From the IMG/VR virus record IMGVR_UViG_3300047279_000033, positions 1-37,479 of that record: 37,479 nt of DNA; one strand, 5' to 3'. The position numbers and the translations under genes were made by a program. This document shows, piece after piece, positions 1 to 37,479 of the stretch; within the stretch, counting starts at the first letter, position 1, and each line of letters starts with the position of its first letter. The DNA comes from a virus (lineage: Duplodnaviria > Caudoviricetes). The notes under the pieces were generated by a model. The model was not told where the DNA came from. It ran no database searches and saw only the letters and a list, made by a program, of their open reading frames with translations.

Positions 1-82
1 CGGGGTGAACCATGTAAATGCCGCCCATATAAAATCATTAAATGGGGCGGCCCGACGGCCGCCCACTTCGTTAGGCGCAGTG
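1..82. repeat. Terminal overlap with 37398-37479 (circular/permuted assembly)
   Basis: 82-nt ungapped match to the last 82 nt with 8 mismatches, all in the first 56 nt. The end copy keeps an intact ORF start and a perfect UUCG hairpin, so this copy probably has read-end errors. Confidence 0.9.
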
Positions 83-484
83 GATCAGCGCGAAGTTGAT
101 CACGACTGCTTCCGACAGCGAACCGCCAGAAATGTTACGCAAGCTGATGCTGACCGAACCGGCTGCCAGCGCGTTTGCAAACACGTTGTACGAGCCGGCA
201 GTAGCCTGACCGCCAGCGATTGTAAGGATCACAGTGTCGTTGGCCGAGATCAGGCTGTTGTTCAGCGTGAACGTGGCGTTGGTGGCCGTGGCCAACGAAG
301 CGTTGTTCATGGTGATCACGCCAGCCGACGTGTTCAGCGTGACCGCCGTGCTTTTGCTGGTCAACTGCGTAACGGCGCCTTGCGCGGCTGCGGTGTAGCC
401 AAGCTGCTCGTCGGTCAGGATGTATTGCGCACCGACAATATCCTGATCGAGGAAGGCAACACCGATAGATTTGGTATTCGCCAT
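71..484 (-). CDS. Putative capsid decoration/minor virion protein
   Basis: 137 aa, A/T/S/G-rich beta-type sequence; second gene after the coat gene; AGGAG RBS. Confidence 0.6.
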   Translation of the reverse strand: MANTKSIGVAFLDQDIVGAQYILTDEQLGYTAAAQGAVTQLTSKSTAVTLNTSAGVITMNNASLATATNATFTLNNSLISANDTVILTIAGGQATAGSYNVFANALAAGSVSISLRNISGGSLSEAVVINFALIHCA

Positions 485-496
485 TGTTTTTCTCCT

Positions 497-527
497 AAAA
501 GGTAGCCCCGGCCCAAAAGCCGGGGCT
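497..527 (-). terminator. Intergenic stem-loop (possible terminator or processing site)
   Basis: AGCCCCGGC/GCCGGGGCT 9-bp stem at 504-527, followed on the minus strand by ACCTTTT. Confidence 0.5.
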
Positions 528-535
528 GACCTCTA

Positions 536-949
536 TTAAGACATGCGGTACAGCGTCCAAGCGCCTTCAGCGGACTTGCGGGCAAGCATAGCCGCGCCGG
601 TCGTGACCGGGATGGTCATCGTCAGCGAACCCGACACAGTCCAACCGGTGCCAGCGGCGATAACCGCAGTACCGGACGACGTGCCAAGGTTGACCACGCG
701 GAACATGAAAGACGTGCCGACCTTTTCCGAGTTGGACAGAACAGCTTCCAGCGCCGCCACAGTCGGCAGCGTGTAGGTCTGCGTAGCGGTGACGCCGCTG
801 TTGGCCAAGATCACGCCGTTCAGCACCTGAGCCGGGGTGAGCGTAGCAGCCGCCGTGATGGAGATCGGAAGCGGGATCGCGTCGATAAGCGGTTCATTCA
901 GGTTGCCATCGCCGACCTGATAACCACCGCCGCCATTGGGGAGAGCCAT
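536..949 (-). CDS. Putative capsid decoration protein
   Basis: 137 aa directly after the coat gene; LTPAQVLNGVI...YTLPT pattern resembles small head accessory proteins. Confidence 0.6.
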   Translation of the reverse strand: MALPNGGGGYQVGDGNLNEPLIDAIPLPISITAAATLTPAQVLNGVILANSGVTATQTYTLPTVAALEAVLSNSEKVGTSFMFRVVNLGTSSGTAVIAAGTGWTVSGSLTMTIPVTTGAAMLARKSAEGAWTLYRMS

Positions 950-972
950 TGTATAATCCTTTCAAAGAAGTT

Positions 973-994
973 GGCCCCCGGCGAACCGGGGGCC
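973..994 (-). terminator. Stem-loop after the coat gene
   Basis: GGCCCCCGG-TTCG-CCGGGGGCC on the minus strand; weak U tract, so probably leaky. Confidence 0.55.
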
Positions 995-1003
995 GGTTTC
1001 AGC

Positions 1004-2212
1004 TTAGCCCCAGACGCGGCAAGCCATCTGCGGACGGATCGTGCTGTAGCCGTACAGAACGTCGATGCGGCAAGGCATACGGTCGTTGTTGATGTCGTAC
1101 TGACGAACGATACGCAGGCTGATGCCGTTATGCACCTGACGCGACGCCATATCGACACCCTGCGGCAGCAGAAGATCGGCGGTGGCGAAGGTGATGGCGT
1201 CCTTGTGGTACACCAGGTTCTGCGCGTACTGGGTGCCAGCAGCACCAACGAACACGACAGCCTGCGAAGTGGCCGGCAGCACGTTCACAGTGGCCAGCGC
1301 GTTGGCAGCCGAGTAGATCGGCGCAACGGTGATGTTGCCTTCACCCGAAGCACCCAACGTGACGTTGGCCAGTGCGACGAACTGGAACAGCGAACCAGTG
1401 CTTTCACGGGTCTGCGGGTTCACAGCGAAGCAGCCGTTCACAGTGAACACGTCACCAGCACGGACGGTAGCCGCTGCGCCAGCGCCGGTGATGGCGATGG
1501 TGGTGGCGCCTTCAGCAGTGACAGCCGCCGAGGTCGTGCCGCCGGTGGCGGTACGGGTGCCGGTGGTGAACTGCTTGATGGACTGCGACATATTGATTTC
1601 TTCGAAACCAAGCACGCCCGTACCCATCATGCCGTTCTTGAACTGCTTGCTGATGGTGTCGGTCGGGTTGAACAGGCCCTTCATGCCTTCAACCAGGCCA
1701 GCGTTGGCAGCCGGGTTGACCGTCGCGTAGCGCGGCGACATCACGGCAGCGTTCTCGTTCAGCTTCTGCTGGGCCTGAAGCAGAACCAGCGAAGTGGACG
1801 GGGTGGTGCCGGGGGTGCCGACCGTGTTGCCGATGGTGGCGTAGGCGTTGGCCACGTCAGCGTCGATGCTGGAGGCAAGCTGCGAGATACGCGGCTTCAG
1901 CACGCGTTCTGCAAAGTCGTCCAACTGCATGGTCAGTTCGGCGGTCGTGAAGTTCACGCCAATGTGCTTCTGGTTGGCAACGGTCAGCGTGGTGAACTGT
2001 TCGTTGTCATCCTGCACCTGAAGGGCAGCGCCGTCCGTGACCAGCGCGCGGTCGGGCAGACGGATACGCAGGGTCGAACCGATCTTGGCACCTTCAACAG
2101 CGAAGCTGTCGTCGTACTGACGGTTGACGTTGCGGGTGAGCACGAGGTTGTTCTCGAGGATTTCGAGAGCCTTCCGCGTGATCATGTCGATAGTAAGAAT
2201 CGAGTTAGCCAT
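1004..2212 (-). CDS. Major capsid protein, P22 coat (gp5)-like
   Basis: 402 aa; MANSILT...KIGSTLRIRLP N-terminus and LVYHKDAITFATADL...RIDVLYG C-terminus typical of the P22 coat family; follows the scaffold gene. Confidence 0.93.
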   Translation of the reverse strand: MANSILTIDMITRKALEILENNLVLTRNVNRQYDDSFAVEGAKIGSTLRIRLPDRALVTDGAALQVQDDNEQFTTLTVANQKHIGVNFTTAELTMQLDDFAERVLKPRISQLASSIDADVANAYATIGNTVGTPGTTPSTSLVLLQAQQKLNENAAVMSPRYATVNPAANAGLVEGMKGLFNPTDTISKQFKNGMMGTGVLGFEEINMSQSIKQFTTGTRTATGGTTSAAVTAEGATTIAITGAGAAATVRAGDVFTVNGCFAVNPQTRESTGSLFQFVALANVTLGASGEGNITVAPIYSAANALATVNVLPATSQAVVFVGAAGTQYAQNLVYHKDAITFATADLLLPQGVDMASRQVHNGISLRIVRQYDINNDRMPCRIDVLYGYSTIRPQMACRVWG

Positions 2213-2227
2213 GGTGGTAGTCCCAAA

Positions 2228-3019
2228 TTAACGGTTGCGTTGTGCCTCGTACTTCTTGATCTGCCGCATCCGTTCCGCTTCGATCCATTCCGACGTACTC
2301 ATCGACTTTGTCGAACGAGGGTCGGTTGTATCGTAAGCTGGCGCGCCAGAAGCGCGGGCTGTGACAGGTGCAATCGGTGCCGGGGCGGTTGAAGTCTTTC
2401 TAACCGGCGGGCTTGAGGCCATGCCGGCTTCAAGTTTTCCGATCTCTTTTGCCTGCAAGATGGGCGGCAGCCGGGCAATGCGATCCGCTTCCTTCGGGTT
2501 GGAACCGAGCCAATACAGGACATCGGGGCCAATGTCGGAAGCCTGGATGCTTTGCGCCATTGTCTCCGTGACGGACAGGTTGGGGTTGTAGGCGACTTGT
2601 TCAAAGTCGTCGTACCGATCCCGCGCTGATTCCTCACGGTCGTGGTAGCCTTCGAGCAATGCCTGCTGCTGCTTGGCGGTTTCCCGCCTTGCCAACAATT
2701 CCTCCGCTTTACGTTCGGCCAGAGCCTCTGCGTAATCTTCGTAGGTGTTGAACTGGTCGGCGGTCAGATCAGAAGGCGATGCTGCTGCTTTCTGCGCTTG
2801 GGCCATTTCCAGTCGCTGGGCTTGCTCACGCTCCCACTTACGCTGTTCCCTTGCAAGCCGCTTGCCGACGATTGCGTCCAGTTCCTCCTGGGAGAAGGTC
2901 TTGGATGCTTCTTGTTCGACAGGCGTTTCCGGCGTCGTGTTTTCTGCGGGCTGGATTGCTGCCGTGGCTTCCAGTTCCGGCGCGGAGGCATCCGCTTCAG
3001 TTGGGACATTCTCGCCCAT
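2228..3019 (-). CDS. Capsid scaffolding protein
   Basis: 263 aa acidic coiled coil (FSQEELDAIVGKRLARE) with a C-terminal SMSTSEWI helix; directly upstream of the coat gene. Confidence 0.8.
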   Translation of the reverse strand: MGENVPTEADASAPELEATAAIQPAENTTPETPVEQEASKTFSQEELDAIVGKRLAREQRKWEREQAQRLEMAQAQKAAASPSDLTADQFNTYEDYAEALAERKAEELLARRETAKQQQALLEGYHDREESARDRYDDFEQVAYNPNLSVTETMAQSIQASDIGPDVLYWLGSNPKEADRIARLPPILQAKEIGKLEAGMASSPPVRKTSTAPAPIAPVTARASGAPAYDTTDPRSTKSMSTSEWIEAERMRQIKKYEAQRNR

Positions 3020-3070
3020 GTATAACCCCTATGGAGTTCCCGGTGAACCTCGCCGGTACGGTTACTGTGT

Positions 3071-3099
3071 AACTTACACTATACAGTATCTGTGTGCAA
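3071..3099 (-). promoter_or_regulatory. Sigma70-like promoter for scaffold/coat genes
   Basis: TTGCAC-17 nt-TAAGTT in the intergenic gap. Confidence 0.55.
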
Positions 3100-3101
3100 C
3101 G

Positions 3102-3401
3102 TCACGCCCACACGCGGTGGGGGGCTGCTGGCTGAACGCTGATCGGCGCCAACGCAGCAAGCTGCTTGTCGGTGAAATCGCCGCGGAGGTTGGTGTGCCA
3201 GCCAGGGTATTCCACAACGGTGGGGATAGGCTCACCGGCCTTGTCCTTGGCTTTGCTGTAGCCCGTCACGCGGCTGAATGACCCGATGTGGTCGAGCGAA
3301 ACGCCCGCGACCGGGAAACCTTCTTCGTCGGTGACGCCCGCAGCAATCAGCGCAGCAAGCATTTCTACGTCGGTGTCGGTCATGAGATATAGGTCGATCA
3401 T
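3102..3401 (-). CDS. Small fibre-associated protein (possible chaperone)
   Basis: 99 aa; MIDLYL...GWHTNLRG...PHRVWA pattern; ATGA-coupled to the lectin gene. Confidence 0.6.
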   Translation of the reverse strand: MIDLYLMTDTDVEMLAALIAAGVTDEEGFPVAGVSLDHIGSFSRVTGYSKAKDKAGEPIPTVVEYPGWHTNLRGDFTDKQLAALAPISVQPAAPHRVWA

Positions 3402-4642
3402 ACGGTGAGCGCCTGTAGCTGTGCGTCGGTGAGACGGGTGGGGTAATATGTTATTCTCTGCATGTAGCCTGTGAGGCTGTTTGAGCCGCCCACGTCCGAT
3501 GAGCCGATGGACATACGGTCGGGGGAGGGTAGAGTGCCCGAAGTGTCGGTGGTAGCCGCGCCACCGTTTGCAGAAACAGCAAAATCGTTTGTCCGGTAAG
3601 CGTATGCAATTTTACGGACGGTGGTGTTTCCCAGTGACATAACGCCCTGAAGCCCCACCTGAGTAACACCAAGAACTACAGTCTGCGCTCTCCAGCCGGG
3701 GCCGTAACCAGCGGACAAAAGTAAGCTATGCTCAGAGTTAGACGCAGCCGCGCTGTCAATGTCATATATGCGCGCGAAGGCGTTACCGCCCGTTGGGGTG
3801 ACGCCCGTTGTGGTTGCGACAAACTGCGCGATAATTGTCCCTTGGCTCTGATTGTACCACGGCGAGAAAGCCGCCCCCGTTATTGACGCCACGTCAGCCG
3901 CGCGTGTGACCGTGGAGGCCACGGTGGGGATATGGCTGGTGGTGAACGCGCCGGTTTCGACCTGCGCGCCGTAGAGAAATACGCCCAAACCTATCGATGC
4001 GGGGGTATAAAGACTATCTATAGTTGTTACAGACGCTGGCTTCGGTGACAATGCAAAAACATAAGCCCCGCCGTCCGCGTCAGACGTTGCCGTTACTGTG
4101 CAACGATACCAGCCGTTGCCAGCATCGGTAATAGTGGCAGTTGTGGACGCAGAAGTTGCAACAATAGTCCCATTGCTCAAATCAACTAAAACGCCGTATG
4201 TAGTTGAGGCAAATGCTGTGTTTCCAAAGCTAAGCTGAGCGCGGGTATATTCACTTGCCTTCAGGTATGCAGAGCCAGTGTAAGTTGTGCTTATAGCACC
4301 TGAAAAACTTTTAAACCAACTGTGGCCATTACTAAGAATGTCTCCAGTAGCAAGTTTTGTAGCGTTGCTTGTCCCGTCCGGGCTGGTAGCAAAGTTTGCA
4401 GTGGCGGTTATCGAAAGGGCCGGAGATGCTGCCCAGCCCACCGTGCCGTCGCTGTACGTCATCAGGTTAACCCGCTGTTCTTCAATCAGCAGGCCCCGAG
4501 GAGCCAGCGTGGCAGGGTCAAAATCAAAACGCGGGGCGTTGATCGCCGCAGATTGGATCAAACCATTGCTGCCAACAAACGTAGCCGTGGTGGAGCGGGT
4601 GAACGTGATCAGATCAGCAAAGGCGTAATTGGTCAAAGGCAT
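3398..4642 (-). CDS. Virion adhesin/head-fibre protein with concanavalin A/LamG-like lectin domains
   Basis: 414 aa; ITFTRSTTATFV...PRFDFDP...GLLIEEQRVNL, GAQVETGAFTTSHIPT...TRAAD and YYPTRLTDAQLQALT motifs; GGAG RBS; AT-richer middle. Confidence 0.75.
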   Translation of the reverse strand: MPLTNYAFADLITFTRSTTATFVGSNGLIQSAAINAPRFDFDPATLAPRGLLIEEQRVNLMTYSDGTVGWAASPALSITATANFATSPDGTSNATKLATGDILSNGHSWFKSFSGAISTTYTGSAYLKASEYTRAQLSFGNTAFASTTYGVLVDLSNGTIVATSASTTATITDAGNGWYRCTVTATSDADGGAYVFALSPKPASVTTIDSLYTPASIGLGVFLYGAQVETGAFTTSHIPTVASTVTRAADVASITGAAFSPWYNQSQGTIIAQFVATTTGVTPTGGNAFARIYDIDSAAASNSEHSLLLSAGYGPGWRAQTVVLGVTQVGLQGVMSLGNTTVRKIAYAYRTNDFAVSANGGAATTDTSGTLPSPDRMSIGSSDVGGSNSLTGYMQRITYYPTRLTDAQLQALTV

Positions 4643-4645
4643 GAG

Positions 4646-4897
4646 TTAGCTCCAAGCCCAGAAGTTCGGGAAGCCTTGCCCGGCTGGATCGGCGGTGTAG
4701 GCGGTGTATGTCTGACCCGTGAAGTTTAAGTCAAGAGTTGCCCCATACGGCACGTTGCCGCCGATAAAATCAAGGATTAGCGTAGGCTCTCCGCCGTCAC
4801 GGCGCCCGCCGCCGCCCGCCCCGGTTCCCGAAGTAAGGGTAGCCGTGGTGACTATGCTTACGGACAAGCCGTTGCGGACGGGGATGCCAAAGCTCAT
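4646..4897 (-). CDS. 83-aa putative head-fibre anchor (N-terminal peptide, Gly linker, TLDLNF motif)
   Basis: Start MSFGIPVRNGL is ATGA-coupled to the stop of 4894..5196; same frame as the downstream lectin gene. Confidence 0.7.
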   Translation of the reverse strand: MSFGIPVRNGLSVSIVTTATLTSGTGAGGGGRRDGGEPTLILDFIGGNVPYGATLDLNFTGQTYTAYTADPAGQGFPNFWAWS

Positions 4898-5196
4898 CGA
4901 ATGTTGATCGGCTTGGCGTAGACGGTGCCGGATACGCCGATTTGCAGCGCGCTGACGCGCCACACACCGCCAGTTCCTTGCGGGACGGTGAAAGGAACCG
5001 GGGTAAACGCTGGGATGGGTGTGGCTGCGGATGTGGCCGTCACGCCTTCTCCTACCAGGATGTAGGAGTCAGTCGTAGACCACACCAGCACGCCTTGCGG
5101 GCCAGCGTTCCAGCCGGTCGTAGACCCTGCGGTGCCGGTATACGCAACAAGCTGCGTACCAAACCCGGCGTCATTCAAAGGGCGAAGCAGTTCCAT
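4894..5196 (-). CDS. Small beta-rich virion protein (possible head-spike base)
   Basis: 100 aa compact beta-sandwich-like sequence in the head module; AAGGA RBS. Confidence 0.6.
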   Translation of the reverse strand: MELLRPLNDAGFGTQLVAYTGTAGSTTGWNAGPQGVLVWSTTDSYILVGEGVTATSAATPIPAFTPVPFTVPQGTGGVWRVSALQIGVSGTVYAKPINIR

Positions 5197-5205
5197 AGTC
5201 GTTCC

Positions 5206-5568
5206 TTACGCCAGAAATTTGAGCTTATACAACGAGGTGTAATACAGCCCGAAAATTTCGTCGATAATGTTCTGGAGCGGGGTACACTCCTTATCGACGA
5301 CCTTATAGCGCATTTGCTCAAGGTCTTCTAGCTGCCCTTCAAGGAACTCGACCACGTTGTTGGTCTTTTTGGCCGACATCAGCGAGATCGGCCCGATCAG
5401 ACCGTACTTGCCTTGGTAGGCTTCGGCAAACTTGTCTGCCAGGTCGATGATGCCGTCATAGAACTCGTTCAGCGCGATGTGCTTGGCATAGCTGCGCGTG
5501 TTTAGGTGGGCGGAATGGGTCACATCCCGCGCCAGAAACAGCATCCCTACAAAGTCCGCGCACTTCAT
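5206..5568 (-). CDS. Ferritin/Dps-like four-helix protein (DUF5856-like)
   Basis: HSAHLNTRSYAKHIALNEFY...DKFAEAYQG resembles the Dps H...D-x3-E ferroxidase-site pattern; coupled to the portal stop. Confidence 0.7.
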   Translation of the reverse strand: MKCADFVGMLFLARDVTHSAHLNTRSYAKHIALNEFYDGIIDLADKFAEAYQGKYGLIGPISLMSAKKTNNVVEFLEGQLEDLEQMRYKVVDKECTPLQNIIDEIFGLYYTSLYKLKFLA

Positions 5569-7793
5569 TCCATCATTCCTTCAGGCGGCATTTCGGGCTG
5601 CATCTCGCCCATCTCGGGCATTTCCGGCTGCATCTCGGGTTGCTCCATGTCGGGCATCTCGCGCATCTGCGGCGCCCCGCCGATCAGGTCTCCGGTGTCC
5701 AGCGCCGCGGCGATTGTACCCATCACAATGTCCTGAATCTGCTCTGGCGTCATGCTCTGCTGCACGGCGCTGATCCGCTTCGTCTCGGCGTCGTAGGCGT
5801 CCACCTGGGCCTTGTATTCCTTGATGTCCACCTCGCGCTGGGCAACGCTGTCCTGCACGTTGGAGATGATGTCCGTCATGCGGTTCAGTTCTTGCGTCAT
5901 GGCTTCCATCTGCTGCTGGGCTGCCATCATCTCAGGCGACTGATCGCCTTCCGCCAGAACCTTCGGATCAAGAATTTTCTTGAACCGCGCCGCCATCTCC
6001 TGTGCGCCGGGCCAATCCATGTTCTTGATGAACAGATCGCCGGCCACAGTCCAAAGCTGCGGGTTGGATTGCAGGATCATCGACATGGCGTCCAAGGCTT
6101 CCTGACGCTTTGTCATGTAGCCTGGGCCGGTCGTAACCATCACGTCGTAGGTGCCGACGCTGGGGTTGTAGACCTTCTCGATCAGCGCACCCATCTGGTC
6201 ACGGATTTCCTTAACCGGTTCCGGCTGCGACGGGTTGAACTTGACCATGCTGACTTCGCCATCAACGCCGATGATGCGGGCGATGCGCTGCGTGTCGTAA
6301 ATCTTCGGGATCATGTCCACAATTTGCCGGGTGATGTGGCGGATCGCGCGGGCCAGATTATCCACGTAGTGGTACGTACCCACGTCGCCCTGCTTCTCGC
6401 GGGCAAGGATGGCCTTACCTGAGCGTTCGTTGCCCTGCATCCCAAGGCTGGCGTCGTACTGGCCAGTGGTTCCCTTGATGTCGTCAGCAGCCCCCATCTT
6501 GGCCTGGATCAAGCCGGTCTGGGGCAACGGAGGAGGCGCGCGCTGGGGCAGGGGGAGGACAGCCCCGGCTCCATCCGTCACGTCGGGATTGACCTCCAGG
6601 TACGGCCAATTGGTCGTATTGGCAGTCTTCCACTGCATTTCGTAGCCTTCAAACTGGCCGCCATAGCCAATGAAGGGCGCCTTGGGTGCCAGCGCCAGCA
6701 TCTCGGCTTCTTGGCTCGTCCAGTAGTTGTACATCCGCTGGGCGTCCTTGGCGTTCCGCACAAGGCCGCTGATGTACATCTGGCCTTCAACTTCCCACTC
6801 GTTGCCGATGACGCGCACGACCGGAATCCACTTGCCGGCCCACTCGCGCTCTTGCAGCACGTCGTAGCCGTTGGTCTTCATCCACATGACCTTCTTGCGG
6901 TCAACTTCGCGGCTGCGGATCGGCTTGCCAAACATGGCCATAAGCTGCTTGTCCTGCGGCGTGCCGCGGTAGGCAGTCTGGTTGTCCGGGTACAGGTGCA
7001 GCGTGGCTTTTTCGTGTCTGTAGTAGAAATACTCCGCGATGCGGATCGTGTCTTCCTGAAGCCACGCCGAAAGGCCCTGATCGCCCACACCTTGGCTGTA
7101 CAGCGTGCTGATCGGCGTCGCGTCCGGGAACTCCCGTTCATATTCTTCTTTGAGGATGTCTTCGGTGATGAAGCACCACTCAGCGTCGGCGCCGCATGGG
7201 TCTTGGATCGTCGGATCCATGTAGACGCTGAACGAGTTGCGGACGCGCCCGATGCGGATGTCCTGATCAAACGTCTCGTCGTTGCAGTATTCCGTCAGCA
7301 GGCGGATGTAGCCCTCGCCGTAGGTCACCTGGTTGTCGCAGGCGGTGTCGTAAGCCACGTCGGCGTCCGACATATACTCGATGTGCCGCACCACGCCGTT
7401 GAAAATCTCAGCGACCTGTACGTCAGCGTTGTCGTCCGCGGGGATGACCTTGCCGCTGGGCCGGTTCTGGCGCTGCTCGTTGGTCACCTGACGGACGTGC
7501 TGCGGCAGCTTGTTGATGGTCAGGCACGGGCGCGCGTTGATCGTCTGGCCCTGCACCGATCCGCGGGTTGCCAGCACGTCGGCGGGCCACTGCCACTGGT
7601 TGTCAGGGCTGCCGGCCATAAACCGCAGATCGTCCAGTTCATCTTCGCGGCTGTCCGAGTACGCCGACTGCGCCATCTTCAGGCGGTGGCGCATGGTCGC
7701 CATTTTGTCTTCGTCGCGCGCAGGCACCTTCTCAGGGTTTGACCCCACGTTGGCGACTTTACCCGCCGCTACCATGCCTGTGGGGTCGGCCAT
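5565..7793 (-). CDS. Portal protein, P22-like
   Basis: 742 aa; RPCLTINKL, GLVRNAKDAQRMYNY and GTYDVMVTTGP motifs plus a C-terminal coiled-coil barrel; downstream of TerL. Confidence 0.92.
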   Translation of the reverse strand: MADPTGMVAAGKVANVGSNPEKVPARDEDKMATMRHRLKMAQSAYSDSREDELDDLRFMAGSPDNQWQWPADVLATRGSVQGQTINARPCLTINKLPQHVRQVTNEQRQNRPSGKVIPADDNADVQVAEIFNGVVRHIEYMSDADVAYDTACDNQVTYGEGYIRLLTEYCNDETFDQDIRIGRVRNSFSVYMDPTIQDPCGADAEWCFITEDILKEEYEREFPDATPISTLYSQGVGDQGLSAWLQEDTIRIAEYFYYRHEKATLHLYPDNQTAYRGTPQDKQLMAMFGKPIRSREVDRKKVMWMKTNGYDVLQEREWAGKWIPVVRVIGNEWEVEGQMYISGLVRNAKDAQRMYNYWTSQEAEMLALAPKAPFIGYGGQFEGYEMQWKTANTTNWPYLEVNPDVTDGAGAVLPLPQRAPPPLPQTGLIQAKMGAADDIKGTTGQYDASLGMQGNERSGKAILAREKQGDVGTYHYVDNLARAIRHITRQIVDMIPKIYDTQRIARIIGVDGEVSMVKFNPSQPEPVKEIRDQMGALIEKVYNPSVGTYDVMVTTGPGYMTKRQEALDAMSMILQSNPQLWTVAGDLFIKNMDWPGAQEMAARFKKILDPKVLAEGDQSPEMMAAQQQMEAMTQELNRMTDIISNVQDSVAQREVDIKEYKAQVDAYDAETKRISAVQQSMTPEQIQDIVMGTIAAALDTGDLIGGAPQMREMPDMEQPEMQPEMPEMGEMQPEMPPEGMME

Positions 7794-7797
7794 ATGC

Positions 7798-7962
7798 TTA
7801 CTTTGACTTCTTCATAGGAGTTTCACGCATCCGCGTGGTGATGCTGATGATGTCCTTGCCGCCCGGCATGGGCTTACGCGCCAGCGGGATCGCGTCCATT
7901 TCGGCCTTCGGCTTGGGCATTTTCAGGCCCATCGGCATCTTGGCGGGGGTCATGCGGCGCAT
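7798..7962 (-). CDS. 54-aa basic Met/Pro/Lys-rich protein (not in ORF track)
   Basis: MRRMTPAKMPMGLKMPKPK...MKKSK; TAATG overlap with the upstream stop; fills the gap to the portal gene. Confidence 0.6.
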   Translation of the reverse strand: MRRMTPAKMPMGLKMPKPKAEMDAIPLARKPMPGGKDIISITTRMRETPMKKSK

Positions 7963-8117
7963 TATTTGCCCTTTTTAGCTGTTTTGGCGCTATTTTTGAA
8001 GTCTTTGGCTGTCGGGGCGCCCTTGTCGCCCGCCTTACGCATCTTTTCGCCAGAACCAGCGGCAATGCGCTCTTTCTTGGCATGAATGTTGGCATACAGG
8101 CCTTTTTTTGCCGCCAT
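7962..8117 (-). CDS. 51-aa Lys-rich protein
   Basis: MAAKKGLYANIHAKKERIAAGSGEKMRK...; starts 4 nt after the TerL stop. Confidence 0.7.
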   Translation of the reverse strand: MAAKKGLYANIHAKKERIAAGSGEKMRKAGDKGAPTAKDFKNSAKTAKKGK

Positions 8118-8121
8118 TTGA

Positions 8122-9648
8122 TTAACTGCCCATCCAACTTGTAGCAATTCCGCCGGGAGAATATCCCCCGCTGCGTTTCTTGTCAACGCGCCCTTCTCTG
8201 TGCGCCACTGGGAACGCAAACGTCACCGCGATGGCGTCGGCAGCGTCAGGTGACGCCAGCCCGCGAGCCTTCATATCCTTCTTTGACTCAAGGAACAGCG
8301 TCCCTTTGCTGTCCGGCTTCGTCTTCGGCCCGATCAGGTCAGATTTTAGAAAGCGGTCGTTTGGCACGCTGGCTGTCTTGAGCCACTCGCGCATGGCACC
8401 CCACATCTCAGCCCGCTTGTTGCCGTACATCAGCTGCTTCTGCGCCTTGTTGCCGAAGTTGACGCCGCGCACCTTGTACCGCTGCTCCTTCAGCCGATCC
8501 ACCACGCCTGCGCCTAGGCCGCCTTCGTCGATCACGGTCAGCGCAGGCTTGTACTCCTCTATAGCCTCAATGACGTGGCCGACCACCTCCATCGTGTCAG
8601 CGCCGCGCAGCCGTTTGATGGCCACCAGATCGCGTCCCTGCCGCACCGCGATGACGGTGGCGTCCGATCCGAACCGTGCCGGGTCAACGCCGATGGTGAT
8701 TGGTGCCGACTCGTCCTTCAGCCTAGGCCGCTTCATGGCGTCGTCTACCAGATTGACCGGAATGAACTGGTCATCGCCTTCTGACGGAAACTGACCGTAG
8801 ACCTCGACGTTGGCCTGGTAGCTGTCGGCGCCGTACTCGTCGATGATGCGCTGGTACAGGTTCTTGTCGGTTCCCTCGACCTCGCGCGCGTCGATGTTGC
8901 GTGTACGCCAGAACGCCCGCTTGCTGTTGAACGTTTCGTAGAAGTAGCCGGTGTTGCGTCGCGGGTTGGAGAACGCGACGTGAAAGCGGTGCGGCGTGTT
9001 CTCCGTGAAGAAGCCGTCGCTGACTGACCAGATGCTGTCGGGGATACCGCTGGCCTCGTCGAAGATCAGCATCACGCCGTCCCAGTTGTGAACCCCGGCG
9101 TAGGCGTCCGGGTTCTCCTCCGACCACAGCCGACCCTCAACGGCCCAGTAGCGTGTGCCTTTCTTCAGGTCGCGCTCGACCAGTTCCGTGATCCACTTGG
9201 CCGGCATGATGCGTGTGGCGGCAATCTCAAACCAGTGGCTGTTCATGGCCATCGCCAGCCACTTGGTAATCTCGGCCCAGGTCACCGACCGTAGCTGCGC
9301 CTCGCTGTTGGCCGACACGATGGTCGTGCTGCCGATGCGCGTGGACAACATCCAATGCACCAGCCAACTGACCAGCGCCGACTTGCCGATACCGCGGCCT
9401 GACGCCACCGCCTTGCGGAAGGTGTCGTAGTCCACCTTGCCGCCGTTGTCCTTGATGTGGTCGCGGATGTCGGCCAGCACCGCACGCTGCCATTTGCGCG
9501 GCCCTTGGAAGTTTTCCAGCGGCGTACCCGGCTCGCCCCATGGGTAGGTCAACAGCACAAACGCCAGCGGGTCATCCTTGATAGCCGGCGACCACAGCCG
9601 GCTCATCAGAGCCATCTCGTCCTGCGCTGAGTAGATTGGCTGCTGCAC
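8122..9648 (-). CDS. terL: Terminase large subunit
   Basis: Walker A SGRGIGKS, Walker B LIFDEA, coupling motif FSNP, RNase H-like IGVDPARFGSD and SPDAADA. Confidence 0.95.
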   Translation of the reverse strand: MQQPIYSAQDEMALMSRLWSPAIKDDPLAFVLLTYPWGEPGTPLENFQGPRKWQRAVLADIRDHIKDNGGKVDYDTFRKAVASGRGIGKSALVSWLVHWMLSTRIGSTTIVSANSEAQLRSVTWAEITKWLAMAMNSHWFEIAATRIMPAKWITELVERDLKKGTRYWAVEGRLWSEENPDAYAGVHNWDGVMLIFDEASGIPDSIWSVSDGFFTENTPHRFHVAFSNPRRNTGYFYETFNSKRAFWRTRNIDAREVEGTDKNLYQRIIDEYGADSYQANVEVYGQFPSEGDDQFIPVNLVDDAMKRPRLKDESAPITIGVDPARFGSDATVIAVRQGRDLVAIKRLRGADTMEVVGHVIEAIEEYKPALTVIDEGGLGAGVVDRLKEQRYKVRGVNFGNKAQKQLMYGNKRAEMWGAMREWLKTASVPNDRFLKSDLIGPKTKPDSKGTLFLESKKDMKARGLASPDAADAIAVTFAFPVAHREGRVDKKRSGGYSPGGIATSWMGS

Positions 9649-10069
9649 GGTTGTTGTCCTCTATGCGGGGCAGTTCGGTGTACAGCCCCTCTATGACGCG
9701 GCTCTGCGCCTTTTCCAGCGCCGCGGTGATGCTGATCTGCTGGTCGATGTTCACGTCGATCTGCTGCTTGGCCACCCAGCCGTGGTTGTGCTTGAGGATG
9801 TCCAGCGCCGCCCTGGCGTCGCCTGACGCCGCGGCGTTGTACATCGTCCTAGCGGCGGACAGTTCGCCGTCAGCGCGGCCCTTCATCTCGGCAATCTCGA
9901 CCAGCGCATCAAACTCAGCCAAGCGCCGGAACTGCGCGGGGGTAAGGCCAGCGGCCAACGCCAGACTGTCGCCTTTCAGGCCATAGCGCGCGGCTTCGTA
10001 GATCGCCTCCAAGCGCGCCTCGGTGGCTTCTGGGCGTTCGGGTGCGAACGGCAGGGAGTAGAAGGTCAT
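9572..10069 (-). CDS. terS: Terminase small subunit
   Basis: 165 aa with N-terminal HTH-like segment and helical oligomerisation region; overlaps the TerL start. Confidence 0.75.
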   Translation of the reverse strand: MTFYSLPFAPERPEATEARLEAIYEAARYGLKGDSLALAAGLTPAQFRRLAEFDALVEIAEMKGRADGELSAARTMYNAAASGDARAALDILKHNHGWVAKQQIDVNIDQQISITAALEKAQSRVIEGLYTELPRIEDNNRAAANLLSAGRDGSDEPAVVAGYQG

Positions 10070-10075
10070 GATGCC

Positions 10076-10104
10076 ATAATAGATGACGCGGGGTGCGCGG
10101 GCAA
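10076..10104 (-). promoter_or_regulatory. Sigma70-like promoter for a probably leaderless terS mRNA
   Basis: TTGCCC-17 nt-TATTAT-6 nt-ATG; no Shine-Dalgarno. Confidence 0.6.
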
Positions 10105-10130
10105 GGCTGCACTAAACTGTGTTGACATAT

Positions 10131-10583
10131 TCAACGTAACGCTAGCGCGGGAAACTGCGCGTACATCTCTTTGCGGATGTCCAACGCTTTTTCAAACGTA
10201 GATGCCCGCCGGCGATAGCGCACACCATAGACTACCATCTCTACCCGAAAGCCTTCAGCGTCTTGCCAAATGTTGCGTGTGTCGCGGTTGCGGGTCGCGT
10301 AGTCAATGTTCTGGCATATGGTAGCTAGACGCAGGTTGCTTATGCGGTTGTCTGTTTTGTCGCCGTTTATATGATCTATGGTCATGCCTTCTGGCGGGTG
10401 CGTTCCGTAAACCCATAACCACACCAACCTGTGTACGCGGTACTCACGCCCGCGCACGCTCGTCCGTAAATATCCTTTTTGCGATAGACTGCCGGTAGGG
10501 CGCCCATCGCGCCGGCGGCACTCACCGGTTTCAGGATCAATAAAAAATATTTTTTTGAGTTCGGTTTGCGAGAGAAGTTTCAT
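10131..10583 (-). CDS. HNH homing endonuclease (HNH_3 type)
   Basis: YRVHRLVW...IDHINGDKTDNRISNLR; start set at MKLLSQ; lower GC than neighbours. Confidence 0.9.
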   Translation of the reverse strand: MKLLSQTELKKIFFIDPETGECRRRDGRPTGSLSQKGYLRTSVRGREYRVHRLVWLWVYGTHPPEGMTIDHINGDKTDNRISNLRLATICQNIDYATRNRDTRNIWQDAEGFRVEMVVYGVRYRRRASTFEKALDIRKEMYAQFPALALR

Positions 10584-10589
10584 GTTTGA

Positions 10590-10618
10590 CGAATACCACA
10601 GTGGGTGGGGGCCGGCAA
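10590..10618 (-). promoter_or_regulatory. Promoter for the HNH gene (probably leaderless)
   Basis: TTGCCG-17 nt-TATTCG-6 nt-ATG with a TG extended -10. Confidence 0.45.
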
Positions 10619-10754
10619 CAAAAATCAAAAAATAATTTTGTTTACGGGAGGTGCCCGTGACAGTCACCCGCGCGCCGGCCCCTGGGGGCGGGGGTGCACG
10701 CGCGGGCAGACGCGCACAGGCAGGCGCGCACGCGCAAGCGCGGGGCCATTTGCC

Positions 10755-11215
10755 CGGCTGGGCAATCTGGGCGGAGAAAAACCAACCGGCTGGCGCGCCA
10801 GCTTGCGCGGCCATTTTGCTGTTAGGCGGTTTAGGTTTTGTTTTTTGGTTGGCACATCACGGGCGCGATTGCGTGACAATGTGACAATAGGGGGTGCCAG
10901 GCTCAAAACTAGGCGTTTCTGGGTAATCGCGTGACAATCCGATTAAGCCCGCAATGCCAAGGGGTTAAGCCAGAAAAGACTAATTTTTAGGCTATTTAGG
11001 CGAGGTGTGGGGTTGCGCCAGAAACGGCGTGGTGCACAGCGCGCCAGCGTCACAGCGTATTAGCTATATAATACACTTATTTTTTTTTTAAATTGATAAC
11101 ATCAACACTACCTAAATAGCCTAACTCCCTCCCAGCCCCTTGGATTCCCACGCAAAAAGCCTTGGCGGTTTTTCGTTTCCAATAGCCTAAACAGCCGCCT
11201 AACGTGACAATCCAT
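10755..11215. other. Putative replication origin / divergent control region
   Basis: Non-coding; 14-bp inverted repeat at 10987-11000/11111-11124 around an AT core (11058-11100); four GTGACAAT copies. Confidence 0.5.
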
Positions 11216-11311
11216 CCAAGCCCTATCAATTGCGCTAGGGCTGCAACATAATCTGTTGTGGGTGCTGTTGGCGATGATATGAGGGCGCATCAACAACGAA
11301 GGGAAACGCAA

Positions 11312-11578
11312 GTGGCCTACACAGTCGAAATCAGCGGCTCGCATAACCGCCAAGACATTGCCGCGCCAACCGGCGCAATCAGCCGTGACGCCGCAATTCA
11401 GGCGTTGCTGGGTGCCATGCTGGACATATACGAGGCCGACAAGCTGGCCGGCGCGGACGCCAAGCGCGCCTTTGAATTCTGGACGCCGGATGAAATCCGC
11501 AACGACTTAGAAACCGCTGGCCGCTGCGACATCGTGATATGCGGCGGATTTTACGTCCTCACAGCCAAGGGGGCCTAA
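11312..11578 (+). CDS. Early hypothetical protein
   Basis: GTG start after AAGGGA; 88 aa. Confidence 0.65.
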   Translation: MAYTVEISGSHNRQDIAAPTGAISRDAAIQALLGAMLDIYEADKLAGADAKRAFEFWTPDEIRNDLETAGRCDIVICGGFYVLTAKGA

Positions 11579-11582
11579 CGCC

Positions 11583-11648
11583 ATGATCAAAGATGCACTC
11601 GCCATGCTGGCGCTTTTCGCCTGCCTTGCCATTCTCGCAATCATCTAA
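11583..11648 (+). CDS. 21-aa hydrophobic peptide
   Basis: MIKDALAMLALFACLAILAII; fills the gap between two genes; AAGGGGG upstream. Confidence 0.5.
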   Translation: MIKDALAMLALFACLAILAII

Positions 11649-11666
11649 ACGAAGGGAAACGACACC

Positions 11667-11930
11667 ATGACGACCACGGAATATAACGGCTGGACGAACT
11701 ACGCCACTTGGCGCGTCAACCTTGAGCTATTCGACGGCACCGACCACGCCAGCGATAACGACTTAGACGCTTATGATCTGGGGCAGACGCTGCGCGAGAT
11801 AGCCATAGACTTCATGGAGGATACCGCTTCCGGCTTGGCGTTGGATTACGCCGAAGCGTTCCTCTCAGATGTGAACTGGTACGAAATCGCGCAGCATCAG
11901 ATCGAAGCCTATCGGGAGCAGGACGCATGA
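11667..11930 (+). CDS. Acidic early phage protein
   Basis: YNGWTNYATW N-terminus and DVNWYEIA C-terminus recalled from small phage early proteins; AAGGGA RBS. Confidence 0.75.
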   Translation: MTTTEYNGWTNYATWRVNLELFDGTDHASDNDLDAYDLGQTLREIAIDFMEDTASGLALDYAEAFLSDVNWYEIAQHQIEAYREQDA

Positions 11931-12136
11931 GCCAGACAGCCGAACAGATAGCCGCAGACGCTATCGCCACGCATGGCGCCATTGAAGCCGGGCGCCTCTA
12001 CCGCGAGTCCGAGGCCGCCCATTACAGCGAAGCGCAATGGTGCGACACCGCCAGTGATGAACGCCGCAAGCTGCAGCTGGCCGAGGGCTATGGGCGCATT
12101 GCAGACTTGATAGAGCAACAGACAGGGAAGGCTTGA
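11927..12136 (+). CDS. Early hypothetical protein
   Basis: ATGA-coupled; 69 aa helical. Confidence 0.65.
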   Translation: MSQTAEQIAADAIATHGAIEAGRLYRESEAAHYSEAQWCDTASDERRKLQLAEGYGRIADLIEQQTGKA

Positions 12137-12139
12137 ACG

Positions 12140-12448
12140 ATGACGCAACGCCCTCGCTCAAATAGCGTCTTGTGCGGGATGCTAATCCGCCGCGACAAGA
12201 AAATAGCAGCGCAAGCCGAACAGATGTGGGAGGCTAGGCGGATTGCTGCTAACGCCGTGCTGCTGGCGAAGCGATTGCGCGCCGATAACGCCGCACTGCA
12301 AAAGAACATCGCCGCGCTGCAAAAGCCGGGCAGCGCCGCCAAACGAATGCAACGCTCTAGAGGCGCTGTTGACGTGTTGAACCACATAGCCCCGCTGGCC
12401 GCCGAAATTGAACGCGCGTTGCGTCAATACAATACCAAACAACCATAA
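12140..12448 (+). CDS. Early basic coiled-coil protein
   Basis: 102 aa; GGGAAGG RBS. Confidence 0.6.
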   Translation: MTQRPRSNSVLCGMLIRRDKKIAAQAEQMWEARRIAANAVLLAKRLRADNAALQKNIAALQKPGSAAKRMQRSRGAVDVLNHIAPLAAEIERALRQYNTKQP

Positions 12449-12469
12449 CCGACAGGAAAGGTTTGAACC

Positions 12470-12655
12470 ATGAAATTGAATGATCGAAACTATCTTCGCA
12501 CCCTGCCTACGCTGGCGCTGTTAGACGCTGCACGGCATGACAGCGAACTAGCCCTTGTGCTGGCCGAACGGCTGACAGAGGCGCAAGCCGACATTGCCAA
12601 GCTCTGGCGCCAGTATGACGACTTGCATGCCGCGCGCGATGACGCTGGCGCATAG
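12470..12655 (+). CDS. Early hypothetical protein
   Basis: 61 aa; AGGAAAGG RBS. Confidence 0.65.
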   Translation: MKLNDRNYLRTLPTLALLDAARHDSELALVLAERLTEAQADIAKLWRQYDDLHAARDDAGA

Positions 12656-12656
12656 C

Positions 12657-12722
12657 ATGGCCGGGCTTTTAATCGCGCTGGCGCTGTTGGCGCTGGCCCT
12701 ACTGATAGAGGATGACAGATAA
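12657..12722 (+). CDS. 21-aa hydrophobic peptide
   Basis: MAGLLIALALLALALLIEDDR; starts 1 nt after the previous stop; TAATG overlap with the next gene. Confidence 0.55.
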   Translation: MAGLLIALALLALALLIEDDR

Positions 12723-12931
12723 TGCAAAGCACATCACCGCGCCAAGAGCGCGACATACTGCAAGACGCCGCTGCGGCGCTTGCAGAGCATGACAGGCTCC
12801 ACAGCGCCACCCGCGCCTTGGACGCGCGCATTGAGGCCCTGTGCCGCGAATATGGGGACTGCACCCGGCGCTGGGGTTATGCCCCGCACCATCTGCGCCA
12901 GACCTGCACCGCGCAAGGGTTGCTGCCATGA
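12722..12931 (+). CDS. Early hypothetical protein
   Basis: 69 aa; GAGGA RBS; coupled at both ends. Confidence 0.65.
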   Translation: MQSTSPRQERDILQDAAAALAEHDRLHSATRALDARIEALCREYGDCTRRWGYAPHHLRQTCTAQGLLP

Positions 12932-13311
12932 CGCGCCGGGCTATCATCCATAATCGCGTGTTCTGGTGGCTGTATCCAGACGGGCGCCGGGAGCGCATCT
13001 ATGCGAACGAGCGGATCCGGGCGCACCTATCCCAGGTCGCATCTGTAGACGCGCGCATGGCCAAGGAACAGGCGCCCAAGGGGCGCACCAACCACCCGCC
13101 ACGCCCACCAGGCACTGCGCCCACCCTGCCCGCAATCGGACACCCTCACGACAGCCTGACACTGGGGGAGCTTGCCCACATGTATGGATGGGGGAGCGTG
13201 TACCGGTTCAGCGAGGCCCTACGCAAACACCGCCGGCCTATCTATGAACAGGCGCGGGCCAACGGTAACGCTAGGTCAACCGCCAATTTGAACCGGGAGC
13301 AACAAGCATGA
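12928..13311 (+). CDS. Early protein with possible C-terminal helix-turn-helix
   Basis: ATGA-coupled start MTRRAII; LTLGELAHMYGWGSVYRFSEALRK resembles the second HTH of AraC-type domains. Confidence 0.55.
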   Translation: MTRRAIIHNRVFWWLYPDGRRERIYANERIRAHLSQVASVDARMAKEQAPKGRTNHPPRPPGTAPTLPAIGHPHDSLTLGELAHMYGWGSVYRFSEALRKHRRPIYEQARANGNARSTANLNREQQA

Positions 13312-13320
13312 CGACGCCAG

Positions 13321-14004
13321 ATGCTGCGCTACATCGCGCACACCCTGGGCACATCGCCGGAACGACTTGAGGCGCTGATTGAGGTCGAGTTCGACGTCAC
13401 CATCGACGACACGCCAGTAGATGACACCGAGAAAGACACAGAGGAGCAGACTATGTCCGAATGGTCACGCAAAACCGTTCAGCAGATTGACGAAATCGTG
13501 GCCCACCTGAACGGCGCGTCACGTTCAGAGGAGCAGACTATGAAAACCTCTATTACCTTTCGCGGTGCGCGCTGCAAATGCGCCATTTGCCAGAGACCAA
13601 ACAACGAAACCTGTTCGTCTGATGTTTATCCTGATGACACAGAGGAGCAGACCATGCCTATGGGCAAGATGACGCTCACCGAAGCGCAGTTTGAGGCTAT
13701 CCGGCAAGGCGTGTGGAACGCCAACGGGTGCCGCAAATTGGCCGCGCAAGCCTTTATCAAGGAGGGCATCACCATTACCCCAGCAGAACCGCCCGCCGAA
13801 ATGGTGAAGCTGGCGCGGGCATACGCTGACAGTCTTGGGCTACCCAGCGCACACGAACACCGCATTGCATATGCAGCGCACCTCGCCGCCCTGCAACACG
13901 TGGTCAACGTGGTGAAGGCGCACGACAACGCCGGCTATCCGGGGCTGATCGACCGCGCCACCATCCTCAACGCTCTGGGCGCAGGAGGCCGCGATGCAGG
14001 ATGA
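13321..14004 (+). CDS. Mosaic early ORF with three internal in-frame RBS+ATG repeats
   Basis: 227 aa containing (D)TEEQTM/SEEQTM three times; the true start(s) are uncertain. Confidence 0.55.
   Translation: MLRYIAHTLGTSPERLEALIEVEFDVTIDDTPVDDTEKDTEEQTMSEWSRKTVQQIDEIVAHLNGASRSEEQTMKTSITFRGARCKCAICQRPNNETCSSDVYPDDTEEQTMPMGKMTLTEAQFEAIRQGVWNANGCRKLAAQAFIKEGITITPAEPPAEMVKLARAYADSLGLPSAHEHRIAYAAHLAALQHVVNVVKAHDNAGYPGLIDRATILNALGAGGRDAG
13435..13656 (+). repeat. Three direct repeats of CAGAGGAGCAGACYATG
   Basis: Copies at 13439-13455, 13526-13542 and 13640-13656; copies 1 and 3 extend 5' with GACA. Confidence 0.9.
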
Positions 14005-14248
14005 TGTGATTAAGGTGGCGCGGGCGCTGTGTGCGCTAAAGGTCAGCCGAACAAGCGACGATTGGCAGCGGTATCGCCAAGAGGATAGCTGGATGCTGTT
14101 CGTGGACGAAGCCCGCGCTGCAATGGCCGCCACGCTCGAACTGACTGCGGAGGCGCTGCGGACGGCATATGCGCCGGGGATGCGCATAAGACCGGCAGAC
14201 GCCGCAGACTGGCTGCAACAACGAGCGAAGGAGGTGCAACAACCGTGA
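13994..14248 (+). CDS. Early hypothetical protein
   Basis: 84 aa; AGGAGG RBS. Confidence 0.7.
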   Translation: MQDDVIKVARALCALKVSRTSDDWQRYRQEDSWMLFVDEARAAMAATLELTAEALRTAYAPGMRIRPADAADWLQQRAKEVQQP

Positions 14249-14781
14249 GCAGTTCCAGCGCATCCCTGCCCCGCCACTACTACGTGTGGGTTGATCAGTC
14301 ATTCATCCGCGAGGAAGGCGCCGGATATGAACCGGCGGTCTGGTTCGGCCTGCACAGTCACCCAGGCCGGGCGTGGGGCTGTCACGTCATGCTGGAGAGC
14401 GGGGCGTTCTACAGGGGCTTGCCGCCTCACGCGCTGGCATTCAGCCCTGAGCCTGACCAGCACCACTGGACGCTGAAACAGGCGCAAATTTGGGACTGCT
14501 ACGGGCGCGACTTCGCGCTGCTCATTTATGATTATCTGGACGGGCTGCGCGTCAGCATCAGGAGCGGCGAGACGGGCGAGTATCTGTTCACCGCGGTGCC
14601 GCAGGGGGACGCTTTCACGCACGACCCGTCACAGGGCAAGGAGTTCATGTTCATCCGCACAACGGGCGACCGGCTGACCATCGTGCCAACGAACAATCTG
14701 CTGTTTGAGGAGCGCAGCTTTACCGTTGATGCGGGCTGGCCGCGTCTCAAGAAATCTACCGAAGTCTGGTCATGCGAATGA
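14245..14781 (+). CDS. Phage protein of unknown function
   Basis: 178 aa; GTGA-coupled; AAGGAGG RBS; aromatic-rich globular sequence. Confidence 0.75.
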   Translation: MSSSSASLPRHYYVWVDQSFIREEGAGYEPAVWFGLHSHPGRAWGCHVMLESGAFYRGLPPHALAFSPEPDQHHWTLKQAQIWDCYGRDFALLIYDYLDGLRVSIRSGETGEYLFTAVPQGDAFTHDPSQGKEFMFIRTTGDRLTIVPTNNLLFEERSFTVDAGWPRLKKSTEVWSCE

Positions 14782-14784
14782 CCG

Positions 14785-14813
14785 TTGCAGCACAAAGTTT
14801 GACGTGCCATAAC
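14785..14813 (+). promoter_or_regulatory. Sigma70-like promoter for the replication genes
   Basis: TTGCAG-17 nt-CATAAC in the intergenic gap. Confidence 0.5.
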
Positions 14814-14838
14814 ACCCACCCAAATAAAGGAAACGACA

Positions 14839-15960
14839 ATGCAACACAGTAGGATCGTCGGCGGATCGACCGCCAAGCGCGTCATCGCCTGCCCTGGCAG
14901 CGTGGCGCTGGTGGACAAGATGCCACCCAGCCCAAGCAGCAGCTACGCCAACGAAGGGACGCTTCTGCACGACACCATCGCGGACGTGCTGGACAAGAAC
15001 AAGCCGCCAGAAGCCTATCTGGGGCGAACCCATGCGGGCATCAGGCTGGACGACGACCTGATCGCACGCAAGCTGCGCCCGGCGCTGGACGCGCTGGATG
15101 AGATCGATCCCGAGGGAAGGATGGAATATGCTGTCGAAAGCCGGGTGGGGTTTGGCGATTATCTACCTGACGTTTTTGGTAGTACTGATTTTCTGGGCCG
15201 CCTTGGCAATCGCGCTGTTGTGCTGGATTGGAAGTTCGGCGATGGAATTCCTGTCGGCGCTGAAGAAAACGCCCAACTGATGTTCTACGCCGCCGCCGCC
15301 ATGCGGACGCCGACAACGCAGTGGGTGTTCGAGGGCGTCGAGGAGGTCGAACTGATCATCGTACAGCCGCCCAGCGTCAAGCGGTGGGTGACGACGGTGG
15401 AGCGCATCAAGGCGTTCGAGGCTGACCTGAAGGCGGCTGTGACGCGGGCGCTGAAGCCCGACGCACCGCTGGCCGCTGGTGACCATTGCAAGTGGTGCCC
15501 CGCCAAGCCTGTGTGCCCTGTCATGACCGGCGCTGTGGATCGCCTGCTGGCGACCAAGCTGGACGCCCTGCCGGTGGATCAGATCGCGCATTATCTGGAT
15601 CAGGTGCCGCTGGTGGAGGATTTCATCTCTGGCTTGCAGGCGCTGGCCTTGCAGATGCTGACCGAGGGCAAGCCGGTGGGCGACTGGAAGCTGGTGCCGA
15701 AGCGCGCCACCCGCCAGTGGGCCGATGAGGACAAGGCTGTGGCCTTCCTGTCGAGCGTGGGCATCGAAGCATGGGCCGAACCGAAGGCCATCACGCCAGC
15801 GGTGGCAGACAAGGCGCTGAAGAAAATGAAAATCGAATTGCCGGCTGACCTGGTGGTCGCCGTCTCCACGGGTAATACTCTGGCGCCGGGGAATGACCCC
15901 CGGCCCGCGGTGTTGCAAATCGGCCACACGCTCAAGAAGGCGATGGCCAAAATCCAGTAA
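14839..15960 (+). CDS. Cas4-like PD-(D/E)XK nuclease (DUF2800 family)
   Basis: N-terminal CPGS, GTLLH, D...DWKFG, QLMFYA and CKWCPAKPVC Fe-S cysteines; precedes SSB and polymerase. Confidence 0.88.
   Translation: MQHSRIVGGSTAKRVIACPGSVALVDKMPPSPSSSYANEGTLLHDTIADVLDKNKPPEAYLGRTHAGIRLDDDLIARKLRPALDALDEIDPEGRMEYAVESRVGFGDYLPDVFGSTDFLGRLGNRAVVLDWKFGDGIPVGAEENAQLMFYAAAAMRTPTTQWVFEGVEEVELIIVQPPSVKRWVTTVERIKAFEADLKAAVTRALKPDAPLAAGDHCKWCPAKPVCPVMTGAVDRLLATKLDALPVDQIAHYLDQVPLVEDFISGLQALALQMLTEGKPVGDWKLVPKRATRQWADEDKAVAFLSSVGIEAWAEPKAITPAVADKALKKMKIELPADLVVAVSTGNTLAPGNDPRPAVLQIGHTLKKAMAKIQ
15128..15280 (+). CDS. Candidate overprinted 50-aa membrane protein (+1 frame in the DUF2800 gene)
   Basis: MLSKAGWGLAIIYLTFLVVLIFWAALAIALLCWIGSSAMEFLSALKKTPN; AAGGA 6 nt upstream; local shift in host codon third positions. 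Confidence 0.6.
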   Translation: MLSKAGWGLAIIYLTFLVVLIFWAALAIALLCWIGSSAMEFLSALKKTPN

Positions 15961-15974
15961 GGAAAGGTACGACA

Positions 15975-16619
15975 ATGAACGAAGTTACCAAGTTTGGCGG
16001 CGCTGGTCTGCCGTCTGTTAAGTCTCTGGCGTCCGCGCTGCGCTCCATCGAATCGTCGGGCGGCGCTGGCGGTATGGCCATCCTCAAAATGGACAAGACC
16101 GGCCACTGGGTGTTCGGCGCCGATCAGACCGAGGTCGAGGATGACAGCCTGTGGGCGGTCAACCCTTTCAGCTTCGTCCACGGCTACATCGCTTGGGGCG
16201 ACGGTGAAGTGCTGGCCGAAAAGATGGTCAGCGTTTCTGAGCCGTTGCCGGAACTCGACCCCGCGCCGCCTGCATCTGACAAGGGCTGGGAAATGCAGAT
16301 CGGCATGACGCTGGCCTGCACGAACGGCGAGGATGAGGGCCTGCAAGTCCGCTACAGCGCGACCAGCGTCGGCGGCAAGCGCGCCGTGCAGGCACTGGCC
16401 GTGGATATCGCCGAACAGGTGGACAAAGACCAGTCGAAGCCGGTGCCGGTGGTGCTTCTGAAGAAGGAACACTATCAGCATAAAAAGTATGGCCGCATCT
16501 ACACGCCGGTGTTTGACATCGTGAAGTGGTCGGGCATGGACGCAGCCCCGGCGGAGGAAGACGCTGCGGAAGCGGAAGCCCCGGCTGAAGACGCACCGCG
16601 CCGCCGGCGCCGCGCGTAA
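15975..16619 (+). CDS. Putative single-stranded DNA-binding protein
   Basis: 214 aa between nuclease and polymerase; YQHKKYGRIYTPVFDIVKW followed by an acidic flexible tail. Confidence 0.65.
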   Translation: MNEVTKFGGAGLPSVKSLASALRSIESSGGAGGMAILKMDKTGHWVFGADQTEVEDDSLWAVNPFSFVHGYIAWGDGEVLAEKMVSVSEPLPELDPAPPASDKGWEMQIGMTLACTNGEDEGLQVRYSATSVGGKRAVQALAVDIAEQVDKDQSKPVPVVLLKKEHYQHKKYGRIYTPVFDIVKWSGMDAAPAEEDAAEAEAPAEDAPRRRRRA

Positions 16620-16633
16620 ACTGGGCAGCGAAC

Positions 16634-16659
16634 GCCGGGGCGGATTGGGCCGCCCCGGC
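16634..16659 (+). terminator. Stem-loop between the SSB and polymerase genes
   Basis: GCCGGGGCGG/CCGCCCCGGC 10-bp stem; no U tract. Confidence 0.45.
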
Positions 16660-16684
16660 TAGTAGCGGATGAAGTGAGGCATCC

Positions 16685-18670
16685 ATGAGCATTTTGTGGG
16701 GCGACACGGAAACGCGCAGTGAGTGCAATCTGCCGGTGGCTGGCGCGTATAACTACGCCCAGCACCCTTCCACGCAGCTATTGCTGTTCAACTGGGCGTT
16801 TGACGATGAGGAAGTTGAAGAATGGTGGCCGTCTTGCGGGAGTCCTTTTCCAGAACGTGTCAAAGAACACATCCGCGCCGGCGGCCAGATGCGCTTTCAT
16901 AACGCCGGGTTTGATAGGCTCATATTTGAGTTTGTTGTTTGCCCTGATTTTGATGTGCCAACGCCGGCGCTAGAACAATGGTACTGCACCGCCGCTCAGG
17001 CCCGCGCCAACTGCGCGCCGGGTAGTCTGGAAGATGTGGGCCGGTTTGTAGGCGCCAGCATGAAGAAGGATCATAGGGGCAAGCAGTTGATCCGGCAGAT
17101 TTGCATCCCGCCGTTTAACAATGACCCCGCGCTGTTTGGTGAGTTTAGGATGTACGGCGCGCAGGACGTGCGCGCTATGCGGGCCATCGCCCAGGCGCAG
17201 CGCGCGCTGTCCGCTGATGAGTTGCTTGACTACCACACCAACGAACGGATCAACGACCGCGGTGTGCTGCTGGATCGCCCGCTGGCGCTGGCCGCCGTGG
17301 GCTACGCCGACGCGGAGTCCGCCGACATCCAGCAGACGGTCGAGGAGGCCACCGGTGGCGAGATCACGTCCGTCCGCAGCCCCAAGATGCGGGCGTGGGT
17401 TCTGGATCGCGTCGGGCCGCAGGCGCTCAAACTGGCGACGGTTTACAAGGACGGCGAACCCAAGCTATCCATCGACAAGAACGTCCGCTTCAATCTGCTG
17501 GCGCTGGCCGAGGAGAACCCCGATGAAGTACCGGCCATCGTCGCTGAAGTTATCCAATGCGCGGATGACCTCTGGGCATCGTCAGTTGCAAAGTTTGCGC
17601 GGGCGGCTGCGCTTGCAGATGATGAGGATCAACGAGTTAGAGGCGCGTTCGTATTCGCTGGAGGTAGTGCTACAGGCCGCGCTTCATCATTTGGACTTCA
17701 AGTTCATAATTTCCCACGACGATGCGCCGACGACCCTGCACTAACACGGCAGGCGATGGTGCGCGGCCACCGGATCGTGCCGAAGTTTGGCCCACGGATC
17801 ACCGACGTGCTGAAAGGAATGCTGCGCCCGGCGCTGATGGCCCCTGAAGGCAAGCGGCTGGTGGTGGCCGATTGGGCCGCCATTGAGGCGCGGGTGACGC
17901 CGTGGGCGTCGAACACTAACAGCGGCGCAGAGAAGCTGGGCATCTTCGCGCGCGGCGAGGACGTGTACAAGCACAACGCCGCGGCGACCTTTCACGTCCA
18001 TTACGATGACGTGGACAAAGACAAGCGCCAGATCGGCAAGGTGCAGGAGTTGGCCTGCGGCTTCGCCGGCGGTGTGGGTGCCTTCGCCAGCATGGGCCGC
18101 ATCTACAACGTGATCATGACCGAGAGCGACAGCCGCAAGATGGTGGACGGCTGGCGACGGGCGAACCCGTGGTCGGTCAACTACTGGACGGGGCTGGAGC
18201 GGGCGTACACCGGCGCCATGCGTCACCCAGGCAAGGAGATCAGCGCCGGGCGCGTGACCTATTTGTTCGACAAGCAGCATCTTTGGTATGCCCTGCCGTC
18301 AGGCCGTGTGCTATGCTACCCGTTCGCCCGCTTTGATGAGGAAGGCAACATCACCTACGCCAAAGCGGCGTGGAAGCCCGCCGCCGACGCAAAGGAATGG
18401 CCCCGCGCCCGCCTGTGGCGCGGTCTGGCCTGCGAAAACATCACACAGGCCATCGCCAACGATCTGCTGCGGCACGCGCTGCGGCGGTTGGAGGAAGAAG
18501 GGTTTGACGTAGTGCTGCACGTCCACGACGAAATCGTGCTGGAGACAGACGCCAGCACCGCCGAGGACGCCGCCGCCGCGCTGGTAAAGATCATGTGTAC
18601 ACCGCCGCTCTGGGCCGCTGGCCTGCCGCTGAACGCGGAAGTGGCTATCATGACCCGTTACGGGAAATAG
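16685..18670 (+). CDS. Family A DNA polymerase with 3'-5' exonuclease
   Basis: ExoI DTET, ExoII HNAGFD, ExoIII YGAQD, ATGRAS, motif A DWAAIEAR, motif B RQIGKVQELACGF, motif C HVHDE. Confidence 0.95.
   Translation: MSILWGDTETRSECNLPVAGAYNYAQHPSTQLLLFNWAFDDEEVEEWWPSCGSPFPERVKEHIRAGGQMRFHNAGFDRLIFEFVVCPDFDVPTPALEQWYCTAAQARANCAPGSLEDVGRFVGASMKKDHRGKQLIRQICIPPFNNDPALFGEFRMYGAQDVRAMRAIAQAQRALSADELLDYHTNERINDRGVLLDRPLALAAVGYADAESADIQQTVEEATGGEITSVRSPKMRAWVLDRVGPQALKLATVYKDGEPKLSIDKNVRFNLLALAEENPDEVPAIVAEVIQCADDLWASSVAKFARAAALADDEDQRVRGAFVFAGGSATGRASSFGLQVHNFPRRCADDPALTRQAMVRGHRIVPKFGPRITDVLKGMLRPALMAPEGKRLVVADWAAIEARVTPWASNTNSGAEKLGIFARGEDVYKHNAAATFHVHYDDVDKDKRQIGKVQELACGFAGGVGAFASMGRIYNVIMTESDSRKMVDGWRRANPWSVNYWTGLERAYTGAMRHPGKEISAGRVTYLFDKQHLWYALPSGRVLCYPFARFDEEGNITYAKAAWKPAADAKEWPRARLWRGLACENITQAIANDLLRHALRRLEEEGFDVVLHVHDEIVLETDASTAEDAAAALVKIMCTPPLWAAGLPLNAEVAIMTRYGK
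17523..17744 (+). CDS. Candidate overprinted 73-aa coiled-coil protein (+1 frame in the polymerase gene)
   Basis: GAGGAG 7 nt before ATG; MKYRPSS...LQSLRGRLRLQMMRINELEARSYSLEVVLQAAL...; the polymerase codon anomaly spans this interval. Confidence 0.65.
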   Translation: MKYRPSSLKLSNARMTSGHRQLQSLRGRLRLQMMRINELEARSYSLEVVLQAALHHLDFKFIISHDDAPTTLH

Positions 18671-18681
18671 GGAGAACCGCG

Positions 18682-21054
18682 ATGAGTGAGGATCGCATCA
18701 AATTTATCGAATACGTCAGCAAGCTGGCGTTCGAGACGGGCGAGACGGCGCTGTTGCTGAAGCAAAAGCCGACGCTGGTGAACGGCGAGATGATCTACCA
18801 CGGCGATGGGGTGCCGAAGGCGACCTTCCCGTCGTTCCTGCCGGCCAAGGCCAACATCAAGCCGGGCGACGCATGGTACGTCAACACAGGGGCGTTCATC
18901 GTTGACCGCTTCGTGGACGGCAAGCCATCGGCCAAGTCCGAGAACGTCGAGTATGTCCTGTTCATGATGCTGGACGACATTGGCACCAAGTCCAAGGAGC
19001 CGCCGCTGGCCCCGACGTGGGTCATGGAGACGTCCGAAGGGTCGTTTCAGTGGGGCTACGCCTTCAACGAGCAGCCGTCCAAGGCAGACTTCGCCGCGGC
19101 CATCACCGCCATCGCTGACGCGGGCTACACTGACCCAGGAGCAACCAACGCCGTCCGCAACTGCCGCATCCCCGGGAGCGTCAACCTGAAGCGGGGGCGC
19201 AACAACTTCGAGGCGCGGCTGGTCGAGTTCCACCCAGACCGCGAGTACACGCTGGATGACGTGTGTCAGGCGCTGGGCGTTGTGCCGCCCGAATCGGACA
19301 CCGCCGAGATCAGAAGCATCAAGATACGCGACACCGGCCAAGACAACGTGCTGGCGTGGCTGTCGGACAACAGCATGGTGCTGTCGCGAGTCAACAACGA
19401 GGGCTGGTGCGGCGTCGTCTGCCCTAACCATGCCGCGCACTCGGACGGCAGCATTGAGGGCCGCTACAAGCCGCTGGATCGCTCCTACTGCTGCTATCAC
19501 GGCCACTGCCAGCATCTGACCAGCACGACGTTCTTGCAGTGGGTGTCGGAGAACGGCGGGCCGACCGTGACGCCAGGGCTGCGGGACGAACTGATCGCCG
19601 AACGGATGCGGCTGATGGCTGAGAAAATCTCGCCGACCGAAGCGTTCCCGGATCAGGCTGCTATCACCGTCAGGGAAGTCGAGCGCAAGGAAGCCGGGCG
19701 GCTGACCAAGACCGAGTGGTTCGACCGGTTCGCCTACGTGCAGTCCGACGACAGCTACTTCGACATGGTGACGCGCCAGGAAGTGCCGCGCCATGTCTTC
19801 AACGCGCTGTTCCGCCACGTCGATTGCCGGTCGATCCACAACAACAAACGGCAAGTGGCTGCGTCGGTCTACTACGACGAGCGCCGGCAGGAGTTTGGCG
19901 CCAAGGCGTTGACCGGCATCACCTACGCCGCGGGCGAGGACGTGTTGGTGGCGCGTGACGGGATGGTCTACGGCAACCGCTGGGTCAACGCCCGCCCCGA
20001 CATGAGCGCCACGCTGTCAGTCAGTGACGCACAGATCACGCCGTGGCTGGATCACTGCCGCAGTCTGATTGAGGAGCCGTCCGAGCTCGATCATATTCTG
20101 AACGTAATGGCCTATAAAGTTCAGAATCCGAACATCAAGATCAACCACGCGGTGCTGCATGGCGGTGACGAAGGCAGCGGCAAGGACACCATGTGGGCGC
20201 CGTTCCTGTGGGCCATCGGCGGCAAGCACCAGCACAACCGGTCGATCATCGAGACGGGCGAGATCAACAGCCAGTGGGGATACAACCTGGAGGCTGAAGT
20301 CCTGATCCTGAACGAACTGCGCGAACCAGAGGCGAAGGAGCGCCGGGCGCTGGCCAACAAGCTCAAGCCGATCATTGCCGCACCGCCGGAGACGCTGTCG
20401 ATTAACCGCAAGGGTCTGCACCCCTACGAGATGCTGAACCGGGTTCAGGTGGTGGCGTTTACGAACGACCCGCTGCCGATTACGCTGCCGACGCAGGATC
20501 GCCGCTGGTTCTGCGTGTGGTCACGCGCACCGCGGATGACCAAGCCAGAGGCCGACGCGCTGTGGGATTGGTACAAGGCCGGCGGCTACGAGAAGATCGC
20601 GGCATGGCTGCATCTGCGCGATGTGTCAGCGTTCGGCGCTGCTGCTGCGCCACCGGTGACCGAGTGGAAGCTGAACATGGTCGAGCAGGGCATGAGTGTA
20701 GCCGAGAGCTACCTTGTGGACATGATGCGCCTGCGCGTCGGGCCGTTCTCGCTGGGCGTCATCGGCGGGCCGTTCCACAAGTTGTGCGACTTCTTGGTCG
20801 CCGACAGCAAGGTTCCGGCGGGCGTGAAGGTGCCGCAGGCGGCGCTGCTGCACGCGCTGAAGGAAGCCGGCTGGCTGGACTGCGGGCGGCTGGCGTCGTC
20901 TGACTTCACCACCAAGCGACATATCTTCGCAGCACCGGAGGTTGCGCGGGCGCATTCGAAATCTGACCTTCGCCGGATGGTGGAAAACATTGATACTCCC
21001 CCCGGTAAGGTGATAGACATCGGTCAACGGCGCAACCCAAACCAGCGCGGTTGA
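18682..21054 (+). CDS. Primase-SF3 helicase fusion
   Basis: RepB-like primase motifs (MLDD, ETSEGSFQWGY, RIPG), Zn-binding CPNHAAH...CYHGHC, Walker A GDEGSGKD, LILNE, FTN; GGGAG RBS before MSEDR. Confidence 0.88.
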   Translation: MSEDRIKFIEYVSKLAFETGETALLLKQKPTLVNGEMIYHGDGVPKATFPSFLPAKANIKPGDAWYVNTGAFIVDRFVDGKPSAKSENVEYVLFMMLDDIGTKSKEPPLAPTWVMETSEGSFQWGYAFNEQPSKADFAAAITAIADAGYTDPGATNAVRNCRIPGSVNLKRGRNNFEARLVEFHPDREYTLDDVCQALGVVPPESDTAEIRSIKIRDTGQDNVLAWLSDNSMVLSRVNNEGWCGVVCPNHAAHSDGSIEGRYKPLDRSYCCYHGHCQHLTSTTFLQWVSENGGPTVTPGLRDELIAERMRLMAEKISPTEAFPDQAAITVREVERKEAGRLTKTEWFDRFAYVQSDDSYFDMVTRQEVPRHVFNALFRHVDCRSIHNNKRQVAASVYYDERRQEFGAKALTGITYAAGEDVLVARDGMVYGNRWVNARPDMSATLSVSDAQITPWLDHCRSLIEEPSELDHILNVMAYKVQNPNIKINHAVLHGGDEGSGKDTMWAPFLWAIGGKHQHNRSIIETGEINSQWGYNLEAEVLILNELREPEAKERRALANKLKPIIAAPPETLSINRKGLHPYEMLNRVQVVAFTNDPLPITLPTQDRRWFCVWSRAPRMTKPEADALWDWYKAGGYEKIAAWLHLRDVSAFGAAAAPPVTEWKLNMVEQGMSVAESYLVDMMRLRVGPFSLGVIGGPFHKLCDFLVADSKVPAGVKVPQAALLHALKEAGWLDCGRLASSDFTTKRHIFAAPEVARAHSKSDLRRMVENIDTPPGKVIDIGQRRNPNQRG

Positions 21055-21059
21055 TGATG

Positions 21060-21100
21060 GAAACCCCCGGCGTGCCTCACTGCGCCGGGGGTTTCTTTTT
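21060..21100 (+). terminator. Rho-independent terminator
   Basis: GAAACCCCCGGCG...CGCCGGGGGTTTC stem followed by TTTTT. Confidence 0.85.
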
Positions 21101-21109
21101 GCTTGGCCC

Positions 21110-21138
21110 TTGCAACAGAATGTTTGCACCCATAGGGT
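21110..21138 (+). promoter_or_regulatory. Sigma70-like promoter for a probably leaderless VRR-NUC mRNA
   Basis: TTGCAA-17 nt-TAGGGT-6 nt-ATG directly after the terminator. Confidence 0.55.
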
Positions 21139-21144
21139 AACGTC

Positions 21145-21420
21145 ATGACCGAGAAAGAAATAGAAGCGCACTTCGTAAAGCGCGTGAAGGCGCTGGGCGG
21201 GTACAGCTACAAGTTCCGTAGCGTGACGCAGCGGGGCGTGGCTGACCGCATCGCCTGCCTGCCAAACGGCCAGACGTGGTTTGTGGAATTGAAGAAGCCC
21301 GGCGGGCGGTTGTCGCCACTGCAAGAGGTATTTGCCGAACAGATGGCGGCAACGCGCCAGCACTACGCCGTGCTGTGGTCAAAGGAAGGTGTGGATTCGT
21401 GGGCCAATCGCTTCGCTTAA
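21145..21420 (+). CDS. VRR-NUC domain nuclease
   Basis: EKEIE...GVADRI...FVELKKPGGRLSPLQ. Confidence 0.9.
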   Translation: MTEKEIEAHFVKRVKALGGYSYKFRSVTQRGVADRIACLPNGQTWFVELKKPGGRLSPLQEVFAEQMAATRQHYAVLWSKEGVDSWANRFA

Positions 21421-22712
21421 GACCATACCAGGACGACGCCGCCGACTTCCTGTACGAGCGAGACCGGGCGATGATCTTGGCGCCGGTGGGCGCTGGCAAG
21501 ACCGCGATCACGCTAACGGCCATGCAGGCGATGCTGAACGACGGTCTGGTCAAGCGGTGGTTGGTGGTTGCGCCCAAGCGCGTTTGCACGGACGTGTGGC
21601 CGGTCGAAGCCCCGAAGTGGTCAAACATCACACCGGCGCTGGCGGTCGGCACCCCGGCGCAGCGTAAAGCGGCGTTGGCCAGCGCCGCGCCTGTGGTCGT
21701 CATCAACTACGACAACCTTGATAAGCTAGAAGATTTGACCGGCTTCGACGGCATTGTCTTTGACGAATTGACGCGGCTAAAGAACCCCAGCGGGAAGCGG
21801 TTCAAGGCACTGGAGAAACTTATGTCTACGATGGCGATACGTTGGGGATTAACAGGCTCGTTCACGTCGAATGGCCTTGAGGATGTGTTCGGTCAGTGCA
21901 AGATCATCGACCAAGGCTTGCTGGGCCGCGCCAAGGGCGCGTTCCTCCAGCAGTACTTCCACTGCGTCAACCGCGACTTCGGCCAGTGGACGCCGGCGCC
22001 CGGCGCGCTGGAACAGGTGATGGAACGAATCAAGCCGGCGACGTTCGTGCTTGACCCAGGCGACTACAAGGACAAGCTGCCGCCGTGCCATGTCGTTGAG
22101 ACGCGGGTCAACCTTGCGGATCGCGGGCCATACGAGAAGATGAAGCGCGACTACGTCGTCAAGTTCGGCAACGACCGCGTCATTGCCCAGAACGCCGCGT
22201 CGGTGACGACCAAGTTGCAACAGATGGCGTCAGGCTTCGTCTACAACCGCGAGGGGCCGCTGCCGGTGCATTGGTTCAGCAGCCACAAGTTTGACCGGCT
22301 AGAGGAACTGCTGGACGAGAACCAGCGGGCCAATACGCTAGTAGCGTATACATACCAGGAGGAGTTGGCGGAATTGAAGCGTCGCTTTCCGCACGCGCAG
22401 ACTATGGACGACGACAATGTTATTGAACGGTGGAACGAGGGCAAGGTCGAACTGCTGCTGATCCACCCCAAGTCCGCCGGCCACGGCCTGAACCTCCAGC
22501 ACGGCGGCTGCCACATGGTGTTCGTGTCGCTGCCGTGGTCGCTGGAACTGTACGAGCAGACGGTCGGACGCCTGCACCGCGGTGGCCAGCCCCACGCGGT
22601 GTGGGTCTACGTGATGATTACCGAAAAAACAATTGACGAACGCATCTGGGCGGCCCTTCACGAAAAGCGTGCCGTGTCAGACATCGCGATGGAGGAGTTG
22701 AAACGTGAGTAA
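21399..22712 (+). CDS. SNF2-like SF2 helicase
   Basis: LRPYQ, GAGKT, IVFDE, LTGS, SAGHGLNLQ, QTVGRLHRGGQ; start placed at GTG 21399 after AAGGAAGG. Confidence 0.9.
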   Translation: MGQSLRLRPYQDDAADFLYERDRAMILAPVGAGKTAITLTAMQAMLNDGLVKRWLVVAPKRVCTDVWPVEAPKWSNITPALAVGTPAQRKAALASAAPVVVINYDNLDKLEDLTGFDGIVFDELTRLKNPSGKRFKALEKLMSTMAIRWGLTGSFTSNGLEDVFGQCKIIDQGLLGRAKGAFLQQYFHCVNRDFGQWTPAPGALEQVMERIKPATFVLDPGDYKDKLPPCHVVETRVNLADRGPYEKMKRDYVVKFGNDRVIAQNAASVTTKLQQMASGFVYNREGPLPVHWFSSHKFDRLEELLDENQRANTLVAYTYQEELAELKRRFPHAQTMDDDNVIERWNEGKVELLLIHPKSAGHGLNLQHGGCHMVFVSLPWSLELYEQTVGRLHRGGQPHAVWVYVMITEKTIDERIWAALHEKRAVSDIAMEELKRE

Positions 22713-22872
22713 CCAACCTATTTCAGCCGCTCAAGCGGCAAGAGAGATATGGGCCATGTTTGAAAAAATAGCTGATGAAGAAGGGCTAAACGGGGAAGAA
22801 CGCGCAAAGGTTCTAGACCGGTTTTCCGCTGCGGCGTTTTACGAACCCACGTTTAAAGGAACTGAAGAATGA
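22705..22872 (+). CDS. 55-aa hypothetical protein (not in ORF track)
   Basis: GTG after GGAGGAG; MSNQPISAAQAAREIWAMFEKIA...; ATGA-coupled to the next gene; AT-richer. Confidence 0.6.
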   Translation: MSNQPISAAQAAREIWAMFEKIADEEGLNGEERAKVLDRFSAAAFYEPTFKGTEE

Positions 22873-23060
22873 ACAAGGTTGATTGGCGGTCGCTGGCCGC
22901 CACGCTCACGTCCATGTCGGAGGCCGAGGTCAAGCGCCTGCTGGACGACGAGATGGCAACGCGCCGCCGCATCGGGATCGTGCGCCGCCTGCACCAGCGG
23001 TACGCCATGCTGCGTAACGCGCGGGAGCGCGCCGAACTGATGGGGAGGCTGGGCGCATGA
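22869..23060 (+). CDS. Small basic hypothetical protein
   Basis: 63 aa; coupled at both ends. Confidence 0.7.
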   Translation: MNKVDWRSLAATLTSMSEAEVKRLLDDEMATRRRIGIVRRLHQRYAMLRNARERAELMGRLGA

Positions 23061-23419
23061 ATAGCGAATGGGATAAAAAACTACAAAAAGGGGCTTGCGA
23101 ACACGGTGAGTGGCGCGGTCCCGGCGCGTATTGCGGCATTTGCTGGGTAAATGACGCAAACAATGACGCCGTTGACCCAAAGTCTGCCAAGCCAGACGCA
23201 GTCAATCCCGACCACTACAAGGTCGGCGGCATCGAGACGATTGACTACCTCCAGGCCAAGCTATCGCCAGAGGAGTTCGCCGGCTACTGCCGCGGGAACG
23301 CGCTGAAGTACATGAGCCGCGCGGGGCATAAGGACGCCACGGTGTTAGAGATCGGCAAGGCTATCTGGTATTTGCAGTGCTGGCGGGACAGTCTGATCTG
23401 CGTGGACGCGCCGGATTAA
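23057..23419 (+). CDS. DUF3310 family protein (T7 gp1.7-like)
   Basis: DAVNPDHYKVGGIETIDY...GNALKYMSRAGHK...KAIWYL. Confidence 0.85.
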   Translation: MNSEWDKKLQKGACEHGEWRGPGAYCGICWVNDANNDAVDPKSAKPDAVNPDHYKVGGIETIDYLQAKLSPEEFAGYCRGNALKYMSRAGHKDATVLEIGKAIWYLQCWRDSLICVDAPD

Positions 23420-23994
23420 GGTTTAAGACCGCTATTGAAAGCGGATATGCGCTTAACGTGGGCCAGAAAGTCACTAACAGCCATTCCTCGCTTCATCATG
23501 TTGCAAGGGGCACAGCAGGAAACCGTGTTGTCTGGGGTATAACCTTGTTCGTTATCTACGCGGTCGACGCCATTGTAACGAAACACCTCATCGCTGTAGC
23601 GGTGCCCCCAAGAATTACTAGGCAATGACCCACAATAATGGCAGTTGCTTGTAATCATTTCAAACCACTGGTCTATTGTAAGATCAAATGCGCGCCCCAT
23701 TCTTTTAGCGTTTTTCTTATAATGGTGCATCGTGTTGTTTTGGACGACTTCCCGTAATGGCTTACGAAAAGTTTTAGAAGCTATCTGCGCTTTATAATGA
23801 CCGCATGATTGCACTTTTGTATTGCGTAGTGTTGTTGAAAGAATAGGTTTCACTATACCGCATGAACACCGACACAACCATTGCAGCTTACTTTTGCCGC
23901 ATGGTAGTTTGTAATAGCCGTGGAATCCGAGAACTGTCAGCTCTCCAAATGTTTTGCCTGTAATGTCTTTGGCTCTTGAAGGAACTTGTTTCAT
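23416..23994 (-). CDS. His-Me finger (HNH-like) homing endonuclease
   Basis: DITGKTFGELTV...WLCRCSCG N-terminal domain; CHYCG...GVDRVDNEQGYTPDNTVSCCAPCN; markedly AT-rich. Confidence 0.85.
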   Translation of the reverse strand: MKQVPSRAKDITGKTFGELTVLGFHGYYKLPCGKSKLQWLCRCSCGIVKPILSTTLRNTKVQSCGHYKAQIASKTFRKPLREVVQNNTMHHYKKNAKRMGRAFDLTIDQWFEMITSNCHYCGSLPSNSWGHRYSDEVFRYNGVDRVDNEQGYTPDNTVSCCAPCNMMKRGMAVSDFLAHVKRISAFNSGLKP

Positions 23995-24001
23995 TTAAGA
24001 C

Positions 24002-24238
24002 TTATAGCTGACTTTTGCTTTTTGGGCAATCATCATTGCAGACACATTCATAAACTGAGTTGTGGGCTTCGATCTCTTTCACCGTCTCAGCGGTGTCGGT
24101 CTTGCTGTCGTAGCTGATCTGCTTGGCGATGCGGCAGTAGTCACCGACGAGCGCGGTCGAACCTGTCACGCAGCCGGTCAAGACGAGCGGGATCGTCAGC
24201 GTCCATAGCGACTTCAGCCTTGGCAACATTTGCATCAA
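24002..24238 (-). CDS. o-spanin (Rz1-like lipoprotein)
   Basis: Signal peptide with lipobox LTG-C; overlaps the 3' half of the i-spanin in another frame; exact start Met uncertain. Confidence 0.8.
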   Translation of the reverse strand: MMQMLPRLKSLWTLTIPLVLTGCVTGSTALVGDYCRIAKQISYDSKTDTAETVKEIEAHNSVYECVCNDDCPKSKSQL

Positions 24239-24344
24239 GTTGCTCCTGCGCGGCCTGACGCCCTTGCGCCTGCTGCTTGGCGTTTCCCCATTCGGTAAAC
24301 ACCCGGTCGAGCAGCGACAGCAAGAGCGTCAGAAGTTTGATCAC
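24141..24344 (-). CDS. i-spanin (Rz-like)
   Basis: N-terminal hydrophobic helix then a coiled coil; between holin and lipoprotein. Confidence 0.7.
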   Translation of the reverse strand: MIKLLTLLLSLLDRVFTEWGNAKQQAQGRQAAQEQLDANVAKAEVAMDADDPARLDRLRDRFDRARR

Positions 24345-24517
24345 GCCTCAGGCTTTTCCATCAAGAACACGGCGGCAAGCCCAGCCAGACCGGCAACCGC
24401 AGCGGAGATGGCTTCCCACTGCACGTCCGTCAGGCCCAGCGCCAGCGCGAGGCTGGCGACGCCGGCGTAGGTGCTAGGCTCTTTCAGCCGGCTGACAATC
24501 CAAGAAACCATCTTCAT
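24341..24517 (-). CDS. Holin
   Basis: 58 aa, RLKEPSTYAG then two hydrophobic segments; AAGGAG RBS; follows the endolysin. Confidence 0.75.
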   Translation of the reverse strand: MKMVSWIVSRLKEPSTYAGVASLALALGLTDVQWEAISAAVAGLAGLAAVFLMEKPEA

Positions 24518-24518
24518 A

Positions 24519-24911
24519 TCAATCTCCTTTGGGGTATTGCTTCCACGGTAGTTCCCAATGTGGGCCGTCCGCGAAACTTTCCCAATCACCACCCCAGGTG
24601 ATGGGGACATCTTCATGCTCCGCAGCGGCCTTCACGATCTTGGCCAGCCGGTGGTACAGCGGCCAGTCCCACGACACGGTGCTGCCGATCATCGGCGCCA
24701 GATCAACGGCGTGACCGGTCAGGTGCCGGGAGTTCAGCGTGCGGGTCGCGCCCTGCGCCAGCAACTGCTTCTGCCGGGGCAGCGTCCGCAGTCCCTCCAG
24801 CACAGTGAAGTCCAGACTCGACAGGGCAGCAGCGCGGCGAACGACGCGCACCAGGTCAGGGTGTACATCCTGCAAGCGGGCGATAGACCGGGGGCCAAGG
24901 GTGATGCTCAT
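24519..24911 (-). CDS. Endolysin, M15 family (L-Ala-D-Glu peptidase type)
   Basis: VHPDL, EGLRT, SRHLTGHAVD, WGGDW, DGPHWEL; start MSITL. Confidence 0.92.
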   Translation of the reverse strand: MSITLGPRSIARLQDVHPDLVRVVRRAAALSSLDFTVLEGLRTLPRQKQLLAQGATRTLNSRHLTGHAVDLAPMIGSTVSWDWPLYHRLAKIVKAAAEHEDVPITWGGDWESFADGPHWELPWKQYPKGD

Positions 24912-24970
24912 TGTGTAACGCCCATGATTTTTCCATACCGGAAGGTATAATACCACAGAAGGTCAATCAT
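24908..24970 (-). CDS. 20-aa coupled micro-ORF
   Basis: MIDLLWYYTFRYGKIMGVTQ; ATGA overlaps at both ends. Confidence 0.5.
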   Translation of the reverse strand: MIDLLWYYTFRYGKIMGVTQ

Positions 24971-26013
24971 AACCCAGCCTTTTTGCGCTTGTACGTCAGG
25001 AAGGCTGCGCCTTCTTGCACGTCCTCGAACACGCTGACCGCCGGGGCAGCGCCGTCGCGGGGCGTGATGACCGTGACCACTGACTGCCCGCTGCGCTGTT
25101 CTGCAAACTGGCCCTTGAGCGCGTAGTCGTCGGACTCCTTGTAGCCCTTGGCGCGCACCAGCGTGTAGCGCCGCCCGCCGGCAAACTCGCCTTGGCCGGT
25201 GCCAAACGTGTGCCGGTGGAACGCGGCGTAGATGTCGGCGTGTTCGTCGATCATCGCCGCCCGCTTCAGGCCGTGCAGCTCGTTGTACATCGAGTGGCCC
25301 TTGAAGTCGTGCCGCGCCCAGACGCGGGTGATGCCGCCGCACGGCGAGACGAGTTGCAGCTTGGCGTCCCAGTCGCGCATCAGGATGCGTTCGGTGTTCA
25401 TACCGTCGAATATGCGTTTGCCGTAGTTCCACGTGTCATGGTTGCCCAGAATCCACATCAACCAATCAACGCCCAGATGCTTTAGCGCCCACTCGACTAG
25501 TTCCCAGCCTTCTGACACCGTGGCGGATTGTTCGCCGTACAGGCGCTCCAACTTGCCCACCCAGTTGTTGATGCTATCCCCGCCGTTGGCGCCGTACAGC
25601 CCTTGGGTTTCAGCACAGATGGTGGCGTCACGCTCGAAGCCGACCAGATCGCAATATGGATCGTCAAGGTGCGGATCGCCGAACCAGCAGATGGCGTATG
25701 GCCCTTTGATCGGTATCCGCACGGTCTGCCAGGCTTGCGCCTGCGCGTGTGCGATCCGCAGCGCGTTGCGCTTCTTCATCAGCGCCAGCCGCTCTGCGAA
25801 CGGCAGATCAAACGGCGGCAGTGGGTCTGCCTTGGGCGTGTCAAACGATAGAACAGCGGCTGTCCGCGCCACATGACGGCGGCAGGCGTTCTGCACAGCC
25901 GCCCGGCTCATCCCCAAGGCGAGGGCGGCCATGTTCTGACTACCATGCTCGACCGCAGCCGCCGCTATTTTAGCATCTTGTTCTGGGTCAACGTCGAACT
26001 GATTGACTGCCAT
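24967..26013 (-). CDS. Calcineurin-like metallophosphoesterase with N-terminal HTH
   Basis: GDPH, GGDSINN, GNHD, RH and FHRH motifs; HGSQNMAALALGMSRAAVQ HTH. Confidence 0.85.
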   Translation of the reverse strand: MAVNQFDVDPEQDAKIAAAAVEHGSQNMAALALGMSRAAVQNACRRHVARTAAVLSFDTPKADPLPPFDLPFAERLALMKKRNALRIAHAQAQAWQTVRIPIKGPYAICWFGDPHLDDPYCDLVGFERDATICAETQGLYGANGGDSINNWVGKLERLYGEQSATVSEGWELVEWALKHLGVDWLMWILGNHDTWNYGKRIFDGMNTERILMRDWDAKLQLVSPCGGITRVWARHDFKGHSMYNELHGLKRAAMIDEHADIYAAFHRHTFGTGQGEFAGGRRYTLVRAKGYKESDDYALKGQFAEQRSGQSVVTVITPRDGAAPAVSVFEDVQEGAAFLTYKRKKAGL

Positions 26014-26049
26014 AAGTCACCCTCAAAGCAGTCTTTCAGACCGCGGCGG

Positions 26050-26217
26050 TTAGCTGATCTTCATTACGATAGTGACCAGCAGCATGATGATTGTGCCGGC
26101 CACGCCCACGCCGATATTCTCCAAGCGTTTTAGGCGGGCGCTGATACCTTCATAGCGCAGAGCGCACACTTCCTCATGCGTGTTCAGCCGCGCTTCGGTC
26201 TGGTCGATGGTCGTCAC
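26050..26217 (-). CDS. 55-aa coiled-coil plus C-terminal TM protein (not in ORF track)
   Basis: GTG start; MTTIDQTEARLNTHEEVCALRYEGISARLKRLENIGVGVAGTIIMLLVTIVMKIS; GAGG RBS. Confidence 0.7.
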   Translation of the reverse strand: MTTIDQTEARLNTHEEVCALRYEGISARLKRLENIGVGVAGTIIMLLVTIVMKIS

Positions 26218-26218
26218 G

Positions 26219-27841
26219 TCAGCGCCTCACTGATTGTTCTGGTTGGCCATTGCGTTGCGCGCGGTCTTGCGCCATCACGTTCTGCTGCGCGACAGGAGAC
26301 AGAACGTAGAAGCCTGGGCCGCCGGGCTTCACGCCGCTGGCGCTGACCAGCGCGCGGTTCGCTTGGGTACGCGACATTTTGTTCGCAACGCCTCGCGCGG
26401 TAGCGCCAGCAGCTTGCGTTGCCAGCAGCCCCGCTGCGGTTTCTGGCGAGTAAGACGCGCCGATCCCTACGAAGGGCAGTTGCCCACCGAATACGCGGGC
26501 GCTGGGAGCCAAACGGCCCAGCCCCGACAAAACGCTTTGCGTGACCGTGCCGTTGGCAACCTTTTTGATCAGCTCCTGCGTTGGTTTATCAAACTTCGAC
26601 ATCTTACGGTCGTTCTTGGCTATGCGGCCAAACTCGTCCCGCAGCGCCCGCGAAAACGACTTCGTGCTGTCCGCTTGGCTAGAAGTTCTGTTGGCGGCGT
26701 CAAAAGCGTTCTCCAGCGTCTCCGTCTGGTACGCCGTTGACCGGACGCCGCGGGCTTGCTTGAGAAACGCATCGGCGGCGGCGGCGTCGCCCGACGTTGT
26801 CTGCGCCGGCGTCAGGTTGCTCATGAAGTCGTCGATGACATCATCCAGCGCCTTAACCATAGCGCGTTGTTCGGCGGTGCCGCTCTTGCCACCCGCTTCG
26901 CTGTACGGAAGATCGCGGATCGAACGCCTGAACTTTTCCAACATATCAAATGATATGGGTTTGCCGGATTTTTTACCGAACAAATCCAACGCTTTGTTGA
27001 CCAGCGTGTCGGTGTCTGGGTCGTATTTTAGGCTTTGCAATTTTGAAAGCGCAGCGGATTGCAGATCAGCCATCGCGGTCGGTGCGACGTTGACGTTCGC
27101 CGCTTCCATCTGTTTGTAGAGATTAGAAGATTTGTCTTTTAGTTGGCTGGCCGGAATAGCCTTGGGCGCGGGCGTAGCCGCCTTGAACCCTACGCCGCCA
27201 CCCGCCAGACCCAGACCCAGCAGCGCCGCCGGGTTTGTCACGTCAAGGAAGTTTGTTGCAATCGACGGTGCGCCTGCCGCGCCCGCACCCGCCGCAGCCT
27301 GACCGCGGATGTTCTGGCCCATAGCACGCATGAAGTTCTTGGCTTGGGGTGATGTCGCTTTGCTGGCCAAAGTCTGAAAAGCCTTGGCTTGTCCGCCGCC
27401 CGACGCTGCACCGGACAGAACATCGCTAAACACCTGTTCGCCTGGCGTCTCCGGTGCGCGGGTTGCGCCGATGCTTTGGTATCCCTGCTGCATGGCTTCA
27501 GATGGTAGCGAGACGCGCTGGCCGCCGAACAGCGGCGCAGCAAGGTTGTAGGCGCTTGTGCCAAGATCACCGAGGCCCAAGGCCAGCACACCGCCCGCAG
27601 CACCTGGCACAGCGCCGACACCGGCGAAAGGCGCGCCCGCCATCGCGCCCATGCCCGCGGCAGTCGCGTAGGGCAGCAGCGCGTTGGCGGCAACGCCGGC
27701 CACTTGCGTGGCTTTATCCATGCCCGTGCGCGGGGCTTTGGTGCGCGGCATTGCCTTCTCAACAACGCCCAGCCCAGCATACGGGTCTGCGCCGCCCTGT
27801 TCGTAAGTGCCTAGCCCGGCGTAAGGATCGTTCTGTTTCAT
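26219..27841 (-). CDS. Internal virion/ejection protein 3
   Basis: Gly/Ala-rich hydrophobic stretches and helical body; ATGA-coupled start MKQNDPYAGL. Confidence 0.65.
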   Translation of the reverse strand: MKQNDPYAGLGTYEQGGADPYAGLGVVEKAMPRTKAPRTGMDKATQVAGVAANALLPYATAAGMGAMAGAPFAGVGAVPGAAGGVLALGLGDLGTSAYNLAAPLFGGQRVSLPSEAMQQGYQSIGATRAPETPGEQVFSDVLSGAASGGGQAKAFQTLASKATSPQAKNFMRAMGQNIRGQAAAGAGAAGAPSIATNFLDVTNPAALLGLGLAGGGVGFKAATPAPKAIPASQLKDKSSNLYKQMEAANVNVAPTAMADLQSAALSKLQSLKYDPDTDTLVNKALDLFGKKSGKPISFDMLEKFRRSIRDLPYSEAGGKSGTAEQRAMVKALDDVIDDFMSNLTPAQTTSGDAAAADAFLKQARGVRSTAYQTETLENAFDAANRTSSQADSTKSFSRALRDEFGRIAKNDRKMSKFDKPTQELIKKVANGTVTQSVLSGLGRLAPSARVFGGQLPFVGIGASYSPETAAGLLATQAAGATARGVANKMSRTQANRALVSASGVKPGGPGFYVLSPVAQQNVMAQDRAQRNGQPEQSVRR

Positions 27842-29532
27842 GGCCGGGTCATGACCTCCCCGTTGTCCGCGCGTCTCCAACGCTTGATGCTAGGATCAGC
27901 ACGCACCTGATCCGGCGTCAAAGTTGGAATCACCGGCGTCTGGCGACCGGCAGACGCAGTAGGTGTCTTAGGCTCCATGCCCGCGCCGCGCAGAAGGATC
28001 GGCAAAACCACGTTTTGCCAAGCAGCCAATCGAACGTTAGCGGGTGTGTTTCCGTTGGCAATATCCGCCATGGTGTCCGAAACCAACTGAACATCTCTAT
28101 CTGAAACCGCGGAACCCAATTTTCCTCTCAATTTTTCAAACGTCATATTTTTTTCTATGCCGCGCAACTGTTGCAGCGCCACACGCCCCGGCGTACCTTT
28201 ACCAGTTGCAGCGCCCATGATCTCGGAACCAATCATCTCCACCGCGCCGCTGGTGGACGCTTCGATCAGTTCTTCTACGCGGCTTTTGCCTGTTTTGGCG
28301 TTGTATCCGATAATTGGTAGGACAAGAGCCGCTGTTTTTCTGCGCGCGGCTTCTGCAACCGTTTGGCCGCCAGCAGGCGCCGCTGCGGCAACAGGTGTGC
28401 GCGCCACAGAAGCTGCCCGACCCATGCCCGGCCCCGTCTCGACATGAACGATGTTTTTGTTTTTCTCCAGCACCACATCGTAACCCTGCGCCTTAAGCGG
28501 CGACAGGTTCTTGAACAGATCGTCAACCGACTGCCCAGCAGCCGGCCTGAAATCGCGGGCGTTGTCGGACATATGAAGGCTGTTCGGAACGCCGCCGACT
28601 TCAGCGTTGCGTTCTGGCGTGCGTGCGCGCCCAGTGACAACAACACCGGGGTTAAGTTGGCCTACCAACTGTTCGATCTGCGGGCCTCGCGCTGTAGCCA
28701 TAGGTGCAGGGGCAGCCGCAGGACGGGGAGCGGCAATCGCGGCATTTACGGCGCGGGGGCCTGGCAGGCCCTCAGTCGTAGCAAGCGCGGCTGCGTTCTG
28801 AATAGCGTAAGGCGACACAACGCCGGTATCCGTCCGCGTGATTGTGCGCGGCTGCGGAACCAGCCCCGCCCGCGCATCACCCATTGTAGCTTCGCTGGCC
28901 ACGCCCGTAACCGGGTTGACGTTATACAGCGTGCTATCAACAACTTGCGGACTCATTTTGATTGGTTCTGGCGAAGCCGTGATCCGAAACAACTCGCTGC
29001 CAAAAGTAGGTGAGTTTGCGTTGTCGTCGATAAAGACTTTTGCATCACCGACTTGCTCGGCTTTTATATTAGGCGCGACATATTTAAGCGCGTTTCTTGC
29101 GCTTTCTGACCCCGCGATAAACTCCAACGCAAACACCTTGCGTTGGTTTGCGTCGGGCATTTTTGAAAGTTGCCCCATAACGCCTTCATATTCGGCGGGG
29201 TTCATACCAAGTGACTTAAACGTATCAATCGTTTGCGCCAAACCGTTGTCGCTTGGATCGCGAAGAAGACCTATCAAACCGTTACCAATCGCTCCCGCCC
29301 GCACTTTGGCTCGTTCTTGATCGTCAGCGACAATCTGACGTGCTTCGCCCCGCGCGGCGCGGCCTTCAGCCGCACGTTGAATTTCCATCGTCTGTTGCGC
29401 TATTGCCGCCTGACGTTCAGCAGCGCGCTGCTGCGACATCATATTGATCATCTGCGCGCCCTGCTGGATCGCAGGCGCCAAGAAGTTGCCTTGCGGTGCG
29501 CGGGCCTGAAGGGCGATTGCTTGGTTAGCCAT
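27838..29532 (-). CDS. Internal virion/ejection protein 2 with M15-type peptidase domain
   Basis: 564 aa; VTGRARTPERNAEVGGVPNSLHMSDNARD...HVE. Confidence 0.75.
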   Translation of the reverse strand: MANQAIALQARAPQGNFLAPAIQQGAQMINMMSQQRAAERQAAIAQQTMEIQRAAEGRAARGEARQIVADDQERAKVRAGAIGNGLIGLLRDPSDNGLAQTIDTFKSLGMNPAEYEGVMGQLSKMPDANQRKVFALEFIAGSESARNALKYVAPNIKAEQVGDAKVFIDDNANSPTFGSELFRITASPEPIKMSPQVVDSTLYNVNPVTGVASEATMGDARAGLVPQPRTITRTDTGVVSPYAIQNAAALATTEGLPGPRAVNAAIAAPRPAAAPAPMATARGPQIEQLVGQLNPGVVVTGRARTPERNAEVGGVPNSLHMSDNARDFRPAAGQSVDDLFKNLSPLKAQGYDVVLEKNKNIVHVETGPGMGRAASVARTPVAAAAPAGGQTVAEAARRKTAALVLPIIGYNAKTGKSRVEELIEASTSGAVEMIGSEIMGAATGKGTPGRVALQQLRGIEKNMTFEKLRGKLGSAVSDRDVQLVSDTMADIANGNTPANVRLAAWQNVVLPILLRGAGMEPKTPTASAGRQTPVIPTLTPDQVRADPSIKRWRRADNGEVMTRP

Positions 29533-29541
29533 TGTCCGTCC

Positions 29542-30339
29542 TTAGTTACCGTTCAAATACCCGCTGATAGTCATGGGGGATTCTTGGCGAGACATGAAGT
29601 TGTTGATCGGGCCGCCGGGCGCGCGACCGCCGGGCAGCCCTTGGTTGTAATAGTTCATCTGCGCTTGCATCAGCGGGTACGACGCCGCCGCCTGACCGAT
29701 GCTGCTCAGTGCGCCGCCCAGTGCGTTAGCCTGACCGACGTAGCCAGACGCGCGGGCTTGCCCGGCATTCATCAGGTTAGCCTGTTCGTTCTGGCTTGAT
29801 TGACCGATATTGCCGGTCATCACGTTGGTTGCCGACTGGCCGGAACCCATTAGCGACTGAAGCGGGTTCAGACGTGCGCTGCGCTCGATCTGGTAGCGGT
29901 TGAAAGCGTTGCCGTATTCTTGGCTGGCCGATTCCTGCCCGAACCGCTGAATGCCCTTCAGCGTGGGGCCTGACTGCAATAGACCACGGGCTGCGGCTGA
30001 CCGCTCTAGCGCCTTCATGCCCTCCGACTGGCGGAAGGCGTAGCCTGGGTCTTGCTCAAAATCAGACATGCCAAACGGCTTGGCCAGACTGCCGTAGCCT
30101 TCTGCCGACGCATCGCCGCCGATCCCCAGCAACTGCATGATCTGCTCTTGCGCGGTCAGACCACCTTGGCGGAACGGTTCTTGCAGCCCGATCTGGCGCT
30201 CCAGCATCCGTTCGTTGGATGCCTGCGCGTCACGCGCCGCCTGCTCCTGCGCGCGGGCAGCCTTCTTGGCCCCGCCGCCGGCGATTGCGCCGCTACCGAG
30301 CGCGGCGGCTCCTGCGATAAGGGCGGAGGCAACAGCCAT
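29542..30339 (-). CDS. Ejection/DNA transfer protein 1
   Basis: Hydrophobic Gly/Ala N-terminus and DPGYAFR...ERSAAARG...SG motif; first of three ejection genes. Confidence 0.75.
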   Translation of the reverse strand: MAVASALIAGAAALGSGAIAGGGAKKAARAQEQAARDAQASNERMLERQIGLQEPFRQGGLTAQEQIMQLLGIGGDASAEGYGSLAKPFGMSDFEQDPGYAFRQSEGMKALERSAAARGLLQSGPTLKGIQRFGQESASQEYGNAFNRYQIERSARLNPLQSLMGSGQSATNVMTGNIGQSSQNEQANLMNAGQARASGYVGQANALGGALSSIGQAAASYPLMQAQMNYYNQGLPGGRAPGGPINNFMSRQESPMTISGYLNGN

Positions 30340-30803
30340 TACACCAATCCTTTTATAAATGTGCGCTCCATCGGGCGGAAACCGGATCGAGCGTACATTT
30401 TTGCCATGCGTTCGACATTCACATCATGCAACGCTATCATAAATACCGCAACCGCGCCATTTTCGACAGCCCAATTTTCGATGTGCTTGTACATACTCTG
30501 CGCCGCCCCGCTACCACGGGACTTCGGCGCCAGCCACCACCACATCTCCTGCACGACAAAACTGCCAGGGCTGAAGTACATGGGGTACAGCGCCGCCCCG
30601 GCGATGCCGACAGGCACGCCATCAACTTCCGCCAGCAGCACCAAGAAATTGTCTTTGTCGATCAAGTTTGACAAGAACGCCGCGGTGCCGTCTGGGTCAA
30701 ACGGAATGATGCCACTTGCCGGCATGTTGGCGTGGAACGCCGCCGCCATCTCGACGTAAGCCGGTAGGTCTTCCTCGACCATAGGGCGGACTACAGTAGC
30801 CAT
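30339..30803 (-). CDS. GNAT family acetyltransferase
   Basis: VVRPM, WWLAPKSRGSGAA acetyl-CoA motif, MYARSGF. Confidence 0.85.
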   Translation of the reverse strand: MATVVRPMVEEDLPAYVEMAAAFHANMPASGIIPFDPDGTAAFLSNLIDKDNFLVLLAEVDGVPVGIAGAALYPMYFSPGSFVVQEMWWWLAPKSRGSGAAQSMYKHIENWAVENGAVAVFMIALHDVNVERMAKMYARSGFRPMERTFIKGLV

Positions 30804-31138
30804 CAGCTAATCTCACGTCCTGACGCGCGGATGTTAATCGTCAGCGGCGCGGACGCCAGCGTCGAGATGAACCCGTTCGAGTTCAATATGTGGCCGACCA
30901 GTTCCGGGAACGTGTAGGTTTCGGACGGCTGGAGCGTCTTGGTCTTCACGATCAGGTTCTGCGTGCCAGATGTGTCGGCTGCCGTCACCAGGTTGACGCT
31001 GATAGACGCCGCAGCAGCGCCGTAGTTGGTGGCCGTGAACTTGTCGATGATCGTCGTCACGTTGGTCGCAGTGTACTGCGTGGACTGCGTGTCTTCGGCG
31101 ACCTTGGCCGGGATCAGGGCTTTGGCGGTAACAGACAT
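30803..31138 (-). CDS. Small virion structural protein
   Basis: 111 aa beta-rich; in the tail module; coupled to the GNAT gene. Confidence 0.65.
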   Translation of the reverse strand: MSVTAKALIPAKVAEDTQSTQYTATNVTTIIDKFTATNYGAAAASISVNLVTAADTSGTQNLIVKTKTLQPSETYTFPELVGHILNSNGFISTLASAPLTINIRASGREIS

Positions 31139-31147
31139 GGCCTATCC

Positions 31148-31573
31148 TTATACTGCTTCGGCGGCTAATTCGATGTCCGCCGACGCCAAAATGGTGGTGG
31201 TGCCAACGCGCCGGATGCCGACATTGAGCGTTGCATATAGAAGGGAGGTGGTGCTGACCAGCCAAGCGCGTGTCGTTGACAGCGCCAGCCAAGTGTCGGT
31301 AGCCGAACTGCCGCCGCTCAACGACCCTGACACCAGGCTGGCGTATACTTCGTAGTTGGCTGCTTGGCCCGCTGGGACGCACCAAGCGTACAACAGTGTG
31401 GCCAACCCACCGTTGACGATCTCAAACGCATTGCCGCTGCTGTTAAGCTGGTACTGCGCCGACGCGGTGCTACTAATGTTGATTCCCGTAATCGTTGCAG
31501 GGTTGACCGTGATGGTCACGGCAGACGCCGCCCCACCCGACGTGCCCAGAAAGGACAGTACCGCGCCGCTCAT
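31148..31573 (-). CDS. Putative fibre-tip/receptor-binding protein
   Basis: Start MSGAVLSFLG is TGATG-coupled to the upstream fibre gene; beta-rich. Confidence 0.6.
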   Translation of the reverse strand: MSGAVLSFLGTSGGAASAVTITVNPATITGINISSTASAQYQLNSSGNAFEIVNGGLATLLYAWCVPAGQAANYEVYASLVSGSLSGGSSATDTWLALSTTRAWLVSTTSLLYATLNVGIRRVGTTTILASADIELAAEAV

Positions 31574-32427
31574 CAGGACAGCCCCGCCCCGGTGATAGCC
31601 CATACGTTTGATGCAACCTTTATACACGTTGCCAAGCCGTAGTTGGCCAACGTCCGCGGGCCGGTGTTGGTTGTGCCAGCCTGCTGTAGTGTGTCGGTCG
31701 TGATGGCAATGGTCTGGCTGCTGCCGCTGTTGTTGTAGATGACGACCGTTGCGCCAATCGGGAACGCCGCTGCGCTGTTGGCCGGGATCGTGATGCCACC
31801 GGTGGTGATCGAGATGTGTTTGCCGTTGTCGGTCAGCGCCAGTTGATAGGCTGCCGTCTGGGCGTTCTGCGGTGCGCCGCGGTAGCCGATACTCTCAGCG
31901 CCGACCGTGCCGGTAGCCACAAGCGCCACATCCTGCTTCAGCGACGTGATGTCGTCGTTGGCGCCTGACCTTGCCGCGCCCAGGGCGGTGCGCGCGTTGG
32001 CAGCCGTGGTTGATCCTGTGCCACCGTTGACGACTGCAACGACGCCGGTGACGTTGGACGCGGTGCCGGTGGTGTTGCCGTTGAAGGTCACGCCCGACCC
32101 GATGGTGCCGCCGGTGATGGCCACGGCGTTGGCGTTCTGGAACGCCAGCGACCCAATCGTGGCAATGTTGTCCACCGTCCAGATCAAAGCGTCAGCCGAA
32201 TCGGCCAGCACAACCTTGTACGAGGTGCCGGTGGTGTACCAGATGTTGGCCTCGCCGCGGGAGTCCAAGATCACCGGGTTGGTGTTGGCCACCGTGCCAG
32301 CGCCGGTTGTGTAGGTCGCCAGCGGCGTGGTCGTGCCGGCGGCGTAGGTATAAACCTTGCCACCGACCAACGGCGCACCAGAGGCGTCCAGAAACTGCGC
32401 TTTGGGTGAAGGGGAAAGGACGGTCAT
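31573..32427 (-). CDS. Tail fibre/spike with P22 tailspike-like head-binding N-terminus
   Basis: QFLDASGAPLVGGKVYTYAAGTTTP...NPVILDSRGEA; GGTGSTTAANARTALG fibre motif. Confidence 0.75.
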   Translation of the reverse strand: MTVLSPSPKAQFLDASGAPLVGGKVYTYAAGTTTPLATYTTGAGTVANTNPVILDSRGEANIWYTTGTSYKVVLADSADALIWTVDNIATIGSLAFQNANAVAITGGTIGSGVTFNGNTTGTASNVTGVVAVVNGGTGSTTAANARTALGAARSGANDDITSLKQDVALVATGTVGAESIGYRGAPQNAQTAAYQLALTDNGKHISITTGGITIPANSAAAFPIGATVVIYNNSGSSQTIAITTDTLQQAGTTNTGPRTLANYGLATCIKVASNVWAITGAGLS

Positions 32428-32428
32428 G

Positions 32429-33151
32429 CTAGTAGCTCCCATCTGAGCTAATGTTGTTGGTCACGGTGAGGATGATCGAAGGAATGGACGGATGCACGGC
32501 GGACGCAGCTTCTGCCAGAAGGATAACCGATGTGTCGTCCACTTCCCACATCAATTCAATATAATCCCCGGCGTTCAACTGAATGATGTAATTCCACGCC
32601 GCAATAATTTCGGCGTTGTTGCCTTGTATGCGGATTTGGCCGGCGCTGTCTGGCACGTTCACACCATTCTTACGCAGCCAAATCCACACCAACCCGACGC
32701 CGCCAGATGTTTTGTCAACTTGCGCGGAAAATTGCACGTTGTAGACGTTCAGCGTGTCAACGTAGATGCGCGACGTAGGCGTGCCGCGGGTGACACCAAC
32801 CGACAAATCAGCCGTGTTGAACGTCATCGCGTAGGCGGTGTTGATAGCCGCTGCCGTCTGCGTGGTGGTATCGTAGAACGAACCGTAGCGGCGGCGCGGC
32901 AACTGCGGCGTGTACGGCGGTGCCACGGACAGGTTCTGGATTTCGGTCTGCAACACCGCCGCCAGCGACGTAGCGTCAGCGTCGGGGCCAAGTTGCAAGT
33001 CTTGCAGCGTAAAGTCGTTCTGGCCGCTGCCGGTCAGCCGAAACAGGCTCTCAAAAAACCTGAACCATTCGCGGCTGACCAGCCCCGTGTTTGGTTCGAC
33101 CATTGGCACACGCGGCGGTGTGATTTTGGTGATGTTGACGGCGTTAGGCAT
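32429..33151 (-). CDS. Tail-associated protein
   Basis: 240 aa; PPRVP...SREWFRFF N-terminus and a C1q/BclA-like beta C-terminus (YNVQFSAQ...LNAGDYIEL). Confidence 0.65.
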   Translation of the reverse strand: MPNAVNITKITPPRVPMVEPNTGLVSREWFRFFESLFRLTGSGQNDFTLQDLQLGPDADATSLAAVLQTEIQNLSVAPPYTPQLPRRRYGSFYDTTTQTAAAINTAYAMTFNTADLSVGVTRGTPTSRIYVDTLNVYNVQFSAQVDKTSGGVGLVWIWLRKNGVNVPDSAGQIRIQGNNAEIIAAWNYIIQLNAGDYIELMWEVDDTSVILLAEAASAVHPSIPSIILTVTNNISSDGSY

Positions 33152-34769
33152 TGGTGCCGCTTATCATCAATTCGGCGTCGATGATCACCATCTTGACCGG
33201 GTCGGTGCCTGACAACTCGTACACGCGGTCACGCAGTTTCATCGTCATGCCCAGGCGGCGCCAGATAGCGCGCTGTCCATATCCGCCGATCCTGCCAATG
33301 GATGTCCAATGCTCGTTCGACCATGTGTGGCCGCCGTCATCCGACCAGCGCAACATCGCCTGCGGGTTAGCGCCCTGCACGGTCGGGGCGGTCACTTCGA
33401 TGTAGTCGCCTGACTCCGTGATAAGGAAGTCGCCGGTTGAATCAGCGGCGTAGGCGGTGTATGTCTGGCCGGTAAAGTCTAAATCAAGCGTTAATTCATC
33501 TAGAGGTAATGGCGCGTTGCTACTTTCGGTCAGCAACAAACCAAAAACGTCGAACGGATCAACGCCTGACAGCCCCACGCCGGACTCGAACATGATCTGG
33601 AGGCTGTGCTGCGCCGTGCGCTTCAGGTTGTTCTGGCCGGTCGGCAGCGCCCGCCACGACCGCAGCCACTTTTGCGGCGTGCCGTTGTCGGCGTAGGTTG
33701 TCAGGTCAAAGGTGTAGATGTTGGCGTTCAGGTGATCGCCGATGACGATGTTGCCGAGGAAGTTGCACTGGTTGTTGCCGCGGTGGCGCGAGAACACGCC
33801 TTCGTTGAAATAGGCCCGCTCATGCCAAGCCCCGGTGGCGACATCCAGCACCCACGTCGTGTTGCCAGACGGGAAGTTCAGAACGTAGAAGGCGTGGCCG
33901 TCTTGCTGGTAGGTGTAAGCCACCGCGTCGGACATATTGCTGTACTGCTGGATTTGCCACTCGACCGCGTGCGTGGACACGCGCTGGCCGACGTAGCCGT
34001 TTGCCCGGTAGACGATACCCTGACCGCGCGCGTCAGCACCCAGCCAGAACACGCCGTTGTCCACCTTGGCGATGGAATACGGTGCGACGCAGCCGATCTC
34101 GTTGAACGCGCCTTGGATGCGGGCCAGCGGAAAGTCTGCCGTGCCGGCGTTGTACCAGACTTCGGCGCTGTCCGTGCCGAACACCCACACTTCGCGGTGG
34201 TCAACGATCAGGCCGACAATGCCGTCCGGTGATCCTTCGGCGCTGACAAAATCCAGCGGGTCGATCTGCGTGCCATCCAGCAAGCTGGAGACGTACAGCC
34301 GCTGGCTGTTAGGTGGGTTGAACACGAAATAGCCGTCAAGATACCCGACCGTTACCGCGCCAGGAAAGTCAGGGTCGGTGATTTGCACAAACGTGTTGGT
34401 TGATTCGGTGTAGACAAAGGCGTCCGGGTTGCACGCGAAGATGATCTGGTTGCCGTTGTCGGCGATGGACACCGGCCCGGTGCCAGTGACGGTTCCCAGC
34501 AACACCGGCGTGCCGGTCAGCGAGGACAGTTTGTAGACCTCGTTGCCTGACACGACGTAGAAGTCCGCGCCTTGCGTTTGGTGCGCCCACAGCCCGCGGA
34601 TCGGCCCGGTGCCAACGGCCTGCTGTAGCTTCAGCCCAGGCGCGCGGTTGAGGAACGCAGGCATCTGCCCACCCTCTGGCACAACCTCTGGAAAGAGATT
34701 GACCATGCGCGCGTCCGCAGCGTTGATGCTGCGGGCGACATAGCTTGAGCCGAGGATGGGCGACTTCAT
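33144..34769 (-). CDS. Tail hub/nozzle, P22 gp10-like DNA stabilisation protein
   Basis: 541 aa beta-propeller-like; SAEGSPD, YQQDGHAFYVLNFP, MLRWSDDGGHTWS, WRRLG motifs. Confidence 0.88.
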   Translation of the reverse strand: MKSPILGSSYVARSINAADARMVNLFPEVVPEGGQMPAFLNRAPGLKLQQAVGTGPIRGLWAHQTQGADFYVVSGNEVYKLSSLTGTPVLLGTVTGTGPVSIADNGNQIIFACNPDAFVYTESTNTFVQITDPDFPGAVTVGYLDGYFVFNPPNSQRLYVSSLLDGTQIDPLDFVSAEGSPDGIVGLIVDHREVWVFGTDSAEVWYNAGTADFPLARIQGAFNEIGCVAPYSIAKVDNGVFWLGADARGQGIVYRANGYVGQRVSTHAVEWQIQQYSNMSDAVAYTYQQDGHAFYVLNFPSGNTTWVLDVATGAWHERAYFNEGVFSRHRGNNQCNFLGNIVIGDHLNANIYTFDLTTYADNGTPQKWLRSWRALPTGQNNLKRTAQHSLQIMFESGVGLSGVDPFDVFGLLLTESSNAPLPLDELTLDLDFTGQTYTAYAADSTGDFLITESGDYIEVTAPTVQGANPQAMLRWSDDGGHTWSNEHWTSIGRIGGYGQRAIWRRLGMTMKLRDRVYELSGTDPVKMVIIDAELMISGTNA

Positions 34770-34774
34770 ACTGG

Positions 34775-35101
34775 TTATGCGCTCCAGGGCAGCGGCGGGG
34801 TAACAGCCGAGGGGACGATTTGTTCGTTAATCTGGTTGGCTACGCCGGCTTCCAATTCTGCAACACGCTCCGCGCCCATAGCGGCCTTCACCCAACCAAC
34901 CACCTGTTCCTGCGTCAGATCGGCGTAGGGCGTGAACGGGGCGTCAGGATCAACCGTCACGCCCTGCGTCCCGTAGGCAGTACCCACGAAGCCAGCCTCG
35001 CTGCCGGTCAGCGTCCAGTGGACGGTAAAAACCACATCGGTCTTGCCGTCGCGTTCGGGGTAGGCGTCCATCTGGGTGACGGCCCAAGTGTTGGTAATCA
35101 T
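34775..35101 (-). CDS. Fibre-associated small protein (possible chaperone)
   Basis: 108 aa; FTPYADLTQEQVVGWV...PLPW; directly after the fibre gene; AAGGAG RBS. Confidence 0.65.
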   Translation of the reverse strand: MITNTWAVTQMDAYPERDGKTDVVFTVHWTLTGSEAGFVGTAYGTQGVTVDPDAPFTPYADLTQEQVVGWVKAAMGAERVAELEAGVANQINEQIVPSAVTPPLPWSA

Positions 35102-35113
35102 GATTCAATCTCC

Positions 35114-36502
35114 TTAGTGAAGGTTAACCCACGCGCCGGCGGCAAACACTTGCAGCTTGTCGGTCGTGACGTTGTACAGGATAAGACCTTCTTGCGTTGC
35201 GCCACCGATAGCGTCGCGCTGCGCGGTAGACATGCGCGGCGGTAGAAAGCCTTTCGTCGTTGATGAAACGTCCAGTAGGGCAGAGGCATCTGGGCTGCTC
35301 GTTCCAATCCCAACGCTGCCCGTGCTGTCGATACGCATCCGCTCTGAGCCATTGACTAACCAGAAAACCACATTGCTAGAGGCATCAAAACTCATGCGGT
35401 TATTAGAGTTGGCTCCATAGATCGCAATGGGGCTTGCGGATTGGGTAAAGCTAAAAATTGGTGTGCCTGCGGCATTAGATGCAACGAAGTTATCGTCGCT
35501 CTGAAGCAATAGGCTGGCGGTGGCAGAGCCTGCGGCATTGCGAAACGACAGGGTTTGATTGTTGCCAATTCGAACGTTGCCGCCAACCACATCTAGCTTT
35601 GCGCCAGGGCTGCTCGTCCCAAGCCCAACGTTGCCATTATTATCAATACGCATTTTTTCAGCAAGAACATCGGCAGTGCGCGTAAAGAAAGACAGGTATG
35701 TGGTCACGTAGTTGACATCAAGCGGACCGCACTGAACAAGGCCGGCATTTTTACCAACGCCAGTCGTGTCTGTGCCTTGAAGAAGAAGGCCCGTGCTTTT
35801 GGTAGTGTTGTTAGCGGCGTTATCATTTCTAACAACAAGCGGCGAGTCACCAGCAGCGGTATTTGTCCGCGTCAGTGACGTACCAAACACATCTAGCTTT
35901 GCAATCGGGCTGCTCGTACCAATCCCGACGTTGCCACTGGCGTCAATCCGCATACGTTCGATATTGGCAGTGTAAAATTGAACGATCCCGCCCGTGCCAG
36001 AAAGTTGCCCAAGGCTTAGATTGGCGTTGTTGACGGTAGTGATAAGCCTACCGTTGCCGCTGGCATCCACATCAAGAGTCAGTGGCCCTGCGCTGTTGGC
36101 TGCGTTGTTAAATGTAATCTGCCCACCTTCAGAGCCATCGCCACGAACGTTTATGTTGCCGGTCGACAATTCGCCGTTTACGTCTAGTTTGTTTGTTGGG
36201 TTGCTTGTCCCAATTCCGACGTTGCCCGCGCTGGTAATACGCATAGCTTCCGCGCCGCCTTCGCTGAAGGCAAGCGTATCCGCAGCAGGCGACCACATCC
36301 CGGTGTTGAGGTCGCCGGTGAAGGTGTACGACGGCGTGGCGACCGCGCCGAGGCCGTTAGCGATGTACGGTATGGTGTTCGCGCTCAGAAGGTTGTTGAT
36401 CGCCGTGCGCTTGGTAACGCCGCCCTGCACGACTGGCATTTCCTCAGTGCCAGCCAGCGGGACTGTAACTGCGGGAAGTTGAGAGATTTTGACGTTAGCC
36501 AT
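35114..36502 (-). CDS. Tail fibre with four MRIxxxGxVGxGTSxP repeats
   Basis: MANVKISQLP N-terminus; four repeat units separated by variable knobs; no S74 chaperone domain seen. Confidence 0.8.
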   Translation of the reverse strand: MANVKISQLPAVTVPLAGTEEMPVVQGGVTKRTAINNLLSANTIPYIANGLGAVATPSYTFTGDLNTGMWSPAADTLAFSEGGAEAMRITSAGNVGIGTSNPTNKLDVNGELSTGNINVRGDGSEGGQITFNNAANSAGPLTLDVDASGNGRLITTVNNANLSLGQLSGTGGIVQFYTANIERMRIDASGNVGIGTSSPIAKLDVFGTSLTRTNTAAGDSPLVVRNDNAANNTTKSTGLLLQGTDTTGVGKNAGLVQCGPLDVNYVTTYLSFFTRTADVLAEKMRIDNNGNVGLGTSSPGAKLDVVGGNVRIGNNQTLSFRNAAGSATASLLLQSDDNFVASNAAGTPIFSFTQSASPIAIYGANSNNRMSFDASSNVVFWLVNGSERMRIDSTGSVGIGTSSPDASALLDVSSTTKGFLPPRMSTAQRDAIGGATQEGLILYNVTTDKLQVFAAGAWVNLH

Positions 36503-36504
36503 TG

Positions 36505-37215
36505 TCAGTAGTTCCCGGCAAAAATGTTGAACCGCTGACGGGTCGCCACAATGCTATACGGCATGGACATGATGTCGTCAGGGTTGTTGATGCGCTTGAG
36601 GTTGCGCTTGCTGGTCATGGCGATTCGCTGCACCTGTGGGCTTGGTTCAACGCCAAACTCTGGCGCCATCTCGCAAGCCAGATTGTAGCGGAACGCCCGC
36701 AGATAGCCTGGCGGAAACGTCAGTTCGGTTGCCAACAGCGCAGGCTTGGTCAGTTCTTCGACAGAGATAAAGTGCCACTCCAGCGCGCGGGTGGGGCGCG
36801 GGTAGATGTACATCTCGATGTCGGGGAACGTGTTGTTGACGAAGATCACTTGGGGGAACGTCGAGGTCACGGTTTTGACCGCGATTCCGTTGTACTGCTG
36901 CTGGTTGATAAATTTGATGCCGTAGCTGATGCCGGTGCTGGCGTCGCGGAAGTAGGTGCTGTCGTCCAGCAACACCGGGCGGTTGCCGACAAAGTCGCCG
37001 GTCGGCCCCAGTGTGCGCGACAGCAGGCCCGCAGGCCATGTGAACACCTGATCCTGCGTAGCGAAAACCGACAGCCGTTCTGTATTCCAGTTATCGATCA
37101 TCTGATTCATGGCGGCCAGCGCGTCTTGCGACGTTTCGGCTGACGGCGTTTCACCTTCAGCCAGGACACCCAAAAGCCGCAGTGACCCGTTGATGATGTC
37201 GCCGGCGCTGGTCAT
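36505..37215 (-). CDS. Head-to-tail adaptor (P22 gp4-like)
   Basis: AGDIINGSLRLLGV...ALAAMNQMIDNW and YNLACEMAPEFG motifs. Confidence 0.8.
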   Translation of the reverse strand: MTSAGDIINGSLRLLGVLAEGETPSAETSQDALAAMNQMIDNWNTERLSVFATQDQVFTWPAGLLSRTLGPTGDFVGNRPVLLDDSTYFRDASTGISYGIKFINQQQYNGIAVKTVTSTFPQVIFVNNTFPDIEMYIYPRPTRALEWHFISVEELTKPALLATELTFPPGYLRAFRYNLACEMAPEFGVEPSPQVQRIAMTSKRNLKRINNPDDIMSMPYSIVATRQRFNIFAGNY

Positions 37216-37218
37216 TGG

Positions 37219-37425
37219 TCAGTCTTCCTGCTTTGCGCGGGGGCGTCCGCGCCGCTTTGGTGCCGCCATCACGTTGACAAGTTCGTCCTCGTCGTCGTCC
37301 GTCATCACAGATGACGTGACCACATCATAGCGTTCCCAGCCATCCATTGCATCCAAAATCGCTTCCTCGTTGGAGATCGCAACCTTGGCGCCGTGCGCCG
37401 GGTGAACCATGTAAATGACGGCCAT
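37219..37425 (-). CDS. 68-aa protein with AT-hook-like tail
   Basis: PKRRGRPRAK after an acidic stretch; AAGGA RBS. Confidence 0.65.
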   Translation of the reverse strand: MAVIYMVHPAHGAKVAISNEEAILDAMDGWERYDVVTSSVMTDDDEDELVNVMAAPKRRGRPRAKQED

Positions 37426-37479
37426 AGAAAATCCTTAAAATGGGCGGCCCGAAGGCCGCCCACTTCGTTAGGCGCAGTG
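37398..37479. repeat. Terminal overlap with 1-82
   Basis: 74 of 82 nt identical to the window start. Confidence 0.9.
37437..37462 (-). terminator. Stem-loop terminator after gene 71..484 (across the junction)
   Basis: TGGGCGGCC-TTCG-GGCCGCCCA followed by TTTT on the minus strand. Confidence 0.65.

Follow-up and report, generated by a model that had tools for sequence, protein, structure and literature searches.

The window analysed here is the whole genome of a P22-like podovirus (37,479 bases). Pfam and PHROG searches identify its portal, scaffold and coat genes, a gp4-like adaptor and a gp10-like nozzle, and all genes are encoded on the minus strand. The phage may come from fresh water, as 99% of the sampled words of its genome are present in two freshwater metagenome runs, a possible source. 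The interval between the portal and scaffold genes holds four genes, whose products are 100, 83, 414 and 99 aa long (Table 1). A DUF5856 gene (5206–5568) adjoins the portal gene. Elsewhere, a peptidase M15 domain lies within the gene next to the DNA-ejection gene (27838–29532), and a GNAT acetyltransferase is seen in the tail module (30339–30803). The terminal overlap of the circular genome (1–82 and 37398–37479), which covers the start of the 68-aa gene, is imperfect. The difference between its two copies suggests circularisation from a mixed population.

Table 1. Features of the lectin locus and of the gp10-like gene in the window.
Feature	Position	Strand	Remark
Small jelly-roll protein, 100 aa, likely capsid-vertex spike base holding the anchor	4894..5196	-	role putative
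Anchor, 83 aa: N-terminal peptide common to unsplit fibres, Gly-rich linker, two LxLxF strands	4646..4897	-	
First strand motif of the anchor, PTLILDF	4766..4786	-	resembles the cis strand of unsplit fibres
Docking tag, anchor copy, TLDLNFTGQTYTAYTAD	4688..4738	-	candidate
Shine-Dalgarno-like GGAG for the lectin	4650..4653	-	within the last codons of the anchor
Headless lectin-like fibre, 414 aa: inserted carbohydrate-binding-module-like domain and ConA/LamG-like domain without its first strand	3398..4642	-	
Companion gene after the lectin, 99 aa	3102..3401	-	
P22 gp10-like tail nozzle (head closure Hc3), 541 aa	33144..34769	-	
Variable display loop of gp10	33357..33572	-	about 72 aa here, 9–79 aa in relatives
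Docking tag, gp10 copy, TLDLDFTGQTYTAYAAD, residues 427–443	33441..33491	-	candidate; between two LxTE repeats

The 83-aa ORF, here called the anchor, is read from an ATG at 4897. The sequence-only reading had reported in this ORF the peptide listed in Table 1, together with the shorter PTLILDF, and a second copy of the peptide in the gp10-like tail protein. Re-reading of the coordinates places both copies of the peptide where they had been put. The two copies are identical at 15 of 17 aa and 43 of 51 nt, and six of the eight nucleotide differences are synonymous, exactly as counted before. The similarity ends at the edges of the peptide, and none is seen beyond it. Among the best 12 pairs of a six-frame self-comparison, the only other 17-aa pairs with 14–15 identities come from the terminal overlap and from internal repeats of one fibre gene. 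One of the two residues that distinguish the anchor tag from the gp10 tag (D to N) is common in gp10 tags. An exact back-translated search of viral contigs with a 14-residue peptide gave no match.

The 414-aa protein, here called the lectin, is homologous over residues 11–283 to Rcc01080 (E = 8e-27), its only solved relative, which forms the head spike fibre in the Rhodobacter gene transfer agent (RcGTA). It also matches PHROG 5939, a tail protein (E = 1e-81), and a Pfam search with it gave no match. The sequence-only reading held that fibres of this type usually carry an LxLxF-type strand in the same chain. By eye, 46 of the 120 best homologues have such a strand shortly before ITFTR, 62 (the query included) start 9–12 residues before ITFTR, without the strand, and 12 are truncated or unreadable. 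The alignment thus bears out this statement for 46 of the 120 homologues, all of them unsplit, and for two cultured-phage loci, S-CAM4 and EmilHeitz. The N-terminus without the strand, here called headless, was not found among the cultured phages searched.

Many unsplit homologues begin with residues of the 83-aa ORF, and the first 12 residues are the same. Relative L290 shares 99% capsid-protein identity with the window and has an unsplit gene between the same neighbours. Because the unsplit forms share its start and the slot of L290 is unsplit, the 83-aa ORF is taken to be the N-terminus that was cut from the fibre. P0078 and L171 represent intermediates, fused and with both motifs. The homologues of the anchor number 32 and are 68–93 aa long, with both strands conserved in the 23 that were aligned. 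PTLILDF is the more conserved of the two motifs, its P, L, I, D and F being invariant in these 23, and it may serve as another site of docking.

The lectin starts at MPLTNYAFADLITFTRS, 3 nt past the TAA of the small ORF. The stop and the separate start, from which a split gene had been proposed, are kept in all 13 IMG/VR contigs that match the first 14 codons of the lectin, each with a separate small ORF upstream. Because the same split is present in 13 of 13 contigs, it is no assembly error. The lectin would most likely be made from its own start. It might otherwise be speculated that read-through or frameshifting yields an anchor–lectin fusion that serves the head, so that only the tail copy, or neither copy, acts in trans. 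The two ORFs share a reading frame here, as they do in 34 of 51 anchor–lectin junctions, and three relatives are fused with an internal Met. An excess of in-frame junctions would also result if point stops had produced the split. The other 17 junctions are out of frame, with both other frames represented, the anchor stop is TAA in 40 of the 51, and a Shine-Dalgarno-like motif precedes 53 of 59 distinct headless starts. These facts make the fusion very unlikely.

The AlphaFold2 model of the unsplit homologue P0020 (mean pLDDT 75.8, 51 rows) contains two jelly-roll domains. For residues 57–277 of the model, the phage Pa193 tail fibre is a match (Z 21.2, rmsd 2.1, 182 aligned). The range 29–441 matches residues 7–195 of the CBM40 structure 6er3 (Z 18.2, rmsd 2.4, 168 aligned), and AbnA 5hp6 is matched as well (Z 18.8, rmsd 2.6, 189 aligned). 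The strand of P0020 corresponds to residues 32–35 (block pLDDT 80) and stands at the beginning of a structural match extending as far as the C-terminus. Because the match spans 29–441, LxLxF is the predicted first strand of a discontinuous ConA/LamG-like domain, the rest of which is the C-terminal third. The lectin of the window is predicted to be without this first strand. Its fold and its homology to RcGTA suggest that it may bind sugar.

Modelling of the lectin with the peptide, as had been proposed, places the gp10 peptide as a strand beside the last strand of the lectin. The complex with a 36-aa gp10 peptide scores 0.94, against 0.11 for the best of three controls. Of 157 solved complexes, 116 attain the mark for this score, as do 2 of 215 mismatched pairs; these counts apply only approximately to the alignments prepared for this analysis. 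At least 91% of contacts are common to the lectin–peptide runs, and the pLDDT of the partner is at least 67. The L, L and F of the modelled tag are laid antiparallel along the last strand, against Y399, I397 and Q395, while the QxY half of the tag touches lectin residues 1–8, which are also part of the interface. The score is not independent of the cis-strand fold model of P0020. The complex model supports the geometry more than the binding, because a domain paired with the very strand that it is missing may score well through resemblance to intact folds.

The sequence-only reading had proposed donor-strand docking, and its three computational checks (strand in cis, modelled complex, co-occurrence) all turned out in its favour. 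By prediction only, the acceptor is without one strand, the strand comes from another chain, and the gp10 peptide occupies the slot. The models do not predict that the strand is needed for folding. The lectin is modelled confidently with unrelated partners (pLDDT 91–92, against 93–94 with the tag, values that express model confidence and not stability), so the tag may clamp the lectin instead. The tag might bind in trans merely as an edge-strand clamp (β-augmentation) on a lectin that folds alone, with the same display logic. These pLDDT values fit such a clamp, and so does the dedicated N-terminal segment of the headless lectins, which the second half of the tag touches. However, the strand aligns with the opening residues of intact CBM40 domains, and the L, L and F of the tag are invariant, as expected of core-facing residues. 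Mere clamping can be regarded as unlikely.

The tail protein that carries the second copy matches PHROG 578 (E = 1e-128) and the structures 9vyg (E = 6e-39) and 7eeq (E = 2e-34), with Pfam PF11134 below the cut-off. Its gene sits after that of the gp4-like adaptor, and it has the characters of a P22 gp10-like nozzle. In relatives, the loop that holds the tag bears nothing, LxTE repeats, the tag, or both. Because its length varies, the loop is probably exposed on the surface. In the close relatives L060–L066, the two LxTE repeats are present and the tag is absent. L063, with a capsid protein 98% identical to that of the window, likewise has two LxTE repeats and no tag, and its lectin slot holds a different cassette. 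Seventeen gp10 tags, with 17–78% identity to that of the window, have invariant L, L and F. Other inserts of the gp10 loop (Ser/Ala-rich, PGHIYL-type, or short) are seen in L072, L374, L379, L380 and L157.

The gp10 copy could be considered as a neutral insertion of anchor DNA into a tolerant loop, with no lectin on the tail. This would fit the high DNA identity of the two copies in this genome (43/51), the many inserts that the loop tolerates, and L263, which has a headless lectin and an anchor and no gp10 tag. It would not fit the synonymous bias, which is seen between the two copies (6/8) and again in the core tag codons of three relatives (8 synonymous against 3 changed). Besides, divergent tags in several gp10 lineages retain the motif only, and no tagged gp10 is found without a lectin where the lectin slot is covered. 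Neutral insertion has therefore only a slight chance of being correct.

Whether the gp10 insert occurs only with a split lectin was another point raised by the sequence-only reading. The loop is readable in 203 loci, 56 of which also contain portal and capsid genes, and these give 38 clusters at 95% gp10 identity. With the lectin classes of L263, L302 and L169 assigned by hand, the nine clusters with tagged gp10 comprise eight with a headless lectin, one with a fused lectin with internal Met, and none without a lectin. The 29 untagged clusters comprise one with a headless lectin (L263), two with a cis lectin and 26 with no lectin. The tag thus accompanies the headless lectin in 8 of 9 tagged against 1 of 29 untagged clusters (Fisher p = 2e-6), and p is 9e-4 when the test is limited to the 31 clusters that had been brought in solely through gp10 or capsid similarity. 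Kinship weakens these statistics: the gp10 tree, built without the loop, has five tag changes and four independent pairs, all concordant (p = 0.125), or three of four concordant if L169 is counted as not headless (p = 0.25). A quick capsid tree has eight changes. Most of the contigs are fragments. No hidden lectin was found in 32 whole records, of which 11 are at least 90% complete; the five positive records were all already known. A metagenome scan gave 55 matches, mostly unrelated, and no new informative cluster. The idea that gp10 and anchor tags match each other within a genome was rejected as not general (p = 0.03 with and 0.6 without the clade of the window, n = 5).

The LxTE repeats of the window (33405–33434 and 33525–33539) likely represent a candidate second tag system, together with the fibre at 35114–36502. 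In 39 loci, the repeats and fibres with a MAxxKISxLP N-terminus are both present in 11 and both absent in 21, while four have only the repeats and three only the fibre (Fisher p = 3e-4, with rough patterns and kinship ignored). In L233, both tags lie in one gene, which is followed by a MAxxKISxLP-type fibre.

Judged by sequence, the tag system is wider than first seen and includes further carriers, lectin chains and a T4-like phage. A matrix of gp10 tags gives 93 matches outside gp10 and lectins in loci with headless lectins (1.4 Mb), and no match outside gp10 in lectin-free loci (2.5 Mb). The profile of gp10 tags, run on 1.84 billion proteins, gives ten matches, nine of which are non-gp10 proteins with repeated tags. 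These are eight small anchor-like proteins and one LamG protein with three tags, and the tenth match is false. The best match is the anchor family of the window itself.

Distinct headless starts number 83, and 80 of them are assessable. According to a script, 69 of the 80 have a tag just upstream or in frame. The tag is provided by an ORF that is not a lectin and has between one and three motifs (51 starts), by a fused lectin with two N-terminal motifs (10), or by a lectin with a C-terminal tag (5, one of them by eye), and three starts are in-frame fusions with internal Met. No adjacent tag is detected for 11 starts, of which eight follow another lectin. For the other three, one is a script miss by eye and two are from loci of 647 bases. 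In L169 (16629–18221), L202, L207 and L285, the lectin is fused and has an internal Met where headless lectins start, and one such gene could yield a fused and a free form.

Some loci show how tags and lectins are combined. In L200, L257 and L259, there are two headless genes to one anchor, which has two motifs. L024 (4733–10544) chains three lectins via C-terminal tags. In the head module of the T4-like L003 (9178–11794), the second of two similar small genes ends in the tag and is followed by a headless lectin. In L233, a 173-aa gene that follows the gp4-like gene has the tag close to its end, and upstream of it come a homologue of the RcGTA base Rcc01079, an anchor and a headless lectin. 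Tandem lectins in which the upstream one is tag-ended and the next is headless occur at L024:4733–10544, L013:9167–12645, L023:9169–11680 and L206:4182–10387. They are candidates for pilus-like chains or branches.

The location of the anchor on the head is suggested by RcGTA and by relatives. The 100-aa protein upstream of the anchor is modelled as all-beta (pLDDT 91.7) and matches generic jelly rolls only, with a best Z of 7.4. It was tried as the counterpart of Rcc01079 and set aside, as no sequence, profile or specific fold match was found. In L233, the gene in the same position, which precedes the anchor and the headless lectin, is a homologue of Rcc01079 (E = 9e-4; E = 9e-6 to the spike base 8cjz). 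By eye, the N-terminus of the anchor loosely resembles the alternating hydrophobic/Gly peptide of RcGTA, and those of P0155, P0157 and L233 are closer to it. The 100-aa protein is likely the spike base that holds the anchor on capsid vertices. The proposed head location of the anchor and lectin rests on homology and relatives, because the upstream gene of the window is no detectable homologue of Rcc01079.

The companion gene belongs to PHROG 18574, of unknown function, and its product has no named look-alike. It follows the lectin in 11 of the 13 split loci and in further loci, including the T4-like L003, and is likely a fibre-bound accessory. The 110-aa gene after the lateral fibre gene of phage EmilHeitz looks like it by eye. 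Since the companion travels with the lectin, the tag could bind a partner of this kind, which would then bridge to the lectin. Against such bridging, the companion also follows unsplit lectins (L290), and the tag is homologous to the cis strand of the lectin itself and is modelled in that slot. Bridging is thus extremely improbable.

We consider it quite probable that the lectin fibre is without its first strand, and that the LxLxF-xx-QxY tag on other virion proteins supplies this strand and so decorates head and tail. The tag would provide the missing first beta-strand in trans and clip the fibre onto its carrier. The anchor, as the severed N-terminus of the ancestral head spike fibre, would be sited on capsid vertices, and the variable loop of the gp10 nozzle would be the tail carrier of the same tag. 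One adhesin gene could then decorate both head and tail. The positions on the virion and the stoichiometry are presumed here. A broader reading has about even chances in our view: a tag-and-catcher display in aquatic phages, in which a tag of about 12 residues sits on unrelated carriers and headless lectins are interchangeable. Tandem tags would set the valency, chained lectins would form branched adhesins, and the gp10 loop would bear several tags, including the orthogonal LxTE tag, which would serve a different class of fibre. The carriers in this reading are head-spike anchors, podovirus nozzle loops, lectin C-termini, a protein of the T4-like phage and a protein beside a neck gene.

Several known systems resemble parts of this arrangement. 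The RcGTA head spike consists of a pentameric base, Rcc01079, and the fibre Rcc01080 (PDB 6TB9; PMC7296036, PMC10218006). The first ten residues of the fibre fix it to the capsid vertices, and it binds capsule (PMC7296036). The lectin of the window is homologous to this fibre, and both systems have a small jelly-roll gene upstream and a short N-terminal peptide on a flexible linker. The RcGTA fibre is described as one 325-aa chain held by its own N-terminus, whereas the anchor and lectin of the window are separate genes. The lectin of the window also has an extra C-terminal LamG-like domain outside the matched region, and its tag recurs in the tail. In phage Tuc2009, a 25-residue extension of BppU completes the beta-sheet of the separately encoded carbohydrate-binding BppA (PMC4742702). 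There, the domain is titin-like, one carrier acts at one site, and the extension is a C-terminal hairpin. In contrast, the tag of the window concerns a ConA/LamG domain, and its motif recurs on various carriers that are unrelated, in one case within an internal loop.

In the rope fibres of Bas63, A1002 and GP4, the available text describes an extended peptide that completes or augments the beta-sandwiches of fibres in trans (GP4 via PMC12609058 and PMC13730344). The collar rope of Bas63 completes whisker sandwiches (PMC12609058), and the nozzle-rope protein gp39 of A1002 carries 11 fibre dimers by augmented sheets (PMC13730344). The peptide of A1002 is part of a podophage nozzle protein, and each rope offers several sites. 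The subunits are dimers of 140–171 aa at one virion site, whereas the acceptor of the window is a 414-aa two-domain protein. As far as the available text of the rope papers goes, they report neither a fibre-derived split-gene tag nor a tag shared by head and tail. By its predicted completion in trans, the system of the window works like the rope fibres and is not a member of them. In the branched receptor-binding proteins of podophages that infect Klebsiella (KP32, K11 and KP34), a conserved short peptide also docks an adhesin on the virion (PMC13352976). The polarity there is opposite, as the adhesin bears the peptide and the carrier has the socket.

In chaperone-usher pili, a missing strand is supplied by another chain through donor-strand complementation. 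The lectins of L013, L023 and L024, which are chained head to tail via C-terminal tags, resemble this. The phage system differs in its fold, in the first rather than the last strand being missing, in having no chaperone or usher, and in its virion context. Neither a LamG first-strand tag nor one tag common to head and tail carriers was found in the literature searched, which consisted mostly of the main texts of non-subscription papers. The principle of strand completion is known for single joints; its portability over unrelated carriers and the evolutionary series were not found in print.

The loci preserve an evolutionary series, with the strand in cis, the fused double motif, the split, and the moved tag. 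If the proposed mechanism is true, adhesins could be added, or moved between head and tail, by an insertion of 30 codons, with the fold of the carrier unchanged. It would also offer a small non-covalent tag/catcher pair, and two soluble recombinant proteins suffice for testing. The rules are readable from sequence (tag present, lectin headless) and could serve to annotate thousands of uncharacterised genes of aquatic phages. The same mechanism, if true, would explain how one gene serves several virion positions.

Follow-up and report, generated by a model that had tools for sequence, protein, structure and literature searches.

The phage genome and its replication block

The window, by which we mean the whole stretch of DNA analysed here (37,479 nucleotides; IMG/VR record IMGVR_UViG_3300047279_000033), is a whole virus genome of 37,479 bases with an estimated completeness of 100%. 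Portal, terminase, capsid, head-closure, endolysin and Rz-like genes are recognised in it by PHROG/Pfam-type searches. The Rz-like gene lies at 24002-24238, and the presence of this spanin gene suggests a Gram-negative host; matches in genome bins are spread over several phyla, and the runs containing the window's DNA are mostly freshwater metagenomes. The replication block comprises a DUF2800 nuclease gene (14839-15960), a 214-aa gene (15975-16619), the gene of a family A DNA polymerase (PolA) of 661 aa (16685-18670, plus strand; phrog_17, E 1e-92; PF00476), a primase gene (18682-21054), and then a nuclease and a helicase gene. The PF00476 (DNA_pol_A) match covers polymerase residues 211-454, and the overlap described below (codons 280-353) lies inside it.

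Elsewhere in the window, a 63-aa gene after the helicase (22869-23060) is present in 29 of the 29 records compared and has no PHROG or Pfam match, and two HNH/endonuclease genes are located on the minus strand (10131-10814 and 23416-23994), the second in a low-GC stretch (0.44). In the polymerase itself, a leucine stands four residues from the motif B lysine (K452-L456, 18038-18052), which suggests, with some uncertainty as the HMM alignment is gapped at motif B, a PolA of the Leu762 type as described in PMC6302109.

A +1 frame nested in the polymerase gene

The +1 frame of the polymerase gene contains an ORF of 73 aa, from ATG to TAA, at 17523-17744 on the plus strand. It is preceded by an SD-like GAGGAG (17510-17515), 7 nt upstream of the ATG and formed by polymerase codons E276 E277. 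The codons GAT GAA (D280 E281, 17522-17527) create the ATG together with an A-rich second codon, and the L353 codon with the next base (17741-17744) makes the +1 stop. All these coordinates were proposed in an earlier note on the window and all of them hold. The counts of A/T-ending polymerase codons given there are also reproduced, that is, 46 of 74 inside the ORF against 11 of the next 75, and the corresponding values are 8 of the 75 codons before the ORF and 121 of the 588 other polymerase codons. The rare codons named there are present as well, namely CGA (317, 345, 346), AGA (319), TCA (300, 334, 335) and CTA (353).

When synonymous codons are resampled from the gene's own usage (20,000 draws), the number of A/T-ending codons averages 16.5 and reaches at most 31, against the 46 observed. 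The best two-breakpoint fit of the A/T patch in the window is codons 280-354, that is, the ORF's own ends. One tail gene in the window reaches 51 of 74 A/T-ending codons, but it is A/T-rich throughout (0.45). The chance of an ATG, an open frame and a stop at these places is 0.079 in the single window sequence, and therefore the case depends on the relatives. The +1 frame is also open upstream of the ATG, to 17121, and one sister lineage appears to start at a second ATG, located at 17619/17622. Neither a sigma-70 promoter nor an Rfam match is found near the nested ORF.

Conservation among related polymerase genes

The first set of relatives consists of 80 related loci and the window, and in 62 of these 81 sequences the ATG, the open frame and the stop lie at identical codons. 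With two further scans of viral sequences and one of genomes, the set grows to 192 aligned genes, leaving out L081 (the window's own copy) and the partial L097. With the further removal of L098 (carrying an intein), L191 (on the same contig as L031), L064 (with an 11-codon deletion) and duplicates, 172 genes are retained. A tree built without codons 270-400 places the window in a clade of 72 distinct genes. In 70 of them the +1 frame starts at codon 280 or next to it and stays open until a stop at codon 353; this count, like the others here, comes from related sequences and so overstates the number of independent events.

The two ends of the ORF are well kept. The stop codon is TAG in 54, TGA in 10 and TAA in 6 of the 70 genes, and CTG or TTG is used at codon 353 of the clade only where an A follows (10 of 10); thus the stop is kept as a function and not as a sequence. 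All 55 distinct ORF-bearing genes of the first set use GAT for D280 and GAA for E281, codons with frequencies of 29% and 40% elsewhere, and the fixed ATG-making start is found in 69 of the 70 clade genes. An SD-like word (GGAG, GAGG or AGGA) stands upstream in 69 of 76 short-form genes compared with 42 of 1000 other +1 ATGs, though it is partly forced by the two glutamate codons, as GAGGAG or GAGGAA occurs in 6 of 15 ORF-less genes.

Inside the ORF, the rare pair GTT AGA (V318 R319, 17636-17641, plus strand) is the clearest case of a fixed codon choice. R319 is AGA in 55 of 55 ORF-bearing genes against 1.4% elsewhere, and V318 is GTT in 54 of 55. The pair gives L39 and E40 and avoids a +1 TGA, and by the genetic code AGA is the only arginine codon giving both of these residues in the +1 frame. 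These columns show 0 changes on the tree, where 11-12 are expected. On the whole, 6 of the 61 columns scored in the overlap are invariant against 0.25 expected (tree of 69 genes; 0 of 10,000 draws as high). Of the columns with Leu, Val or Ile before A, all 8 outside the overlap show +1 stops, in 62-100% of sequences, whereas the two inside it show them in 0 of 55 and 0 of 54. The clade-mean A/T content of third positions peaks at codons 310-338.

The reduced synonymous variability that was predicted for this interval is seen at these few invariant columns but not overall, where synonymous change in the overlap adds up to 569, with 620 expected (ratio 0.92, P=0.095). Pairwise synonymous diversity is not lowered (0.35-0.41 inside the overlap, 0.29-0.49 along the gene), and a BLOSUM test is flat, with +1-frame changes no more conservative. 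Among the sequences compared, the openness of the +1 frame alone is weak evidence, since the polymerase sequence yields it cheaply: between codons 312 and 352 none of the 15 ORF-less genes has a +1 stop, and at V289 only 3 of the 15 do. A profile of the +1 frame also matches ORF-less genes, with E down to 1e-16, so conservation of the +1 protein is in large part a shadow of the polymerase. The dual coding proposed in the earlier note is supported by the start, the stop and the specific rare codons, which are kept across relatives. From these comparisons of sequence, the nested +1 frame is very probably a real gene, unannotated in the window.

Length forms, loss and gain

The wider family starts the +1 frame at the same place, with product lengths from 73 to 230 aa, a series whose direction of change is unrooted. 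The 172 genes include 76 short forms (73-75 aa), 34 intermediate forms (87-148 aa), of which 27 have the A/T patch and the 7 without it are doubtful, and 25 long forms (218-230 aa). A further 22 genes, mostly from A/T-rich genomes and with weaker evidence, have an ATG only near codon 312; 21 of these 22 have stops in the N-terminal half, and 21 of 22 have an SD-like word. The remaining 15 genes have no ATG and are the ORF-less genes referred to above. In L134 (3941-4180) and related loci, +1 stops at codons 307/310 are followed by an SD-like word and an ATG at codon 312, and this arrangement suggests a relocation of the start.

The long forms, found in L113 (3785-4474) and 24 other loci, have two hydrophobic helices with a basic tail at their C-terminal end, and their most hydrophobic 19-mer has a median of 2.16. 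At eight stop-prone columns in codons 372-476 they carry +1 stops in 0 of 18-25 sequences; at four of those columns short forms carry +1 stops in 35 of 74 to 69 of 70. For L113 the chance of such openness is 1e-4. Polymerase-synonymous change is raised 1.43-fold in the long forms (a short tree, length 1.64, 24 genes) and is high at codons 316-345 (1.7-1.9-fold), and the raised change fits either fast evolution of a second protein or recombination.

The segment also differs in its history from the rest of the gene. The ORF-less L008 and the ORF-bearing L010 have an identity of 0.85-0.92 outside codons 280-359 and of 0.67-0.75 inside, while L008 and the ORF-less L077 have 0.83-0.90 over codons 280-339, with first and second positions in agreement. 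L148 shows the reverse pattern against L036, and L112 is unclear. Because of the identity switches in L008 and L148, we infer that recombination has removed or brought in the segment as a unit in two lineages or more. The copy in the window is most similar to those of its own clade (0.97 to L173 and L002) and is thus no foreign patch; the low-GC recombined segment with boundaries unrelated to the ORF, which the earlier note had considered, is absent here, the ends of the patch being the ends of the ORF. No gene cluster present in at least 3 records tracks the loss of the ORF among 29 records analysed with a home-made gene caller, a comparison of low power because only 2 of the 7 ORF-less records are near complete.

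Intein homing at codon 333 may add to this mosaicism. L098 carries at 213-989 a 259-aa intein (Cys start, HN end; Hint_2 match) at the polymerase TGRA^SS site after codon 333, a site which is empty in the window (17681-17686, plus strand). The intein cuts the nested +1 ORF of L098 short, and contains a 181-aa out-of-frame ORF at 433-975 with an HNH-like motif read by eye. An out-of-frame HNH homing element was considered for the nested ORF and rejected: the HNH-like ORF of L098 sits in an insertion, whereas the window ORF lies on conserved polymerase sequence with no insertion compared with its relatives and has neither a nuclease match nor a PHROG match.

The predicted protein

AlphaFold models the short form as one helix, with block pLDDT 86-98 over residues 21-60 and pTM 0.46, and the long form as a helix at 25-53 with a hairpin at 165-224, at low overall confidence (mean 51). 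The helical core that appears to be under selection comprises ORF residues 32-59 (17616-17699, plus strand), including I36, L39, E40, E47, L50 and L54, and is free of proline; over residues 32-62 there are 0.0 prolines per 18-mer, against 2.3-3.1 in ORF-less genes. Hydrophobic residues occur at 32, 36, 39, 50, 54 and 57. A clean heptad and membrane binding by the short form are unsupported, because the hydropathy periodicity has its peak at 85 degrees instead of 100 and residues 32-62 have a low hydrophobic moment (0.15-0.24). Of the basic coiled coil proposed earlier, the helix is thus supported by the model and by the exclusion of proline, while the basic character is largely forced, ORF-less genes giving a basic +1 frame too.

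The product has no significant family in PHROG, Pfam or NCBIfam and no significant PDB match; Foldseek against viral structures gives 0 matches for the single-helix model, and in the ESM Atlas the best match of the short form (0.88) is unnamed and the long form gives nothing usable. Profile searches retrieve 93 distinct proteins, with forms outside 40-128 aa covered by one profile search only. Of these, 90 match +1 frames of polymerases, which means that the nested ORF has at times been picked up by gene callers; the other 3 are long proteins matched through short repeated stretches, and no standalone homologue is found among the 93. In 32 of 32 records there is one match per record, and it lies within the polymerase. 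Because the polymerase frame belongs to a universal family, the +1 frame is presumably the newcomer. In addition, four RNA-library runs contain related contigs, in three of them with listed pieces that span most of the ORF, though contigs cannot show transcription or frame.

Known protein families were also tried and rejected. For SlyX (PF04102), 0 of 51 sequences match at E<=1, the PDB entry 3EFG has E 2.3, and hhalign gives a probability of 0.2% against one SlyX sequence. An Rz1-type o-spanin does not fit, as the alignment has no signal peptide with a lipobox and the phage has its separate Rz-like gene.

Possible functions of the nested gene

We tentatively regard the product as a dispensable helical accessory protein that would bind a host target during phage DNA replication. 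The gene would have arisen by overprinting on the polymerase gene, and ribosomes would start at the internal SD and ATG on the replication mRNA, so that the protein would be made alongside the polymerase. Residues of about 21-60 would form one long helix whose leucine stripe may pair with itself or with a partner helix, and the long forms are predicted to have a disordered linker and a membrane anchor of two helices as well, by which this same module would be kept at the inner membrane. By analogy, we guess that the target may be a host replication, division or defence protein. A broader reading, for which the balance falls just short of even, is that the ORF is an exchangeable de novo allele of freshwater podophages, present by lineage as a 73-aa soluble helix or a 230-aa membrane-anchored protein or absent, swapped by recombination via the conserved motifs of the polymerase, and acting as a fast-evolving factor in host takeover or in anchoring the replisome. 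If this is true, the allele series would be a natural record of how a single de novo gene was born, was extended, moved its start, was transferred and was lost.

The product might instead bind its own polymerase or replisome and position or tune it, with the long forms tethering replication to the membrane. The fixed linkage and co-expression with the polymerase, the membrane hairpin predicted in the 25 long forms, and the precedent of GndA (10.64898/2026.10.22.760973) speak for such a partner, which we consider unlikely, as polymerases 85-92% identical outside the segment are without the ORF, the polymerase is much less variable than the length and start of the ORF, and the short form's hydrophobic moment is low. 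The host-directed role is preferred to it because near-identical polymerases lack the ORF and because length and start are variable.

It is rather improbable that the protein is a small DNA-binding dimer, with a basic N-terminal half containing an RTxxGHR turn followed by a zipper, which regulates phage or host DNA. Its pI of 9.7-12 would fit, as would the derivation of H19 and R20 from non-default polymerase codons (GCA in 55/76 against 0/15, TCG in 74/76 against 4/15), but the basic residues are forced by acidic residues of the polymerase, and the sister lineage with its apparent start at codon 312 has stops in the N-terminal half (21/22). The matches to BldC (PDB E 0.8; NCBIfam E 0.09 in 2 of 51) are weak and not significant, and the ORF is too small for a helix-turn-helix; BldC/HTH_17 winged helix-turn-helix as a family was therefore rejected, with no match in Pfam and a model that is one helix.

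An explanation with no protein gene at all, in which the constraint acts on nucleic acid as an RNA or DNA element, or through recoding or co-conversion at the codon-333 intein homing site, appears quite improbable. The L098 intein with its out-of-frame HNH-like ORF at codon 333, the mosaic segment with the A/T peak at 310-338, and the high long-form synonymous change at 316-345 would all be consistent with it. However, it leaves unexplained the three interchangeable stop codons and the exclusion of proline, the ATG fixed 53 codons upstream of codon 333, and the avoidance of stops to codon 476 only in long forms; moreover, there is no Rfam match, and the start region folds weakly. Very improbable, in our judgement, is a role in cis, in which internal initiation alters expression of the polymerase or primase and the peptide matters little. 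The start and stop are indeed the best-kept features and overall synonymous change is near normal, but the helix is fixed residue by residue and the long forms encode a hydrophobic hairpin, which argues for selection on the protein. A programmed +1 frameshift yielding an exonuclease-thumb fragment with a helical tail is hardly credible, for though many genes have 44-183 open codons of this frame ahead of codon 319 and a few database calls join the polymerase to the +1 frame (P0087, P0091 and P0092, which are DNA-level calls), the ATG is fixed in 69/70, the variable codon 279 (CCA/CCT/CCC) means that there is no conserved slip site there, and in 21/22 genes of the lineage with stops at 307/310 the codon-312 ATG is preceded by an SD-like word.

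Comparison with known systems

Same-strand nested genes are known in phages, such as Rz1 in Rz of lambda, E in D of phiX174, and 4.1 and 4.2 in gene 4 of T7. Like these, the putative gene is a small shifted-frame gene with its own SD and start inside an older gene. It differs from them in that the gene containing it encodes the PolA catalytic domain and in that its length ranges from 73 to 230 aa between lineages; it also has no lipobox and no single N-terminal membrane helix. According to PMC8903798, +1 overlaps have a median of 14 nt with the shortest excluded, so that a nested overlap of 222 nt is long.

In E. coli, the altORF GndA in gnd likewise encodes an out-of-frame helical microprotein overlapping functional residues of an enzyme, and it recruits Gnd to the cell poles (10.64898/2026.10.22.760973). 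As described there, GndA is amphipathic, heat-controlled and demonstrated to relocate the protein whose gene contains it, while the product of the nested ORF has a low moment and is predicted only. Small phage inhibitors of host replication, namely N4 gp8, 77 gp104, Twort gp168 and G1 gp240, offer a functional analogy only (small, accessory, and made by phages whose DNA is replicated in a commandeered host); the nested ORF has no sequence match to them, and they are not described as overprinted in the accessible part of PMC3594737. In the literature search, which covers subscription papers thinly, we found no description of a nested gene in the core of a phage PolA.

If the gene is real, normal annotation would overlook it although most of the members sampled from a common freshwater phage family have it; the number of stored stretches that match the polymerase patterns is estimated at about 1,400. 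An essential replicase could then encode a second protein in one of its conserved parts, and the length series together with the cassette swaps would make de novo gene birth testable by single-base changes. For polA as a phage marker gene, it would mean that mosaicism and selection on a second frame can both affect it here.

Other features of the polymerase gene

A second +1 ORF at 16719-16973 was rejected, being open in only 14 of 74 short-form genes. A second, smaller rise of T at third positions is seen at 18260-18330 (codons 526-549), where synonymous change is low (0.69); no conserved open frame is seen there, and the rise is common to ORF-bearing and ORF-less genes. The part encoding the N-terminal region of the polymerase is also A/T-richer at third positions (16685-17300, with 16790-16960 inside it) and is close only to L001 (0.94-0.98; others about 0.8), so the polymerase gene of the window appears to be itself mosaic there.
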